A stretch of DNA of 64,000 bases from Trueperaceae bacterium. Lineage in GTDB: Bacteria; Deinococcota; Deinococci; Deinococcales; Trueperaceae. This document shows positions 1-64,000 of this stretch, one piece after another. The stretch spans positions 3,008,001 through 3,072,000 of the forward strand of contig OZ243913.1 of the NCBI GenBank assembly GCA_965213705.1, given 5' to 3'. The position numbers and the translations under genes were made by a program. Below the pieces are notes generated by a model. The model saw only the letters and a program-made list of their open reading frames with translations. It was not told the DNA's origin and did no database searches. How positions within the stretch are numbered: position 1 is the first letter of the stretch; each line of letters begins with the position of its first letter.

Positions 1-39
1 GGCACGTTCGAAGAGGGCTCGAGAGGTCGTTACGTTCAT
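1..39 (-). CDS. 5' end of a gene running off the window; N-terminus MNVTTSRALFERA resembles glutamate-1-semialdehyde 2,1-aminomutase (HemL)
   Basis: Minus-strand ATG at 39-37 opens a frame to the window edge. S-x-x-LF-x-x-A is the typical HemL N-terminus, but only 13 codons are visible. Confidence 0.4.
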   Translation of the reverse strand, partial: MNVTTSRALFERA

Positions 40-123
40 GGGTTCATGCTCGCACGTCCGGGAAAATCTAACAACGGTCTGCCTTACGGGAAAGCCCAAT
101 TCGGGTCTGTCGTTGCTGACAAT

Positions 124-157
124 CGACAGTGTACTTTTCAAGTGACGTACACTGTCG
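124..157. promoter_or_regulatory. 11-bp perfect inverted repeat carrying a TACACT -10-like box on each strand
   Basis: CGACAGTGTAC (124-134) and GTACACTGTCG (147-157) with a 12-nt spacer; TACACT at 148-153 (+) and 133-128 (-). Confidence 0.55.
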
Positions 158-161
158 GAGG

Positions 162-545
162 ATGTCCAAAGACTTCGATGGCTGGAACGAGCTTAAGAAA
201 CAACTTGACGCTCTGCCCCGTGCGCCTCGCTTCAGCGAACGGCAAGTATGGTGGTGCTCGATAGGTGTTAACGTAGGGCACGAGCAAGACGGCAAAAATG
301 AGTTTTATAACCGTCCGGTGGTGGTTTTGCGCAAGTTCAACCGGCAGTTGTTTCTCGGGCTTCCTCTATCTACTCGCGGCCCCGGCCCCTACCGTCACCC
401 ATTTACTTTCAAAAATCGGACTCAATACGCGCTCCTATCCCACCTGCGCCTTTACGACGCGCGGCGCTTTCAAAGTCGCCTGGGCGAACTGCCCGAAGAC
501 ACTTTCGATGAACTCAAAAAGGTTGTGAGAGAGCTTCTAAAGTAA
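162..545 (+). CDS. PemK/MazF-family toxin (endoribonuclease fold), no adjacent protein antitoxin
   Basis: MSKDFDGWNELKK...ERQVWWCSIGVNVGHEQDGK...RPVVVL...LPLST motifs. ATG at 162 lies 8 nt after TACACT; the ORF-track start at 129 looks too long. Confidence 0.85.
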   Translation: MSKDFDGWNELKKQLDALPRAPRFSERQVWWCSIGVNVGHEQDGKNEFYNRPVVVLRKFNRQLFLGLPLSTRGPGPYRHPFTFKNRTQYALLSHLRLYDARRFQSRLGELPEDTFDELKKVVRELLK

Positions 546-590
546 TCGACCCCGGATACTCCGGGGTCGTCGCGGCTAACGCCGATTTGT
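541..590 (-). ncRNA. candidate ~50-nt twin-hairpin small RNA convergent to the PemK toxin
   Basis: Hairpins CGGC-TAAC-GCCG (573-584) and CGACCCCGGA-TAC-TCCGGGGTCG (547-569), directly downstream of a minus-strand promoter. Confidence 0.5.
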
Positions 591-596
591 AGTTAC

Positions 597-624
597 AGTT
601 TAGCTCACTAGAGACTTTTGTCAA
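597..624 (-). promoter_or_regulatory. sigma70-type promoter TTGACA-N16-TAAACT pointing back at the toxin gene
   Basis: -35 TTGACA is the reverse complement of 619-624; -10 TAAACT is the reverse complement of 597-602. Confidence 0.6.
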
Positions 625-763
625 GTCGGCATGGCAACATAGTCGCACGTAAAACAGGTGAATTGCCTCTTTAACCACCTTAGTCGGGCAAAGCCGCTCG
701 AGGGCGGACAAGCGTAGCGCGGCTCCTCAAACCTGTTCAAAGCCCGACAGAGTAAGCTGAGGC

Positions 764-1663
764 ATGGAAACCATTCACTTTTTGCAGAGTTTTGCATCGC
801 CCGGTTTGAACGAGCTTATGCTGGCAATTACAAACCTCGGCTCAGAGCGGGCTTACATCGTGCTGCTGCTCATCGCTTATTTGGGCGTAGACGCTCGAGC
901 CGGGCGTTTTCTGGCGGTGGCGCTCTTAACGAGCTTTTACCTCAACTTTTTGCTCAAGGGAATCGTCGACACGCCGCGGCCTTACGTGCTCGAGCCTAGC
1001 GTGAGTTTGGGCGAGGCATACACAGCGACCGGCACCGGGCCGGGCTTTCCGAGCGGCCACGCGCAGGCGAGCACGACGTTTTGGGGTCTGGCCGCCCTTT
1101 ACGCGCGACGGAGTTGGTTTTGGGCGCTGGCGGTCGTCGTCGTCGTTTTGATTTCGCTGAGCCGCGTGTATTTGGGCTTGCACTTGCCCATCGACATCGT
1201 CGGCGGCGTGCTCATCGGCGGCGTCTTCGTGCTGCTGGCTTTTGCGCTGTTCCGGGGTCTCGAGACGCGCCGGGTGTCACCGTTCTTGACCGTCCTCCTC
1301 GGGGTTTTGGTGCCGCTGGCAGTTCACCTGCTGGTACCCTTGACCGCGCCCCAGCTCAGTTTCGCCGAGTCCGACCTGATTATGGGCGGTTTGGCGGCGT
1401 TCGTCAGCGGCCCGGCCCTGCACCCGTACCGCGCGCCGCGGGCGCTGTGGCGGCGGGTGGTCGTCACGCTGCTCGGTGTCGTTTTGGTGTTCGCGTTTTT
1501 GCTCGCCTCGAGCGCGTTACTACCCGAAGAACTAAAACGAGACCCCTTCGGCGGTTTTTTCAGGTACCTCGTTTTGGGTTACGTCGGCGTCCTCCTCACC
1601 CCCTGGCTCGGGCGCTCTCTGGGCCTCACGCCGCAACACGCGACCCCGGATGCGACGCCTTAA
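764..1663 (+). CDS. PAP2-family membrane phosphatase
   Basis: K-x6-RP, FPSGH and SRVYLGLH motifs; multiple TM helices. Confidence 0.9.
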   Translation: METIHFLQSFASPGLNELMLAITNLGSERAYIVLLLIAYLGVDARAGRFLAVALLTSFYLNFLLKGIVDTPRPYVLEPSVSLGEAYTATGTGPGFPSGHAQASTTFWGLAALYARRSWFWALAVVVVVLISLSRVYLGLHLPIDIVGGVLIGGVFVLLAFALFRGLETRRVSPFLTVLLGVLVPLAVHLLVPLTAPQLSFAESDLIMGGLAAFVSGPALHPYRAPRALWRRVVVTLLGVVLVFAFLLASSALLPEELKRDPFGGFFRYLVLGYVGVLLTPWLGRSLGLTPQHATPDATP

Positions 1664-2438
1664 ACTCACGCTCGAGTACGACGGGACGGACTTTTTCGGC
1701 TGGCAAGTCCAAGCGCGCACCGGCGAGCGGACCGTGCAGGGCGTGGTGCAAGAGGCTTGGGCGAAGCTGCCGGGCACGCACACCTCCCTGAAAGCCGCAG
1801 GCCGCACCGACGCGGGCGTTCACGCGCTGGCGATGGTGGCGCACCTGGACACCGACACGCCCGTCGAAGAAGCCGACCTGACCCGCGCCCTCAACGCGCA
1901 CCTGCCGCCCGATGTTCGCGTTTTGAACGTCGTCGGTGTAGCGCCGACGTTCGACGCGCAGTATGACTGTCGTTACCGCCGCTACCTCTACCGGTTGCGG
2001 TTCACCCAAAAAAACGCGGCAGGCGCAGCTTTGGACCGTCACCGGGTGCTGCACCTGTACCAGACCTTGGGTATTCCGGCGATGCAGCGGGCGGCGCATG
2101 ATTTCCAGGGCACGCGCGACTTCAGCGCGCTGGCGACTCAAGAAACGCGTTCGCGCGAGCGCACCGTGTACCTGTGCCGCCTCGACCACGACTCGACCGG
2201 CGACGGCCGCGACCTCACTTTGCACGTCGCGGCGGACGGTTTTCTGCGCGGCATGGTGCGCGCGGTCGTCGGCACGCTGTTAGAGGTCGGCACGGGCAGA
2301 CTAGACCCGGACGAGGTTTTAGCGGTGCTGGCTTCGAAAGACCGGGCTCGAGCCGGCAAAAATGTCCCGCCACACGGGCTGTACTTTGTCGAAGCGGGTT
2401 ATAAAGCGTGGGGGCTCGAGGACAGCTCCAAAGTTTGA
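1650..2438 (+). CDS. truA: tRNA pseudouridine(38-40) synthase
   Basis: LEYDGTDFFGWQ, AGRTDAGVHA, GFLRGMVR, PPHGLY. Confidence 0.96.
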   Translation: MRRLKLTLEYDGTDFFGWQVQARTGERTVQGVVQEAWAKLPGTHTSLKAAGRTDAGVHALAMVAHLDTDTPVEEADLTRALNAHLPPDVRVLNVVGVAPTFDAQYDCRYRRYLYRLRFTQKNAAGAALDRHRVLHLYQTLGIPAMQRAAHDFQGTRDFSALATQETRSRERTVYLCRLDHDSTGDGRDLTLHVAADGFLRGMVRAVVGTLLEVGTGRLDPDEVLAVLASKDRARAGKNVPPHGLYFVEAGYKAWGLEDSSKV

Positions 2439-2509
2439 GCCGCTTTTAACTCGGTGCTTTCGTAACCAACTTCCCACCCCCTCTTCTCACAAAATGCGAT
2501 ACTAGCGCG

Positions 2510-2989
2510 ATGTCCAGCCACTTCGAAGAAGGCAAAGCCGTGATGGTCGACGTGTCCGCCAAGGCGGAGACGGTGCGGCAGGCGGTCGCCGAGGCGGTCG
2601 TGAACTTGCCGGAGGCAGCGTTGCGCGCTTTGCAAGCGGGCAGCGCGAAGGGCGACGCCGTGGCAGTCGCCGAACTCGCCGGAATTATGGCGGCGAAGCG
2701 AACCGCCGAAATCATCCCGCTGTGCCACCCGCTGCCGCTGAGCAAAGTGAGCGTGCGCGGGACCGTGCAACCCGAGCAAAACAGCGTGCGCTTCGAAGCG
2801 CTCTGCAAAACGACCGCCAAAACCGGCGTCGAGATGGAGGCCTTGACCGCGGCCATGGTCGCCGCGCTGACGCTCTACGACATGCTCAAAAGCGTCAGCA
2901 AGGGCATCGTTATCGAGCAGGTAAGGTTACTCAGCAAAGAGGGGGGCAAGTCCGGGCCGTGGCAGAGCGAACCCACGCCAGACCCCTAA
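2510..2989 (+). CDS. moaC: cyclic pyranopterin monophosphate synthase
   Basis: [39 protein letters not shown]. Confidence 0.96.
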
Positions 2990-3408
2990 CGCCCGACGAC
3001 GAGGCGGCGCTAGCTCCCATCGACGTGGCTTACGCCGCCAGGGTCAGCTTAGAGCCCGTCCTGAGCCGGGGCAGCGTGTCGTTTTACGCGCGCAGCGACC
3101 ACTCGTTCGTGGCCGTGCGCGCTGGCGACGTAACCGGCTTCGCCGTGGCGAGTGCCGTTTGGAACGGCACCCGGCCGACTGTGCAGGTGAGCCGCGTCGC
3201 GGTTGCAGAGCCTGAGGACGGGGCTTCGCTCGAGGCCCTGTTGGAGGCCGTCACCAAAAGCGCCTACGACGCCGCCGTTTACGACATCCAAGTACAGCAC
3301 CCGCAACGAGACGACGCGGGGCGGCAGGCCCTGCAGGCCAAAAGCTACAAACCAGCAGACATCACGCTTTTTGAACGCCGCTTAGGCTCGCGCGGCGGGG
3401 AAGGATAA
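2959..3408 (+). CDS. DUF1999-like GNAT-fold protein (Deinococcota)
   Basis: [21 protein letters not shown] and [12 protein letters not shown] motifs; GTG start at 2959 inferred. Confidence 0.7.
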
Positions 3409-3410
3409 CG

Positions 3411-3620
3411 ATGGCAAGGGTCATTCTCGGAGTACGCGGCATGAAAAGCCGCGAGGCGGCGGACAAGGTGCAAGAAACCTTGCTCGCCCTAGACGGCGTC
3501 GAAAGTGTCACCGCGGGCGTCGACCAGCAAGCGAGCGTCACCTACGACGACTCGACCGCCACCACGATGGACCTAATTCGCGCCCTGCGCAAACTGGGTT
3601 TTCAGGCGGGGATGGAGTAA
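3411..3620 (+). CDS. HMA/CopZ-like ferredoxin-fold small protein lacking CxxC
   Basis: VRGM...L.ALDGVESV...ASVTYD...LIRALRKLGF; GMKSREA replaces GMxCxxC. Confidence 0.75.
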   Translation: MARVILGVRGMKSREAADKVQETLLALDGVESVTAGVDQQASVTYDDSTATTMDLIRALRKLGFQAGME

Positions 3621-3819
3621 GTGGGGCAAGCCTAGAGTTGCTTGCTACCGACTCAGGTTAAGTAAACACTGAGGAAGTACCGAGGACCGAGTGGAAAGTA
3701 ACGAGTGGAAAGCGGTTTCTCCTTCTTTTCTCAGGACTATGCGTAGGCTGAATTACCAAACCAATGACCGACGATTCTCTTCCCCTTTTCTCCTTTCCCC
3801 TTTCGCCTGGGGCGACCCG

Positions 3820-4128
3820 GTGATTTACCTCGGCGTTTACGTGGCGGACTTAGAAATGCCGTGGGTGCGCAGCCTCAAAGAAAAGCGTTCCCTGGTGCGG
3901 CCCGTGACCGAAAAGCTCAAGACGAGGTTTCCCGTCTCGGTCGCGCGACTCGACGGCTTAAACGCCCACGACTGGGAGCGCATCGGCGCGGCGGCGCTGA
4001 GCCATGACCCCGAATGGTTGGAGGGGATGCTCAACAAAGTCCACGACTTCGTGAGTTCCCACGGCGACTTCCGGGTGCGGTTTTCGGACATCAATCTTGA
4101 GGTGTGGGATGTACCGGGCGACGAGTGA
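3820..4128 (+). CDS. DUF503 (YlxP-like) protein
   Basis: SLKEKRSLV...LKTRFPVSVA motif; GTG start at 3820 inferred. Confidence 0.8.
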   Translation: MIYLGVYVADLEMPWVRSLKEKRSLVRPVTEKLKTRFPVSVARLDGLNAHDWERIGAAALSHDPEWLEGMLNKVHDFVSSHGDFRVRFSDINLEVWDVPGDE

Positions 4129-4265
4129 CGAAACCCAACTCAAAAAAACAGTGACTGTACCGAAGTTGACGCGTGCCGGTATCGGTTTTGCGGTACACTT
4201 CGGCCTATAAGAACTGGTGTGGACACACTTTTTGGGCGCTGCCGAGGCAGCGCGAGGAGGCGGTT

Positions 4266-4733
4266 GTGGTCGACAAGGTAACCGCGCCCCCGGCGAGCGC
4301 CGAGCGGGCGGCAAAGAAAAGCGGTCGAGCGGGCGAGACGAAAACGCCCGACAGAAACCCGAGCGCCAAGAAGACGCCCGACCAACCGGTCCGAGACCGG
4401 GTCTCGGTCACGGACGAAGCGCTGGCGACGATTATCGGCTTGGCGGCGCACGAAGTGCCCGGCGTGGTCGGCATGGCCCCGGCGGGTCTGCGCGAGGGCA
4501 TCAAGCGCATTTTGGGCGTGGCGCAGGCCGACGAAGGCGTCGAGGTGACGCGCGCCGGCACGAGTGTAGAGACCGAAGCGGCCGTAGACCTGCACGTCGT
4601 GGTGGCCTACGGCGTGAACATCCCCGCGGTCGCCGACTCGGTCAAGGAGCGCGTGCTCTACGCGGCCAAGACCTACGCCGGCGTGACGCTCGACAAAGTC
4701 TGCGTCCACGTCGCCGGGGTCAGCCGTGGCTGA
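4266..4733 (+). CDS. Asp23/Gls24-family protein (YloU-like)
   Basis: IIGLAAHEVPGVVGM, VDLHVVVAYGVNI; GAGGAGG RBS before GTG 4266; sits upstream of the DAK2 gene. Confidence 0.85.
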   Translation: MVDKVTAPPASAERAAKKSGRAGETKTPDRNPSAKKTPDQPVRDRVSVTDEALATIIGLAAHEVPGVVGMAPAGLREGIKRILGVAQADEGVEVTRAGTSVETEAAVDLHVVVAYGVNIPAVADSVKERVLYAAKTYAGVTLDKVCVHVAGVSRG

Positions 4734-6330
4734 AGTCGCGACCCGCCAACCTAGCGCGCTCTCAGCCAAAGACCTCGTCAAGGCTTTCGTCTACGCGACC
4801 GACTGGCTGGGCGTGTACGTGGACGAGGTCAACGCGCTGAACGTCTACCCGGTGCCCGACGGCGACACGGGCACGAACATGCACCTCACCATGCAGTCGG
4901 TACGGCGGCAGTTGTTCGACGAAAACCCCAAGACGATGGCGGCCTTCGCGCACGCGCTGTCTTACGGGTCGCTGTTGGGGGCGCGGGGCAACTCGGGCGT
5001 GATTTTGTCACAAATCTTGAAGGGCTTCGCCGAATCCGCCAAGGAGCATTCAAGCCTGAGCGCCCCGCACCTTGTCCAAGCCCTGAAAGCCGCGACCAAG
5101 TCGGCTTACGCCGCCGTGATGAAGCCGGTCGAGGGGACGATTCTCACGGTTGTGCGCGCCGCGGCCGAGGGCGCGGAAAGCTTGGGCTCGAGCGCGCCGC
5201 TGCAAGTTTTGAAAGACGCGCTCCAAGCCGGGCAAGAGGCGCTCGAGCAAACCCCCGACCTGCTGCCTATGCTTAAACAGGCGGGCGTGGTGGACTCGGG
5301 CGGGTTGGGGTTTTTGCGGGTTTTAGAGGGCGTCATCGCCTCGTTCGAAGGCCGGGACCTGCCGCCGCCGCCCAAAATCGACCTGCGGGCGCAGACCGAG
5401 TTCGCCGAGGAAGAGTTCGGCTTCTGCACCGAGTTTTTGCTCTCGGACGTCACGGTGCCGACCTCGGAAATTCAAGACCTCGTCGCACCCTTCGGCGACT
5501 CGCTCCTCGTCGTCGGGGCTGAGGGTTTCGTCAAAGGCCATATCCACACCGAAGACCCCGAACGGCTCTTAGCCACGGTCGCCCGCTACGGCCGCATGGT
5601 GCGCAGCAAAATCGAGGACATGAGCGAGCAGCATTCGGAGATTTTGGCGAACGTCGACCTGCAAGAGGCCGAAGCGCCCCAAGCGGCCCTCGTGGTCGTG
5701 AGCGACGGCTACGGCGTCACCAAGGTGTTCCGCAGCTTGAAAGCGCGGGTCGTGGGCGGCGGCCAGACGAACAACCCGTCGGTTCAAGACATCGCCGACG
5801 CGGTGCGCAGCGTCGCCGCGGAGCACGTCATCGTCATGCCGAACAACAAAAACATCGTTATGGCCGCCGAGCGCGTGGCCGAAATCGTCCCCGAAAAAAC
5901 CGTCCACGTGTTGCCGACCCGCACCCTCGGTCAGGGCCTCGCCGCGGCGGTGCTGTTCGACGAAAATACCGACCCCGAAGACTTGCTGGAAGCGATGAAC
6001 GAGGCCGCCGAACACGCCCTCACCCTGGAAGTCACGGTTGCGAGCCGCACCGCCACCATCGACGGCGTGAGCGTCACCGAGGGCGACTTTATCGGCCTCG
6101 TCAACGACAAACTGAGTTTGGCCGCCGCGTCGCCCGAGGCTTGTCTGGAAGGGCTGCTCAGACGAGTCGCCGCCGACTTTGAAGTCGCCACGCTCTTTTA
6201 CAGCAGCGCCGTCGGCGACGAGGCGGCCGCGACCTTGGTCGAGGCTTTGGGCGAGGCGTTCACTGAGTTGGACATCGACCTCCACGCGGGCGCGCCCGAC
6301 CTGTACCCTTACGTGATGGCCCTGGAGTAA
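4726..6330 (+). CDS. DAK2-domain protein, fatty acid kinase catalytic subunit FakA-like
   Basis: LNVYPVPDGDTGTNM, GARGNSGVILSQ, GVVDSGG, FCTEF, HIHT, GGQTNNPS. Confidence 0.92.
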   Translation: MAEVATRQPSALSAKDLVKAFVYATDWLGVYVDEVNALNVYPVPDGDTGTNMHLTMQSVRRQLFDENPKTMAAFAHALSYGSLLGARGNSGVILSQILKGFAESAKEHSSLSAPHLVQALKAATKSAYAAVMKPVEGTILTVVRAAAEGAESLGSSAPLQVLKDALQAGQEALEQTPDLLPMLKQAGVVDSGGLGFLRVLEGVIASFEGRDLPPPPKIDLRAQTEFAEEEFGFCTEFLLSDVTVPTSEIQDLVAPFGDSLLVVGAEGFVKGHIHTEDPERLLATVARYGRMVRSKIEDMSEQHSEILANVDLQEAEAPQAALVVVSDGYGVTKVFRSLKARVVGGGQTNNPSVQDIADAVRSVAAEHVIVMPNNKNIVMAAERVAEIVPEKTVHVLPTRTLGQGLAAAVLFDENTDPEDLLEAMNEAAEHALTLEVTVASRTATIDGVSVTEGDFIGLVNDKLSLAAASPEACLEGLLRRVAADFEVATLFYSSAVGDEAAATLVEALGEAFTELDIDLHAGAPDLYPYVMALE

Positions 6331-6513
6331 AGCTCGAGCGTTTTCGCTTTTACGGGCGCGGCGAGCGGCTCACCGGTTTTCCGAACTCGAGCCGGGCCGC
6401 TCACCATTTCAAGTTGCTTAGGCTGGACCTCGTTCTCTCCAGGCCGACGGCGGGCAAAAATCTTTTAAGAAATTCTCACCGCGCCGCGCCGCGCTTGGTC
6501 TACACTCGGGTCT

Positions 6514-7443
6514 ATGCGTTTACGCCTTGTTCTCCTGACGGGCTTGCTCTTGAACTTCGCCCTCGCCCAAGCCTGCTACCCCGAACTGCGCGGTGCATTC
6601 GCCGACGCAGGTCTTGAACAAGTTGCCAGCGGCGGCGACGCCGCCCATCTTTTGCGCGAGGCGGTCGACTTGCTCGAGCCCGTCCTGCCGCCCCTAGTGA
6701 ACGTCAACACGTTCGGTTTGCAACCCGGTAGCGAGGTTTACGACGACGCGACCTACGCAGACGCCGACTTTTTAGCGCAGCGCGGCTTGCTGCCCGCCGA
6801 GTGGCAGGCCGCCAGCCTGACGCAAGAAACTTGGCAAGCGATGGTCGACGGCCTCGCCGCCTGGTACGACCTCGAGCCGTTTACCGTCGGCCTGGACCTG
6901 ACCCGCGGCGCGCTGACAGAGACGCTGTCGGCGCTCATCGGCGCAGCGTCACCGCGCCTGAACCCGGTCGCGCTCGTCGCCACCGACCCTGCAAACCGGG
7001 ACCGAATCGCTTTTTGGGCCGTGATTCGCAGCGACTCGGTCTACCCGCGGCTCATCGCCTACCGACCGCCGGAAACCGGGGTGAGTTTGGCCGGCGGCGT
7101 CGGCGCGGTGTTGCCGCAGCTCGAGACGTGCGCCCTGCGCCTGGACAACTACGTCTCCGCTTCGGCGACGACCGCGCAGAAGTTGTTTTTGGCGACCAGC
7201 CAGGCGCGGATGTACGTGGCGACGACCGAGCCCCCGAACGCGTCCGGCTTTGTCGCGGTGCCGGTGGGCGAGGAAACCGACTACCTCACGTTCCAAAACG
7301 CCGCGCTCGAGCCCTACACGAGCTTTACCGCCTTGTTCGACGGGCCGAGCGTCGGTCCCGGCGCGCTGCTGCGCTTGCTGCCCCAGGTGCGCACCAACAT
7401 GAACCCGCGCGAGGTGTTGCGGCTCGTGCTGCCGCCTGACTAG
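6514..7443 (+). CDS. hypothetical exported protein
   Basis: N-terminal signal peptide (MRLRLVLLTGLLLNFALAQA); codon usage like flanking genes; TACACT 7 nt upstream. Confidence 0.7.
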   Translation: MRLRLVLLTGLLLNFALAQACYPELRGAFADAGLEQVASGGDAAHLLREAVDLLEPVLPPLVNVNTFGLQPGSEVYDDATYADADFLAQRGLLPAEWQAASLTQETWQAMVDGLAAWYDLEPFTVGLDLTRGALTETLSALIGAASPRLNPVALVATDPANRDRIAFWAVIRSDSVYPRLIAYRPPETGVSLAGGVGAVLPQLETCALRLDNYVSASATTAQKLFLATSQARMYVATTEPPNASGFVAVPVGEETDYLTFQNAALEPYTSFTALFDGPSVGPGALLRLLPQVRTNMNPREVLRLVLPPD

Positions 7444-7469
7444 AGCTCGATAGCTCGTGCTCGTGACGC

Positions 7470-8747
7470 TCAACCGACTTTTTCAGGCGTCTCACCTTTT
7501 TTACCGCGGTAGTTTGTTGCGACAAAGACGTAGCAAACGACCGAGGCGAGAAGCGCGATTCCGGCTACGCCCCAGGCCGTGCCGACCGAACTGCGTTCTG
7601 CGACGAAGCCCAGTCCGGCCGAGCCGACGAGACCGCCCGCCGAGAAAACGAGCGACTGAATCGACAACATGGACGACCGCCGCGCGGCCGGCACTTCGGC
7701 GTTGAAAAGGGCGGCGTGCGGCGAGTTGACGACACCGCGGCTGAAGTAGACGAGCCAAAAAAACGCGCTCGCCGTCACGGGTAAACTTTGCAGCGCGAGC
7801 AAAATCAGAAAGACGCCCTGCAGGGCTTGGAAAATGGCCGCGACGACGGCGTAGCGCTTTTTAAACCAGCGGCTCAGCGGAACCGAACAGAGGTTCCCCA
7901 CCATCGCCAGGCCGAAGCTGCCCGCCAACAACACGCCGAAAACGAAGCTGTTCGCCTCGCCTGACGACCCGCCCAGCAGCCGGGCGAAGTTTGGTTGCCA
8001 GAAGGTCTCGAGACTTACCAGCGCCAGCCCGCCCGCAAAAGTCGCGCCGAACAGCAGCAAAATGACCGGGTTGCGGCGGCTCAAATCAAAAGCTGTCGAG
8101 ACGACCTTCGGCAAGGCCCCAAAACCCGCGACCTCGTCACCGTAAGGACGCGACTCGCGCATAAAACTCAGCACGACCACAAAAGTGACGGCGAACATCA
8201 CCCCCGCTGCGACGAGCGTCGTCGAGAAGGGGGTCAACACGGCGCTGCCCTCGGCGGGAAGACCGCTGAAAAGCGTCGGCAAAAAGCCGCCCAGCAGTGT
8301 GCCGGCCGCCAAGGCGGACAGCTCGAACGTCCCCGCCTGGGCGAGCGCGGCTTGCACGTCCACCTCGGGGTCGGCGGACTGCAGACTGTCGATGAACCAC
8401 GCCTCGGGCGCGCCGGAAACGAGCGCCCGGCCGGTTCCGGCCAGGACGGCGAACAGCAAAAACGTGGGCAGCGAAAAGGCAAAAAGAACCACGACTTCCG
8501 AAGCCAGCGTGACGAGCAGGGCCAGCAGCGTGACGCGCTTGCGCCCGACCGCGTCGGCGAGGCCGCCGGTCGGCACCTCGAGCACTACAATCACCAGGCC
8601 GTAAACGCCAAAGACGATGCCGATGTCGGACAGCTCGAGCCCCCGCGCCTCGGCCAACAAAACCTGCACGGCGGCGGGCAAAACTGTCGCGAACCAGAAG
8701 AGTGAGACGATAGCGAAATAAGTCGTTTTGACGCGTCTGATACTCAT
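7470..8747 (-). CDS. MFS transporter
   Basis: LEVPTGGLADAVGRK motif A; ~12 TM helices. Confidence 0.92.
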   Translation of the reverse strand: MSIRRVKTTYFAIVSLFWFATVLPAAVQVLLAEARGLELSDIGIVFGVYGLVIVVLEVPTGGLADAVGRKRVTLLALLVTLASEVVVLFAFSLPTFLLFAVLAGTGRALVSGAPEAWFIDSLQSADPEVDVQAALAQAGTFELSALAAGTLLGGFLPTLFSGLPAEGSAVLTPFSTTLVAAGVMFAVTFVVVLSFMRESRPYGDEVAGFGALPKVVSTAFDLSRRNPVILLLFGATFAGGLALVSLETFWQPNFARLLGGSSGEANSFVFGVLLAGSFGLAMVGNLCSVPLSRWFKKRYAVVAAIFQALQGVFLILLALQSLPVTASAFFWLVYFSRGVVNSPHAALFNAEVPAARRSSMLSIQSLVFSAGGLVGSAGLGFVAERSSVGTAWGVAGIALLASVVCYVFVATNYRGKKGETPEKVG

Positions 8748-8777
8748 ATTCCGAGTGTCGGTGCTACGCTACTTGAA

Positions 8778-9476
8778 ATGGAAGACGTCAATTCAGGTAG
8801 ACCTCCGGCGGGTAGGTTCGTGACTGTCGAGAACCCGAAGCAGGCCGAGCTTTTGTCCGACACGGGTAGTTTTCGCTACTTTAAACCTTTTCTCGCTAAA
8901 GAACGCACCGTTTCGCAAGCCGCGGCGGAGGTGGGCTGCAACTTGGACACGATGCTCTACCGGGTGAAAATTTTTTTGGCGGCGGGTCTGTTGCAGGTGA
9001 CCCGCCTCGAGCCGCGCGCCGGACGGCCCGTCAAGCACTACCGTTCAGTGGAAGACGCTTACCTCATCCCGCTCAGCGCTACGCCCTACGCCGATGTTGA
9101 AGAACTAGTGAGAGGCCAGATGCAAGCGGGCCAAGACCTGCTCATTCGCGCGGTTGCCAAGTACCTGCGCAACGTGGAGCTAGAAGGGCGACGCGTTTAC
9201 CGCCGACGAGACAACGGAGAAGTTTGGCAGGAGTCGGCGGGCGAGTCGAAGATTGCCTTCGACTTTCTCGAGCCTGAAAGCTACCGAAACTACTTTGAAA
9301 AGCACCTTGGTCCGGTTGCCGAAGCATTTGCCAACGAATTTTTATTGACGGACGAGGAAGCAAAGGCGTTTTTGCTCGAGCTTTACGCCCTCTGGTTTCG
9401 CTACCAGGGCAAGGAGAACGAACCAACACGCAAACCGTACTACTTCAGTTTGGGTTTTGTGCCGCTCGAGCCTTGA
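8778..9476 (+). CDS. winged-HTH (ArsR-like) transcriptional regulator, divergent from the MFS gene
   Basis: RTVSQAAAEVG...YRVKIFLAAGLL...AGRPVKHYRS. Confidence 0.75.
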   Translation: MEDVNSGRPPAGRFVTVENPKQAELLSDTGSFRYFKPFLAKERTVSQAAAEVGCNLDTMLYRVKIFLAAGLLQVTRLEPRAGRPVKHYRSVEDAYLIPLSATPYADVEELVRGQMQAGQDLLIRAVAKYLRNVELEGRRVYRRRDNGEVWQESAGESKIAFDFLEPESYRNYFEKHLGPVAEAFANEFLLTDEEAKAFLLELYALWFRYQGKENEPTRKPYYFSLGFVPLEP

Positions 9477-9544
9477 CCCTAGTGACACCTTCAGCGCCGC
9501 ATGATTTTTGCTCGGGTCGGGCTGGCAATTCCCGCGCCACGACG

Positions 9545-11566
9545 CTAAGACTCTAACTGGTCTTTGGGCTCGGTGTTCGTGGCGTCTACGGTGGCGTCCG
9601 AGGTTTTTTGCTTCGCCCTGTCTTGGCCTTTGTCGACTTCCTCGGCGAGCGTCTGCGCGGCTTCGCGGGCGACGCGCCTCGGCAACAGGCCCACCTCGGC
9701 AAGCTCGTCGAGGGTGCTTTCAGCAGCGACGCGGCAGAGGATTTCCGCCTGGCGGCGGCGCAACCCGGCAGCGTCGCTGGAGCGTTCATCGAGTTCGTCG
9801 ATTTCGGCGACCGCTCGCTGTTCCCACTGTTCAAAAGTCGCCCTAACGGTTTCGACCGCGGCGGGGTCGAGGTTGGGAAGCTGGCTGAACAGCTCCAGGG
9901 TCTCGCCGGTGCGCCGCGCCGCGAGCCGCCGCGCGCTGGCCTCGGCGTAGGCAAGTTCGGTCGGGTCGCCGGCCGGGACGATTTTTAACAAAGCCTTGAC
10001 ACCTTCCAACAGGCGGGCGAAGCGGGGCCGTTCACGCTCGCGCGGGTTCAAGCCACCCTGACCCAGCGTCACCTCCTCGACCTGGTCGCCGACCTCGTTC
10101 AACAGGGTGCGGGCAACCACGCTCGGCAACAGCCCAGCGTCGCTCAAACGCTGGTAGGTTTCGTGCTCGACGAACAAGCCGCGGCGGGTGACGACCTCCA
10201 CCTCCTCGGCCTCGCTCAGGTTGATGCGTTCCAGAGCCGCGCGCGCTTCTCGCTCGGCGTGGTCGAGTTGCGCGGCCACGGCCGGGTCGTCCAAGCCGAG
10301 GCCGCCGAGCTGGTCGCGGGCGGCGCGAACCCCGGCCAGACGGGCACCGCCCGCCAGAAAGCGGTCGGCCCGGCTCGGCTCGTCCAAGCCGAGCCGGTGG
10401 ACGAGCGCCGAAATGGTGGTGGCGTTTAAGAGCAGCGTCGTGAGCACCACGCCGCCCGTCATGGCGATGAACAGGTCGCGCTGCGGCAGGGTTTCGGGCA
10501 GCGCCAGCGCCAGGGCTAAAGCCACGCCGCCGCGCAAACCGCCCCAAACGAGCACCGCCTCGTTGCGGAGCCCGACCGGCGGGATGTGCCCCAGGCGCTC
10601 GAGCGCCCACACCAGCGGCACCACCCCCAGCGCGCGGGCCACGAGCACCGCGGCGACGGCGAGCAAAATAGCGCCGCCGTAGCGCAGCAGCAGCGCGGGC
10701 TCGATGGCAAGACCGATAAGGAGAAACAGCAGCGCGTTGGCGACGTAACCGAGCGCTTCCCAGAGTTCGGTCCAGCCCACGCGGACCTCTTCCGAAGCCC
10801 GCACCGGTGCCGCCGCGGAAAGGACGAGCCCCGCCGCGAGCGTCGCCATAATGCCGGAAAAGCCGAACACCTCGTCCGCCAGCACGAAGCCGCCGTAGGC
10901 GACCGCCACCGAAAGCGCGGCGGCGGGCAACTTCTCGAGCCACGGCAACACGAATACCGCCACCCCGCCCACCACGACGCCGACCAGCGTGCCGCCGAAA
11001 AAGACCAGCACGAAGTCCAGCACGCCCTCAGCCACGCCCACCCGGCCGCCGAGCGCCGCGGCCAGAAAGATGTTGACGAGGACGATGGCGACGCCGTCGT
11101 TGAGCAGGCTTTCGCCCTCGACGAGCGTCAACAGCCGCCGCGGCACGCCGAGTTCGCGGAACACCGCCACGACCGCCACCGGGTCGGTCGCCGAAATGAG
11201 CACCCCGAACACGCCCGCCGCCGCCACCGGCACGCCCAGCCCGACCACGAGCGCCGCGCCGACCACGCCCGCCGACACGATGAGAGCGGGCACGGCGAGG
11301 ACCAAAATCGGCAAGAGGTTGCGAAAAAAAGCGCGGGTGGACAAGCCCAGCGCGGCCTCGAACACGAGCACGGGCAAAAACAAAAACACCACGGTCTCTT
11401 TGAACACCTCGCCCTGCAGGGGGTTCTCGAGCACAGCGCCCGCCCCGAAACCGACCACCGCCAGCACCACCGTAAGCGGCAGCCGCACCCGCTTGGCAAG
11501 TATGCCCAACAGCACAGCGCCCGCCAGCAGCGCCGAGAGTTGCAGCAACCACTCGGGCAGGTTCAC
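9545..11566 (-). CDS. CPA1-family Na+/H+ antiporter (NhaP-like) with C-terminal cytoplasmic extension
   Basis: FLPVLVFEAA, ISATDPVAV, EGESLLNDG, GGLRGGVALAL. Confidence 0.92.
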   Translation of the reverse strand: MNLPEWLLQLSALLAGAVLLGILAKRVRLPLTVVLAVVGFGAGAVLENPLQGEVFKETVVFLFLPVLVFEAALGLSTRAFFRNLLPILVLAVPALIVSAGVVGAALVVGLGVPVAAAGVFGVLISATDPVAVVAVFRELGVPRRLLTLVEGESLLNDGVAIVLVNIFLAAALGGRVGVAEGVLDFVLVFFGGTLVGVVVGGVAVFVLPWLEKLPAAALSVAVAYGGFVLADEVFGFSGIMATLAAGLVLSAAAPVRASEEVRVGWTELWEALGYVANALLFLLIGLAIEPALLLRYGGAILLAVAAVLVARALGVVPLVWALERLGHIPPVGLRNEAVLVWGGLRGGVALALALALPETLPQRDLFIAMTGGVVLTTLLLNATTISALVHRLGLDEPSRADRFLAGGARLAGVRAARDQLGGLGLDDPAVAAQLDHAEREARAALERINLSEAEEVEVVTRRGLFVEHETYQRLSDAGLLPSVVARTLLNEVGDQVEEVTLGQGGLNPRERERPRFARLLEGVKALLKIVPAGDPTELAYAEASARRLAARRTGETLELFSQLPNLDPAAVETVRATFEQWEQRAVAEIDELDERSSDAAGLRRRQAEILCRVAAESTLDELAEVGLLPRRVAREAAQTLAEEVDKGQDRAKQKTSDATVDATNTEPKDQLES

Positions 11567-11672
11567 GCCGTCACCTCACGCCTGTGCATCGCCGACCTCC
11601 GCCCTGGCACGTCTTCGAATTGTGAGCTAAACGATTCTACGCCGCGCGACCTGCTTTTGAGAAGACGTGCGT

Positions 11673-12554
11673 CTACTCGAGGCCGATGGCGCTGTTGACG
11701 GCCGCGCGCATCTGCAGCGCGGCTTCCCTGGCAACTGCGGCGTAGTCGTCACCCGCCGACGTGTAGGTAAGGCCCCGGCTCGAGGCAACCACCGCGCCAA
11801 AACCGTCTTCGTCGAAGGCGGCCGCCACGTCGTCGGCGGTCGCGCCCTGCGCGCCGTAGCCCGGCAACAGCAATACCGAGCGGGGCAAAATGTCGCGCAA
11901 GTGCTCTATTTCTTGCCAGTACATCGCCCCGACCACCGCACCCAGCGGGCTGTATCCGTCTCCGCCTACAAGCTCTCGGCTCCGCGCGGCAAGCTTGTAA
12001 GCCACGTGGTCGTACAGGTACATCCCCTCGCTCGACTCGACGTTTTGAAAGTCTTTGCCGCCGGGGTTCGAGGTTTTGACCAACACGAACAAGCCACGCT
12101 CGTTTTTCACCGCCGCGTCGATAAACGGCTCCAGAGCGTCCATACCGAGGTAAGGGTTGACGGTGAGGGCGTCGACCGAGAACACGCCTTCACCCAAGTA
12201 AGCCCGCGCGTAAGCCTCCGCCGTCGCGCCGACGTCGCCCCGTTTGGCGTCCAGAACAACCGGCGCACCTAAAGTTTTGAAGTCCGCGACGAGCTGTGCG
12301 AGCGCCACCAGCCCCGGAATGCCCAGGGCCTCGAAAAAGGCGCTCTGCGGTTTGTAGCAAGCGACCACGTCCTGCGTCGCTTCAATAATGTCCCGAAAGT
12401 AGCTTATAACGGCCTTTGCCACAGCTGCCGGGTCGCGGTCGAAACGGTCGGGGTGGGTCGAGGGGTGCGCCTCGGGCCGCGGGTCGATGCCGAGGCACAC
12501 GCGTGAGTTCGTCAGTTTCGTTCGCTCGAGCAGGCGTTCGCTGAAAGTCGGCAT
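11673..12554 (-). CDS. pyrF: orotidine-5'-phosphate decarboxylase
   Basis: CLGIDP, KPQSAFFE, DAKRGDVGAT, TVNPYLG, KTSNPG, LPGYGAQG. Confidence 0.95.
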   Translation of the reverse strand: MPTFSERLLERTKLTNSRVCLGIDPRPEAHPSTHPDRFDRDPAAVAKAVISYFRDIIEATQDVVACYKPQSAFFEALGIPGLVALAQLVADFKTLGAPVVLDAKRGDVGATAEAYARAYLGEGVFSVDALTVNPYLGMDALEPFIDAAVKNERGLFVLVKTSNPGGKDFQNVESSEGMYLYDHVAYKLAARSRELVGGDGYSPLGAVVGAMYWQEIEHLRDILPRSVLLLPGYGAQGATADDVAAAFDEDGFGAVVASSRGLTYTSAGDDYAAVAREAALQMRAAVNSAIGLE

Positions 12555-12650
12555 ACCGGGTTAGGCTAGCACTTCGGGCTGCCGCTCGCCGTCAAACGCA
12601 CACGCGCCACGGCAGCTTTGAATCAGACCTCCGGGGTGATGCAGCGAAGA

Positions 12651-12745
12651 CCACCCCTCTTTTTCACGACCCTCTTTCACCACCGAGGTCCGAAACGAGA
12701 CCTCCCTAAAACGAGACCTCCCTAAAGTGACCCCTCTTTCACAAA
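12651..12745. repeat. degenerate short direct repeats
   Basis: ACC(C)CTCTTT(TT)CAC x3 and AAACGAGACCTCCCTAAA x2 between the NYN gene and pyrF. Confidence 0.6.
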
Positions 12746-12812
12746 CGGGTTTTTAGGGCCGACGGTTTTTTCAGGGTCGCCTGGAAGCTGCCGGTAAAAC
12801 CTGCCGAGCGCG

Positions 12813-13334
12813 CTAAAAAAGAATCTTGTTCCAGTCGAACTCGTCGAGCGGGTGAAACCTGTCGACGTACTCGACCAACATACCCGCTGACTGGTTGCGG
12901 AACATGGCGCATTCGATGTGCTTGCCCCGGCGCTTGACCGCCTCGACCAGTTCGATATAGTCGCTGTCGCCGCTGACCAAAATGGCCGTGTCGTAGGCGT
13001 CTTCAAACGCGAGTTGCAACGACTCGACCGCTATGGCGACGTCTATGCCTTTCTCGACCAGCGAGCCGTCGTGGCGGCGGTGGAGCCGCCCTAAGCGCAC
13101 CGTCACGTAAGGAATGCGCCGCAGCGACTCGAAAAAGCGCTGCTGGCCTTCGCGCAACTCGGTATCGTAGTCGTCGGTAAGCGGGGCGTTGTAGTAGTAG
13201 GTGCGAAAAAGTTCACGGGAACCTAAAAGCTGCTTGATAAGGGCTTGCAAGTTGACGCGGGTGTTCGACAAGTTCTCGCGCATCCCGTTGTACAAGTTGC
13301 TGCCGTCGATAAACAGTGCGACGCGTTCTGGCAA
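12813..13334 (-). CDS. NYN-domain (LabA/DUF88) protein
   Basis: FIDGSNLY, EKGIDV, LVSGDSDY; TTG start with AAGGAG RBS. Confidence 0.92.
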   Translation of the reverse strand: MPERVALFIDGSNLYNGMRENLSNTRVNLQALIKQLLGSRELFRTYYYNAPLTDDYDTELREGQQRFFESLRRIPYVTVRLGRLHRRHDGSLVEKGIDVAIAVESLQLAFEDAYDTAILVSGDSDYIELVEAVKRRGKHIECAMFRNQSAGMLVEYVDRFHPLDEFDWNKILF

Positions 13335-13429
13335 AAGAGGTCTCCTTGAGATAGGCTTTTGGTAAATACCTCTTCAGTGTACCTGTCGGACCCGGCTTAG
13401 GGAAGAGGGGAGGGCGGTATACTTAAAAC

Positions 13430-13915
13430 ATGATGAAACCCGTCCACAAACCCGAGTCCTTCAACTTAGACCACAGCAAAGTCCGCGCGCCTTACGTGCG
13501 TTTGGCCGGGCGCTACCAGGGCGAGCGCGGTGACACGGTCACCAAGTACGACCTGAGACTGGTCCAACCCAACGAGGCCGAGATTCCCACCGCCGCGCTC
13601 CACACCATCGAACACCTGTTGGCGGGCTACTTGCGGGACGCGCTCAGCGAACAAATCGTCGACGCCAGTCCGATGGGTTGCCGCACCGGTTTTTACCTGA
13701 CTGTGCTCGGCACGCCGCAAGAGGCCGACGTTCGGCAAGCCCTCGAGACCGCCCTTCAAAACGTCTCGGCGCACGAAGGCGCGGTTCCCGGGTGCAGCCC
13801 CTTGGAGTGCGGCAACTACCGCGATCACTCGCTGCCAGGGGCCAAGGCTTGGGCCGACAAGGTTTTGGCGAACGACATCATCGTGCAAGAAACGGTGGCG
13901 CTCCAGCCGGCTTGA
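13430..13915 (+). CDS. luxS: S-ribosylhomocysteine lyase
   Basis: ESFNLDH, HTIEHLLA, SPMGCRTGFY, CGNYRDH. Confidence 0.96.
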   Translation: MMKPVHKPESFNLDHSKVRAPYVRLAGRYQGERGDTVTKYDLRLVQPNEAEIPTAALHTIEHLLAGYLRDALSEQIVDASPMGCRTGFYLTVLGTPQEADVRQALETALQNVSAHEGAVPGCSPLECGNYRDHSLPGAKAWADKVLANDIIVQETVALQPA

Positions 13916-14011
13916 CACCCCCTCTCGAGTCCTGAAAAGCAAGGTTTTTCTCAACCTTTTTGAGCGCCCAGGTTTACCTCTCTCATAAAAGGTTGCGTCA
14001 TAATGGGCTAT

Positions 14012-14689
14012 ATGGAGCGTAAACCCCTGGTTTTGATCGTCGAAGACGAAAAAGAAATTGCCAAATTTATCGACTTAGAGCTGCAGGCCGAAAGCTACGA
14101 AACGATTGTCACTTACGACGGCGTGACGGGTTTGTCGAAGTTCCGCGAGATGAACCCCGACCTGGTCGTGCTCGACTTGATGCTGCCCGTTTTGGACGGC
14201 CTGGAAGTCGCGCGGCGCATCCGCAAAACGAGCAACACGCCGATTATCATCCTCACCGCCAAGGACAACGTCGAGGACAAAGTCGTGGGCTTGGACTCGG
14301 GCGCGGACGACTACCTCGTCAAGCCGTTTTCCATCGAAGAGTTGCTGGCGCGGGTGCGCGCCCACCTGCGCCGCGTCAACCCGGCGGTGACCGGCGAGGT
14401 ACGCGTGGCCGACCTCGTCATGAACTTGGACGGCCGCGAGGTGTTCCGCGACGGGCGGCGCATCGAACTTTCGGCCAAGGAGTTCGAACTGTTGGAACTG
14501 TTCGCGCGCAATCCCGGCAAAGTGTTCAACCGCTTCGAAATCGAAGAAAAGGTGTGGCCCGAGTACACGGGGGGGAGCAACGTGGTCGACGTGTACGTCG
14601 GCTACCTGCGGCGCAAGCTGGAAAAGGACGGGGAGCGGCGACTCATCCACACGGTGCGCGGCGTCGGTTACGTGCTGCGCGAAGAGTAG
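14012..14689 (+). CDS. OmpR/PhoB-family response regulator
   Basis: Receiver (VEDE, DLMLP, KPF) plus wHTH (IHTVRGVGY); CATAAT 7 nt before ATG 14012 favours that start. Confidence 0.93.
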
Positions 14690-14695
14690 GTTTAC

Positions 14696-16180
14696 ATGTC
14701 CTTACGCCTGCGCTTGACCCTCTTTTACACGCTGTTTTTGGCTGTGGTGCTGGTCGCCGTGGCCGGGGCGGTTTATGCGTTTACGCAGCGGACGCTTGTC
14801 ACCACCTTAGAAGACAAGGCGGAGGAACTCGTCACGGGCGTTGCCGTCGCTAAAAAGTTGTCGGTTATTCAACCTTTACCCGACGACGCCTACTACATTA
14901 TCAAAAGAGATTTTCTCGGTCGTGAGTCGAGAGAGGCTTTACTCAGCGGTCAAACCAACCCGGCAAACTTTTACTCGAAGGGCACGGTCCGGCGGCCACC
15001 CAGCGAAATCGACTTGTTCAAGCTCGTTCCCGAAAGGGTTTACGACGAGTTGTTCGCCTCCAAACGTGCGTTTACGCAACTCAGTATTCCCAACACCAGC
15101 GTTAAGCTCATCGTTTACCTCCGCCTACACGATCTCTCTATTTTTGACACGCCCGAGCGTCCAGCTATCTCGCTACTGGCTCTGCCCTTTCCGACGGCGA
15201 CCTTGAACAACCTTCGCGGTTTGCTTTTGCGTACCCTCTTACCCGCCTTCGTCGTCTTCGCCATCGGCGTGTGGCTGCTGTCGTCACGCGTCCTTTCGCC
15301 CTTGAAACGCATGACCGCGACCGCCGCGCTTATCAACAGCCGCGACCTGTCGCAGCGCGTGCCGGTGTCAAAAACCAACGACGAACTCAAGGAACTCGCG
15401 GTCACGCTCAACAATATGTTGGAACGCCTGCAAGAGTCGTTCGAAACGCAGCGGCGCTTTACCGCCGACGCCTCGCACGAACTGCGCACCCCCGTGACCG
15501 CCATCGTCGGACACGCCAACTACATCTTGCGGCGTACCAAACCGAGCCCCGAACAAGTCGACTCGCTCACGGTCATTCGCCGCGAGGGCGAACGCATGGC
15601 GAAGCTTGTCAACGACCTGCTCGAGCTGGCTCGGGCCGACGCCGGTTTCGCCATCCAGCGCGAGCCTATGAACTTGGTCGAGGTCGTCGAGGCCGTCCAC
15701 ATGGACGTGGCCCCTATCGCCGGGGCGACCGAAATAGACGTGTCCGTGTCCGCCCCGCTCATCGAAGTCTTGGGCGACGCCGCCCGCCTCAAACAGGTCG
15801 TCTTGAACCTCGTGTTGAACGCCGTCAACGCGGGCTCGAAACACATCACGGTGTCGCTCAGCAAAGAAAAACGAGATGTTCGCTTGGAAGTCTTGGACGA
15901 CGGCCCCGGCATCCCCGAGTCGGCGCTGCCCCACCTGTTCGACCGCTTTTACCGCGTCGACGGCGCGAGAACGACGCGCGGCAACGGCAGCGGCCTGGGC
16001 CTGGCAATCGTCAACTGGATAGTCCAGCAGCACGGCGGCACTGTTCACGTCGAGTCGCGTTTGGGCGAAGGCACGGTGTTCACCGTACTGCTGCCCGCCC
16101 TCAACCCTAAAATGACGGAAACCCCCTTTTTGACTTCGGTACGACCACCGGCCAAACCGCAGACGAAAACCGCTTCTTAA
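14696..16180 (+). CDS. HAMP-domain sensor histidine kinase
   Basis: Two TM helices, HAMP, ASHELRTP H-box, DDGPGI and GSGLGL. Confidence 0.93.
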   Translation: MSLRLRLTLFYTLFLAVVLVAVAGAVYAFTQRTLVTTLEDKAEELVTGVAVAKKLSVIQPLPDDAYYIIKRDFLGRESREALLSGQTNPANFYSKGTVRRPPSEIDLFKLVPERVYDELFASKRAFTQLSIPNTSVKLIVYLRLHDLSIFDTPERPAISLLALPFPTATLNNLRGLLLRTLLPAFVVFAIGVWLLSSRVLSPLKRMTATAALINSRDLSQRVPVSKTNDELKELAVTLNNMLERLQESFETQRRFTADASHELRTPVTAIVGHANYILRRTKPSPEQVDSLTVIRREGERMAKLVNDLLELARADAGFAIQREPMNLVEVVEAVHMDVAPIAGATEIDVSVSAPLIEVLGDAARLKQVVLNLVLNAVNAGSKHITVSLSKEKRDVRLEVLDDGPGIPESALPHLFDRFYRVDGARTTRGNGSGLGLAIVNWIVQQHGGTVHVESRLGEGTVFTVLLPALNPKMTETPFLTSVRPPAKPQTKTAS

Positions 16181-16478
16181 AAGGCAAAAAACACGTGCCG
16201 CGCACAGTAAAGTCTAAACGCACCCGCAGACTTATGAGCGGTGTGTTTCGATTTTCACCTTTCTGGCCGCGAAATTCAGGCTTTGGCGTTTGTTGGCACC
16301 GACTCGTCTCAGGTTGGCAAGGCGACTCGAGCTGTGGGGTGAAAATGCGGGTGCCGACACACTTCGGGAAGAATCAGCCCCTGGTGCAGCTATTGCAAGA
16401 CGAGGCGCAAAAAGACTTTACCCACAACCTTATACTGGGCGAAGACTTGCTGGAAATCCCCGTTTAAGAGGTCTAACC

Positions 16479-17504
16479 ATGAGTTTGTTTTTAGAAGCCG
16501 CGCGCGGCCACAACACAGAGCGCGCCCCTATTTGGATTATGCGCCAAGCCGGGCGCTACCTGCCCGAGTACCGCGCCATCAAAGCAAAGTCCAACTTTTG
16601 GGAGATGTGCCGCACGCCCGAACTGGCCTGCGAAATCACCCTGCAACCGATAAAGCGCTTCGGCTTGGACGCCGCCATTTTGTTTCAAGACATCATGACG
16701 CCGTTGCCGCCGATGGGCGTGAAAATCGACTTCAAACCCGGCCCGGTGTTCGAAAAACCCATCCGTTCCGAGGCAGCTATCGACGCCCTGCACGTGCCGG
16801 AACAGGGCGAAATCGCGCCTTACGTCGCCGAGGCGATAAAGTTGATTCGCGGGGCCTCGAGCACGCCCCTTATCGGTTTCGGCGGCGCGCCGCTCACCCT
16901 GGCGACGTACATGATTCAGGGCGGCGGCAGCAAAGACTACGAAGAGTTTCGGCAGTTTTTGCGCTACGCGCCCGCAGCAGCACATAAACTTTTGGACAAG
17001 CTTACCGAGGTCAGCATTCGTTACTTGAGAATGCAAGTCGAGGCGGGCGCGCAGGCGATTCAGCTTTTCGACTCTTGGGCCGGACTGCACAATGCGCACA
17101 CTTACAGTGAATTCGCGCTGCCTTACAACCGGCGAATCTTTGAGGCGCTGGGGTCTCTCGACGTCCCCCGGCTCTATATCGCCGTCAACGCCCTGCACCT
17201 CTACGGCGAGATTCAAAAACTCCCCTGCGAGGTCGTGAGCGTGGACTGGCGCGCGCCGCTCAGTCAGGTGCGGCCGCTGCTGCCGGGAAAAACTTTGCAG
17301 GGCAATCTCGACCCGGCCGTCTTACTCGCGCCGAAAGAAACTATCACGCGAGAGGCCGAGCGCGTGCTGTGGGAGGGCCTCGGCGGGCCGCATATCTTCA
17401 ACTTGGGCCACGGCATCATGAAGCAGACCGATCCCGACCATCTGGCTCACCTCGTTGAGACGGTGCAGGGTTTCGACCGGGCTCGAGCCTTGGCGGAAAC
17501 TTGA
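16479..17504 (+). CDS. hemE: uroporphyrinogen decarboxylase
   Basis: PIWIMRQAGRYLPEY, QLFDSWAG, LQGNLDP, HIFNLGHG; GAGG RBS before ATG 16479. Confidence 0.95.
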   Translation: MSLFLEAARGHNTERAPIWIMRQAGRYLPEYRAIKAKSNFWEMCRTPELACEITLQPIKRFGLDAAILFQDIMTPLPPMGVKIDFKPGPVFEKPIRSEAAIDALHVPEQGEIAPYVAEAIKLIRGASSTPLIGFGGAPLTLATYMIQGGGSKDYEEFRQFLRYAPAAAHKLLDKLTEVSIRYLRMQVEAGAQAIQLFDSWAGLHNAHTYSEFALPYNRRIFEALGSLDVPRLYIAVNALHLYGEIQKLPCEVVSVDWRAPLSQVRPLLPGKTLQGNLDPAVLLAPKETITREAERVLWEGLGGPHIFNLGHGIMKQTDPDHLAHLVETVQGFDRARALAET

Positions 17505-17555
17505 GAAGCGCGGCCTAAATACCTCCTTGTGTAAGCCTTTGTGTAGAATGACGGC

Positions 17556-17756
17556 ATGGCGACCAACCTACAAATCGACAACGAACTGCTCCAAGAAGCT
17601 CAGCAGCTCGGCAACTTCAAAACCAAAAAGGACACGGTCAATCAAGCCCTCAAAGAATTTGTTGAGCACCACAAACAGCTCGAAATTTTTAAGCTCAAGG
17701 GACAAATCGACTATTTTGACGACTATGATCACAAAAAAGCACGTCAGAAACGGTGA
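17556..17756 (+). CDS. vapB: VapB-family antitoxin
   Basis: MATNLQIDNELL...TKKDTVNQALKEF (RHH-type); overlaps the PIN toxin gene. Confidence 0.85.
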   Translation: MATNLQIDNELLQEAQQLGNFKTKKDTVNQALKEFVEHHKQLEIFKLKGQIDYFDDYDHKKARQKR

Positions 17757-18166
17757 AGGTTATTGCCGATACGACAGTCTGGTCTCTCTTTTTGAGGCGT
17801 CAGCAGCCTTTTACTATGCCCGAGGTTGACGCATTAGACAAGCTCATTCTTGAAAACCGTGTACAGATGTTGGGGATTATACGTCAGGAGTTGCTGTCCG
17901 GTATCAGGGAGCTTACCCAATTTCGCAGATTGAGTAGAGCTACAGAAAGCTTTCCTGATTTGCTGGCAACTTCTGAAGATCACTTGGTCGCCGCACAGAG
18001 CTTCAACGCTTGTCGCCGCAAGGGAATTCAAGGCGTCGCCGTCGACTTTCTAATCTGCGCTCAAGCTATCAATCATGACATGCCTATTTTGACGCTCGAC
18101 GAAGACTTCCAGAGCTACGCGACGGTCATACCCATCACACTTCTCACAACAGAGCAGGGTCTATGA
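17753..18166 (+). CDS. vapC: VapC PIN-domain toxin
   Basis: IADTTVW, ELLSG, VDFLICA, LTLDEDF acidic PIN residues. Confidence 0.9.
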   Translation: MKVIADTTVWSLFLRRQQPFTMPEVDALDKLILENRVQMLGIIRQELLSGIRELTQFRRLSRATESFPDLLATSEDHLVAAQSFNACRRKGIQGVAVDFLICAQAINHDMPILTLDEDFQSYATVIPITLLTTEQGL

Positions 18167-19074
18167 CCCGCCGCAAACACGTCTACCAGGTTATGCAAGA
18201 AGGCCAAGCCAAACTCGTCGCGGCCTTTGAGAAGACGGATGGCAAGGGTAAATTCACTCTTCACACCTGGGAGCGTCCCGGCGGCGGGGGCGGTCGGGCG
18301 ATGGCGCTTAGCGGCGGGGCCGTCTTTGAAAAAGCGGGCGTCAACGTCTCGGCCGTGCAGGGCGACCAGGTTCCGCCGAGCCTCGCCGCGCAACATCCCG
18401 GCACGGCGGGCAAACCGTGGTTCGCCACGGGCATTTCACTGGTGCTGCATCCACAAAACCCTTACGTTCCCGCTTTTCACGCCAACTATCGCTATTTCGA
18501 AATAGGGGCCGAAGGTGAAACGAGCGACGTTTGGTGGTTCGGCGGCGGCGCGGACATGACACCGAGTTATGCGTTTGAAGAAGACATCAGCCACTTTCAC
18601 CGAACGCTCAAAGCCCAGTGCGACCGCCACCCACAAGCGGACTATGAGGCGTTCAAGAAAACCTGCGACGCCTACTTTTACATCAAGCACCGTCAGGAAA
18701 TGCGCGGGGTGGGCGGCATCTTTTTCGACGAACTTTCCCCCGTCGGGCGGGGTGATTGGGCGGCGGATTTGGCTTTTCAGAAAGACGGCATCGACACCAT
18801 CCTCAGCGCCTATTTGCCCGTCGTCGAAAAGCGCAAAAACACGTTATACGGCGAGCGCGAGAAGCAGTGGCAACTCTACCGCAGGGGCCGTTACGCGGAG
18901 TTCAATCTCGTCTACGACCGCGGTACGCTGTTCGGCTTGCAGACAACCGGCAACATCGAGGCGATTTTGATGTCGATGCCGCCCCTGGCACGCTGGGCTT
19001 TCGACTACCGGCCCGAGCCGGGGAGTGACGAGGCAAAGATGCTCGAGTACCTACAGCCGAAAGACTGGGTCTAA
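18163..19074 (+). CDS. hemF: oxygen-dependent coproporphyrinogen III oxidase
   Basis: FEKAGVNVS, HANYRYF, WWFGGGAD, RGVGGIFFD, RRGRYAEFNL. Confidence 0.95.
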   Translation: MTRRKHVYQVMQEGQAKLVAAFEKTDGKGKFTLHTWERPGGGGGRAMALSGGAVFEKAGVNVSAVQGDQVPPSLAAQHPGTAGKPWFATGISLVLHPQNPYVPAFHANYRYFEIGAEGETSDVWWFGGGADMTPSYAFEEDISHFHRTLKAQCDRHPQADYEAFKKTCDAYFYIKHRQEMRGVGGIFFDELSPVGRGDWAADLAFQKDGIDTILSAYLPVVEKRKNTLYGEREKQWQLYRRGRYAEFNLVYDRGTLFGLQTTGNIEAILMSMPPLARWAFDYRPEPGSDEAKMLEYLQPKDWV

Positions 19075-20060
19075 TCCAACACCTCCGGGTTGAGGATGTG
19101 TGGCACCCGCTCGCCTTTCAACACGCTCACAACCGCCTCAGCGCAGAGCGTCGCCATCGCGTTGCGCGTGTTCTGGGTGGCCGAGCCGAGGTGCGGAGCG
19201 AGCACGACGTTGGGCAGACCTTTCAGGGCGTCGCTGACGCGGGGCTCAAACTCGAACACGTCCAAGCCCGCGCCCCAGATTCGGCCCGCGGTGAGCGCTT
19301 CGACCAGGGCTTGCTCGTCGACGATTTCGCCGCGCGCGGTGTTGATGAGAATCGCGTTCGGCTTCATCGTCTCAAAGGCTTTTTTGTCGATAAGGTGGCG
19401 CGTTTCGTCGGTCAGGGGGCAGTGGAGGGTCACGACGTCGCTGGCGGCCAACAGCGCGTACAGGTCGCTTTCAAACTGCACTCCCAAACGCTTTTCGGCC
19501 TCGGAGTCACGGGAGCGGTTGTGGTAGCGCACCGTCATGTTGAAGGTTTGGGCGCGTTTGGCGACCTCGAGCCCTATTCGCCCCATACCGACGATGCCGA
19601 GGGTTTTGCCCTTCAGGTCTTGCCCGAGCAGTTGCAGGGGTGCCCAGCCCGCCCACTCGCCCGACACGGCGAGCGCGTGGCCCTCCAGGACCCGCCGCGC
19701 GACTGCCAGCATGAGCATCATCGCCTGGTCGGCGGTCGCCTCGGAGAGGACGCCGGGCGTGTTGCTCACTGCTACGCCGCGCGCGGTGCAGGCGGGCACG
19801 TCGACGTTGTTGTAGCCGACCGCGAAGTTGGCAACGATTTTTAGGCCGTCCCCCGCAGCGTCCAGAAGTTCGGCGTCGACGCGCTCGCTCAACGTTGTCA
19901 GGAGGGCGGTATAAGACTCGGCTTTCAGGGTCTCGAGCAACTTCTCCCGCGGTATAGGCGTGTCGAGGTCGTAGACCTCGAACTCGAGGCTGGCCTTCCT
20001 AAGCAACTCGTACCCCACGTCGGGAATCCGGCGGGTGATGAAAACTTTAGACAAAAACAC
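19071..20060 (-). CDS. D-isomer 2-hydroxyacid dehydrogenase (glyoxylate/hydroxypyruvate reductase-like)
   Basis: AVGYNNVD, GIVGMGRIG, INTARG, GLDVFE, PHLGSAT. Confidence 0.92.
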   Translation of the reverse strand: MFLSKVFITRRIPDVGYELLRKASLEFEVYDLDTPIPREKLLETLKAESYTALLTTLSERVDAELLDAAGDGLKIVANFAVGYNNVDVPACTARGVAVSNTPGVLSEATADQAMMLMLAVARRVLEGHALAVSGEWAGWAPLQLLGQDLKGKTLGIVGMGRIGLEVAKRAQTFNMTVRYHNRSRDSEAEKRLGVQFESDLYALLAASDVVTLHCPLTDETRHLIDKKAFETMKPNAILINTARGEIVDEQALVEALTAGRIWGAGLDVFEFEPRVSDALKGLPNVVLAPHLGSATQNTRNAMATLCAEAVVSVLKGERVPHILNPEVLD

Positions 20061-20067
20061 CTCCCAC

Positions 20068-20094
20068 AGGGGCAGGTTTCAAACCCGCCCCTAC
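20068..20094 (-). repeat. GTAG-family REP-like palindrome
   Basis: Minus strand GTAGGGGCGGGTTTGAAACCTGCCCCT: GTAG foot plus imperfect palindrome. Confidence 0.7.
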
Positions 20095-20113
20095 AATCGA
20101 ATGTCACACGGGG

Positions 20114-23100
20114 TCAGCGCTGCGGCTGCACGAACACCGCCGTCGTAAAGGCGGGCACGGAGAGCTGGCTGGTGCGCTCGTAAAACGCCGAGGTTTTCAC
20201 GGTTTCATCGTTCCCGGCTCGCTGTAAAGGGTGCAAAAGCAGGCGGAGGCCGTCCAACTCCGGCACCTTGAAGGTGTGGCGTTCTGGCGTCGCGTTGAAC
20301 ACGACGACGACGCGCCCGAAGTTGGGGTCGAGGTCGGGCAGACTGCCCCCGTCGGCCAAACTCATCACGATGACGCCGGGAACTTGCTCGGGGCCGGTGT
20401 TAAGAAATTCAAGGCGCTGCTCGACCTCTTCGGCGGTCTCGAGCCGAAACAGCGGCGAACTGTAGCGGATTTGAAGCATCGTCTTAAAGGCGTCGCTCGA
20501 GCGCACAATGTCCTCACGCCCCGGCGTCAACTCGGCCTCAACCAAGCGCGGGCGCATAAACTGCCAGTTGTCGCGGTTGTCGTCGGCCGGGGGCAAGCCG
20601 ACGCCGAAGTTGTTGGTTTCGAAGGTAAAGTCCAGCCGGTTGAACCAGTCGCCCGAGTTGTAGCTGTTGCGGTCGAACGACTTGGAGCGCAACAACTCGC
20701 TCCCGGCATGGAAAAAGGGCACGCCCTGCGACAGCGCGACGATGCTGAGGTCCAGGTCTTGCGCGCGCACCCGGTCGGCGGTGGACAGCTCGAGCGGCAG
20801 CTTGTACTGGTTGTTGTCCCACAGCGTCTGGTTGTCGTGCGCGGAAATATAGACGATGTTCTCCTGCGGGTCCTGGGTATAGCCGGTCGGTGAGCCGTTG
20901 TAGTCCACATCGCGGCCCGTGACTTCCTGACCGTCGCCGCTCACAAAACGGTAGTCGGCCAGGTTGCCCGCCAGACCGACGCGGATGATGTCGGCGGCGT
21001 GCAACAAGTCGGCGCGCTGCGTGTCCGGGTCGTTTGTGACCTCGTCGTTCGGCAGCGTGTAGAGGCCGGTGCCGAAACCCTGGTTTTTGACGAGGTCGAT
21101 TCCGCCGTCGAACGGGCCGCCGCCCCGCACCGCGTCGCGGAGGCGGTCGTTGAAAGTTCCGATGCCGGTGCCGCCTAAGTTGAGCTGCGTGGCGTTGACG
21201 CCTCGAGCATTATCAGCCACCTCGCCGAAGTTCCAGCCCTCGCCGTAGAGGTAAACCTTGCTGCCGTCCACGCCGTCCGCCTCAAGCGTGAGCGCGTCGA
21301 GCGCGGCGCGCACTTTGAGCATGTTCTCGACCAGGTGATGCCCCATCAGGTCGAAGCGGAAACCGTCGATTTTGTAAGCCGTGGCCCAAGCGACGACCGA
21401 ATCCACCATCAGTTTCTCCATCATGGCGTGCTCGGTGGCGGTGTTCTGGCAGCAGGTGCTCGTCTCGACCGCGCCGTCGGCGTTCAGGCGGTGGTAGTAG
21501 CCGGGGACGACTTTGTCGAGCACCGAGCGCTCGTTCTGGCCACTGGCGTTGGTGTGGTTGTAGACCACGTCGTTCACGACGCGCAGGCCGACACTGTTCA
21601 GACCCTGCACCATTTGCCGGTACTCGAGCACGCGCGCGGCTCCGCTCGGGTCCGTCGCGTAACTCCCTTCGGGCACGGTGTAGTGGTAGGGGTCGTAGCC
21701 CCAGTTGAAGCCGTCCTGGTCCTTGACCGCGCTCATCGCTTCTTGCTGGCGGGGCGAGTCGGGTGGCAAAGCGGACAGGTCGGCGTCGGGCTCGAGCCAG
21801 CTCGATTTGTCCTCGTCGATGGTAGCGATGTCGAAGGTCGGCAACAGGTGGAGGTGGGTCAGCCCGACGTCGGCGAGCGAGGCGAGGTGGGTCATGCCGT
21901 CGCTCTCGGGGTGGGTAAACGCGAGGTAGGTGCCACGCTCCGTTTCAGGTACGGTCTCGTCGAACACGCTGAAGTCGCGCAGGTGAAGTTCGTACAGCGT
22001 AATGTCCTCGAAGGACTCGAGCCCCGGCTTCTCCAGGGCGTCCCAACCCTCGGGTTTGAGGCTGGCGTCGCCCAAGTCTACGAACTGACTGCGCGCGCTG
22101 TTCCGGCTCAGGCTCAGCGAGTACGGGTCGGTGACGAGGTTGGTCTCGAGGTTCTGGGTGCTCGGGGCGTAGACGCCGACCTCAAAAAGATAATACTTGC
22201 CTTTCCAGCTCGAGTCGCCCGTTGCGCTCCACACGCCGCTCGAGTCGTCGCGGGTCATGTCGAGAATGTCGGCGGTGTCGTCATCAGCCGTGTCGAACAC
22301 GTGAAGTTCGACCGTTTGCGCGGTCGGTGCCCACACTTTGACGGTGGGCATGTCGCCTTGCCAGGTCAGGCCGAGGTCTGTGTCTCGAGCCGCTTCAGCG
22401 TACAGCGCGTCGAGCACGCCGGGGACTTGCACGCCGGTCGCGTCGACGAGGCGGTCGCCGCTCACTGCGCCGACGGCGACCTGGCCGCGCAGCAGTTCGG
22501 GGGCTCGAGCCGCGGCGTCTTCGGACAGGCGGAGGGCGCTGTAGCCTTGCAGGTGGGGGAACTGGGCTAAGACATCCTCGGGCAAACCTGCTTCGTCCAG
22601 GGTTAGTACGAAAGCTTCGCCGCCGGTCAGTTCGGTTTCGGTGGGCTCGAGTTCAGCCGTCTCGGAGGCGTATAGAAAATACTCGGTACCCGGCACCGTC
22701 GTACCGAGCTGCCAAGCGACGAGGTCTGGCCGCAGCCAGTGAGCTTGCGCCTTTGTCAAGTCCGCGCCGGCGGTTCCGGCCGTTTTGAGGTCGGGTTGAC
22801 TCGTAAACAGCTCCCCGCTGCCCGAGACGAGCCAAACTTCGTTGCCCATCTCGCTCAAGCTTAGGGACATGTCGGGGCCGGGGTCTTTCTCGTCGCCGCG
22901 GTGAACGATGAAGTTCAGCCGTTCGGCGGCGTCCACAAGGGGGACGTTCCAGTACACGCCGTAATCGTCTTGTCCGGCGGGCTCGAGGCCGTTTTCCCAA
23001 TTGGTTTCTTCCGCCGCGTCCTCCCAGACGTGGAGTATAAACCCTTCGTAGTCGCCGTCGGGGCGGTAGTAGTGGACGCGGGCCGTGCCCTCGTCGGGCG

Positions 23101-23473
23101 GGCCGAGCGGGGGGGCGGTAAACACTTGCTCGTTGCCGGACTGCAGCCACACCTCGCGCGTTTGCGAAGGGTTGATGAATAGGTCCGGGCCGGGGTCTTT
23201 TTCGTCGCCCTTGTGGACGATGAAGCCGAGCCTTTGGGCGTCGTCTGTCAGAGAAACGTCCCAGTAGACGCCGTAGTCGTCGCTGCCAGAGACCTCTAAG
23301 CCGTTCGCCCAGGTGACTTCTTCGGTAGTGTCTTCCCAGACGTGGAGCTTGAAGCCCTCGTAAGCGCCGTCGGGCCGCTGGTAGTGAACCCGCGCGGTGT
23401 TGTCGGGCAGGTCGGTTTGGGCCAGTGCCAGACTCGCCAGCACGAGAACGAGCCATATCCAAAATTTCTTCAT
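20114..23473 (-). CDS. pulA: secreted pullulanase-type alpha-1,6-glucosidase (GH13) with two tandem N-terminal CBM41-like domains
   Basis: Signal peptide; duplicated RVHY.RPDG.YEGF.LHVW...DEKDPGPD module; FNWGYDP, DVVYNH, GFRFDLMG, YGEGW, SAHDN. Confidence 0.92.
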   Translation of the reverse strand: MKKFWIWLVLVLASLALAQTDLPDNTARVHYQRPDGAYEGFKLHVWEDTTEEVTWANGLEVSGSDDYGVYWDVSLTDDAQRLGFIVHKGDEKDPGPDLFINPSQTREVWLQSGNEQVFTAPPLGPPDEGTARVHYYRPDGDYEGFILHVWEDAAEETNWENGLEPAGQDDYGVYWNVPLVDAAERLNFIVHRGDEKDPGPDMSLSLSEMGNEVWLVSGSGELFTSQPDLKTAGTAGADLTKAQAHWLRPDLVAWQLGTTVPGTEYFLYASETAELEPTETELTGGEAFVLTLDEAGLPEDVLAQFPHLQGYSALRLSEDAAARAPELLRGQVAVGAVSGDRLVDATGVQVPGVLDALYAEAARDTDLGLTWQGDMPTVKVWAPTAQTVELHVFDTADDDTADILDMTRDDSSGVWSATGDSSWKGKYYLFEVGVYAPSTQNLETNLVTDPYSLSLSRNSARSQFVDLGDASLKPEGWDALEKPGLESFEDITLYELHLRDFSVFDETVPETERGTYLAFTHPESDGMTHLASLADVGLTHLHLLPTFDIATIDEDKSSWLEPDADLSALPPDSPRQQEAMSAVKDQDGFNWGYDPYHYTVPEGSYATDPSGAARVLEYRQMVQGLNSVGLRVVNDVVYNHTNASGQNERSVLDKVVPGYYHRLNADGAVETSTCCQNTATEHAMMEKLMVDSVVAWATAYKIDGFRFDLMGHHLVENMLKVRAALDALTLEADGVDGSKVYLYGEGWNFGEVADNARGVNATQLNLGGTGIGTFNDRLRDAVRGGGPFDGGIDLVKNQGFGTGLYTLPNDEVTNDPDTQRADLLHAADIIRVGLAGNLADYRFVSGDGQEVTGRDVDYNGSPTGYTQDPQENIVYISAHDNQTLWDNNQYKLPLELSTADRVRAQDLDLSIVALSQGVPFFHAGSELLRSKSFDRNSYNSGDWFNRLDFTFETNNFGVGLPPADDNRDNWQFMRPRLVEAELTPGREDIVRSSDAFKTMLQIRYSSPLFRLETAEEVEQRLEFLNTGPEQVPGVIVMSLADGGSLPDLDPNFGRVVVVFNATPERHTFKVPELDGLRLLLHPLQRAGNDETVKTSAFYERTSQLSVPAFTTAVFVQPQR

Positions 23474-23593
23474 CCCACTCTCCTTTGTTTCGCCCAGTAT
23501 CGCACAGGTAAGGAAATTGGTGAAGTTGAGGGCTTACTGCGTGGGTCGGTTGCGGCTTTTGAAAACGTCAGCGGCTGTTTTAGAAAACGTCTA

Positions 23594-23926
23594 TCACATA
23601 AACGCGTCGTACTTCACGTAAAAGAGGAACGCTTCGAACGCCTCGGCCTGCGTGGGCGTCCGGCCGAGCCTGTGCTCTGCGCTGGCAAGAACGTCCTCGA
23701 CCTGCTCTTTTTGTAGGGCGTGTTCGAACACTACGCCGCGCAGTTCGACCTTGGGGTCGTCCTCCTCGTAAGGGTCGGACGGGTGGACAAGGCACGGGGT
23801 CGTTTCGGACCACGGCTGGTCGAAGGGTAACAGGACGCTACTGTTTTCTTGCCAGCCTCGCGCGTTCAGGAGGGCGGGGCCTAGCAACAGCAGGGACGGG
23901 GTTTCGTCCGTGCGAGGCTCGCTCAC
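23594..23926 (-). CDS. small acidic hypothetical protein, immunity-like
   Basis: C-terminal AF.FY...DAFM motif recalls DUF7716-type proteins; 1 nt from the upstream gene. Confidence 0.6.
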   Translation of the reverse strand: MSEPRTDETPSLLLLGPALLNARGWQENSSVLLPFDQPWSETTPCLVHPSDPYEEDDPKVELRGVVFEHALQKEQVEDVLASAEHRLGRTPTQAEAFEAFLFYVKYDAFM

Positions 23927-23927
23927 G

Positions 23928-24470
23928 CTAGAACGCCACCGACGAATCCGGTGCGACGTCGGCCGGCTCGAGCCCGTGCATCCGCACGCCTAACCCGTGC
24001 TCCTCGTCCCAGCGGCTACGAAAGGCGAAGCCGAGGACGGGTTGGTCGTTTTCAAGGTAGTCGTGGAGAAACACGGTGTGCAGTTCTATAAAGTCGCGCA
24101 GCGCCTCCGCCGTCATCGTCTCCGGGAAGTCCTCGGGGTTTTCGCCCGGTTGAACGTCGTAGTCGTCGCTCAGTTCGGGGTAATAGTCGAGGACGGCGCG
24201 CACCACCGCCTCCGCCACGGCTGCTTCGTGGCTCAGCAGCCAGCGCAGCGCTTCGGCGTGGGTCGCACTCGGCGGCCCGATGTTGTCGTCGAGGTGACTG
24301 GTCACGATGAGAAAAGTGTTCCCGGAAGGCGTGCCGTCCGGCGAAGTGCGAAACCCCGCCCACGAGGGCAAGACAGCCTCACCCTCCCAAGCGTAGTCCT
24401 GGTTGTAAAAGCGGACGCCCTCGAGCGTCACCTCGTCTTCACTGTCCTCTTCACTGTCCTCGTGGGTCAC
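23928..24470 (-). CDS. acidic hypothetical protein (DUF6985/DUF2004-like)
   Basis: GFAFRSRWDEEHGLGV motif; very acidic. Confidence 0.65.
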   Translation of the reverse strand: MTHEDSEEDSEDEVTLEGVRFYNQDYAWEGEAVLPSWAGFRTSPDGTPSGNTFLIVTSHLDDNIGPPSATHAEALRWLLSHEAAVAEAVVRAVLDYYPELSDDYDVQPGENPEDFPETMTAEALRDFIELHTVFLHDYLENDQPVLGFAFRSRWDEEHGLGVRMHGLEPADVAPDSSVAF

Positions 24471-24476
24471 CTGGTT

Positions 24477-25205
24477 TTAAGTCCACTCGAAACAGACGAC
24501 CGCTCCTTGGTCGGTCTCGTCGTAAAAGAGCCACACGCCGTCCGCGCCGTACTCGTGAAAACCGTAACCCGACACGCGGCACACGAACAGCAGCGGCTCG
24601 CCCGCGGCGTTGTGGGGTTCGAGCAGGTTGTTCGACTCGAGCCACTCCTCGTCGTCTTCCTCGTCGGGCTCCGGGTCGGCGTTGCGGCCTTCGGAGAGTG
24701 GGCGGGCCAGCGTCAGTTCCGAATCCTTGAGCAGGTCGTCTATTTGGGCTGCGCTGTGCTCTTCTTTGTAAGCTGAGTAGGTGGCCTCGTTGGTCTCATA
24801 GATGTCCAAAAGCTCGTCGGCGGCGTCGAGCAGCCGTTTGGTCAGCTTGTCCTTGGCGTTGGGGTCGGTGGCTTCTTCCCCGGCATATTTGGCAGCCAGG
24901 GTGTCCCGCTGCTCGAGCAAAAAGTAGTCCCACGGCGCGTCGAACACGTAGCGCCCGTCCACAACCCTGAAGCCGAGCATGTCCTCGCCCGTGTGGTCGC
25001 CGGTCACTTCGGTCAGTGAACCGGTCGTGTCGCCGATACCCAATTTTTTGACGCTCACCACGTGCAGCCAGGTTTTGTCCGTGAAACCCATAAAGCGCAG
25101 GTCGAGCGAAAAGAGCGGCAAGAAGTGCCGCCGGTACTTGTCCAGGTCGCCCGCGAACACGTCCCAGTAGTCGGGAAAAGCGCGAAAGTAGGTGTCAGAA
25201 ATCAT
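24477..25205 (-). CDS. acidic hypothetical protein, immunity-like
   Basis: HFLPLFSLDL...GY.F..YGAD.VWLFYD...FEWT; TATACT 5 nt before ATG. Confidence 0.65.
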   Translation of the reverse strand: MISDTYFRAFPDYWDVFAGDLDKYRRHFLPLFSLDLRFMGFTDKTWLHVVSVKKLGIGDTTGSLTEVTGDHTGEDMLGFRVVDGRYVFDAPWDYFLLEQRDTLAAKYAGEEATDPNAKDKLTKRLLDAADELLDIYETNEATYSAYKEEHSAAQIDDLLKDSELTLARPLSEGRNADPEPDEEDDEEWLESNNLLEPHNAAGEPLLFVCRVSGYGFHEYGADGVWLFYDETDQGAVVCFEWT

Positions 25206-25294
25206 GTCGGAGTATACCTCAACAGCGTAGTTGATACTTTTGCCGGCGGCGTTTTAGCAGAAGCGGGGTCTGTAGCTTTAGGGACGAATGTATA

Positions 25295-25852
25295 ATGGCG
25301 ACGACCGTGTCGGACTTCCCCTCCTTCAAGTATCACCCCGACCCCGTCGGCACGGGCAGCGTCGTTCGGAGCACTATGGCGTGTGCGTGTTGCGGCGAGG
25401 CTAGGGGCTACATCTACACCGGACCTTTTTACTCGAGGACCGTCCTAAACCGCTTTTGCCCCTGGTGTATCGCCGACGGCCGGGCCGCGACCGAGTTCGG
25501 CGGCGAGTTTCACGACGTCACGGGACTCTTCCCGCTCGAGCCGGGACGCGACCTTGAAACGTGGCTTCCGGCGGCGGTTATCGACGAAGTGCTGTGCCGA
25601 ACACCCGGTTTTACCCTTTACAACCCTGTCGCGTGGGTGCGGCACTGCGGCGACGCCTGCGCCTACCACGGCGTTGCGACCACCGCGGACCTGCGGCGGT
25701 CGCGCTTGGCAGATGAAGACGGCAGCGAGGACGAAGGCCTGTTCGAGGAGGTTCGACACGATGGGTACGACCCGGCAACGGCCGATTTTGCCTACCTGAA
25801 CTTTCACTGTCTTCATTGCAGGGCGCGCTTCGTGACGTTGGACAGGTCTTGA
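25295..25852 (+). CDS. CbrC/UPF0167-family protein
   Basis: FKYHPDP..TG, CACC, YTGPFY, CPWCIADG.AA, W..HCGDAC, F.C..C. Confidence 0.85.
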   Translation: MATTVSDFPSFKYHPDPVGTGSVVRSTMACACCGEARGYIYTGPFYSRTVLNRFCPWCIADGRAATEFGGEFHDVTGLFPLEPGRDLETWLPAAVIDEVLCRTPGFTLYNPVAWVRHCGDACAYHGVATTADLRRSRLADEDGSEDEGLFEEVRHDGYDPATADFAYLNFHCLHCRARFVTLDRS

Positions 25853-25879
25853 ACCCGCCCGGTTGGGCGCAGCCCTGCG

Positions 25880-26227
25880 CTAAGTACCGCCCTCGTATTC
25901 CCGCAGTGCGGCGTTGCTTGGCACCCGCCCACGGGCGTACACCTCGCGCAGAAAGGTGATGAAAGGGTCGGTCAGCCCCGCCTGCTCGCAGGTCCAGACG
26001 AGGTCCAAGTCGTCGCTGACGGCCTCGGTGAGTTCGTGCTGGGCGGTCAGGTTGGACAGGGCGACAAAGTTCGCCTGTTGCTCGGGATGCGGCGTCAGGG
26101 GCGCGACCTGGTCGTAAAGCCCCAACCACCGTGCCTCGAAGGGCGGGGCGTCGCGGTCGTCCAACAGGGCGTCGTACTGGTCGTCGGAAAGGGTGCTCAA
26201 GTGCTCGAGGAGTGGCTGAAGGTTCAC
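25880..26227 (-). CDS. small acidic hypothetical protein
   Basis: ORF with AAGGA RBS; DALLDDRD...F...W, VSDDLDL, Y..G.VP motifs. Confidence 0.6.
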   Translation of the reverse strand: MNLQPLLEHLSTLSDDQYDALLDDRDAPPFEARWLGLYDQVAPLTPHPEQQANFVALSNLTAQHELTEAVSDDLDLVWTCEQAGLTDPFITFLREVYARGRVPSNAALREYEGGT

Positions 26228-26310
26228 AAGAAGTCCTTCGCTGGTCGGGTCGCACGCTCGACCTAGTGCGAGTCGCGTCCCGGACCGTGGTATCGGTTTA
26301 GCGAAAGCAA

Positions 26311-26342
26311 ACGAAAGACGGTCCCTACGTTCCGTCTTTCGT
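26311..26342 (-). terminator. stem-loop downstream of the act operon
   Basis: ACGAAAGACGG / CCGTCTTTCGT 11-bp inverted repeat just after the actG-like stop. Confidence 0.55.
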
Positions 26343-26370
26343 CTGCTCGGCGTTTGTTTTACGAACGTTC

Positions 26371-26823
26371 CTACTGTCCCGCGGCACCTTCGACCGTGAA
26401 CGGGTCCACCACACCGCGTTCGGCGACGAGTTCCATCGCCTGCTCGATGGGAAGGGTCAACGTGCCGTCGGCGTTGACAGCGCCCCCGGCAAGTTGTTCG
26501 GTCGCTTCGGTGAGGGTGGCTAGGTACTGGGCGCGGTTGGGCTCCAGGTACTTCCCTTGCGGCCGCGCCGAGGCGAGGAGCAAGATTCCGACGATGGTCG
26601 CTACCATCAACACGCCGCTGCCGACGAACATAAGACGCGTTTGCGCCTCGCTGAAGATGTACCGGCGCGTGTTTTCGGGTTGGTCGGGCGTCCGTGGCCC
26701 GGACGCCCGTTTGGACGTCGTCTTGTCAGACATTGCTTTGTTAGACGCGGCTTTGTCAGGCACAGTTTTATCAAACGCGGTTTTATCAGACGTGGTTTTG
26801 TCAGACGCGGTTCTATCAGACAT
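26371..26823 (-). CDS. ActG-like single-TM subunit of alternative complex III, with N-terminal 5-aa repeats
   Basis: One TM helix; C-terminal LPIEQAMELVAERG; last gene of the act operon. Confidence 0.65.
   Translation of the reverse strand: MSDRTASDKTTSDKTAFDKTVPDKAASNKAMSDKTTSKRASGPRTPDQPENTRRYIFSEAQTRLMFVGSGVLMVATIVGILLLASARPQGKYLEPNRAQYLATLTEATEQLAGGAVNADGTLTLPIEQAMELVAERGVVDPFTVEGAAGQ
26713..26821 (-). repeat. 15-bp tandem coding repeat (SDKTA-like x7)
   Basis: SDRTA SDKTT SDKTA FDKTV PDKAA SNKAM SDKTT. Confidence 0.8.
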
Positions 26824-28075
26824 GGTCGGCTCCGGCTAAACGAGGTGGGTGGCCCGGTTCGCGGGCGTGGTCGTCGTGATGGGCGGGCTCGAGCAGGCGT
26901 GGGTCGTGTAAGGGCAAAACCGGACGCGAGCCCAGTAGCAGCGTGAACACGCCCAGCCAAAGACCGCCCAGACCGACAATCAGCAGCACGTCGAGGGGGT
27001 GTAGCGGAAAGCCTTCACGCCCGTAGTTCGGAATCACCATGTAGAACACGTCGAGCAGGCGGATAAAAATCGCCCAGACCGCAACCGTGACGAGCGCCCG
27101 CCGTTTGCGCTTGACCCAGCGGGAAAAGAGCACCGTAAAGGGGGCGGCAAAACCGAAGAAGATGAGGAACAAACCCACCACCCGCCACGTCGGGCTGAAG
27201 CGCAGCACGTAGTAGGGATTTGTCTCGACGATGTTGTTCGACCACAGGATGATGAGTTGGGCAAAGCTCGTGTAGGCCCAAAACATCGTAAAAGCCATCA
27301 AGAAGTTGCCCAGGTCTTGCAAGCGCTTGGGCGTCAGCAGCTCGTTTACCTTGGGGTGAATCGCCGCGAGCCCGACCATCACGAAGATGACGAAGCACAC
27401 CGCGCTGATGGCCTGGCCTATCATGTAGATGACGCTGTAGATGCCGGAGAAAAACTCCGGGGTGAGCGACATCGACCAGTCGACCATCGCAAAGGTCATG
27501 GTAACGACGTAGATGATAATCCAAGCTGCACCCGCGCCCTTGAGCTTGAAGCCGATGCGCATACTGGCGGCCTCGTCTTTGTCCTGACGCTGTGAAGCGC
27601 GGAAAAAGTACCAAGCGCCGTACGTCCAAACGAGAAAGTAGAGCGCGGAACGAACGATGAAAAAGGGCACGTTGAGGTAAGCCGTCTTGGCGGCCACCGT
27701 CGGGTGCGACGCGACGTAGTCGGCGTGGGTCCACTCGTACAAGTGGCCGAGCCCGAACAGCAACGGGATAAAAAGTAGCGCCATCAGCGGCGTCACCATC
27801 GCGCCGGCCTCGAGCGGCCGGCGAATCAGCGCGCCCCAGGAACCGCCCGCCAGGTGCTGCACCGACACCATAACTAGGCAACCGAGCGCCAAACCCGTCC
27901 AGAAGATAAACGCGTACAGGTAAGACTCGAAAAACACCTCCGCGCCGCTCAGAAAGCCGACGACGGCGGCGAGTACCAGGCCGACGCCGCCGACGACAAA
28001 CGCGGTGAGCCGCAAGCGGGGCAAGCGCCTCGACACGGCTTCGTTCATTTGGGCGTCACTTGCAGCCCCGGTCAC
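26816..28075 (-). CDS. actF: alternative complex III membrane subunit ActF
   Basis: ~10 TM helices; HLYEW, YLNVPFF, DWSMSL, DLGNFL, FWAYTSFAQ; operon position. Confidence 0.88.
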   Translation of the reverse strand: MTGAASDAQMNEAVSRRLPRLRLTAFVVGGVGLVLAAVVGFLSGAEVFFESYLYAFIFWTGLALGCLVMVSVQHLAGGSWGALIRRPLEAGAMVTPLMALLFIPLLFGLGHLYEWTHADYVASHPTVAAKTAYLNVPFFIVRSALYFLVWTYGAWYFFRASQRQDKDEAASMRIGFKLKGAGAAWIIIYVVTMTFAMVDWSMSLTPEFFSGIYSVIYMIGQAISAVCFVIFVMVGLAAIHPKVNELLTPKRLQDLGNFLMAFTMFWAYTSFAQLIILWSNNIVETNPYYVLRFSPTWRVVGLFLIFFGFAAPFTVLFSRWVKRKRRALVTVAVWAIFIRLLDVFYMVIPNYGREGFPLHPLDVLLIVGLGGLWLGVFTLLLGSRPVLPLHDPRLLEPAHHDDHAREPGHPPRLAGADHV

Positions 28076-28650
28076 CGGGTCGCCTCCTGCGAAAGCGTTT
28101 GCGCCTCGTTCACGTCGGTTTGCGAGGCGTACTGGCTGAGTTGCAGCGCCTTGATGTAGGCCGAAATGGCCCAGCGGTCTTCGGGCGGCACGCGTGAAGC
28201 GTACGAGTACATACGGCCGAAACCGTTGGTGATGGCGTTGTAGTAGTAGCCGACCGGCGCGGCGCGCAAGCGCTCGGCGTGAAACGAGGTCGGCTGCACC
28301 ATGCCCTTTTGGACGATGACGCCGAGACCGTTGCCGCTGAAGTTGTGACAGGGCGAGCAGTAGATGTTGTAGCGCTCCTGCCCACGTTCCAAAACTGCAA
28401 GCGTGACCGGAAAAGGCAGGTCGGTCGCCAAACCGCCGTCGACAAGGCCGGTGTAGTACGACTCGGTGACGGGGCCGCGGTTGCGCGACACGGTGCCTTC
28501 AGGAAGCAAACGCATCGACGGCAGTTCGCGGTTGTAGGGCGCGACCTCCAAGACCTCGGCCTTGGGTTGGTCGTACATGTTCAAACCGCACGAACTCAAG
28601 GCGAGGGCCAGGGCCGTCAACAAGGCGCCGCGGAACACGTTCACGGTCAC
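28072..28650 (-). CDS. actE: alternative complex III monoheme lipoprotein cytochrome c ActE
   Basis: Lipobox LSSC, MYDQPK, CSPCH, DRWAI; GTG overlaps the actD stop. Confidence 0.88.
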   Translation of the reverse strand: MTVNVFRGALLTALALALSSCGLNMYDQPKAEVLEVAPYNRELPSMRLLPEGTVSRNRGPVTESYYTGLVDGGLATDLPFPVTLAVLERGQERYNIYCSPCHNFSGNGLGVIVQKGMVQPTSFHAERLRAAPVGYYYNAITNGFGRMYSYASRVPPEDRWAISAYIKALQLSQYASQTDVNEAQTLSQEATR

Positions 28651-29204
28651 CTTTCCACCTCCGAAACGCGCACCGGGTCCAGGCTTTCCAACAGCGCGCG
28701 CGTCTCGCCCAGGTCGAACTTGGGGTCCCCGGCCTCGACGCACAAAAAAAACTTGTCGCGCGTGGCTCCTTCAAAACCCGGCGTGTTGAATATAGAGTGG
28801 TAAGGCCGCGGGAGACCGTTGCGGCCCAGCATAAAAAGCCCGGCCGTGAACGCCGAAAACAGCACGGTCATCTCGAAAGTGATGACGATGAAGTTGGGCC
28901 AACTGTTGAGCGGCTTGCCGCCGATAATCAAAGGGTAATACGACGCGTTGGCGTAAAGCTGCATAAAAAAGCCGATAAGGCCGCCGGTCAGACCCATGCA
29001 GAGCACCACCCAGCCGAGCCGTGTCGGCTGCATCCCCAGGGCGTCGTCTAGGTCTTCGACCGCAAAGGGCGTGAAAGCGTCCATACGCGTGTACCCGGCC
29101 GCACTCGCGCGTTTGGCGGCTGCCAAAATGCTGTCGGAGTCGTCGAATTCAGCGACGAGCCCGTAAAGCTCGGTGTGGTCGGCTTGTAACACGGCGTCAC
29201 TCAT
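28647..29204 (-). CDS. actD: alternative complex III subunit ActD (DUF3341)
   Basis: YGLVAEF, DAFTPF, IGGKP, ITFEMTVLF, DKFFLCVE. Confidence 0.9.
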   Translation of the reverse strand: MSDAVLQADHTELYGLVAEFDDSDSILAAAKRASAAGYTRMDAFTPFAVEDLDDALGMQPTRLGWVVLCMGLTGGLIGFFMQLYANASYYPLIIGGKPLNSWPNFIVITFEMTVLFSAFTAGLFMLGRNGLPRPYHSIFNTPGFEGATRDKFFLCVEAGDPKFDLGETRALLESLDPVRVSEVER

Positions 29205-30643
29205 ACCTGAACCCCCTTCTCACGGAACGCTTCGTTCCTCGCTTCTTCGAAGTAATCGCTGCCGTGGTGCGCGTCGTGGTGCGCGAGTTCTTTGACCTCG
29301 GTCGAAGCGATGGACGGTAGCAAGCGGATAAACAAAAACCACAGCGTAAAAAACAAACCGAACGAGCCCAAGTAAAGCGCGTAGTCCCAAAACGTCGCCG
29401 CGTAGTCGTGCCAAGCCGAGGGCATAAAGTCTTTGGTGAGCGAAATGACGACGATGACGAAGCGCTCCAACCACATCCCTACCGACACGATGATCGAAAT
29501 AACAAAAAGCAGCAGCGGGTTTTGGCGCACTTTTTTAAACCACAAGGGTTGAATGGCAATGCCGTTGCAGGCGATGAGGAGCCAGAACGCCCAGGCGTGG
29601 TCCTCGCCGAACACGCGGTTGTAGGCCATGTAGCGCTCGAATTCGACCCCGGAATACCAGGCCATAAAGAGTTCGTTTAAGTAACCGTAAACAACAATCA
29701 TGCCGGTCGCCAACATCAGCTTCGACGAGTTGTCCAAGTGACGCTTGGTGATAAGGGCTTCCAACCCGAAAGCGCGCCGCAGCGGAATGGCGAGAATCAG
29801 CACCATCGCAAACCCCGCGAACACGGCTCCGGCGACGAAGTAGGGCGGCACGATGGTGTTGTTCCACCCCGGCACCTGCGCCACCGCGAAGTCCATACCG
29901 ATGGTCGAGTGAACTGACAAAACGAGCGGGAACGACAGCGCGGCCAAGATGAGGTAGGCTCGCTGGTAGCGTTGCCAGGCCTTGGCGGAGCCGTTCCAGC
30001 CGAGGCTCAACAGCGCGTAGAACCAGCGCATAAAGGTGTTGCGCGCGCGGTCGCGGAGCGTGGCGAAGTCCGGAATGAGGCCGATAAACCAGAACAAAAT
30101 CGACACGGTCGCGTAGGTGGAAATGGCGAACAAATCCCAGTCGAGCGGGCTGCGGAACTGCGGCCACAGCCCAAAGGTGTTGGGGTAAGGCAGCAGCCAG
30201 TAAAATACCCACTGCCGTCCCAGGTGCAAAATGGGATACAGACCCGCGCACACGACCGCAAATATCGTCATGGCCTCGGCCGCCCGGTTGATTGAAGTGC
30301 GCCAGGGTTGCCTAAAGAGCAGCAGCGCCGCCGAAATGAGGGTGCCTGCGTGCCCAATCCCAATCCACCACACGAAGTTGATAATCGGGAAAGCCCAGGC
30401 GACGGGTTGGTTGTTGCCGAAAATGCCCACGCCCGTGGTGATGAGCATGACGACGCTCACTAAGTAAAGGGTCAGGAGCGCGCCCGACATGCTGAAACCC
30501 AGCCACCACCACAGGGGCGTGCGTAGCGGGTGTTCTTCGACGGGGACGTTGATGGCGTCGTCGATGTTGCCGTAGGTCTGGCCGCGCGCGATGACGCGGT
30601 TTGTTTCGGGGCGTCCGCCCCCGGGTCGCCGAATGACCGCCAT
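29201..30643 (-). CDS. actC: alternative complex III quinol-binding subunit ActC (NrfD family)
   Basis: FVWWIGIGHAGTLISA, WRTSINRAAEAMT, HLGR, LVLSVHS, GMWLERF. Confidence 0.93.
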   Translation of the reverse strand: MAVIRRPGGGRPETNRVIARGQTYGNIDDAINVPVEEHPLRTPLWWWLGFSMSGALLTLYLVSVVMLITTGVGIFGNNQPVAWAFPIINFVWWIGIGHAGTLISAALLLFRQPWRTSINRAAEAMTIFAVVCAGLYPILHLGRQWVFYWLLPYPNTFGLWPQFRSPLDWDLFAISTYATVSILFWFIGLIPDFATLRDRARNTFMRWFYALLSLGWNGSAKAWQRYQRAYLILAALSFPLVLSVHSTIGMDFAVAQVPGWNNTIVPPYFVAGAVFAGFAMVLILAIPLRRAFGLEALITKRHLDNSSKLMLATGMIVVYGYLNELFMAWYSGVEFERYMAYNRVFGEDHAWAFWLLIACNGIAIQPLWFKKVRQNPLLLFVISIIVSVGMWLERFVIVVISLTKDFMPSAWHDYAATFWDYALYLGSFGLFFTLWFLFIRLLPSIASTEVKELAHHDAHHGSDYFEEARNEAFREKGVQV

Positions 30644-33600
30644 CAGATTGCCCCCTCTTCTGTCAAGGCCGGGTTGGGATTGGTGAGTTTAGCCAAGTAG
30701 GTCGTGCGCGGCACGGTGTTGAGTTCGGAGAGCAGCGAGAAGTTGAGGGGCGACGCCTTGAAACGTGTCACGAGACTGTTCTTGTCGCCGATGTCGCCGA
30801 AAACGATGGCTTCCGACGGGCAAGCCGACTGACACGCCGTGAAAACCTCACCGTCGCGAATACGGCGGTTCTCGTTTTCAGAGACGATGTAAGCCTGTTG
30901 AATACGCTGGGTGCAGTAGGTGCATTTTTCCATGACGCCCCGTGAGCGTACCGTCACGTCCGGGTTCATGACGAGCGACAGTTCGGTCGCGCGGCTTTCC
31001 AACTCGGCGTATTGGAGGTAGTTGAAACGGCGCACCTTGTAAGGGCAGTTGTTCGAGCAGTAGCGCGTGCCGCCGCAACGGTTGTAAACCATCACGTTCA
31101 AACCCTCGTTGTCGTGGACGGTCGCGCCGAAGGGGCACACGGGTTCGCAGGGCGCTTTTTCACAGTGCATACAAGCGACCGGTTGGATGTAATAGTCCGG
31201 ATTGTCCAGGTCACCGCCGTAATAAGTGTCGACGCGAATCCAGTGCATCGCCCGCCCGACCTCGACCTGGTCTTTGCCGACGATGGGGATGTTGTTTTCG
31301 GCTTGGCAAGCGGTCACGCAGGCGTTGCAGCCCGTACAGACGTTCATGTCAATGACCATGCCCCAGGCGTAGGTGTCGTACTCGAAGTCGGGATAGAGGT
31401 CGCTCTCGGCGTGCTCGACCGGGTGGACGAACTCGGGGTGTTCGGGGTGGTGACGGAACTCTTCTAGTGTCCCGTGCCGAACCAGGTGGCGGCGTTCGGT
31501 GGTACCGTCGTAGAGAAAATACTGCTGTGTGGTCACCAGCTTGTGGCGACCCGGCACCTTAGTCACCGCGACGTTGCCGACCCAAGGCGTGTCCGAGGTG
31601 CGCAACCGGTAAGCGTCGAAACCGACGCCGGTACCGACCTGCCCGGCAAGCTCGCGGCCAAAGCCCAAGTGAACCGTCACCGTGTTCGCAGCTTGACCGG
31701 GCAACACCCAGACCGGCGCCGTCACTTCACGCTCGCCGACGCGCAAGCTCACCAAGTTGTTGTTGGTCACGTCGAGCGCTTCGGCGGTCGCCGGCGACAA
31801 AAAGGCCGCGTTGTCCCAGGTGATTTTGGTCAGCGGCTTGGGCAGTTCTTGGAGCCAGCCGTTGTTGGCGTAGCGGCCGTCCAAGATGCTGGGGTCCAGC
31901 TGAAAGACAAGCTCGAGGCCCTCGGGGTCAGCCGTCTCCGTCGCTGCCGCCGGCAACAAGGCCAGCGTCACGTCGGCCGGGGCGGCTTCGCTGCCCGCGA
32001 CGACGCCCGAATACACGGTTTGCCGCCAAAAACTGTCGAAGTCGCCCTCGACCCGGCTTTGCCAGTAGCTCCGAACGACATCGTAACCGCTGGCGTTCAC
32101 GTCGCCGAGGAGGGCAGCGAGCAGTTCGTGCTCGGACTTGCCACCGTAAAAGGGCGAGATGAGGGGCTGCATGATGGTCGCCGTGCCGTCGAAAGCGCGC
32201 GCGTCGCTCCAGGTTTCCAGGTAGTGCGTTTTCGGTACGTGCTGACTCGCCACGGCAGACGTTTCGTCGAAGTGTTCGCTCAAGTGCAAACTGACCGGCA
32301 CCTGAGCAAGCGCCTCGGCGAAGTTCAGGTCGGCGGGCGCGGTGTAGACCGGGTTGCCGCCCACGATGACGAGCGTCTCCACGCCGCCCGCACCGATGTC
32401 GGCGACGAGTTCGCTCAGCGACCGAAAGTGGTTAGTCGGGTTGGCCTCGACCGGCTCGGTGTAGAACACCGTCTGCCCGACGTTGCCGAGCGCCGCGTTC
32501 AGCGCGTGGGCGAGCGCGTGGACCGCACCGCTCTGGTCGTCGCCCGCAATCACGAGGCTGCGGCCACGGCTGGCCTGCAAATCGCCGAGCAGGGCCGTCA
32601 GGAACGCCTCGTCGAATTCGGCTGCACCTTCGGCACCCGCGTCGGCACTCGCATCGACACCCGCGACGCCCAACGCGGCGGCGACCGCTCGAGCGAACCC
32701 CTCCAGCTGTGTGGGCGACAGCGCCAAGCGGTGGTCGGCGACCGTGCTGGTCGCGCTCGGCGTGCTTTCGACGATGTAGAGACGGTTCATGCTGTCTTCG
32801 GCGACCAGCGCGCGGCGACGCCGCGAAAAGTCCCGCTGGTAACGCAGCTTGCCCGCCCCGCGCCCGGTAAAGTCCGCGCCGAGCGACAAAACGGTGTCGG
32901 CTTTTGTAAAGTCGTAGACAGTTTGGACCGGCTGCGAAAACGCGAGTTGCGCGCCTTCGAACGCGCCGTCACTGTGCACGGGGTCGTACTGGTGCCAGCG
33001 CGCGCCCGGGTAGCGCTCGAGCAGCGCGTTCAACTGTTGCGCCAGGGTCGGCGAGGTCACCGTCTCGGTAAGCACGCGGAAGCCGCTGCCGTCCCCTTGC
33101 AAGCGGGCGCTCAAGGCGGTCGCCAAGTCTTCCCAGTTGATGTTCAGGCCGTTGTCGAGCAAGGTCTGCGAGCGGTCCGGGTCATAGAGCGACAACACGG
33201 TCGCTTGGGTCGTCGCGTCGGTCGAACCCAAACTCGCCGGGTGGTCCGGGTTGCCCTCGACCTTGGTGGGGCGGCCCATGTGGCTCTCAGCCAACAGGCC
33301 CAGCGCGTAACCGCCCTGTGTCACGGCGGTCGCGTAGAAGAGAGGTTTGCCGGGGATAATTTCTTCGGGAGCCTGGACGTACGGCACGATTTTTTCGTGC
33401 GGCTTGACCGGCCGCACGCACGAACTCAGGCCCGCCATCGCCATCGACGCACCCAGCAGTTTTAGAAAGTTACGGCGGTCGAGCGAACTCTCCAGCGGCG
33501 CCGCCTCACGCGGGAACTCTTTGTCCATAAACGCGCGGAACTCTGCGGTGTCGGCTAGGTCGTCTAAGTTTTGCCAGTAGGCTTTGCCCTGGGCACCGGC

Positions 33601-33711
33601 AAGCCGCTTGCGGATATTTTTGATGCTCAGGTCGTCAGTTTTACCGGGCGCTGTGTCGTTCACGTTGCTGGTCACCTTTACAGTTGTCACTGTTCGCGTC
33701 ACCTCGCTCAT
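30643..33711 (-). CDS. actB: alternative complex III subunit ActB (molybdopterin-oxidoreductase-like domain fused to Fe-S domain)
   Basis: Tat motif DRRNFLK plus LSSC; GRPTKVEGNP.HP; CTGCNAC, CMHCEKAPC, YNRCGGTRYC, CTYC; ATG overlaps the actA stop. Confidence 0.93.
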   Translation of the reverse strand: MSEVTRTVTTVKVTSNVNDTAPGKTDDLSIKNIRKRLAGAQGKAYWQNLDDLADTAEFRAFMDKEFPREAAPLESSLDRRNFLKLLGASMAMAGLSSCVRPVKPHEKIVPYVQAPEEIIPGKPLFYATAVTQGGYALGLLAESHMGRPTKVEGNPDHPASLGSTDATTQATVLSLYDPDRSQTLLDNGLNINWEDLATALSARLQGDGSGFRVLTETVTSPTLAQQLNALLERYPGARWHQYDPVHSDGAFEGAQLAFSQPVQTVYDFTKADTVLSLGADFTGRGAGKLRYQRDFSRRRRALVAEDSMNRLYIVESTPSATSTVADHRLALSPTQLEGFARAVAAALGVAGVDASADAGAEGAAEFDEAFLTALLGDLQASRGRSLVIAGDDQSGAVHALAHALNAALGNVGQTVFYTEPVEANPTNHFRSLSELVADIGAGGVETLVIVGGNPVYTAPADLNFAEALAQVPVSLHLSEHFDETSAVASQHVPKTHYLETWSDARAFDGTATIMQPLISPFYGGKSEHELLAALLGDVNASGYDVVRSYWQSRVEGDFDSFWRQTVYSGVVAGSEAAPADVTLALLPAAATETADPEGLELVFQLDPSILDGRYANNGWLQELPKPLTKITWDNAAFLSPATAEALDVTNNNLVSLRVGEREVTAPVWVLPGQAANTVTVHLGFGRELAGQVGTGVGFDAYRLRTSDTPWVGNVAVTKVPGRHKLVTTQQYFLYDGTTERRHLVRHGTLEEFRHHPEHPEFVHPVEHAESDLYPDFEYDTYAWGMVIDMNVCTGCNACVTACQAENNIPIVGKDQVEVGRAMHWIRVDTYYGGDLDNPDYYIQPVACMHCEKAPCEPVCPFGATVHDNEGLNVMVYNRCGGTRYCSNNCPYKVRRFNYLQYAELESRATELSLVMNPDVTVRSRGVMEKCTYCTQRIQQAYIVSENENRRIRDGEVFTACQSACPSEAIVFGDIGDKNSLVTRFKASPLNFSLLSELNTVPRTTYLAKLTNPNPALTEEGAI

Positions 33712-34421
33712 CGGTGGCACGTCGAGCACTGGGGTAGTTTTTCGGTGTTGATGTGGTAGGCCTCGACGAGCAAGGGTCCCAGTTCGTCTTGGTTTTCCGG
33801 GTACTCGTAGTCCATGTTGAAGACCTCCTCACGCGGGCGAACGTAATTCTCCGGGTTGCGGTGGCACTCCAAGCACCATCCCATCGTCAGGGGTTGGTTT
33901 TTCCAAATCCCGACCATTTGGTTGATGCGGCCGTGACAGTAGCTGCAGCCGATGCCTTTGTTGATGTGCGCGCTGTGGTTGTAATAGACGAAATCAGCCA
34001 GGTCGTGGACCCGGTTCCAAGCAATCGGCGCGCCCGCACCGGGTTGGTTGGGCAGGCGCAGCGTGTCACCCGCCCCGTCGCCGTCGGTATCGACCCGGCC
34101 CCAACTGGCGTAGACCGCTTCCAGCTGCGGCGAGCCGACGCGAATCTGCGAGTGACAGGTCATACACACTTCGGTCGGCGGCACGTTGGCGCTCGCCGCG
34201 ACCTCGACCGAGGTATGACAGTAGCGACAGTCGACACCCATCTGCCCGTTGTGCAGTTGGTGCGAAAAAGCCACCGGCTGCACGACTGGCACCTTGACGC
34301 GGTTGTTCGAGGTGCGTGCGTATACGGTCAGCGAGGTTACGAGCAGGGCTGTAAAAATAAGGCCTCCCCAAATAAGCCATTTGGCGAAAGCGTTGGAGTT
34401 GGGCGGAAAATATTGCGGCAT
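33708..34421 (-). CDS. actA: alternative complex III pentaheme cytochrome c ActA
   Basis: Five CxxCH motifs (CRYCH, CMTCH, CSYCH, CLECH, CSTCH); N-terminal TM; MPQYFP start. Confidence 0.92.
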   Translation of the reverse strand: MPQYFPPNSNAFAKWLIWGGLIFTALLVTSLTVYARTSNNRVKVPVVQPVAFSHQLHNGQMGVDCRYCHTSVEVAASANVPPTEVCMTCHSQIRVGSPQLEAVYASWGRVDTDGDGAGDTLRLPNQPGAGAPIAWNRVHDLADFVYYNHSAHINKGIGCSYCHGRINQMVGIWKNQPLTMGWCLECHRNPENYVRPREEVFNMDYEYPENQDELGPLLVEAYHINTEKLPQCSTCHR

Positions 34422-35061
34422 CAGCGACCCCCGCGAAAGTGCGCACGGCCACGCGCTATCCCGCGCGGTCTCGAGCACCGTAGAACTAAACCTAAAACGC
34501 TTATGTTAACCCACCTCCCAGACGTGGTGCCAGCGGTCTTGACCACGTCGTGTCGCCTTGTCACCTCGGCCCCATTTGTCGCCTCGGCCCCGTCGCTCCG
34601 GCACCGTGTTGACAGGGACCGTCGGTTTGCGAGGACTGTCGGCTTGTAAGTGCTGCCCGGCACGGGTTCCGCTTCGACCTCCGGCTCCACCGTCCACACC
34701 TTTGAACGCTATCAATGTAACACAAGTCCGGGAGCGCAACGCTGGGACAATTGTCCTCACCCGGAGTGCGCGGAGACCCGCCCAGGACGCTTCTCCGTCG
34801 TCCTCGACCGGGCTGAGGCAAAGCCTAACCCGGACCCGCCGGAAGGGGTCATGAGACGTGTCACATTTGTCACGAACCCCCACCCGCTTGCCGTTCTACG
34901 ATTTACTTCGGTGAGCTGACCTCGGCACAGACTCAAGCCCTCGGTCAAACCCCCGGTTTCGCGCCCGCAGACCCGACGCAAAAAGCCTCACCCCCGCGAA
35001 GCCGACCGCCACAAACCGGTTACCGCCAAGCCTGACTATTGCAAACCCGAACGCCCGGGTC

Positions 35062-35131
35062 CGACTGTACAAGCTCGACTGTACAAATTCGACCCTGCAA
35101 ATTCGACTGTACAAATTCAACTGTGCAGGGT
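35062..35131. repeat. 14-bp tandem repeat x5 (consensus CGACTGTACAAATT)
   Basis: CGACTGTACAAGCT CGACTGTACAAATT CGACCCTGCAAATT CGACTGTACAAATT CAACTGTGCAGGGT. Confidence 0.85.
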
Positions 35132-35246
35132 AAAAGCGCGTGGACGGCTCGGCGGCGAGAGGTTCGGCGGCGCGGGACCACGAAAAACTGCTACGCAGAC
35201 TGTCGAGTGAGAATTTTGTAAGAGTGCGCAACCTACACTCGGGGCT

Positions 35247-36980
35247 ATGGAGGCGCAGGCTTTGCAAAGCGCGACGAACACCGTCTTGGAGGCCATGTCC
35301 GACGCGTATTTGAGTATGCGCGCAGGCGGCCAGACTACCTATCTTAACGCCCGTGGCGAACAACTGCTGGGTTTGAGCCGTGAGGAACTGCTGGGAGCCA
35401 GCCTGTGGGACGCCCTGCCAGGTTTTAGAAACGGGCCCCTCCACAAAGCGGTCGTCCACGCCGAGCGCACGCGTCAGGAAGCCGAAGTCGAACAGTTCCA
35501 CAAAGCGTCGGGGCGCTGGTTGGGTTTGCGCCTCGTTCCCGGTGAAGACGCAGTCCACCTTTATTTCGGCGACGTGACCGACAAGAAGCGGGCTCGAGAG
35601 GCGCGCGAACAAGTACACCTCAACCTTCAAGACCAGGTGCGCACCCACACCGACAAGTTGGAACGCTTAAACGAAAAACTCCTCTACGACTCTTTGCACG
35701 ACGCGCTGACCGGCCTGCCCAACCGCACGCACCTCATCGACAGTTTGCGCCGCGCCCTTGCGTCTTACCAAACCCACGCGGTGCTGTTTTTTGACTTCGA
35801 CGGTTTCAAACTTATCAACGACAGTTTGGGCCACACGGTCGGCGACGAACTGCTTATCGCCGTGGCGCGGCGCTTGAAAAACGAACTTCGCCTCACCGAA
35901 CTCGTCGCCCGACTGGGTGGCGACGAGTTCACCGTGCTTTTGCCCGCTGCGGAGTCGTTGAACCAGGTGCTAGGTATTGTAGGGCGTTTGCAGACGAGTC
36001 TGACTCAACCCTTTCGCGTACAAGACTACTCGTTGCACGTCTCGGCCAGCATCGGGGTCGTCCACGATATTCAGGGCTACACCACGGCCGAAGAGGTCTT
36101 GCGCGACGCCGACATCGCCATGTACCGCGCCAAACGCGAGGGCAAAGGGCAGCACGCGGTATTCGACAGCGCCCTGCACGCCGAAGTCGTCAACCGCATG
36201 ACCTTGGAGTCCGACCTGCGTTTTGCGGTCGAGCGCGGGGAACTCACGGTGCACTACCAACCCATCGTGGCCCTGAACACACTGTTGCCCATAGGCCTCG
36301 AGACCCTGGTGCGCTGGAACCACCCGACGCGCGGCTTTTTGCCACCGAACGAGTTTGTGCCCATCGCCGAAGACACCGGGATGATTACCGCCCTCGACAT
36401 GTGGGTCGTGCAAGAGGCGTGCGGACAGTTGGGGCGCTGGGGCGTGGCGCTGCCGGGCGCGAACGCGCTCGAGCTGAGCGTCAACTTTTCCGGGCGTCAC
36501 TTCGCCGCCGTCGACTTACACGGGCAACTGCGCGGCATCTTCGGCACCACGGGCTTTGCACCCGAACGGCTCAACATCGAAATTACCGAGACCGTTCTTA
36601 TGAACGACACCACGCACACCCAGCTGACCCTGTCCAAACTGTGCGAGGCGGGTATGAACCTGCACATCGACGACTTCGGTACCGGCTACTCGTCGCTCTC
36701 GTACCTGCAGCGTTTCAAGGCCGACGGCCTTAAGATAGACCGCTCGTTCGTGACGCGCCTGAACGACCCCAAAGGCGCCGAACTGGTCCGTTCGCTCATC
36801 GCGATGGCGCACAGCCTCGACATGAAAGTAACCGCCGAGGGCGTCGAGACCGCGCAACAACTGACCTGTCTACGGGACTTCGGCTGCGACTACGCGCAGG
36901 GCTACTACCTGTCCAAACCCTTACCCGCCCCGGAAGCCTACGCCTACCTGAGCCAAAACCGGAAAGCGGTCGTGGCTTAG
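35247..36980 (+). CDS. PAS-GGDEF-EAL c-di-GMP signalling protein
   Basis: PAS N-terminus; DALTGLPNR, RLGGDEF; ETL(EAL) motif, EITE, DDFGTGYSS, KIDRSF, AEGVE, QGY. Confidence 0.93.
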   Translation: MEAQALQSATNTVLEAMSDAYLSMRAGGQTTYLNARGEQLLGLSREELLGASLWDALPGFRNGPLHKAVVHAERTRQEAEVEQFHKASGRWLGLRLVPGEDAVHLYFGDVTDKKRAREAREQVHLNLQDQVRTHTDKLERLNEKLLYDSLHDALTGLPNRTHLIDSLRRALASYQTHAVLFFDFDGFKLINDSLGHTVGDELLIAVARRLKNELRLTELVARLGGDEFTVLLPAAESLNQVLGIVGRLQTSLTQPFRVQDYSLHVSASIGVVHDIQGYTTAEEVLRDADIAMYRAKREGKGQHAVFDSALHAEVVNRMTLESDLRFAVERGELTVHYQPIVALNTLLPIGLETLVRWNHPTRGFLPPNEFVPIAEDTGMITALDMWVVQEACGQLGRWGVALPGANALELSVNFSGRHFAAVDLHGQLRGIFGTTGFAPERLNIEITETVLMNDTTHTQLTLSKLCEAGMNLHIDDFGTGYSSLSYLQRFKADGLKIDRSFVTRLNDPKGAELVRSLIAMAHSLDMKVTAEGVETAQQLTCLRDFGCDYAQGYYLSKPLPAPEAYAYLSQNRKAVVA

Positions 36981-37083
36981 GAAAACCCTTGCGAAAGTCG
37001 AAAACAGTCGTTTCAGTAACCCGTGACGGCTCAACGAAGGACTGAGACGCCTAGACTTTGACGAGTTTGTTGACCTCAGGGCC

Positions 37084-37611
37084 TCAGCCCCTACCCTCTT
37101 TGCCGTCGGTTGGGTTGGGTACCGTCGGGGCAACTGAGGAGTCGGTTTTCAAACCGCCCAGCAGGTCGGACTTGAACCAGGGTTTGTCGGTCGCCGGCGA
37201 GCCGTCCTCGAGCTTGTCGATAACCTCGGCGTCCCGGACGTTCTTTTGTACGGTGGTCGCCGCGAACAAGCTGAGCACGAACGCCATCCCGTAAAAACCT
37301 TTTTCGCTCAGGGTAAAGGTCGCGTTCCACAGCCCGACAGCCATCAACCCCAGGGCGGACAGCACGGCGGTCCAGGCGATGCCGTAGTACAGGTTCGTTA
37401 CGGGAATGTCTTGCTGGCGGTCGCGCACCGCTTTTTGCAACGACACGACCGAAAACAACCCGTACAGCATAAGGACGAAGTAGTAACCCTTCTCGCCCAA
37501 ACCGATAGTTGCGTTGAACAGGCCGATAAAGTAAGCAATCGCCCCGAGAAACAGGGCGGCCCAGGAGGCACCCACAAAAGCGTTCGTCGGTCTAGGCAGT
37601 TTTGGGGCCAC
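37084..37611 (-). CDS. yiaA: inner-membrane protein YiaA-like
   Basis: Two repeats of GL.NA....EKG.Y...QK.VRD; GTG start after GAGGTG. Confidence 0.85.
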   Translation of the reverse strand: MAPKLPRPTNAFVGASWAALFLGAIAYFIGLFNATIGLGEKGYYFVLMLYGLFSVVSLQKAVRDRQQDIPVTNLYYGIAWTAVLSALGLMAVGLWNATFTLSEKGFYGMAFVLSLFAATTVQKNVRDAEVIDKLEDGSPATDKPWFKSDLLGGLKTDSSVAPTVPNPTDGKEGRG

Positions 37612-37896
37612 ATCACACCTCTGAAAGTAAAAAATAACAGCAAAGACAGAGTAGTCGACTCGGCGCAGAGACGGCGGTGCTTTTCCGCACATCGTGAGTG
37701 TAAGGGGTTTTAGCAAGAGCATGAACACTGTCGTCACACGTGTTCGTTGGAGATAGGGAGACGCTCGAGCCGCCACGCACTTTTGACCGGACGTCCTAAA
37801 CTCAGGTCGGCTGGAAGACTTGGCCACCCCGTCTCCGAGTTAACCCGTTGACAACTACGAGTTAACTCGTATAGACTCGGGCCAAAGGAGACGAAC

Positions 37897-38283
37897 ATGG
37901 CGAGACCCCCGCACCCCGGCCCGACCGAACGCGAGTTGTTGTTGCTGCAACTTTTGTGGAAACACGGCCCCTCCCCCATCCGCGAGTTGCTGGACGCCTT
38001 TCCCGACACACCCAAACCGGCCTACACCTCGTTGCAGACCAACCTGCAGGGGATGCTCGAGAAAGGCTACGTCGCGCGCGACGAAAAAAACCGCACCCAC
38101 GTTTACCACGCCCGCCTGACCCAGGAAGAGGTCGAACGCGACGCCGTCCAAGACCTCGTCAGCCGCGTGTTCGGCGGCTCGGCCCTCCGGCTCGTCGCCA
38201 CGGCCCTCGCGCCCGAAACGACGAGCGAAGAAGAAATCATGCGCCTGCAAGCCCTGATAGACGAGAGAAACGCCAATGGCTGA
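37897..38283 (+). CDS. BlaI/MecI/CopY-family repressor
   Basis: TERELLLLQLLW, AYTSLQT.L..M.EKG, VFGGS; AAGGAG RBS. Confidence 0.9.
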   Translation: MARPPHPGPTERELLLLQLLWKHGPSPIRELLDAFPDTPKPAYTSLQTNLQGMLEKGYVARDEKNRTHVYHARLTQEEVERDAVQDLVSRVFGGSALRLVATALAPETTSEEEIMRLQALIDERNANG

Positions 38284-39604
38284 GTGGCTGGCGACCTACC
38301 TTTTGCACAGCACCCTGCTCCTCGGGGTGACACTGCTCGCCGTGCGGCTGCCCGGCTTGCGCCGCGCTTGCGTGCGCGACGCGCTGCTGCGTGCGGCCCT
38401 GGTCGCGGGCCTCGTCACCGCAACTTTGCAACCGTTGGCGGGCGTTCTGGTCATCCCGACCGAGGAGGCGACCACCGGAAGTTCAAAAGTAGCGGCTTCC
38501 GCCGTGACGAGCGCGCCCGACCCGGCGGCTGAACCGAAACGTTTTTCGGCCCCCCTTCCCAATCCCTCTCTCGTCTCCGAAGCGTTCGCGCCGCGACCCT
38601 CCACGACGCCACCCTTTTCCTGGAACACCCTTGCCACGCTGCTGTTCGGGGCGACGAGCGTTCTGACCCTGGTTCGGTTCGGCCAGGCCGGTTTCGCGCT
38701 GCGGCGCGTTTTGGTTCACAGTTCGCCTGTCGAGTTTGACGCGGCGGGGCTCGAGCCTTGGTTGCGCCGTCTGCGAGTGCTCGAGTCCGGCGTCGTCACC
38801 GTGCCGCTCGCGATTGCGCGGCGCACCGTGGTTTTGCCGCGGGGGTTGCGAAGCTCGAGCCTGCAGGTCGTTTTGGCCCACGAGGTCGCGCACCTGCGCC
38901 GCCGCGACCCCGCGTGGAACACCGGCTTGTCGCTCCTGAGCCACCTGCTCGCGTTTCAACCGCTCAACTTCGTCGCGCTGCGCGCCTGGCGCGGCGCGAG
39001 CGAGGAAATCTGCGACGCCCACGCGGTTCGGATAACCCGCGACCCGCTCGGTTTGGCGCAAAGCCTCCTCGACCTGACCCGCCGCAAAACGCACTCCCCC
39101 CTCATCGCGGTCGGGATGGCCGGCCGGACGCACCTGTCGCAGCGCGTCGAGGCGCTGTTGAAAGAGCGCGAAGTATTCGTGAAACCCGGCTACGTGGCGC
39201 TGCTCGTCGGAACGCTGCTGCTGTCGGGGAGTCTGCTGCCCGCCCTCACCTTTGCACAAGTCGGAACTTTGCAGGGGCTCGAGGTCGTTATCGACACCAA
39301 ACAGGCCAGACTCCACGATGAACTGACTGAGCTTTTGCGTGAAGCTGGACACCCCTTTGACCAACTGCGTATTACCGAGGCCCGCGCCTACTGCACGGGC
39401 GCAAAGAAGCCGGAAAGTAAAAGTCTGACGCCCGGAGTCGAATACCCTATGGCCTTGGTTCAGCCCAACGCCGACACAGAATTTTTCATTCTGCCGAGTT
39501 CCGAACAGGCCGTCCAAGCGTGTATCGAAAACCTCCTCACCGACCCCGAAGCGCTCGAGCGACTCAGAAACCCGTCGTCGCAGGATTTTTTACTTGGCAA
39601 CTGA
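38276..39604 (+). CDS. BlaR1-like M56 metallopeptidase (antirepressor)
   Basis: LAHEVAHLRRRD, EEICD, TM segments; coupled to BlaI. Confidence 0.85.
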   Translation: MAEWLATYLLHSTLLLGVTLLAVRLPGLRRACVRDALLRAALVAGLVTATLQPLAGVLVIPTEEATTGSSKVAASAVTSAPDPAAEPKRFSAPLPNPSLVSEAFAPRPSTTPPFSWNTLATLLFGATSVLTLVRFGQAGFALRRVLVHSSPVEFDAAGLEPWLRRLRVLESGVVTVPLAIARRTVVLPRGLRSSSLQVVLAHEVAHLRRRDPAWNTGLSLLSHLLAFQPLNFVALRAWRGASEEICDAHAVRITRDPLGLAQSLLDLTRRKTHSPLIAVGMAGRTHLSQRVEALLKEREVFVKPGYVALLVGTLLLSGSLLPALTFAQVGTLQGLEVVIDTKQARLHDELTELLREAGHPFDQLRITEARAYCTGAKKPESKSLTPGVEYPMALVQPNADTEFFILPSSEQAVQACIENLLTDPEALERLRNPSSQDFLLGN

Positions 39605-42364
39605 GCGTAAAACGGTTTTTTGCAAGTCTCGAGAAACGACCGGGCTCGAGAACTGCCCCTCCAAAGCCGCCCGCAAATCTTCGTGGGCAACCGGGTAAAC
39701 GACCTTCTCCCGCAAAAACACCAGCTGTACCTCCGGCACCACGCCCCGCACCTCTTCTATCGCCCGCAGGTAGACGGCCAACTGAAAGTGGTACTTCTCA
39801 GGCACGATGTCCCGGTCGGTTTTGTAGTCCTCCAAGTACCAAACGCCGTGCGCGCAGTAAAGCCGGTCGATGACGCCTTGCCACACGGTTGTGCCGACGG
39901 GGAGCGCCATGCCGAGTTCGGGGTAGTCGTGGCTTCGTTCGTGCAGAGCCGCAATTCCAGCGCCGAGAAGCTGTTCGTAGTTGTGCAGGAGCGCCGTGAC
40001 CTCTTGCAAGATGTCGTCTTGCTCCGGCGGCGTGAACGGAAACATGACCTCCTGGGCGCGGAGGTTTTGGAGGTGCGTGGGATTGTCGGCGCGCCAGTTC
40101 TGGCTGACCCCGTAGTGAAGCAAGGTGCCGACGGCGGCGGCGCGGCCGGGCAAGCGTTCGCCCTCGTCGGGGTCGCTGAACGGTAGGGGTTCGTGCTCGA
40201 GCCCTTCCCTTTTGAGCCGCGACGGTGAACTGACCGGCGGGTGCTCGTGGAGCCGGAAGCGTCGGTCGATGTAGGGCGCGGGTTTGACGTTCGAGGCTTG
40301 AGGGCTGAGGCTCGAAGTCGCGACCACGGGCGCGAACACGTGGTTTTGCAGCACGAAGTCGTCGCGCCGGTAAGGCTTGCTGCCGGGACCCAAGTTCATG
40401 GCCTCGAGGGCCTTGGCAAAGCCGTCGCACTTACCGCCCTTGACGCTGCCGGTCATGAGCAGGACGTTTTTGGGGCGGCTGGCGGCGACGTAGAGAAGTC
40501 GGTAAGCCTCGTCGTCTTCGCGCGCTTTCAGGGCGTCGCGGGTGGGCTCGAACACGTCGGTGTTTTCGCAGCAGAGGTGCCCGGTCTGCGGGTGGACGTA
40601 GACCTTTTGGGGCGGGTGGTAGGTGGTGCGGTTGAGGTCGTAGAGGGCGACGACGGGCCACTCGAGCCCCTTCGCCCGGTGAATCGTGAGGAGTTGCACG
40701 CCCTCGCCGCTCTGCGGCACGTCGCCCGCGTCGCCCTGGCGCGACAGCAGGTCGAGGCGCTCGAGCAAAAGTTCGATGTCGCCCGGCGGCGCTTGCGCGA
40801 CGGCGAACAGCAGCGCGTCGACGTTTTCGCGGGCGCGGGTCTCCAGAAAGTCCACGTAGCGCTTGCCCCCGATGAAGGGCTCGCGGATGAGGAACTTAAG
40901 CGCCGCCAGCGGCGTGCCGCGCACCTGCTGGGCGGTAAGCTCGAGCCGTTCCCAAACCTCGGGATGGCTTTGCTCGAGGATTTCGAGCGGCGCGTCGGCT
41001 TTCAAAACCGCGTCGACCTCCGCCAAACCGAGCTGCCCGAACGGCCCCCGCAGCCACACCCCCAAACTCAGGCCGACCGGCTCCACCCCGACGCGGAGCG
41101 CGTGATACAGGTCGCGCACCTCCAGCCGCGCGTAGTAACCGCGACCCTGCAACAAAACGTAGGGCAAACCCGCCGCCAGCAGCGCGGTTTCGACCTGCGC
41201 GAGCCCGGCGTAGGCTCTCGCCAGCACCGCCATGTCGCTGTAGCTGTGGCCGCGTTCATGGAGCGCCTGCAGCCGCGCCACCAGGACTTGCGCCTCGTGC
41301 GCGCGCAGGTCGCTCACGGCCGCGTCGCCGCACACCCAGTGCAGTTCGACGCGGCCCTGCGCCCCCTCTTGTTCGCCCGTGGGACTGACCGGCGGCGCTT
41401 CGCCCTCGCCGAAGCCCATGCCGCGCTCGGCGAGGGTCGCGGTCAGGTGGTTGAGGAAACGAGCCAGCAGCGGGGCGTGGCGGCGGGTGTGAACCAGGGG
41501 TTCGAGCCTCTCCCCACCGGCAAGCGCCCGCCGAAACACGCCCACGTCGGCGTTGCGAAAGCCGTAGATGCTCTGCTTGGGGTCGCCGACGACTTCTAAG
41601 TTGAGGCCGCCTTGCTCCAACGCCTCGAAAAACGCGCCCTGCAACGGGTTTACGTCCTGAAACTCGTCGACCAATACCGTTTGGTAACGCCCCGCGAGCC
41701 GCGCCAAGGCTTTCGGCGTCCGCACGAGCTTCAGGGCGCGGCGCTCGGTTTCGCTCGGCGGCAGCAACGTGGCCCCGAGACGCAGTTCGAAGCGTTTGTA
41801 CACAGCGTCGAACAAACCCTGCAGCGCGTGGTGTTTGGGGTGTTCGTCGGACGCGTAGCGCTCGGTGAGCGAGCGCTGTTTGAACAGGGTGAGGAGCAGG
41901 GCTCGAGCGTCGTCGCCGAGGGTTTCGCACGCCGCGTACAGGCCGTGCTCGGGTGCGGACGCCAGGTAGAGGAGCGAGTTGAGTTCTTCCTCGAACAGCG
42001 CTTGCGCTTCCCACTCGCCGAGGGTTTTGAAGGCGGGGTCGAGGCCCATCGTCGGCGCGCCCAGACGCAGCGCCTCGGTCATAAAGCCGTGGATGGTCGT
42101 CAGGGTCGCGCCGCCGAGTTCGCGCTGCGCTTCCTCAAAAAGAGGTCTCTGAGGCTCGAGCAGACGCACGTGCAAGTAGGTTCCAGTCTCGAGCATCGTT
42201 TGCACGCCCACGCCGACCCGTTGGCGAAGTTCGTCGGCGGCTGTGCGCGTAAAGGTCACCCCGGCGACGCGGCGCAGCGGCGTACCCGACGCGACCAGGT
42301 CTAGGTAACGCAGCACCAGGCTCGTCGTTTTGCCCGTCCCGGCCGAAGCGACGCGGACTTTCAT
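39590..42364 (-). CDS. UvrD/AddA-like helicase with C-terminal PD-(D/E)xK nuclease
   Basis: ASAGTGKT, VTFT, VDEFQD, VGDPKQSIYGFR, TIHRAKGLEW, LYVAASR; GVIDRL...DYKT...QLAVY. Confidence 0.9.
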   Translation of the reverse strand: MKVRVASAGTGKTTSLVLRYLDLVASGTPLRRVAGVTFTRTAADELRQRVGVGVQTMLETGTYLHVRLLEPQRPLFEEAQRELGGATLTTIHGFMTEALRLGAPTMGLDPAFKTLGEWEAQALFEEELNSLLYLASAPEHGLYAACETLGDDARALLLTLFKQRSLTERYASDEHPKHHALQGLFDAVYKRFELRLGATLLPPSETERRALKLVRTPKALARLAGRYQTVLVDEFQDVNPLQGAFFEALEQGGLNLEVVGDPKQSIYGFRNADVGVFRRALAGGERLEPLVHTRRHAPLLARFLNHLTATLAERGMGFGEGEAPPVSPTGEQEGAQGRVELHWVCGDAAVSDLRAHEAQVLVARLQALHERGHSYSDMAVLARAYAGLAQVETALLAAGLPYVLLQGRGYYARLEVRDLYHALRVGVEPVGLSLGVWLRGPFGQLGLAEVDAVLKADAPLEILEQSHPEVWERLELTAQQVRGTPLAALKFLIREPFIGGKRYVDFLETRARENVDALLFAVAQAPPGDIELLLERLDLLSRQGDAGDVPQSGEGVQLLTIHRAKGLEWPVVALYDLNRTTYHPPQKVYVHPQTGHLCCENTDVFEPTRDALKAREDDEAYRLLYVAASRPKNVLLMTGSVKGGKCDGFAKALEAMNLGPGSKPYRRDDFVLQNHVFAPVVATSSLSPQASNVKPAPYIDRRFRLHEHPPVSSPSRLKREGLEHEPLPFSDPDEGERLPGRAAAVGTLLHYGVSQNWRADNPTHLQNLRAQEVMFPFTPPEQDDILQEVTALLHNYEQLLGAGIAALHERSHDYPELGMALPVGTTVWQGVIDRLYCAHGVWYLEDYKTDRDIVPEKYHFQLAVYLRAIEEVRGVVPEVQLVFLREKVVYPVAHEDLRAALEGQFSSPVVSRDLQKTVLRSVAK

Positions 42365-42478
42365 ATCCCGGTCAGGATAGCATTCCGGCCGTTCCGCGCC
42401 GAACGGAGCGCGGCGAAGTGAAATAACCTTGTTTTCACCGTACCGCCAACGTCTTCTTTCGCCGTCGCTCAGAACGAC

Positions 42479-42509
42479 AAAAAGTCTCGAGGGTTTCCCC
42501 TCGAGACTT
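42479..42509 (-). terminator. intrinsic terminator of the BMP ABC operon
   Basis: 12-bp perfect stem AAGTCTCGAGGG / CCCTCGAGACTT with a T-run on the minus strand, ~25 nt after the stop. Confidence 0.75.
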
Positions 42510-42532
42510 CTGCGGCACAAACTTTTTACCCT

Positions 42533-43699
42533 TTAGTTACACTCGTCGTACCCCGGCCCGCCCGACCAGGGACCGCGGATGTTCTCGGCGGCCCACTGCA
42601 AGCTGAACAGCTCGGGAATCGTCGCTTGCTGACCCACAGCCAAAATCTCGTTCCCGGCACAGTCCGAAATGGGGCCGGTAAAGGGTTCGAACGTAGGTTC
42701 GTCCATCGTCATCTGCTCGATGCGCCTCGTCACGAGGTCGTAGACCGACACCTCGCCAAGTTCGGGGTCGTTGACCATCTTGGCTTTGAGCGCCTCTTCA
42801 TAAACAGGGTTGATGACCATGCCCGGCTTCGCGCCGACCTCGACCGCGTCTTCACCCAGACGCCAGACGTAGTCGACGTCTTCAAGGTTGGTGCTGTCGT
42901 AAGTTCCGTCCAAAACTTTTGAAAGAAAGTCGGTGTAAATCGCTTCCCACTTGACAAGCTGGCCCGAGACAACCGTGTCCGGCGAAAACTCGTACATCGA
43001 GGCGTAGTGCGAGTAGCTGGGCAAGTCGTTTTCGGCCGCCGTCTGTACCACCGTAGGCGTGTCTTCGGTAAAGGCTAACACGTCGGCACCGTCCGACATC
43101 AGGGCTTCGGTCGCCTCTTTGGCACCGGCCGGGTCGAACCAGGCGTTGAGCCACCGCACCTCGACCACGGCGTCGGGGTTGACCTCTTGTGCGCCGAGCG
43201 CGAAGGCGTCGATGTGGCGCTTGACCTCGGGGATGGGGAAGGCCGCGACGTACCCCAGCTTGTTCGACTCGGTCAGGGCTCCGGCGATGAGGCCGTTTAA
43301 GTAGTAGGTCTGGTACATCTCGGCGATGTAGGTCATCACGTTGGGGGCTCGCTCGATGCCGGTCGCGTGCCCGAAAATCACGTCGGGGTAGCGTTCGGCG
43401 GCGGCCAGGGTGCCGTCCCCGTAGCCGAAGCTCGTCGTGAAGATGACGTTCGCGCCGTCGGCGACGAGCTGGTCGATAAACGACTCGACGTCGGCCTCGG
43501 CGACCGACTCGACGATTACGGTCTCGATGCCGGGCAAGGCTGCCTCGGTCGCGACGCGCCCCAGGTCGTGCGCGTAGGTCCAACCCGCGTCGCCGACCGG
43601 CCCGACGTAGATGAAGCCGACCTTGAGGGGTTCGTCCTGCGCGAAGGCGGTGCCGAGCATGAACAGCGCCACAATCCAAAAAACGTTCCAGTTCCGCAT
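42533..43699 (-). CDS. BMP-family (PnrA/TmpC-like) ABC substrate-binding protein, purine/nucleoside type
   Basis: GFIYVGPVGDAGWTYAHD, TTSFGY, AFPIPEV, WFDP; GGAGG RBS; signal peptide. Confidence 0.9.
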   Translation of the reverse strand: MRNWNVFWIVALFMLGTAFAQDEPLKVGFIYVGPVGDAGWTYAHDLGRVATEAALPGIETVIVESVAEADVESFIDQLVADGANVIFTTSFGYGDGTLAAAERYPDVIFGHATGIERAPNVMTYIAEMYQTYYLNGLIAGALTESNKLGYVAAFPIPEVKRHIDAFALGAQEVNPDAVVEVRWLNAWFDPAGAKEATEALMSDGADVLAFTEDTPTVVQTAAENDLPSYSHYASMYEFSPDTVVSGQLVKWEAIYTDFLSKVLDGTYDSTNLEDVDYVWRLGEDAVEVGAKPGMVINPVYEEALKAKMVNDPELGEVSVYDLVTRRIEQMTMDEPTFEPFTGPISDCAGNEILAVGQQATIPELFSLQWAAENIRGPWSGGPGYDECN

Positions 43700-43787
43700 G
43701 TGTAACCTCCCAAAAATCCTCTTATCATTTTTATCAAAGAGGTGCACGAGCCGCTGAGCGGCGTGATGCTTAGCTTGGTGTTCTAAG

Positions 43788-44714
43788 TCAGCGTTCGCCC
43801 CGGCGATAAGCTCGGCCCAGGGCCTCGGGCGCACCGAAGGCGCGGCCCCCCTTGCTCATCGACACGAAAACGAGGGCGAGAATCGTAAAAACATAAGGCA
43901 TGAGCGTGAGCAGTTCGGGCGGAAAATAAGCCTGGAGCCGAAACCGCAGCGTAAAAAAAGCGCCGAACAAAAACGCCGCTCCCACCGCTCGCAGCGGGTC
44001 CCAGAGGGCGAAAATCGCCAGGGCCAGGGCAATCCAGCCCATCCCGTCGGTCATGCTTTCACCCCAGGAAGGCCGGTAAGCGAGGGACAGGTAAGCGCCG
44101 GCCACGCCCGCCATGACGCCACCGAAGACGACAGCTCCGTAGCGCGTCCGGGCAACGTTCACCCCCGCCACGTCCGCCGCCGCAGGCGACTCGCCCACGC
44201 TGCGCAGCTTTAGCCCGAGCCGCGTGTAGTACAGGACGAACCAGAGCACAAACGCCGTGAGAAGACCGAGATAGGTGAGTAAATGCTGGTCGGTGAACAG
44301 GGCGGGGCCGAGGACGGGGATGTCGGACAGGACGGGCACGGTGACTTTGGTCATGGGTTGTGCCAACGGCGTCCCCACGTAGTTGCGCCCGACTAACCCC
44401 GACAAGCCGAGGCCGAAAATGGTAATCGCCAAACCCGACACATACTGGTTGGCGCGCAGCGTAACCGAGATAAACGCGTGGACAAGCGCCGCCAAGCCGC
44501 CCGCCGCCGCCGCCGCCAGCAGCGCGACATACGGTTCGCCCGTCGTTTGCCCGACGATGAAACCCGTAACCGCGCCGAGAATCATCATTCCTTCGACGCC
44601 CAAGTTCACCACGCCCGCGCGCTCGGCGTAGATTTCGCCCAGGGCCGCCCACAACAGCGGCGTGCTGAAGGCGAGGGCTCGAGCCACCGTCGACGTCACC
44701 ATTCCCAGGTCCAT
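43788..44714 (-). CDS. nucleoside-type ABC permease
   Basis: ERAGVVNLGVEG, ANQYVSGLA, GESP.AA..AG. Confidence 0.9.
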   Translation of the reverse strand: MDLGMVTSTVARALAFSTPLLWAALGEIYAERAGVVNLGVEGMMILGAVTGFIVGQTTGEPYVALLAAAAAGGLAALVHAFISVTLRANQYVSGLAITIFGLGLSGLVGRNYVGTPLAQPMTKVTVPVLSDIPVLGPALFTDQHLLTYLGLLTAFVLWFVLYYTRLGLKLRSVGESPAAADVAGVNVARTRYGAVVFGGVMAGVAGAYLSLAYRPSWGESMTDGMGWIALALAIFALWDPLRAVGAAFLFGAFFTLRFRLQAYFPPELLTLMPYVFTILALVFVSMSKGGRAFGAPEALGRAYRRGER

Positions 44715-45829
44715 TACACAGCCTCAGCTTCGGGTTGGGAATCAGGCTGAGACTCGGCTTGAGGTAGGGGCGCGCGCACCAGCCGGTAGCGCAGCAGCGG
44801 CTCGCTGCAAATAAGGCAGAGCAACACGAGTCCGTTGACCAACCCCGTCATCTGCGCCGGTACGCCCAAGGACGCCCGCATCACGTCGCCGCTGGCGAAA
44901 ACGAGGCCCAAAAAGAGGGCGCTGAGAATCGCCGCCAGCGGACTGCCCCTCGCCAACAGCGCCACAATGATGGCCGTGTACCCGTACCCAAGCGAAATGC
45001 TGTCCGGCTCGATAAGCCGGTGGTGAATCCCCATCACCTCGCCGACGCCCGCCAGCCCTGCCGCGCCCGCCGAGAACAGGACGAGAAACAGCGTCGTCTT
45101 GACGAAGTCTATGCCGGCATACCGCGCCGCGCTCGCGCTCTCCCCCATCACGCGGATTTCGAAACCGAGCTTCATCCGCGCAAGCAAAAACGCCACGAAC
45201 AGGGCCAGCGCCAGGGCGAGCAGCAGCGTCGGCCAGTGCAGCCGTGTGGTGCCGAGCGTCGGCAGCCAGTACGCCCGGTCGAACTTGTCGCTGTAGGAAA
45301 ACCCGGTCGTGCTCTGCCCCTTCCAGGGTCCGTTGATGAGCCAGCGGACCAGGTACAGGGCGATGTAGTTCAGCATCAGCGTGGTAATAATTTCGTTGAC
45401 GCCGAGCTTGACTTTGAGAATCGCCGGGAGAAAGCCCCACAGCCCGCCCGCGACAAAGCCCACCAAAAACAGCGTCGGCAGCATGAGTGCCGGGGGCAGC
45501 GGCACGAACAGCGCCACCCCCGAGGCGGCCGTCGCCCCCGCCAAAATCTGCCCTTCCGCGCCGATGTTCCAAAACTGCGCCCGAAACGCCAGCACGAGGC
45601 CGACGCCCGCCAGCATGAGTGGAATCGACTTGCGCAACACTTCGGTAAAGCCGCGAAAGTCGAACAGGGTTTTGTCCAAGATGACGCCGTAAGCGGTCAG
45701 CGGGTTGACGCCAAAGGCCATGAACAAAAATCCGGTCAGCACCAGCGCCAGCACAACCGCCCCGAGCGAGGCTAAAAAGACGAGCGTGCTCGAGGGGTTG
45801 GCCCTGGGCTCGAGCCGCCAGCCCGTCAC
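44714..45829 (-). CDS. nucleoside-type ABC permease
   Basis: WNIGAEGQ, NEIITTLMLNY, GYTAIIVALL. Confidence 0.9.
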   Translation of the reverse strand: MTGWRLEPRANPSSTLVFLASLGAVVLALVLTGFLFMAFGVNPLTAYGVILDKTLFDFRGFTEVLRKSIPLMLAGVGLVLAFRAQFWNIGAEGQILAGATAASGVALFVPLPPALMLPTLFLVGFVAGGLWGFLPAILKVKLGVNEIITTLMLNYIALYLVRWLINGPWKGQSTTGFSYSDKFDRAYWLPTLGTTRLHWPTLLLALALALFVAFLLARMKLGFEIRVMGESASAARYAGIDFVKTTLFLVLFSAGAAGLAGVGEVMGIHHRLIEPDSISLGYGYTAIIVALLARGSPLAAILSALFLGLVFASGDVMRASLGVPAQMTGLVNGLVLLCLICSEPLLRYRLVRAPLPQAESQPDSQPEAEAV

Positions 45830-47385
45830 GCCGCCACGTCCTCGTGCTCGGCCGCGACGCCCGCCATCAGCAAGCCCAAACGCTCCCGGTCTGCGCTGGC
45901 CGCGTCCAACACGCCCATCACTACTCCCGCGAACAAGACCACAATCCGGTCGGCCAGCTTGAGGAGTTCGTCCAAGTCCTCCGAAACGAGCAGCACCCCC
46001 GCCCCCCGCTCGCGCTGCTGCAACAAGAGGTTGTGGGTCAGGGCCGCCGCGCTCACGTCGAGGCCGTAGGTCGGGTGGGCCGCGACGACGAGTTTGGGGT
46101 CGCCGGAGAGTTCCCGCGCCAGGATGATTTTTTGCACGTTGCCGCCCGATAATAGCCGCGCGGGCGTGGCTGTGGACGGCGTCGCCACCTCGTAGTCTTT
46201 GACAGACTTGTCGGCGAACGTTTTGACAGCCCTCCAGTCGAGGAGCGCGCCTTTGGAAAAGGGTTTATAACGATACTGCCGCAGCACGGCGTTCTCGGCG
46301 ACCGACAACGACGGGACGATGCCCACGTGGTTGCGGTCTTCGGGGATGTGCGCCACGCCCGCCTCGAACAAGTCTTTCGCGCCGAGGGCGGTCACGTCCC
46401 GGCCGTCAAGCGTGACGCGGCCCTGGAAAGCGCGCCGCAAACCGGTCAAGGTTTCGATGAGTTCGCCCTGCCCGTTGCCCGCGACCCCGGCGACGCCGAC
46501 GATTTCGCCCCCGTGAACGTTCAGGGACACGTCCCTGAGCGCGTCGACCCCGCGGTCGCCCTTGACGCTCACGCCCTCGAGCGAGAGCACCACCCGTTCC
46601 GTACTTGACGCGTTTTTGGCCCGCAGCGGCGTCACCTTGCGGCCCATCATCATCTGAGCCAAACTTCCCGGCGTCGCTTCGGCACTAGCAAGCGTCCCCA
46701 CCACCGCACCTTTACGCAAAACCGTGACGCGGTCGGCGACGCTCATCACCTCGTCGAGCTTGTGGCTGATAAACACGACCGCCTCGCCCTCGGCCTTCAT
46801 GCGGCCTAGCACCGTGAACAGACTCTCGGCCTCCTGCGGCGTGAGCACGCTTGTGGGCTCGTCCAAAATGAGAATCTTCGCACTCTGCAGCAGCGCCTTG
46901 AGGATTTCGACCCGTTGCTGCTCGCCGGGCGAGAGTTGCCAGACTCGAGCGTTCGGGTCGACGGTGAGCCCATATCTGCGACCCAGCTCGAGAACGCGCG
47001 CGCTCAACTTTTTGACCGGAAACCAAAACGGCGTGTCCGCCAAACCCAGTCCGATGTTCTCGGCGACGGTGTGCCGCCGCGCCAAGTGAAAGTGCTGCGC
47101 GACGAGTCCGACGCCGCGGCTCATGGCGTCCTTGGGCGAACGCAACGTCACGCGCTCGCCGTTTAAGAACACCTCGCCCGCGTCGGGTTGGTAAAGCCCG
47201 TACAAGATGTTCATAAGCGTCGTCTTGCCCGCCCCGTTTTCGCCCAGGAGCGCATGAACCTCGCCCGGTTGCACGGCGAAGCTCACGCGGTCGTTCGCCA
47301 GCACGCCGGGAAAGCGCTTGGTGACGTTTCTCATCTCGAGCAGCGCCGTTCCGGACGTGTTGGGGGCGGGAGCGGTCTCAGGCAT
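45826..47385 (-). CDS. CUT2-type double-domain ABC ATPase
   Basis: GENGAGKT, LDEPT, SHKL, GNGQ, LSGGNVQK. Confidence 0.93.
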   Translation of the reverse strand: MPETAPAPNTSGTALLEMRNVTKRFPGVLANDRVSFAVQPGEVHALLGENGAGKTTLMNILYGLYQPDAGEVFLNGERVTLRSPKDAMSRGVGLVAQHFHLARRHTVAENIGLGLADTPFWFPVKKLSARVLELGRRYGLTVDPNARVWQLSPGEQQRVEILKALLQSAKILILDEPTSVLTPQEAESLFTVLGRMKAEGEAVVFISHKLDEVMSVADRVTVLRKGAVVGTLASAEATPGSLAQMMMGRKVTPLRAKNASSTERVVLSLEGVSVKGDRGVDALRDVSLNVHGGEIVGVAGVAGNGQGELIETLTGLRRAFQGRVTLDGRDVTALGAKDLFEAGVAHIPEDRNHVGIVPSLSVAENAVLRQYRYKPFSKGALLDWRAVKTFADKSVKDYEVATPSTATPARLLSGGNVQKIILARELSGDPKLVVAAHPTYGLDVSAAALTHNLLLQQRERGAGVLLVSEDLDELLKLADRIVVLFAGVVMGVLDAASADRERLGLLMAGVAAEHEDVAA

Positions 47386-47633
47386 GACCGACTATAACGA
47401 ACGGTGTCACGGATGAGCAAGACGGCAAGCTCGTTTTGGAAGTACGCTTTACGCAAAGGCGAGGCATTCCGGTCAAACTGTCTGGGTGTAACATGTCGCA
47501 AGGCAAGCTTTTCATACCAGACCTGCTGTCCAAGGCGAAGAGGGGACGGGGTTTGACTTAACTCTTGTATGATTCTAGCAAATCCGGCCTACGCTATTAT
47601 TAGGCTTCTTTGTCCAACCTTTAGGAGACGACC

Positions 47634-48620
47634 ATGAACCCGACGCCACCCCTCGAGGACCCCGTCCTTGTCAACAAATGGCTCGCCGTTGCGACCGCCG
47701 CAGCGGTAGGAGACACGCCCGTCAAGGTGCAGGTTTTGGGCGAGGACGTGGTGCTGTGGCGGAGTTTGAGCGGTCTGCGCGCCTTTCGCGACCTCTGCAT
47801 CCACCGCGGCACCGCGCTGTCGCTCGGGCGGGTCGAGGCGGGGGAACTGGTCTGCCCCTACCACGGTTGGCGCTACGACGAGGGCGGTCAGTGCGTCGCG
47901 ATTCCGGCGCAGCCGGGCGCACCCGTCCCGACCAAAGCCAAGGCTTGGACGTATGCTTGCCTCGAGCGGTACGGGCTCGTCTGGGTTTGCCTCGGCGAAC
48001 CCAAAAACGAGCCGCCCGCGTTTGAAGAGCACACTGACCCCGCCTTTCGCAGCCTCATCTGCGGCCCTTATACGGTTCGGGCCGAAGCGCCGCGGGTGCT
48101 CGAGAACTTCTTGGACGTTTCGCACCTCATGTGGGTTCACGAGGGCTTTTTGGGCGTCCCGAGCCACGCCGAAGTGAACGACTACCGCGTGGTGAACGAG
48201 GGCGACCGCCTCGTCTCGACGCCTATCCACATCTTCCAACCCGACCCCGACGGCCGCGGCCGGGGCGTCACCAACACCTACGTTTACGAGATTTTAAGCC
48301 CACTCACGGCGCGTTTTCGCAAGACCGACGACGCCGGGAGTGACGTTTTCTCAATGCTCCTCACCGCCACGCCGACCTGTAAGGGTGCGACGACCGCCTA
48401 CGCGCTGCTGTCGCGCAACTACGCCTTTGAGGTGCCGGACGAGACGTTTCGAACGTTCCAAGACACCATTTTCGCTCAGGACGTGCGGATTTTGCTCAGC
48501 CAACGCCCCGAACAACTCCCGCTCGACCTGGGGGCCGAACTCCACCTCAAGTCCGACCGCTTAGCCATCGCTTACCGGCAGTGGTTGGCGGGGCTGGGGG
48601 TACGGGTGGGGGTGGCGTGA
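47634..48620 (+). CDS. Rieske non-heme iron oxygenase alpha subunit (VanA/NdmA-like demethylase family)
   Basis: Rieske CIH...CPYH; mononuclear-Fe ENFLDVSH...H and QD; C-terminal [11 protein letters not shown]. Confidence 0.88.
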
Positions 48621-48740
48621 AACTAGGAGTGGCTTAAAACAAGTCGAGACCGACTCGAAAGGGTCCCAACACCTCTCCGGCTCGGTTCTTCATCTTGCTT
48701 CGGCGCAGCAGGTACTGAGCAGTCGGGGCTCGCGGCCTAT

Positions 48741-48846
48741 CCGCCGTCTTTCAGGGTCACCGTCTCCGAACGTCACCGTCCCTGAGTGTTACCGTCTTTT
48801 CAGTGCTACCGTCTTTTCAGTGTTACCGTCTTTCAGTGTTACCGTG
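48741..48846. repeat. 16-17-bp tandem repeat x~7 immediately upstream of dxr
   Basis: Units of the form GT(T/C)ACCGTCTTT(T)CAGT. Confidence 0.8.
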
Positions 48847-48852
48847 AAACCG

Positions 48853-49995
48853 ATGAAACGTATTTCAATCTTAGGTTCGACCGGTTCTATCGGCACGCAG
48901 ACGCTGGACGTGGTGCGCTGGCGCGGCTATGAGGTCGTGGGCTTGGCCGCCGGAAACAACGCCGACCTGTTGGTGCGGCAAGCGCAAGAATTCCGACCGC
49001 AAACCGTCGCTTGTAACCCCGAGGTCGCCGGCGCGGTCAAACCGCACCTGCCGAGTGGGACGCGGCTCGTGACCGGGCTGCAGGGGAACGAAGAGGTCGC
49101 TCGCCTAGACGCCGACACGGTCGTCGCGGCGATTTCGGGTGTCGCCGGGCTCAAGCCGACACTCGCCGCGCTCCGTGCGGGCCGCCACGTCGCGCTCGCC
49201 AACAAAGAGGCGATGGTCGTCGCGGGACCGCTCGTTTGGGAAGTGGCGCGGGCGCACGGGGCGACCCTGACCCCGGTCGACTCGGAACACTCGGCGCTGT
49301 TTCAGTGCCTCGTCGGTGAGGCCAAGGACGCGGTCGAGGCGCTCGTGCTGACGGCCTCGGGTGGGCCGTTTCGCACCGAGCCGGACGACCTGAGCAGCGT
49401 CACGCCCGAGCAGGCCCTCGAGCACCCCAACTGGGACATGGGCAGCAAGGTCACGGTGGATTCGGCGACGCTGTTCAACAAAGGTTTGGAAGTGTTGGAA
49501 GCGCACTTTTTGTTCGAGCTGCCCCTGGAAAACATCGAGGTCGTCGTCCACCCGCAGTCGCTCATCCACAGCTTCGTGCGCTTCAAAGACGGCAACCTCA
49601 AAGCCCAAATCGGGCCGCACGACATGCGCGTGCCGATTCACTACGCGCTCGCCTATCCCGAGCGGCACCGGGTCCCTCTGGAGCCCCTGCCCCTGCGCGG
49701 CGTTTGGGAACTCTTCGAGCCCGACCACGCCCGCTTTCCAAGCCTGAACCTGGCTTACCGGGCGGGCGAACTGGGTGGCGTCGCCCCGGCCGCGCTCAAC
49801 GCCGCCGACGAAGTCGCCGTGCAGGCGTTTCTGGCAGGCCGCATCGGTTTTATGCAGGTTCCCGAAGTGTTGGCGGGGATTTTGGAAGCCCTCGAGAACG
49901 CCCCCCTGAGTTGGGAAGCCGTCGACGAGGCCGACGCCTGGGCGCGGACGCGGGCCGAAGAACTCGTCAGGACAACCTGGAGTACCGAGTCCTAA
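48853..49995 (+). CDS. dxr: 1-deoxy-D-xylulose-5-phosphate reductoisomerase
   Basis: [41 protein letters not shown]. Confidence 0.96.
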
Positions 49996-50090
49996 ATGCC
50001 AAGTCCTGAGCACCGAGTCCTGAGCACCGAGTAAAAAGTGGTTGACTCGGTACTTTTTACTCGGTGCTCGGTACTTTTTCCTCGGTACTT
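49981..50090. repeat. heptamer-repeat tract with an 18-bp perfect inverted repeat
   Basis: AGTACCG AGTCCTA AATGCCA AGTCCTG AGCACCG AGTCCTG AGCACCG; arms at 50022-50039 and 50052-50069. Confidence 0.8.
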
Positions 50091-50137
50091 CCCCTTTCAG
50101 TACAGAAGCTGCGAAGGGTCTCGAGTACACTGCGTAC

Positions 50138-51253
50138 ATGTTTCGAAACGCCATAAAGTTACCTTTCAAGTTGCTCGGTATCCCCATCAGTTTGGACCGC
50201 TCGTTTTTGATCGTGTTGCCGCTGTTCGCTTGGCTTATCGGCTCGCAAGTGCCCAACTACTTAGCCGCGCTCGGCGGCGCGGTAGACCCACGGTTGTCGA
50301 CCGGGACTTTTCCTTACCTTCTCGGCCTCGCCGCCGCCGTAGGGTTGTTTGCCAGCGTGCTGGTTCACGAACTCGGGCACGCCGTCGCCGGGCGCATGTA
50401 CGGGGTTAAGACGAAAGAAATCACTTTGTGGTTTTTCGGCGGCGTCGCGCAGTTCGATGACATGCCGCGGCAGCGCGGCGCGGAAGCCGTCGTCGCTATC
50501 GCCGGACCCGTCACCAGCGTTGCGCTCGCAGGACTTTTTTGGGGCGTGCTGCAGGCCGGCAGCTTCGGCCCGGCCGCACTGTTCGTCGTGAGCTACCTTG
50601 TCTATACCAACGGCGCACTCGCCGTGTTCAACCTGCTGCCCGCCCTACCCCTCGACGGCGGTAGGGTGCTGCGCTCGCTCCTCGCGCTCAAACTCGACCA
50701 CTTGCGCGCGACCAAAATCTCGGTGCGGGTAAGCCAGGTGGCGGCCGTGCTGCTGGGGTTGTTTGGGCTTTACAGCCGCAACTTTTTCTTGGCGGCCATC
50801 GCCTTTTTTATCTTCAACGCCAGCCGCAACGAGGCGCGTTACGCCGTCGTCACCCGGGCTCTCGACCCCTTGAAGGTGCGCGACCTGATGCACCGCGAGG
50901 TCGTGACCGTCGAACCCGAAATGCGGCTCGAGAGCTTCACCCAACTCCTCGCCTTTAAGCGGCAAGCGAGCTTTCCGGTGGTAGACCGCGACGGCCACCT
51001 GCTCGGCCTGGTTACCCGGCACGCGGCCGAGGGCCGACCGGGCGACGCAGAAGTAGGCAGCGTCGTCAGCCCCGCCGAGACGATTCTCGAAGACGAGGAC
51101 GCGCTTCAGGCCTTAAAACGCATGGCGGGCAACAGCTTGGGGCAACTCATCGTGACCGACGCCCTCGGCAAACTCGTGGGCACACTCAGCGCCGCCGACC
51201 TGGCCCGGCGCATGCAAGACCCCGCGCAGCAAACCGCTCCCGTCAACGTTTAA
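50138..51253 (+). CDS. site-2 protease (M50) with C-terminal CBS pair
   Basis: HELGH, FGGVA, AGP, NLLPALPLDGG; CBS domains; TACACT 6 nt before ATG 50138. Confidence 0.9.
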   Translation: MFRNAIKLPFKLLGIPISLDRSFLIVLPLFAWLIGSQVPNYLAALGGAVDPRLSTGTFPYLLGLAAAVGLFASVLVHELGHAVAGRMYGVKTKEITLWFFGGVAQFDDMPRQRGAEAVVAIAGPVTSVALAGLFWGVLQAGSFGPAALFVVSYLVYTNGALAVFNLLPALPLDGGRVLRSLLALKLDHLRATKISVRVSQVAAVLLGLFGLYSRNFFLAAIAFFIFNASRNEARYAVVTRALDPLKVRDLMHREVVTVEPEMRLESFTQLLAFKRQASFPVVDRDGHLLGLVTRHAAEGRPGDAEVGSVVSPAETILEDEDALQALKRMAGNSLGQLIVTDALGKLVGTLSAADLARRMQDPAQQTAPVNV

Positions 51254-51394
51254 GGGAAACGCTGTTCGTTATTTGGTCGTTCGTCGTTCGTTTTTGCCGA
51301 GAACCAAGAACGAATGACGAACGGCTGTTTGAGGTCGCCCCCATCCGTTAGCTGTCGTACCGACGAGGCTCACCCACTCTGCCATACTCTGAAG

Positions 51395-52480
51395 ATGCTC
51401 ACCGCTCTCGTTTTTCTCGTCATCCTGACGACGGCCGTCGTCATTCACGAACTCGCGCACTACTTCAACGCCAAAAGCGTCGGGTTGGAGGTGCGGGCGT
51501 TCAGCGTCGGCATGGGGCCGGTGGTGTGGCGCAAGCTGTGGCGCGGCACCGAGTGGCGCTTGTCGCTGCTGCCCTTGGGCGGCTACGTCGACATCCCCGG
51601 TATGGCCCCCAAACAAGACGACGCGGGGCAGTTGCAACACCCCGACGAAGGCTTTGCCACCCGCACGCTGCCTCAAAAGCTGTGGGTCTTGGTAGGCGGC
51701 GTGCTGGCGAACTTCGCCCTGGCGGTACTGCTGATGGCGGTGGTGCTGGCGAACGACCCCCTCACCCGCGCCGGAGCGCTCGAGCTGGACGTACCCCTCC
51801 AAACCGAAATCGGGGGCGTGCTGGCGGACTCGCCCGGGGAAAGCCTGGGCTTGGCGGCGGGAGACCGCGTTTTGGCCGTCAACGGCATCGAAAACCCGAG
51901 CGTTCAACAGCTCATCGACACCATCCAGAGCGCGAACGGGCTCGAGCTGAAGTTGCTCAGAGACAACGAGACCCTGACCGTGACAACCGACTGGCCGCCG
52001 TTCGGCACGGAAGTCCCGCGGCTCGGCGTCAACATCGGCGCGGTGCCGACCGAGCTGCCGCCCAACCCCACTTTTGTCAGGGCGTTGGGTGAGTCCAGCA
52101 CGTTCTTGATTCGCTTTGTGCCGGAAGCGGTGACGGGCTTCGTGCGCGGCTTCGGCGCAGTCCTGACCGGGCAAAAGAGCGAGGACGTGGCCGGACCGGT
52201 ACAGCTCGTCAACTACACTTCTCAGGCGGCTAAAGCAGGTTTCATCCCTGTTTTGTTCTTAGCCGCCCTCATCAACTTCTCGCTCGCCATTTTCAACTTG
52301 TTGCCGATTCCGGGGTTGGACGGCGGCCGGATGTTGCTGGCAGCAATCGTCTCCCTGCGCGGACGACCCTTCAAACCGGGCCAGGAAGAGTTTGTCCACT
52401 TTTTGGGCTTTATGGCGATTCTCGCGTTTATGGTGCTTATTACCTTCAACGAGGTCAGCGGCCTTTTCACACGAGGTTAG
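51395..52480 (+). CDS. rseP: RIP metalloprotease RseP-like (M50 + PDZ)
   Basis: IHELAH, FSVGMG, PLGGYV, PDZ, NLLPIPGLDGG; near dxr. Confidence 0.88.
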   Translation: MLTALVFLVILTTAVVIHELAHYFNAKSVGLEVRAFSVGMGPVVWRKLWRGTEWRLSLLPLGGYVDIPGMAPKQDDAGQLQHPDEGFATRTLPQKLWVLVGGVLANFALAVLLMAVVLANDPLTRAGALELDVPLQTEIGGVLADSPGESLGLAAGDRVLAVNGIENPSVQQLIDTIQSANGLELKLLRDNETLTVTTDWPPFGTEVPRLGVNIGAVPTELPPNPTFVRALGESSTFLIRFVPEAVTGFVRGFGAVLTGQKSEDVAGPVQLVNYTSQAAKAGFIPVLFLAALINFSLAIFNLLPIPGLDGGRMLLAAIVSLRGRPFKPGQEEFVHFLGFMAILAFMVLITFNEVSGLFTRG

Positions 52481-52525
52481 GTCGACCCGTGTTGATGTGA
52501 CTCGTACCGACGTGAACGTGTTGAC

Positions 52526-53191
52526 GTGAACCTTTATCCCCCCAATCCCGACCTGGGCGGCGCTTGCGGCGTCCTCATTCCGGCTTTCAACGAGGAAACG
52601 ACGGTAGCAAGGGTCGTCGAAGTGGCGCGCGCCGCCCGCCTGGGGCCGGTGTTGGTGGTCGATGACGGTTCCGACGACGCGACCCGGGCGGCTGCCCTGC
52701 AAGCGGGCGCGGTCGTCCTCACGCTGCTTGCCAATTCGGGCAAAGGCGGCGCGGTTTTCGTGGGCGCTTCAATGTTGCAAACTCGTGTCGTCGTCCTCTT
52801 GGACGCCGACCTCGTCGGGCTCACGCCTCAACACGTACACGACCTGGCGCGGCCGGTGCTGGACCACACCCTGGACATGACGCGCGGCGTGTTCCTTGGC
52901 GGGCGCTGGCGCACGACGGCCGCACAAAACCTGGTGCCCGTACTGAACGGCCAGCGGGCGCTGGTGCGCAGAAAACTGCTCGGCGTGCCCGGTCTGGCGG
53001 CAAGCCGCTACGGCTTGGAAGTTTTGATGACCGAACAAGCCAAGTACGAGGCCTGGCGCACGGGCGACGTGCCCTTGCGCGGCGTGTCGCAAGTCATGAA
53101 AGAGGAAAAACGGGGGTTTCGGCAGGGGTTCCAGGTGCGCCTCCGCATGTACCGGGACATCCTCGAGGCTTATATCAAGACACGAGCCTGA
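52526..53191 (+). CDS. family 2 glycosyltransferase
   Basis: IPAFNEE, VVDDGS.D.T, GKGGA, LDAD, NGQRA. Confidence 0.88.
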   Translation: MNLYPPNPDLGGACGVLIPAFNEETTVARVVEVARAARLGPVLVVDDGSDDATRAAALQAGAVVLTLLANSGKGGAVFVGASMLQTRVVVLLDADLVGLTPQHVHDLARPVLDHTLDMTRGVFLGGRWRTTAAQNLVPVLNGQRALVRRKLLGVPGLAASRYGLEVLMTEQAKYEAWRTGDVPLRGVSQVMKEEKRGFRQGFQVRLRMYRDILEAYIKTRA

Positions 53192-53202
53192 TACACTCGC
53201 CT

Positions 53203-53835
53203 ATGGCGCTTATCCTCAAACGTTTCACCGTCGGCCCGCTGCTGGAAAACTGCTACCTCCTCAGCGACCCGGCCTCCAACCGAGCGGTCCTTGTCGACCC
53301 CGGCGACGAGGCCGAACGGTTGTTGCAGGCCTTGAGCAGCGACGGTTTGAAGTTGCAAGCCGTGTGGCTGACGCACGCCCACTTCGACCATATAGGCGCG
53401 CTCGCGGACCTTGAAGAGGCGTTGAATGTCCCAGTTTACCTCCACCCGGCCGACCTGCCGCTGTACGAAAACGCGGCGCAGGCGGCGCGACTCTGGGAAA
53501 TCCCCTTCAAACAGCCGCGGTCCAAGCCGCTCGAGCTTGCCGACGCCCAGACGCTCACTCTCGGTGACGCCGAAGTCCACTGCTTGTTTACGCCCGGCCA
53601 CGCCCCCGGCCACGTCGCGTTTTACGTGCCGAGCGAGGGCTTGGTGCTGGCGGGCGATGCCCTGTTCCAAGGCTCCATCGGCCGTACCGACCTGCCGATG
53701 GGCGACCACGCGCAACTTTTGGAGAGCATCAAAACAAAGCTCCTCACCCTGCCGGATGAAACCGTCGTTTACCCCGGTCACGGGCCGGAGACGACGGTGG
53801 GGCGGGAGAAGGGGAGCAATCCATTTCTGCAGTGA
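53203..53835 (+). CDS. metallo-beta-lactamase-fold hydrolase (glyoxalase II/GloC-like)
   Basis: THAHFDHIG, TPGHAPG, GDALF, GRTD, PGHG. Confidence 0.92.
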   Translation: MALILKRFTVGPLLENCYLLSDPASNRAVLVDPGDEAERLLQALSSDGLKLQAVWLTHAHFDHIGALADLEEALNVPVYLHPADLPLYENAAQAARLWEIPFKQPRSKPLELADAQTLTLGDAEVHCLFTPGHAPGHVAFYVPSEGLVLAGDALFQGSIGRTDLPMGDHAQLLESIKTKLLTLPDETVVYPGHGPETTVGREKGSNPFLQ

Positions 53836-53849
53836 AAGCAGTCCTCTTC

Positions 53850-54035
53850 TCACAGCTTTGTCAAACCGAGTTGCTTGCGGATGACCTCACACAAACTTTC
53901 TTTGAGTTCGGAATGGCGAGGCACGGGCGACTTTTTCCCGTTGCGCAAGTTAACGTAAAGGTCGTGCTTTTTGCCATGTCTTTGCAAGTAGCAACCAGCG
54001 TCTACAAATTCACGGACAAAGTCACGGCGCTTCAC
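53850..54035 (-). CDS. hicA: HicA-family toxin
   Basis: MKRRD...RHGKKHD...VPRH.E...IRKQL. Confidence 0.85.
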   Translation of the reverse strand: MKRRDFVREFVDAGCYLQRHGKKHDLYVNLRNGKKSPVPRHSELKESLCEVIRKQLGLTKL

Positions 54036-54238
54036 ACCTCAAGGGCGAACTCTTTGGTTTTAACATCGGCATGAGGTGGTGAGGTTTCATCTCCCACGAC
54101 GAGGTCAAAAGCGTCTTTGATATTTTCTTCGAGTTCTTCCAACGTCTCCCCCTGGCTGAAGACACCAGGTATTTCCCGAAGTCGGCCTACATACCAGCCA
54201 TCGTCTTGCCAGTACTCGAGCGTGTAGTGTCGCACCAA
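54032..54238 (-). CDS. hicB: short HicB-family antitoxin (no DNA-binding domain)
   Basis: DGWYVG...PGVFSQGETLEELEENIKDA; GGAGG RBS. Confidence 0.85.
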   Translation of the reverse strand: MVRHYTLEYWQDDGWYVGRLREIPGVFSQGETLEELEENIKDAFDLVVGDETSPPHADVKTKEFALEV

Positions 54239-54256
54239 GTGAACCTCCGAACCTAA

Positions 54257-54916
54257 TTATGCCTTGTTCTCGAGCCACGCCCTAATCACCCCGTACGCCG
54301 CGCTCGGGACGCGGTGGCCGCCCGGTACTTCATACCAGGTGAGGTCGGCGCAGCGGGTTTGCAGTTGCGCCTTGAACACGGCGGTTTTTGCGGGTGGATA
54401 AGCTGGGTCGGCGCTCGGCGCGACGTGCAGGACGGGTACGGGCAGGTTCGGCTCCGGTTCTGACTTAGGCCAATCCGAGGGCGTCGCCCCCGCGACCGCG
54501 ACGACGCCCCGCACGAGTTCGGGATGCGCCGCGGCGAAGCGGTAGTTCAGGCTCACGCTCTGCGAAAAGCCGAACAAAAAGGCTTTAGGCTCGCTCGTCA
54601 CGCCTTCCTTAAAAAGTTCCCCAATCACGTGCCGCAAAAAAGCGTGATGATTGTCGACGTCTTCTTGCGGCTCGAAGCTGCTGACCCAACTGAAACCCGC
54701 GCCGACAATCTTGCCGCCCTCGACCCTGTGATGTGGGTGCGGGGCTTGCAGCGCGGCCGTCGGCCAGTCCAGTCCGAGCGAACGCCCGAAGTGCAGCGCG
54801 TCCGCCACGCTTTGCCCGTAGCCGTGGAGACAGACGAGAAGAGGCGCCCTCGAGCCCAACCGTTCGACCCTGTAGCGGTAAGAAATCGGTAGTTTGACGC
54901 TCCGCTCGTCAGGCAT
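54257..54916 (-). CDS. alpha/beta hydrolase (phospholipase/carboxylesterase-like)
   Basis: LHGYG, GFSQS nucleophile elbow, D...GGH. Confidence 0.82.
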   Translation of the reverse strand: MPDERSVKLPISYRYRVERLGSRAPLLVCLHGYGQSVADALHFGRSLGLDWPTAALQAPHPHHRVEGGKIVGAGFSWVSSFEPQEDVDNHHAFLRHVIGELFKEGVTSEPKAFLFGFSQSVSLNYRFAAAHPELVRGVVAVAGATPSDWPKSEPEPNLPVPVLHVAPSADPAYPPAKTAVFKAQLQTRCADLTWYEVPGGHRVPSAAYGVIRAWLENKA

Positions 54917-54930
54917 TACAGGGCCTGCGC

Positions 54931-55548
54931 TCAGCGGATGATGCCGAGGTGATAAGCCGACAGGATGACGAGTTCGCGCAGGAGGTAGGGGCTGCGGTTC
55001 AGGGGGGTTTTTACGGGCGCGAGTTCGGGCGCGTAGCCCAGGTGCTCGGCGAGCCAGCGCGTCCGGTAGGCGTGCAGGTCGTCGGTGACGATGGTGAGGG
55101 CGCGCTCGTCCAGCAGCGGCGCGGCGTTAGCCAGGTTTTGGTAGCTCGTGGTGCTGGTCGTCTCGCTGGCGAGGGCCGCGGCGGGAACGCCCTTGGTCGC
55201 GAGGTAGCGCACCCCGGACACGCCCTCGGTATAGACATCGCCCGCTTGTTTGCCGCCGGTCACGACGACGCGCTCGGCGCAGCCCTGGCGGTACAACTCC
55301 AAGGCCTTGTCGAGCCGCCGCTGAAACGCGGGCGAGGGTACGCCGTTGTACTGGGCCGCGCCCATCACCAGCACAGTGTCGGCGCGGCAGGTGAGCCGGG
55401 CTCCTTGCGGGTACAGCAAGATGCCGACGCCGTCGCGGAGGACGAACAGCGCCAAGACGAGCGGGACGAGGAGCCACAGCCGCAACCCCTGCGGCCGGGC
55501 GCGGCGCGCGCTAGTCTTTGGACAAGCGGGACTCAATCGCTCGAGCAT
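54931..55548 (-). CDS. YdcF/DUF218 (ElyC/SanA-like) protein
   Basis: VMGAAQY, RLDKAL, TGG, TE, S..T..N, VTD.LH..R. Confidence 0.85.
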   Translation of the reverse strand: MLERLSPACPKTSARRARPQGLRLWLLVPLVLALFVLRDGVGILLYPQGARLTCRADTVLVMGAAQYNGVPSPAFQRRLDKALELYRQGCAERVVVTGGKQAGDVYTEGVSGVRYLATKGVPAAALASETTSTTSYQNLANAAPLLDERALTIVTDDLHAYRTRWLAEHLGYAPELAPVKTPLNRSPYLLRELVILSAYHLGIIR

Positions 55549-56782
55549 GAGCTTCCAACCCTTCCGCCCGCGCCATTGTCGCGGCGGCGGGACCGACTTG
55601 TTCGACCAGGGACTTGTCCAAACTCACTATTGGAATCACTTTTTGAAAGTCACGGACGTTGACGGCGCTCGCAAATCTAGCCGTGCCGCCGGTCGGCATC
55701 ACGTGGCTCGGCCCGGCGACGTAGTCGCCCAGCGCTTCCGTGCTGTACGCGCCGACGAACAGGCCGCCCGCGTGCTTGACCCCCGGCACCAGTGCCCACG
55801 GGTCGCGCACCAGCAAACACAAGTGTTCGGGCGCGTAGGCGTTGGCAACCTCGACGGCCTCGGTAAGCGTAGCGACCAAAACGGCGACGCCGCGCGTCTC
55901 GAGGGAGGCTCGAGCGCTTCTACCCGTGGGCAGGCTGCGCAGTTGGGGCTCGAGGGTGTTCAGGACGGTTTCCAACAGCGTTCCGCTCGTCGTGACCAGC
56001 ACCGGCTGCGCCCCGTCGTGCTCGGCCTGCGCAAGCAGGTCGGCCGCGACGTGGTGGGCGTCTGCGGTTTCGTCGGCGATGACAAGCGTTTCGGTAGGAC
56101 CGGGCAGGGCCTCGATGCCGACCTCGCCGTAGACGAGCTGTTTGGCAAGCATGGTGAGCGCGCTGCCGGGGCCGACGATTTTGTCGACCGGAGAAACCGT
56201 TTCGGTGCCGTAGGCGAGGGCGGCTACAGCGACCGGCCCGCCAAGTCGGTAAACCGTGTCGACGCCGATTTCGTGCGCCGCGGCGAGGATTTCGACCGGA
56301 ACATTGCCGTTTTTGTCGGCCGGCGAAGCTATCACGATGTCGGGCACGCCCGCGACCTGCGCGGGGACGGCGGTCATGAGGAGGGTACTAAAGAGCGGCG
56401 CTTGCCCACCCGGCACGTAACAAGCCACGCGCTCCAAGGGCCGCACAAGCTGCCCGAGCAGCGCGCCGCCGTCCTGGACGATAAAGCCCTCTTTGGGTTG
56501 ATGTTCGTAAAAAGCGCGGATACGGCCCGCCGCTAAGCGAATCGCCGCTTTCAGGTCTTCCGGGACCTCCCGCGCCGAACTTTCAAACGCCGCCGCAGGC
56601 ACGCGCGCGTCCTCAACCCGGAAACCCCCGTAACGTTCACTCAGGTCGGCGACGGCCGCGTCGCCGCGGGTTCGGACCTCGGCCAAAATGTCGGCGACCG
56701 CCGCGCGCCGCTCGTCGGGCGCGGTCAAGTGACGGTTTCTGAAAAAGGCAAGCGCGTCTTGCACGCCGCGGAGAACTCGCAT
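55511..56782 (-). CDS. hisD: histidinol dehydrogenase
   Basis: YVPGG, KIVGPG, PGPTE, DLLAQAEH, APEHL, GDYVAGPSHVMPT. Confidence 0.95.
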   Translation of the reverse strand: MRVLRGVQDALAFFRNRHLTAPDERRAAVADILAEVRTRGDAAVADLSERYGGFRVEDARVPAAAFESSAREVPEDLKAAIRLAAGRIRAFYEHQPKEGFIVQDGGALLGQLVRPLERVACYVPGGQAPLFSTLLMTAVPAQVAGVPDIVIASPADKNGNVPVEILAAAHEIGVDTVYRLGGPVAVAALAYGTETVSPVDKIVGPGSALTMLAKQLVYGEVGIEALPGPTETLVIADETADAHHVAADLLAQAEHDGAQPVLVTTSGTLLETVLNTLEPQLRSLPTGRSARASLETRGVAVLVATLTEAVEVANAYAPEHLCLLVRDPWALVPGVKHAGGLFVGAYSTEALGDYVAGPSHVMPTGGTARFASAVNVRDFQKVIPIVSLDKSLVEQVGPAAATMARAEGLEAHARAIESRLSKD

Positions 56783-56942
56783 AGGACCCCATCATAAGCA
56801 GGTTTTCGCGCACGGCAATGGCGAATTTGCGACAAAAGAGCGGCGCTTTGGGGAGGACCCGTCTTCGCCCCGGCTCGCGGGGACGTTTCGGTTTGAAGAC
56901 TCGGTCCAAAGGGCGGGGCGGCGTTTCGTTAGAATGGGGCGC

Positions 56943-58085
56943 ATGGCACTTCACGTCGCAGTCGTCGGGGCGGGCATCGTCGGGGCGAGTTGCGCTTACT
57001 ACCTGAGCGAGCGCGGGGCGCGGGTGACCGTGCTCGAGCGCGCTCCCGCCCCCGCCTCGGGCTCGACGGCGAAGTCCGCGGCCGGGTTGCGCCACCAGTT
57101 TTCGCACCCCGAAAACGTGAAGATGTCGCTTTACAGCGCGGGCGTGTTCGGGCGTTTCGAAAAGCTCACCGGCTACGACGCGGGCTACCGCAAAGTGGGC
57201 TATCTCTTTTTGATTGCCGAGGCTTTGACCGAAACCTGGGCCAAACAGCGCGAGATGCAAACCTCTTTAGGAGCTAGGGTTGTGGGTTTGAACCTGGCGG
57301 AGACGGCCGCGCGCTTTCCTTACCTAAACTTAGGCGACGTGGCGGGCTCGAGCTTCGGACCCGACGACGGCGTGGTCGACCCGCACGCAGTCACTTTAGG
57401 CTTTTTGGCGGCGGCGCGCTCGAACGGGGCGAACATTTTGCTCGAAACAGAAGTGCTGGGTCTCTCGCAGCAGGCCGGAGTTTGGCGGCTCGAGACCACC
57501 AACGGCACTTTCAGCGTTGACGCGGTTCTCAACGCCGCGGGCGCGTTCGGGGGCGAATTCGGGGCGCGCGCCGGCCTCGACGTGCCCGTTCTCCCCTACC
57601 GCCGCAACGTCTACGCCACCGCGCCCGTGCCGGACTTTGCACACCCGACGCCGCTCGTTATCGACCTGAGCACGGGCGTGTACTTGCGCAGCGAGGGCGA
57701 GCGCTTTATCTTCGGTTTGTCGAACCTTCACGAGCCGCCCGGCGACCGGCAGGCGGTGGACTGGGCGTGGTTGGAACACACCCTCGACCTCGCCCTGCCC
57801 AGGTTTCCTTTTTTAGAAACGGCCGGCTTAGACCGCAAAGCGTGCTGGGCTGGACTCTACGAAGTCACGCCCGACCACCTGCCGATTCTCGGGCTCATGC
57901 CTGGGGTGGACGGCTTTTACAACGCCTGCGGCTTCTCCGGCCACGGCGTGCAGCACGCGCCCGCCAGCGGGCTCATCCTCAGCGAAGAAATTTTGGACGG
58001 CGCGGCGCACAGTTTCGACATCACGGACTTTCGCGTTGAGCGGTTCAGTGAGGTGAGGGCTCGAGGGGAGGCGAACATCGTCTGA
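56943..58085 (+). CDS. FAD-dependent oxidoreductase (DAO/sarcosine oxidase beta-like)
   Basis: VVGAGIVG, GSTAKSAAG, WAGLYEVTPD, GFSGHG; TAGAAT 7 nt before ATG. Confidence 0.9.
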   Translation: MALHVAVVGAGIVGASCAYYLSERGARVTVLERAPAPASGSTAKSAAGLRHQFSHPENVKMSLYSAGVFGRFEKLTGYDAGYRKVGYLFLIAEALTETWAKQREMQTSLGARVVGLNLAETAARFPYLNLGDVAGSSFGPDDGVVDPHAVTLGFLAAARSNGANILLETEVLGLSQQAGVWRLETTNGTFSVDAVLNAAGAFGGEFGARAGLDVPVLPYRRNVYATAPVPDFAHPTPLVIDLSTGVYLRSEGERFIFGLSNLHEPPGDRQAVDWAWLEHTLDLALPRFPFLETAGLDRKACWAGLYEVTPDHLPILGLMPGVDGFYNACGFSGHGVQHAPASGLILSEEILDGAAHSFDITDFRVERFSEVRARGEANIV

Positions 58086-58112
58086 GGCGTGTCCGGCACG
58101 TTATAGTCTTGC

Positions 58113-59090
58113 ATGTCTCTAAACGTCCTCTGGCGCAGCAACTTAGCCGCCGACCTCGTCACCGACCACCGAGACTTGTTCGACTCGAGCGTCAGCCTAA
58201 CCGTCGAAACGGACAAAGACGAAGCGAAAAAGCTCAGCGGCTACGAGGTTTTGGTCGACGGCAACCCCAACGCCGCGCTGCTCGACGCGCCGACTTTAAA
58301 GCACGTCGTCGTGCCCTACGTCGGCGTGAACGACGCGTTACGCGAGAACATCCTTGCCAGGCCGCACCTGAACCTCTACAACTCGCACTTCAACGACGCT
58401 TTCGTCGCGCAGCACGCGCTGGCGCTGCTGCTCGCTTGCAGCAACCGCGTCGTCGAAGCCGACACCTTCCTTAGAAAAGGCGACTGGCGACCCCGGCACG
58501 ACGACGCCTTCGAGTCGGTCTTTTTGCCCGGCAAAACGTGTTTGCTGCTCGGCTACGGCGCGATTGGCAGGGCGGTCGAAACGCGTGTGCGCGGCCTCGG
58601 CATGAAGGTCAGCGCCTTGCGACGCGAACCGCAAAAAGGCGGCGAGGTCAAGGAATACGGCCCCGACGAGCTGCACGAAGCGCTGGGCGAGGCGGACGCG
58701 GTCGTCGTCAGCTTGCCCTCGACGCCGCAGACGAAAAACCTGTTGGACGCGGCGGCCCTCAAAGCGCTGCAGCCGGGCGGCATCCTCGTCAACGTCGGGC
58801 GGGGCGACGTTGTCGACCAGCACGCCCTTTACGACGTCTTGAAGTCACAGCACCTGTTCGCCGCCGGGCTGGACGTGTGGTGGAACTATCCCAAAGACGA
58901 ATCGGACCGGGCGCACACTCCCCCCGCCGACGCGCCGCTCTTTGAGCTGCCCAACGTCGTGCTGAGCCCGCACCGCGCCAACCAGGTGCAGGGCTGGGCG
59001 TTTGAAAGTTTGAAAGACGTCTCCCGAACGCTCAACGCGCTCGTTCAAGGCGAGGAGCGCAACCGCGTCGACCCGGACAAGGGGTACTGA
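58113..59090 (+). CDS. D-isomer 2-hydroxyacid dehydrogenase
   Basis: GYGAIG, VNVGRG, GLDVWWNYP, SPHRA. Confidence 0.9.
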   Translation: MSLNVLWRSNLAADLVTDHRDLFDSSVSLTVETDKDEAKKLSGYEVLVDGNPNAALLDAPTLKHVVVPYVGVNDALRENILARPHLNLYNSHFNDAFVAQHALALLLACSNRVVEADTFLRKGDWRPRHDDAFESVFLPGKTCLLLGYGAIGRAVETRVRGLGMKVSALRREPQKGGEVKEYGPDELHEALGEADAVVVSLPSTPQTKNLLDAAALKALQPGGILVNVGRGDVVDQHALYDVLKSQHLFAAGLDVWWNYPKDESDRAHTPPADAPLFELPNVVLSPHRANQVQGWAFESLKDVSRTLNALVQGEERNRVDPDKGY

Positions 59091-59256
59091 GAAGATTGAC
59101 GACTGAGAAGATTGACGAGCGTGCTGGTAAACATGACAAAACGGTGCGGCACAGGCGGGAGTACACCGAACCTCTTCCGGTTCACGGTTTCGTCGCTGAA
59201 AGTCTCGAGCCGTCCTGTTTCGAACACCGCCCAAACCTTGTGGGCCGCGTCGCGAG

Positions 59257-59463
59257 CTAGCGGCGGCCGGGACGGTTGAAGAGGCTACCGGCAAGTTGAA
59301 ACACGGACTCGAGCACGTACCAGGTGCCCAAAAACGCCAGACACTCGAGCGCGAAACTGTGAAACTTGTAAAAAAATTCGGCGATGAAAAACGAGATGAC
59401 GAAGCTGGGCAGCGCCCTGGCGACGACTTGACGCACGGGACTCGAGTGGATAAGTGTGAACAT
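59257..59463 (-). CDS. small two-TM membrane protein
   Basis: AAAGGAG RBS; IAEFFYKFHSFALECLAFL.TW motif. Confidence 0.65.
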   Translation of the reverse strand: MFTLIHSSPVRQVVARALPSFVISFFIAEFFYKFHSFALECLAFLGTWYVLESVFQLAGSLFNRPGRR

Positions 59464-59580
59464 GGTATCTCCTTTGAGGTTTGAAAATTATACGTTTAAT
59501 GTCTTTCGGTATTGCGCCCATCCCCTGAGTAGTAACTCGAGGGATGGGCTGTAATGAAAAAGGCTTACTCGAGCTGGATT

Positions 59581-61128
59581 TTATTCCAGCCAGGTCGTTC
59601 GCAGCCCGAGGTAACTCGTGTTCGGAAAGTGCTCGAAGCCCCGAACGTTATTGCGGATCGCCTCGTACTGCGCGGAGTGGTACAGGAAAATGTGCGGCGC
59701 TTCGTCGAGAATCAGGTTTTGCGCTTCGGTGTAGATGGTTTTGCGCTCCTCCGGGTCGGCCGCTTGACGGCCCTGCTCCAACAGCGCGTCCAGCTCGGAG
59801 TTACTGTACAGCCCCAAGTTGCCGCCGCCGCCCGTGTGGAACACGTCGTACAAAAAGTCGTCCGGGTCGCTCTGGCCCGACTCGCCCAGGATCGTCGCGT
59901 CAAAGTCGTTCTCTAAGACTCTGGGTAAATAGATGCTCCAGTCTTCCGGCACGATGTTGACCGTCACGCCGATGTCGGCCAAGTTCGCCTGGATAATCTC
60001 GGCCGGCGTGCGCAGAAAGTCGTAGGTGCTGGTGACGTAGAGGTCGAAGGTGAAACCGTCCGGGTAGCCCGCTTCGGTGAGGAGTTCCCTGGCTTTTTGG
60101 ACGTCGCGGCCGTCGTAGGGGCTGGACTCCACGGCGTAAAACTGGCCCACCGGGACCGTCGTGCCGGTCGCGGCGACCCCGCCGGTGCCGAACAGGGCGA
60201 CGTCCACCACCTCTTGTTCATCGACGGCGTAAGCGAGCGCCTCGCGCACGAGTTTGTTGTCGAAGGGCGGGCGGGTCACGTTGAGGTAGATGCTGCGAAA
60301 GTTCGCCGACAAACCGCCCACGACCTCGACCTCGGGGTCGGCCCGAAGGATGTCCACGTCGGGCGCGGGCACGTACTCGACAAAGTCGGCGTTGCCGGTT
60401 TGAATGGCGGTCGTGCGGGCGGTCGGTTCGGGATAAAAGGTGAAAGTGACGCCGTCTAAGTAGGGCAGCGGGTTACCGCCCTCGTCGGTGCCCCAAAAGT
60501 TCTCGTTTTTCTCCAAAACGAGTCGCGTTTGCGGCACGTACTCGGCGAACCGGAACGGCCCGGTGCCGACGACGACACTGTTGAGGTCGTTCCCGTTGGC
60601 AAGCGCCACCTCTTCGGAGACGATGACGTTGAGGCTTTGCGCCAACTTGGCGAGCAACGGGCTGAACGGCTCGGACAGGGTGATGACGACGGTCGAATCG
60701 TCGGGCGCGCTGACCGACTCGACGACCGCGAAGTCGCCCGAGCGGGGCGAGGCTATTTCCGGGTCGACGATGCGTTGCAGCGAAAACACCACGTCCGACG
60801 CCCTCAGCGGCGTGCCGTCGTGAAAAGTGACGCCGTCGCGCAGCTCGAACGTCCAGGTGAGGCCGTCCTCGCTCGCCACCCAGGACTCGGCCAGACCGGG
60901 CACGATTTTGAGGCTGCTGTCGAACATCACCAGGGTGTCGTAGACGTTCTCGAGCATGTTGCGGGTCGAGGTGGCTTGCGTCGAGTGCGGGTCGAGGCCG
61001 ACCGGGTCGGTCTGCATCCCGGCACGGAGCACGCCGCCGTATTGAGGAGTGGATTCAGATTGGGCCGCGGCCAGCGTCGCGACGAAACCGAAACCTAAAA
61101 GAACCAGCAGGACGAAAAAACGCTTCAT
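59581..61128 (-). CDS. Dpp/Opp-family (SBP_bac_5) ABC substrate-binding protein
   Basis: Signal peptide; LDP, PGLAESW, FHDG, GTGPF, PFD...VREAL. Confidence 0.92.
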   Translation of the reverse strand: MKRFFVLLVLLGFGFVATLAAAQSESTPQYGGVLRAGMQTDPVGLDPHSTQATSTRNMLENVYDTLVMFDSSLKIVPGLAESWVASEDGLTWTFELRDGVTFHDGTPLRASDVVFSLQRIVDPEIASPRSGDFAVVESVSAPDDSTVVITLSEPFSPLLAKLAQSLNVIVSEEVALANGNDLNSVVVGTGPFRFAEYVPQTRLVLEKNENFWGTDEGGNPLPYLDGVTFTFYPEPTARTTAIQTGNADFVEYVPAPDVDILRADPEVEVVGGLSANFRSIYLNVTRPPFDNKLVREALAYAVDEQEVVDVALFGTGGVAATGTTVPVGQFYAVESSPYDGRDVQKARELLTEAGYPDGFTFDLYVTSTYDFLRTPAEIIQANLADIGVTVNIVPEDWSIYLPRVLENDFDATILGESGQSDPDDFLYDVFHTGGGGNLGLYSNSELDALLEQGRQAADPEERKTIYTEAQNLILDEAPHIFLYHSAQYEAIRNNVRGFEHFPNTSYLGLRTTWLE

Positions 61129-61254
61129 GGTGTAACCTTTCCGGCTCACTTGACTGAACCCAAACGGAACGAAAACGGGGGCGGACTGAGCGAAACTGAA
61201 AAACTCTACCAAATTTCTCAGACCTGAGAAAGCCGCTTTCCAAAACCTCCCGTT

Positions 61255-62124
61255 TCAGCCGGACTTCAGACGCGGGTCGAGAACGTCTCTCAGACCGTCG
61301 CCCAACAAGTTGAAGCCGAGCACTGCGACCATGATAGCCAATCCGGGCGCAACTGTGGCCCAAGGGCTCAGCGCCAAAAAGCGCCGGTTCTCCGCAATCA
61401 TCTGACCCCAGCTCGGCGCGGGCGGCGGCGTGCCGAGGCCCAAAAACGACAAGCCCGCTTCTATGAGGATGGCGTAGGCGAGCCGCAAGCTGACCTCGAC
61501 GATGATGGGGGCGAGGGCGTTGGGCAAGAGCGTCAGAAACAGGGTGCGCGCGTCGGAACTCCCGGCGGCGCGGCTCGCCTCGACGAACAACTCTTCGCGC
61601 AGCGCCAAAACCGCGGCGCGCGCCACTCGAGCGAACGGCCCCACGTAAACGATGCCGACGGCGAGAACCAAGCTGCCGAACCCGCTGCCCAAAAAAGCCA
61701 GCAGCGCAATCGCTAGGAGCACCGCTGGAAACGACAGCAAAATATCGGTGAAGCGCATGACGAGCACGTCCAGCAGGCCGCCGTAATAGCCCGCGAACAG
61801 TCCCAAGAGCGTGCCGACCAAGCTGGATACCAAAATCGCCACGCCCGCGACCGAAAGCGAGGTGCGCCCGCCGTATACGACGCGCGAAAACGTGTCGCGC
61901 CCGTACTGGTCGGTGCCTAAGAGATGTGTGGTGGACGGCCCCTGCAAACGGTCGGGCGAGTTGAGGGCTACGGGGTCGTAAGGCGCGACGACGGGCGCGA
62001 ACACGGCGCTCAAAACGACCAGCGTGATGAGCAGCAGGCCCGTCGCCCCCGAAACGTTTTTGAGGAGTTTCTCAAAGTTGAGGGCAATCCGTCCTCCGGC
62101 TGACGCCCTGAACACAAACCTCAA
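61255..62124 (-). CDS. DppC-like ABC permease
   Basis: HLLGTDQYGRD, FVEASRAAG, EAGLSFLGLG, LGDGLRD.LDP; start uncertain (TTG overlapping the upstream stop). Confidence 0.88.
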   Translation of the reverse strand: MRFVFRASAGGRIALNFEKLLKNVSGATGLLLITLVVLSAVFAPVVAPYDPVALNSPDRLQGPSTTHLLGTDQYGRDTFSRVVYGGRTSLSVAGVAILVSSLVGTLLGLFAGYYGGLLDVLVMRFTDILLSFPAVLLAIALLAFLGSGFGSLVLAVGIVYVGPFARVARAAVLALREELFVEASRAAGSSDARTLFLTLLPNALAPIIVEVSLRLAYAILIEAGLSFLGLGTPPPAPSWGQMIAENRRFLALSPWATVAPGLAIMVAVLGFNLLGDGLRDVLDPRLKSG

Positions 62125-63071
62125 CCGTAGCGGATGCGCGGGTCGATGAGGGAATATGCGAGGTCGACGAGCAAGTTGACGAGGATGAACGCGCCCGCGA
62201 TGAAAATAATCGCGCCCTGCACCACCGGGTAGTCGCGCAGGTTGATGCCCTCGAGCGCAAACCGCCCCACCCCCGGCAGACTGAACACCTGCTCGATGAT
62301 AATCGAGCCGCCCAGCAGCGCCCCGAACTGCAAACCGATGACCGTGATGACCGGGATGAGCGCGTTGCGCAGCGCGTGCCGGTAGGTGACGCGCGGCTCG
62401 GCGAGTCCTTTGGAGCGGGCGGTGCGGACAAAGTCGCGGCTCAAGACCTCCAACATGCTGGAGCGCACGATGCGGGTAAGCGCCGCAGCCAGCACCAACC
62501 CGAGCGAAACCGCGGGCAAAACCATGTGCTCTAAGTTGGCGAGCGGCGCTTCGGCAAAGGGGACGTAACCCGCGGGCGGCAACCACCTCAGTTTGAGCGA
62601 GAACAGCAAAATGAGCAGGATGCTTAGAAAAAACCCCGGAATCGACAACCCCAGCAGCGCAAACACCGACACGAGCGCGTCGAGGAGTTTACCCCGGTGC
62701 AGCGCGGCGGCGACGCCCAACGGCACCGCGACCGCGAGCGCGACGAGCAAACTGAGCAGGGTGAGCTCGAGCGTCACCGGAAAGCGCAGCGCTAAGTCCG
62801 TGAGGATAGGTCGCCCGGTGCGCAGCGAACTGCCCAAGTCCCCCTGCAACAGCGCCCCGAACCATTGTATAAACTGTTCGTGAACGGCTAAGTCGAGCCC
62901 GAACATGCGCCGCATTTCAGCTAAGCGCTCGGCGCTCACGTTGCCTTCTAACCCCACCAACTGCGTGACCACGTCGCCGGGCACCGCCCGCATCAGCACA
63001 AACGTCAGCAAGACCACGCCGAACAGGGCGGGAACCCCGAGCAACAGCTGCCGGAGAAAATAAAGAAGCAC
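62121..63071 (-). CDS. DppB-like ABC permease
   Basis: GDLGSS, FVRTARSKGL, HALRNA, EQVF..PG.G, DPRI. Confidence 0.92.
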   Translation of the reverse strand: MLLYFLRQLLLGVPALFGVVLLTFVLMRAVPGDVVTQLVGLEGNVSAERLAEMRRMFGLDLAVHEQFIQWFGALLQGDLGSSLRTGRPILTDLALRFPVTLELTLLSLLVALAVAVPLGVAAALHRGKLLDALVSVFALLGLSIPGFFLSILLILLFSLKLRWLPPAGYVPFAEAPLANLEHMVLPAVSLGLVLAAALTRIVRSSMLEVLSRDFVRTARSKGLAEPRVTYRHALRNALIPVITVIGLQFGALLGGSIIIEQVFSLPGVGRFALEGINLRDYPVVQGAIIFIAGAFILVNLLVDLAYSLIDPRIRYG

Positions 63072-63127
63072 AGCAGTCAGTATGACACTTTCGACCCGGA
63101 CGCTCGAGCCCGACTAGGGTTGGCACC

Positions 63128-63445
63128 TCAAGGAACCGTCGTCACGACCTCTTCGGAAATCAAGAAGACGGGGTCGGCGATGTTTTCTAAGTCCCGCTCG
63201 AGCTGCCGCTGCGCCTCCTCGCTGAAAAAAGCGGCTTCCAAATCCTTGAGCGTCGCAAAGTACGCTTCGGTGACGTAGCGGTAGCGGGGCGGGCCCAATG
63301 GGGTCTCGAGCCCCACGTAAAAGTCCGTCCTGAGGACGCCGGGGGCGTTTGAATTGCTCGCCTGGTGGGGGCCGGTGCGCCAGGCCAGAAAAGCCTCGTG
63401 GTCGGCTCCGGCGGGCAGGTTGTACAAAACGGTGAGTTTGACCAT
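63128..63445 (-). CDS. EthD-family (Dabb barrel) protein
   Basis: MVKLTVLY...F..W...H...PG...YRYVTEAYF. Confidence 0.75.
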   Translation of the reverse strand: MVKLTVLYNLPAGADHEAFLAWRTGPHQASNSNAPGVLRTDFYVGLETPLGPPRYRYVTEAYFATLKDLEAAFFSEEAQRQLERDLENIADPVFLISEEVVTTVP

Positions 63446-63492
63446 AGGCGTAGTTATATCTTGTCGTTCATGTTTTTGTCGCCCCGGACGGC

Positions 63493-63999
63493 CTACTGAA
63501 TTTTCACCCTGAACTGCACGTAGCCCGATTCACCGAACGACATCTTGTCCTTGTTGCAAACCCCGCCGGGAGTGGTGCCGTTGCCGCCGGTCAGCGTGAC
63601 GCGCAACGTGGTGCGGCCGGAGTTGGGCGCGGTACTGGCCCCGTAGTTCGGGCTGGCAACGTCTAAGTCGATAGGTTGGGCGGCGGCACCCGGACAGGTG
63701 AACTCCAGCTCGCCCGCGCCGTACTGGTTCGTTTGCAACGTCGTGTAAAAAGGCAACGCGTCCGTCAAGGAAATGTCGTAGCTGCTTCCTCCTTGGCTCA
63801 AGTAGGTGACGCGGTACTCGAGGACGTCCCCCGGCAAGCCGGTGTTGTTGGTCCTGAACACGCCGCCGCGCGTGACGTTGCGGACCTCCTTGACGAGTTC
63901 CAAAGCCGCGCGGGGGGTGTCGTCGCTGGCAACGACCGCCGTCGCCGAGGCGTAACTCGCCAGACCGTACACGTGGGTGTCGACGAAGGCCGAGTCGCC
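63493..63999 (-). CDS. 3' part of a DUF11-like repeat surface protein (truncated by the window edge)
   Basis: LELVKEV...PGDVLEYRVTY...LTDALP...G.V.F.V.I; the frame runs to the window end. Confidence 0.65.
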   Translation of the reverse strand, partial: GDSAFVDTHVYGLASYASATAVVASDDTPRAALELVKEVRNVTRGGVFRTNNTGLPGDVLEYRVTYLSQGGSSYDISLTDALPFYTTLQTNQYGAGELEFTCPGAAAQPIDLDVASPNYGASTAPNSGRTTLRVTLTGGNGTTPGGVCNKDKMSFGESGYVQFRVKIQ

Positions 64000-64000
64000 G

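Follow-up and report, generated by a model that had tools for sequence, protein, structure and literature searches.

A MazF-fold gene and a conserved convergent twin-hairpin element form a mobile two-part module, very probably an RNA-antitoxin module

MazF toxins are textbook type II toxins, and databases annotate the MazF subfamily of the protein described here as type II. In type III systems the antitoxin is instead an RNA that, according to one account (PMC8167048), is encoded as a repeat array ahead of the toxin gene, shares the toxin's transcript and is cleaved by the toxin. For Campylobacter jejuni strain 81-176, papers citing Shen et al. 2016 (PMID 27291507) describe cjrA as an antisense type I antitoxin, and one of them places it on the plasmid pVir. 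Here we analyse a MazF-fold gene that lies near the start of a 64,000-nucleotide stretch of DNA, which we call the window, and that is followed by a convergent twin-hairpin element. The gene and the element form a mobile two-part module that is very probably an RNA-antitoxin module. As to its mode of action, we give a probability of about one half to the reading that a separately transcribed RNA of ~50 nt binds and inhibits the predicted nuclease dimer directly, in the manner of type III antitoxins.

The locus and its predicted products

In the host genome, the gene at 162–545 is preceded by a divergent hemL-like gene and followed by a PAP2 gene. An earlier note on this DNA had described it as a PemK/MazF-like gene with no antitoxin open reading frame (ORF), and this holds in the window and in the genome sequence upstream of it. 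The features of the locus are as follows.

91..715, no strand: inserted module, between hemL and the PAP2 gene (flank alignment with the same-genus genome G006)
162..545, plus: gene for a predicted MazF/PemK-fold endoribonuclease of 127 aa (Pfam PF02452, structure model)
597..624, minus: sigma-70-type promoter TTGACA-16-TAAACT, directed towards the toxin gene (consensus match)
541..590, minus: predicted small RNA of ~45–50 nt, comprising ACAAAU leader, P1, linker, P2 and short tail (fold; covariance-model match 539–624)
585..590, minus: single-stranded 5′ leader ACAAAU, predicted +1 at 590 (spacing from the −10 box, the same as for the mapped CJpv3 start)
573..584, minus: P1, stem of 3–4 bp with a 4-nt loop (alignments)
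547..569, minus: P2, GC-rich hairpin that varies in sequence and length and probably forms the RNA 3′ end (fold, model-fitted alignment, likeness to CJpv3)

Both flanks of the module align at 90–92% with G006, where ~190 unrelated bases take the place of window 91–715; the module was therefore either recently inserted here or lost there. Its patchy presence (7 of 61 genomes) favours a recent insertion in the host genome. A perfect 11-bp inverted repeat (124–157, arms 124–134 and 147–157) lies just 5′ of the toxin start, and the TACACT in each arm could give −10 boxes to the toxin gene and to the divergent hemL. GGAGG abuts the toxin ATG, which suggests a nearly leaderless or poorly translated mRNA, and an imperfect 18-nt inverted repeat (72%; 642–659 and 731–748) extends across the right insertion junction. 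The host genome (G000) holds 13 PF02452 matches, and in most of the 12 besides the gene at 162–545 a small ORF adjoins upstream, as judged by eye.

The product of 162–545 matches the Pfam family PemK_toxin (PF02452; E 2.4e-9, 37.8 bits against a cut-off of 23.1) and no other Pfam family; NCBIfam assigned no family and PADLOC gave no match. Its monomer model (pLDDT 94) fits B. subtilis MazF most closely (Z 13.1, rmsd 1.8, 101 residues aligned), and a single structure search returned MazF at Z 11–12.5, CptN at 10.1, ToxN at 6.2 and 5.2, and AbiQ at 5.9. Residues G39, E41, R51 and P52 align with MazF G18, E20, R25 and P26, with S70/T71 near MazF T48; across 88 sequences E41 and R51 are invariant, and G39 and P52 are conserved in at least 90%. 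For MazF-Da, PMC8634880 gives G18, E20 and R25 as essential and P26 as important. By sequence, the product is a predicted nuclease of the MazF/PemK fold with retained active-site residues, from which we infer RNA cleavage and toxicity.

The protein also has an N-terminal helix (residues 5–16, with the invariant W8 and K12) that is not in MazF, and W8, K12 and N37 are invariant residues specific to this family. A homodimer is predicted, with a score of 0.86 against 0.00 for the best control; the same mark is attained by 20 of 30 dimers of solved structure and by 1 of 23 single chains, and here it may reflect likeness to solved MazF dimers. Contacts were at least 98% alike between runs, with pLDDT 92. 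In the dimer model the extra helices contact each other, and residues 12–16 are set against the partner's 37–42 loop, which holds G39 and E41.

Beyond the gene, the elements that the earlier note had described are all present: a perfect 10-bp hairpin (547–556/560–569) one base past the toxin stop codon, a 4-bp hairpin (573–576/581–584) and a minus-strand promoter (TTGACA at 624–619, 16 nt, TAAACT at 602–597) with 10 of 12 consensus matches. This promoter is one of 2 promoter-like sites in positions 1–2000 of the window, against 0.2 expected. A 55-nt minus-strand stretch folds at −26.5 kcal/mol (z −4.9), with 0 of 200 shuffles equally stable, and 539–624 is the sole match of our covariance model in the window and in the host genome. 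Positions 1–2000 contain no tandem repeat array. Rfam 15 gave no credible match in positions 1–3000 (best E 1.1) and only tRNAs in 20 homologous loci; RF02913, the Rfam pemK motif, had no match in the host genome, and control genomes gave none either.

Conservation of the element and its coupling to the gene

We gathered 162 homologous loci, taking the best 80 of ~600 candidates per large collection plus 2 viral loci; with the window these make 163, of which 151 have 200 nt downstream and 139 remain after removal of near-copies. A minus-strand promoter with at least 9 of 12 matches lies downstream in 120 of the 139 homologues, compared with 30 on the plus strand and a shuffle mean of 25.5. Promoter, leader, P1 and P2 were all recognized by a template parse in 124 of the 139. 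A covariance model built from 14 seeds and run on 138 of these loci matched beside the gene in 120 (86/100 and 34/38), and at 0 of 10 other PemK loci of the host genome. Parse or model covers 135 of the 139 loci, and the remaining four have similar hairpins by eye. Conservation of the hairpins and reverse promoter among homologues, which the earlier note had proposed to check, is thus borne out, with stems that covary.

The stems differ in what they conserve. The outer G-C pair of P1 (90/94) and its inner C-G pair (84/88) are nearly fixed across phyla, and the middle pair swaps, with G-C in 63 sequences of the MAFFT alignment and C-G in 31; in this unfitted alignment P1 is paired in 84.8%, compared with 69.4% when shuffled. 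P2 is not alignable by MAFFT, and its covariation is taken from a model-fitted alignment and an alignment-free hairpin count. Across the 94 sequences of the model-fitted alignment, 97.6% of cells are paired, against at most 60.5% in slid controls, and all 11 pairs change on both sides, among kin that are not independent. The leader begins 6 nt past the −10 box in 97 of the 124 parsed loci (a range bounded by the parse) and carries 1.1–1.75 bits of information per position, compared with 0.02–0.25 at −4 to −2. Read as minus-strand RNA, the stem mismatches comprise 29 G-U and 4 A-C. The same reading gives 54 cUNCGg loops and, in P2, 55 GNRA loops, compared with 0 and 6 when the plus strand is read. 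The wobbles and the UUCG/GNRA loops thus favour the minus strand as that of the RNA.

The element is tightly coupled to the gene. Among 61 genomes (the host and 60 relatives), 7 carry the gene and 6 of the 7 have an RNA match, in every case adjacent and convergent; the seventh has a degenerate twin hairpin (E 0.76), and the 54 gene-less genomes gave 0 RNA matches with the top 72 candidates per genome scored. A strong family match occurs in 14 of 151 Patescibacteria genomes. There, 15 of 16 RNA matches at E < 0.01 adjoin a family gene and one stands alone, five of the 16 being in the sample's centre genome, one locus of which helped to train the model. Outside the centre genome are 21 gene loci: 18 with the RNA, 1 at a contig edge, 1 an ordinary MazEF pair, and one (L206) without the element. 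We rejected 11 further Patescibacteria matches at E 0.014–0.048 as noise, since they have no family gene nearby and are mostly promoter-only. Neither gene nor RNA was found in 100 additional Alphaproteobacteria genomes, which serve as a specificity control only.

No protein partner shows comparable coupling. The 224 neighbouring proteins fall into 190 clusters and are mostly housekeeping; an upstream ORF of 40–130 aa occurs in 24 of 123 loci, these ORFs being unrelated by eye, and Pfam found no antitoxin family among 107 larger upstream neighbours except one HTH_3. The earlier note had allowed for a cognate protein antitoxin that would overturn its proposal; none travels with the gene. Hosts named in the records belong to Deinococcota, several Patescibacteria groups, Alpha- and Gammaproteobacteria, Bacteroidota, Chloroflexota, Bdellovibrionota and Campylobacterota, at least eight phyla, and we estimate that ~880 genome and ~2800 metagenome stretches match the family patterns.

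Could the element be no more than a terminator or a mobility hairpin at the DNA level, beside a promoter that arose by chance, with a protein antitoxin acting from elsewhere? The window's P2 is rated a terminator-like site, extra copies occur beside some genes (two just upstream), a full copy (L226) lies ~7 kb from a family gene, and one gene (L189) has a small ribbon-helix-helix-like ORF upstream, by eye. Against this stand the promoter in 120 of 139 loci where 25.5 were expected, the wobble and loop counts that point to one RNA strand, the Northern detection of a homologous RNA (Dugar 2013, PMC3656092) and the 190 clusters among 224 neighbours, and we consider the explanation very unlikely. 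An integron attC or REP-like DNA hairpin was rejected on the promoter and strand evidence.

Several loci depart from the standard arrangement. Near genes, 13 extra model matches comprise three after a second paralogue, five second downstream copies, two just upstream, two after other genes and one weak match. In the two upstream cases (L027:2411–2494 and L116:2404–2492) a second promoter–RNA copy directly precedes the gene, which is thus flanked by two same-orientation copies. The element of L226 (G100:C29:21718–21800) is complete and faces an unrelated gene pair ~7 kb from another module, with no family gene adjoining; L189 (G013:C29, upstream of 42638) is the sole case of a ribbon-helix-helix-like ORF before an RNA-bearing gene. 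At L076:2501–4618 the PemK reading frame has no stop for ~700 codons, across the element and a second copy, a fusion or an assembly error. Some modules (L018, L019, L035, L042, L051, L163, L251) adjoin genes for cas3/cas1 or an NYN nuclease or directly follow a phage terminase gene, and the module of prophage CJIE4 lies between terminase and portal. L194 (G000:C1:1450794–1450985) is a truncated paralogue followed by transposase-like sequence.

The pVir relative and the mode of action

A plasmid search led to the PemK of C. jejuni 81-176 pVir (CJJ81176_pVir0047, WP_011117588), 36% identical over 102 aa. A tree of 62 proteins nests it among the RNA-bearing ones (support 97/88), and nine conventional PemK/MazF proteins lie apart (100/95). 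Dugar 2013 (PMC3656092) reports a small RNA beside it, CJpv3, on the minus strand at 31119–31043, 77 nt long and detected by Northern blot, with a start-site step height of 16164, compared with 28 for the pVir toxin gene. On those coordinates, CJpv3 starts 6 nt past the TATAAT of a convergent promoter and ends one base beyond a GC hairpin that follows the toxin stop codon. It is thus for the pVir homologue only that these data show the small RNA to be made, from a start far stronger than that of the toxin gene.

The pVir pair resembles the module in its toxin clade, its convergent small RNA after the stop codon, its promoter-to-start spacing, its lack of an annotated protein antitoxin and an AAUUGGC that precedes a stem in both RNAs. 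CJpv3 differs in its length of 77 nt, its three hairpins and the absence of a 5′ ACAAAU, and the two-hairpin model finds only its promoter (E 0.41). The pair also lies on a plasmid, whereas the two-hairpin form is mostly chromosomal and found in many phyla. A Nitratiruptor plasmid RNA has the two-hairpin form (model E 0.006), and the RNAs predicted for an H. suis plasmid and for CJIE4 have three hairpins like CJpv3 and are missed by the model. Because PemK is the only toxin–antitoxin gene among 48 annotated pVir features, cjrA is probably CJpv3, and the pVir pair is probably the published cjrA system. Its toxin is presumably the one named cjpT. The earlier note's proposal of a distinct module stands as regards a gene–RNA module, one that is family-wide and probably not unprecedented: since this same-clade PemK has probably already been shown to use an RNA antitoxin, the module is not wholly new.

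How, then, might the RNA act? If it binds the toxin, the strong convergent promoter would supply a short, stable RNA in excess, of which the A-rich single strand and the G-N-C stem of P1 would form the protein-binding face, with the leader in the substrate groove of the nuclease and P2 setting and protecting the RNA 3′ end; loss of the module or a shut-off of transcription would then free the toxin, giving addiction or abortive defence. More speculatively, transcription starting at the leader A may yield an RNA that resembles an uncleavable product. What the earlier note had suggested, an RNA-controlled PemK-fold nuclease, is supported by the coupling of RNA to gene and by the missing protein partner.

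Several lines of evidence favour binding. First, the leader and two P1 pairs are conserved across phyla and P2 varies freely, a conservation beyond what antisense control needs, because a cis-antisense RNA is complementary automatically. Second, the loops are mostly compact cUNCGg or GNRA loops, and in 112 of 124 RNAs no unpaired stretch exceeds 7 nt. Compact loops and short unpaired stretches are a poor design for kissing. Third, the hairpins lie wholly past the stop codon in 90 of 124 loci. Fourth, the toxin has the invariant W8, K12 and N37 and a helix that MazF is without, and the same fold is neutralized by RNA in CptN, ToxN and AbiQ. Fifth, the leader looks like the 3′ part of known MazF target sites, which are U^ACAAA for MazF-Da and UACAU for B. 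subtilis (PMC8634880). Sixth, the module spans at least eight phyla, compared with type I families that are comparatively narrow, a pattern weaker for newer families (PMC5367252). Finally, the RNA outlives broken toxin genes (G001, G031, G103), and the cassette occurs in operons where duplex-directed cutting would strike an essential mRNA. These operons, at L027, L067 and L012, we take to be pheS–pheT (2 loci, two phyla) and trpB–trpA, the downstream genes being named from their sequence.

The alternative is a type I mode, in which the convergent RNA pairs with the 3′ end of the toxin mRNA, the leader serving as toehold, and leads to RNase III cleavage or an expression block, aided by transcriptional interference from the opposing promoter. 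Counting for this mode and against binding, the convergent 3′ overlap is the classic layout of txpA/RatA, and the probable published member is classed as antisense type I in papers that cite it. In favour of this mode, too, the element keeps close to the stop codon, and in 34 of 124 loci it reaches into the end of the ORF. U-rich tails end only 36 of 124 RNAs and A-rich tails 45, so transcripts may run on into the ORF; a plus-strand U run follows P1 in only 12 of 124 loci, so the toxin mRNA probably covers the RNA gene. There is no canonical plus-strand terminator before the RNA gene, and weak termination signals on both strands would permit overlap. The pVir start signals of 16164 and 28 fit antisense control and protein binding alike. 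Also against binding, CJpv3 has three hairpins and is without the 5′ ACAAAU. What type I control leaves unexplained is the cross-phylum sequence conservation of leader and P1; moreover, the short overlap is tied up in stable hairpins on either strand, and the cassette is located inside essential operons. We regard this mode as possible, if rather doubtful, and antisense control and protein binding could coexist.

Binding is also weakened by two intact-looking genes without the element, L206 and, in the host genome, L192 (G000:C1:4112053–4112430, minus strand), which has neither RNA element nor upstream antitoxin ORF. These genes would suit an RNA that is a partner and not a brake, namely a preferred substrate, a decoy, an activator or a sensor; the nuclease would then be weak or inhibit itself, its extra helix lying over the active face, as the dimer model might suggest in placing residues 12–16 on the partner's loop with G39 and E41. 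However, L192 branches outside the RNA-bearing clade, as its sister, the RNA outlasts broken genes, and pVir is reported, in papers citing Shen et al. 2016, to have a working RNA antitoxin, all of which makes such a role improbable.

Returning to an RNA that binds and inhibits the toxin, we tentatively propose a more specific form, in which a single short, non-repeat RNA, transcribed separately, inhibits a MazF dimer by placing its 5′ leader in the substrate groove as an uncleavable product mimic. This would be a new, cross-phylum form of type III antitoxin, a link between protein-neutralized MazF and the repeat-RNA systems of ToxN and CptN, and would reclassify the pVir pair. The idea of the leader as a cleavage site finds no support in a test of site avoidance, because neither UACAAA nor ACAAAU is depleted in 135 toxin genes (19 against 21.4 and 37 against 34.1 expected).

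Novelty and comparison with known systems

A search of the literature outside subscription journals found no account of a wide module family. What is probably already known is a same-clade member with an RNA antitoxin, the pVir pair; new are the breadth of at least eight phyla, the two-hairpin RNA family outside Rfam and the cross-phylum conservation of the ACAAAU leader and G-N-C stem. In nearly all sampled genes an unannotated RNA gene stands in place of a protein partner. The module also accounts for the orphan MazF genes often met in Patescibacteria, where 14 of 151 sampled genomes have a strong match, and its twin-hairpin element adds a new RNA family. Should the RNA bind the protein, the module would be a third way to restrain the MazF fold and open the origin of type III systems to experiment; should it act as antisense, the module would be of type I, with an enzyme as its toxin and a breadth that is unusual.

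The module has the layout of neither the type II nor the classical type III families. Among the closest known RNAs are the Rfam pemK motif RF02913 and the DUF3800, drum and skipping-rope RNAs (Weinberg 2017, PMC5737381), and the element itself has no Rfam match. With type II MazEF and PemIK it shares the fold and catalytic residues, but it has no adjacent MazE-like gene, and its toxin has the extra N-terminal helix and forms a branch separate from the nine conventional PemK/MazF proteins.

With type III ToxIN, CptIN, TenpIN and AbiQ it shares a nuclease of MazF/Kid fold (Z 5.2–10.1) and an RNA in place of a protein antitoxin, except that here a single non-repeat RNA lies downstream under its own promoter. 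ToxN is a monomer, whereas this toxin is predicted to be dimeric and is closer to MazF (Z 12–13) than to the ToxN, CptN and TenpN families, matching PF02452 alone and nothing in PADLOC. Type III antitoxins are pseudoknotted; in the parsed RNAs no loop–tail pairing is evident by eye.

Finally, as in the type I systems txpA/RatA and bsrG/SR4, the RNA is transcribed towards the toxin 3′ end, and it can pair with the toxin transcript only if that mRNA extends beyond the stop codon, apart from the 34 of 124 loci in which it overlaps the ORF. The toxins of those systems are small membrane-type peptides, whereas here a predicted nuclease is accompanied by an RNA whose sequence is conserved across phyla.
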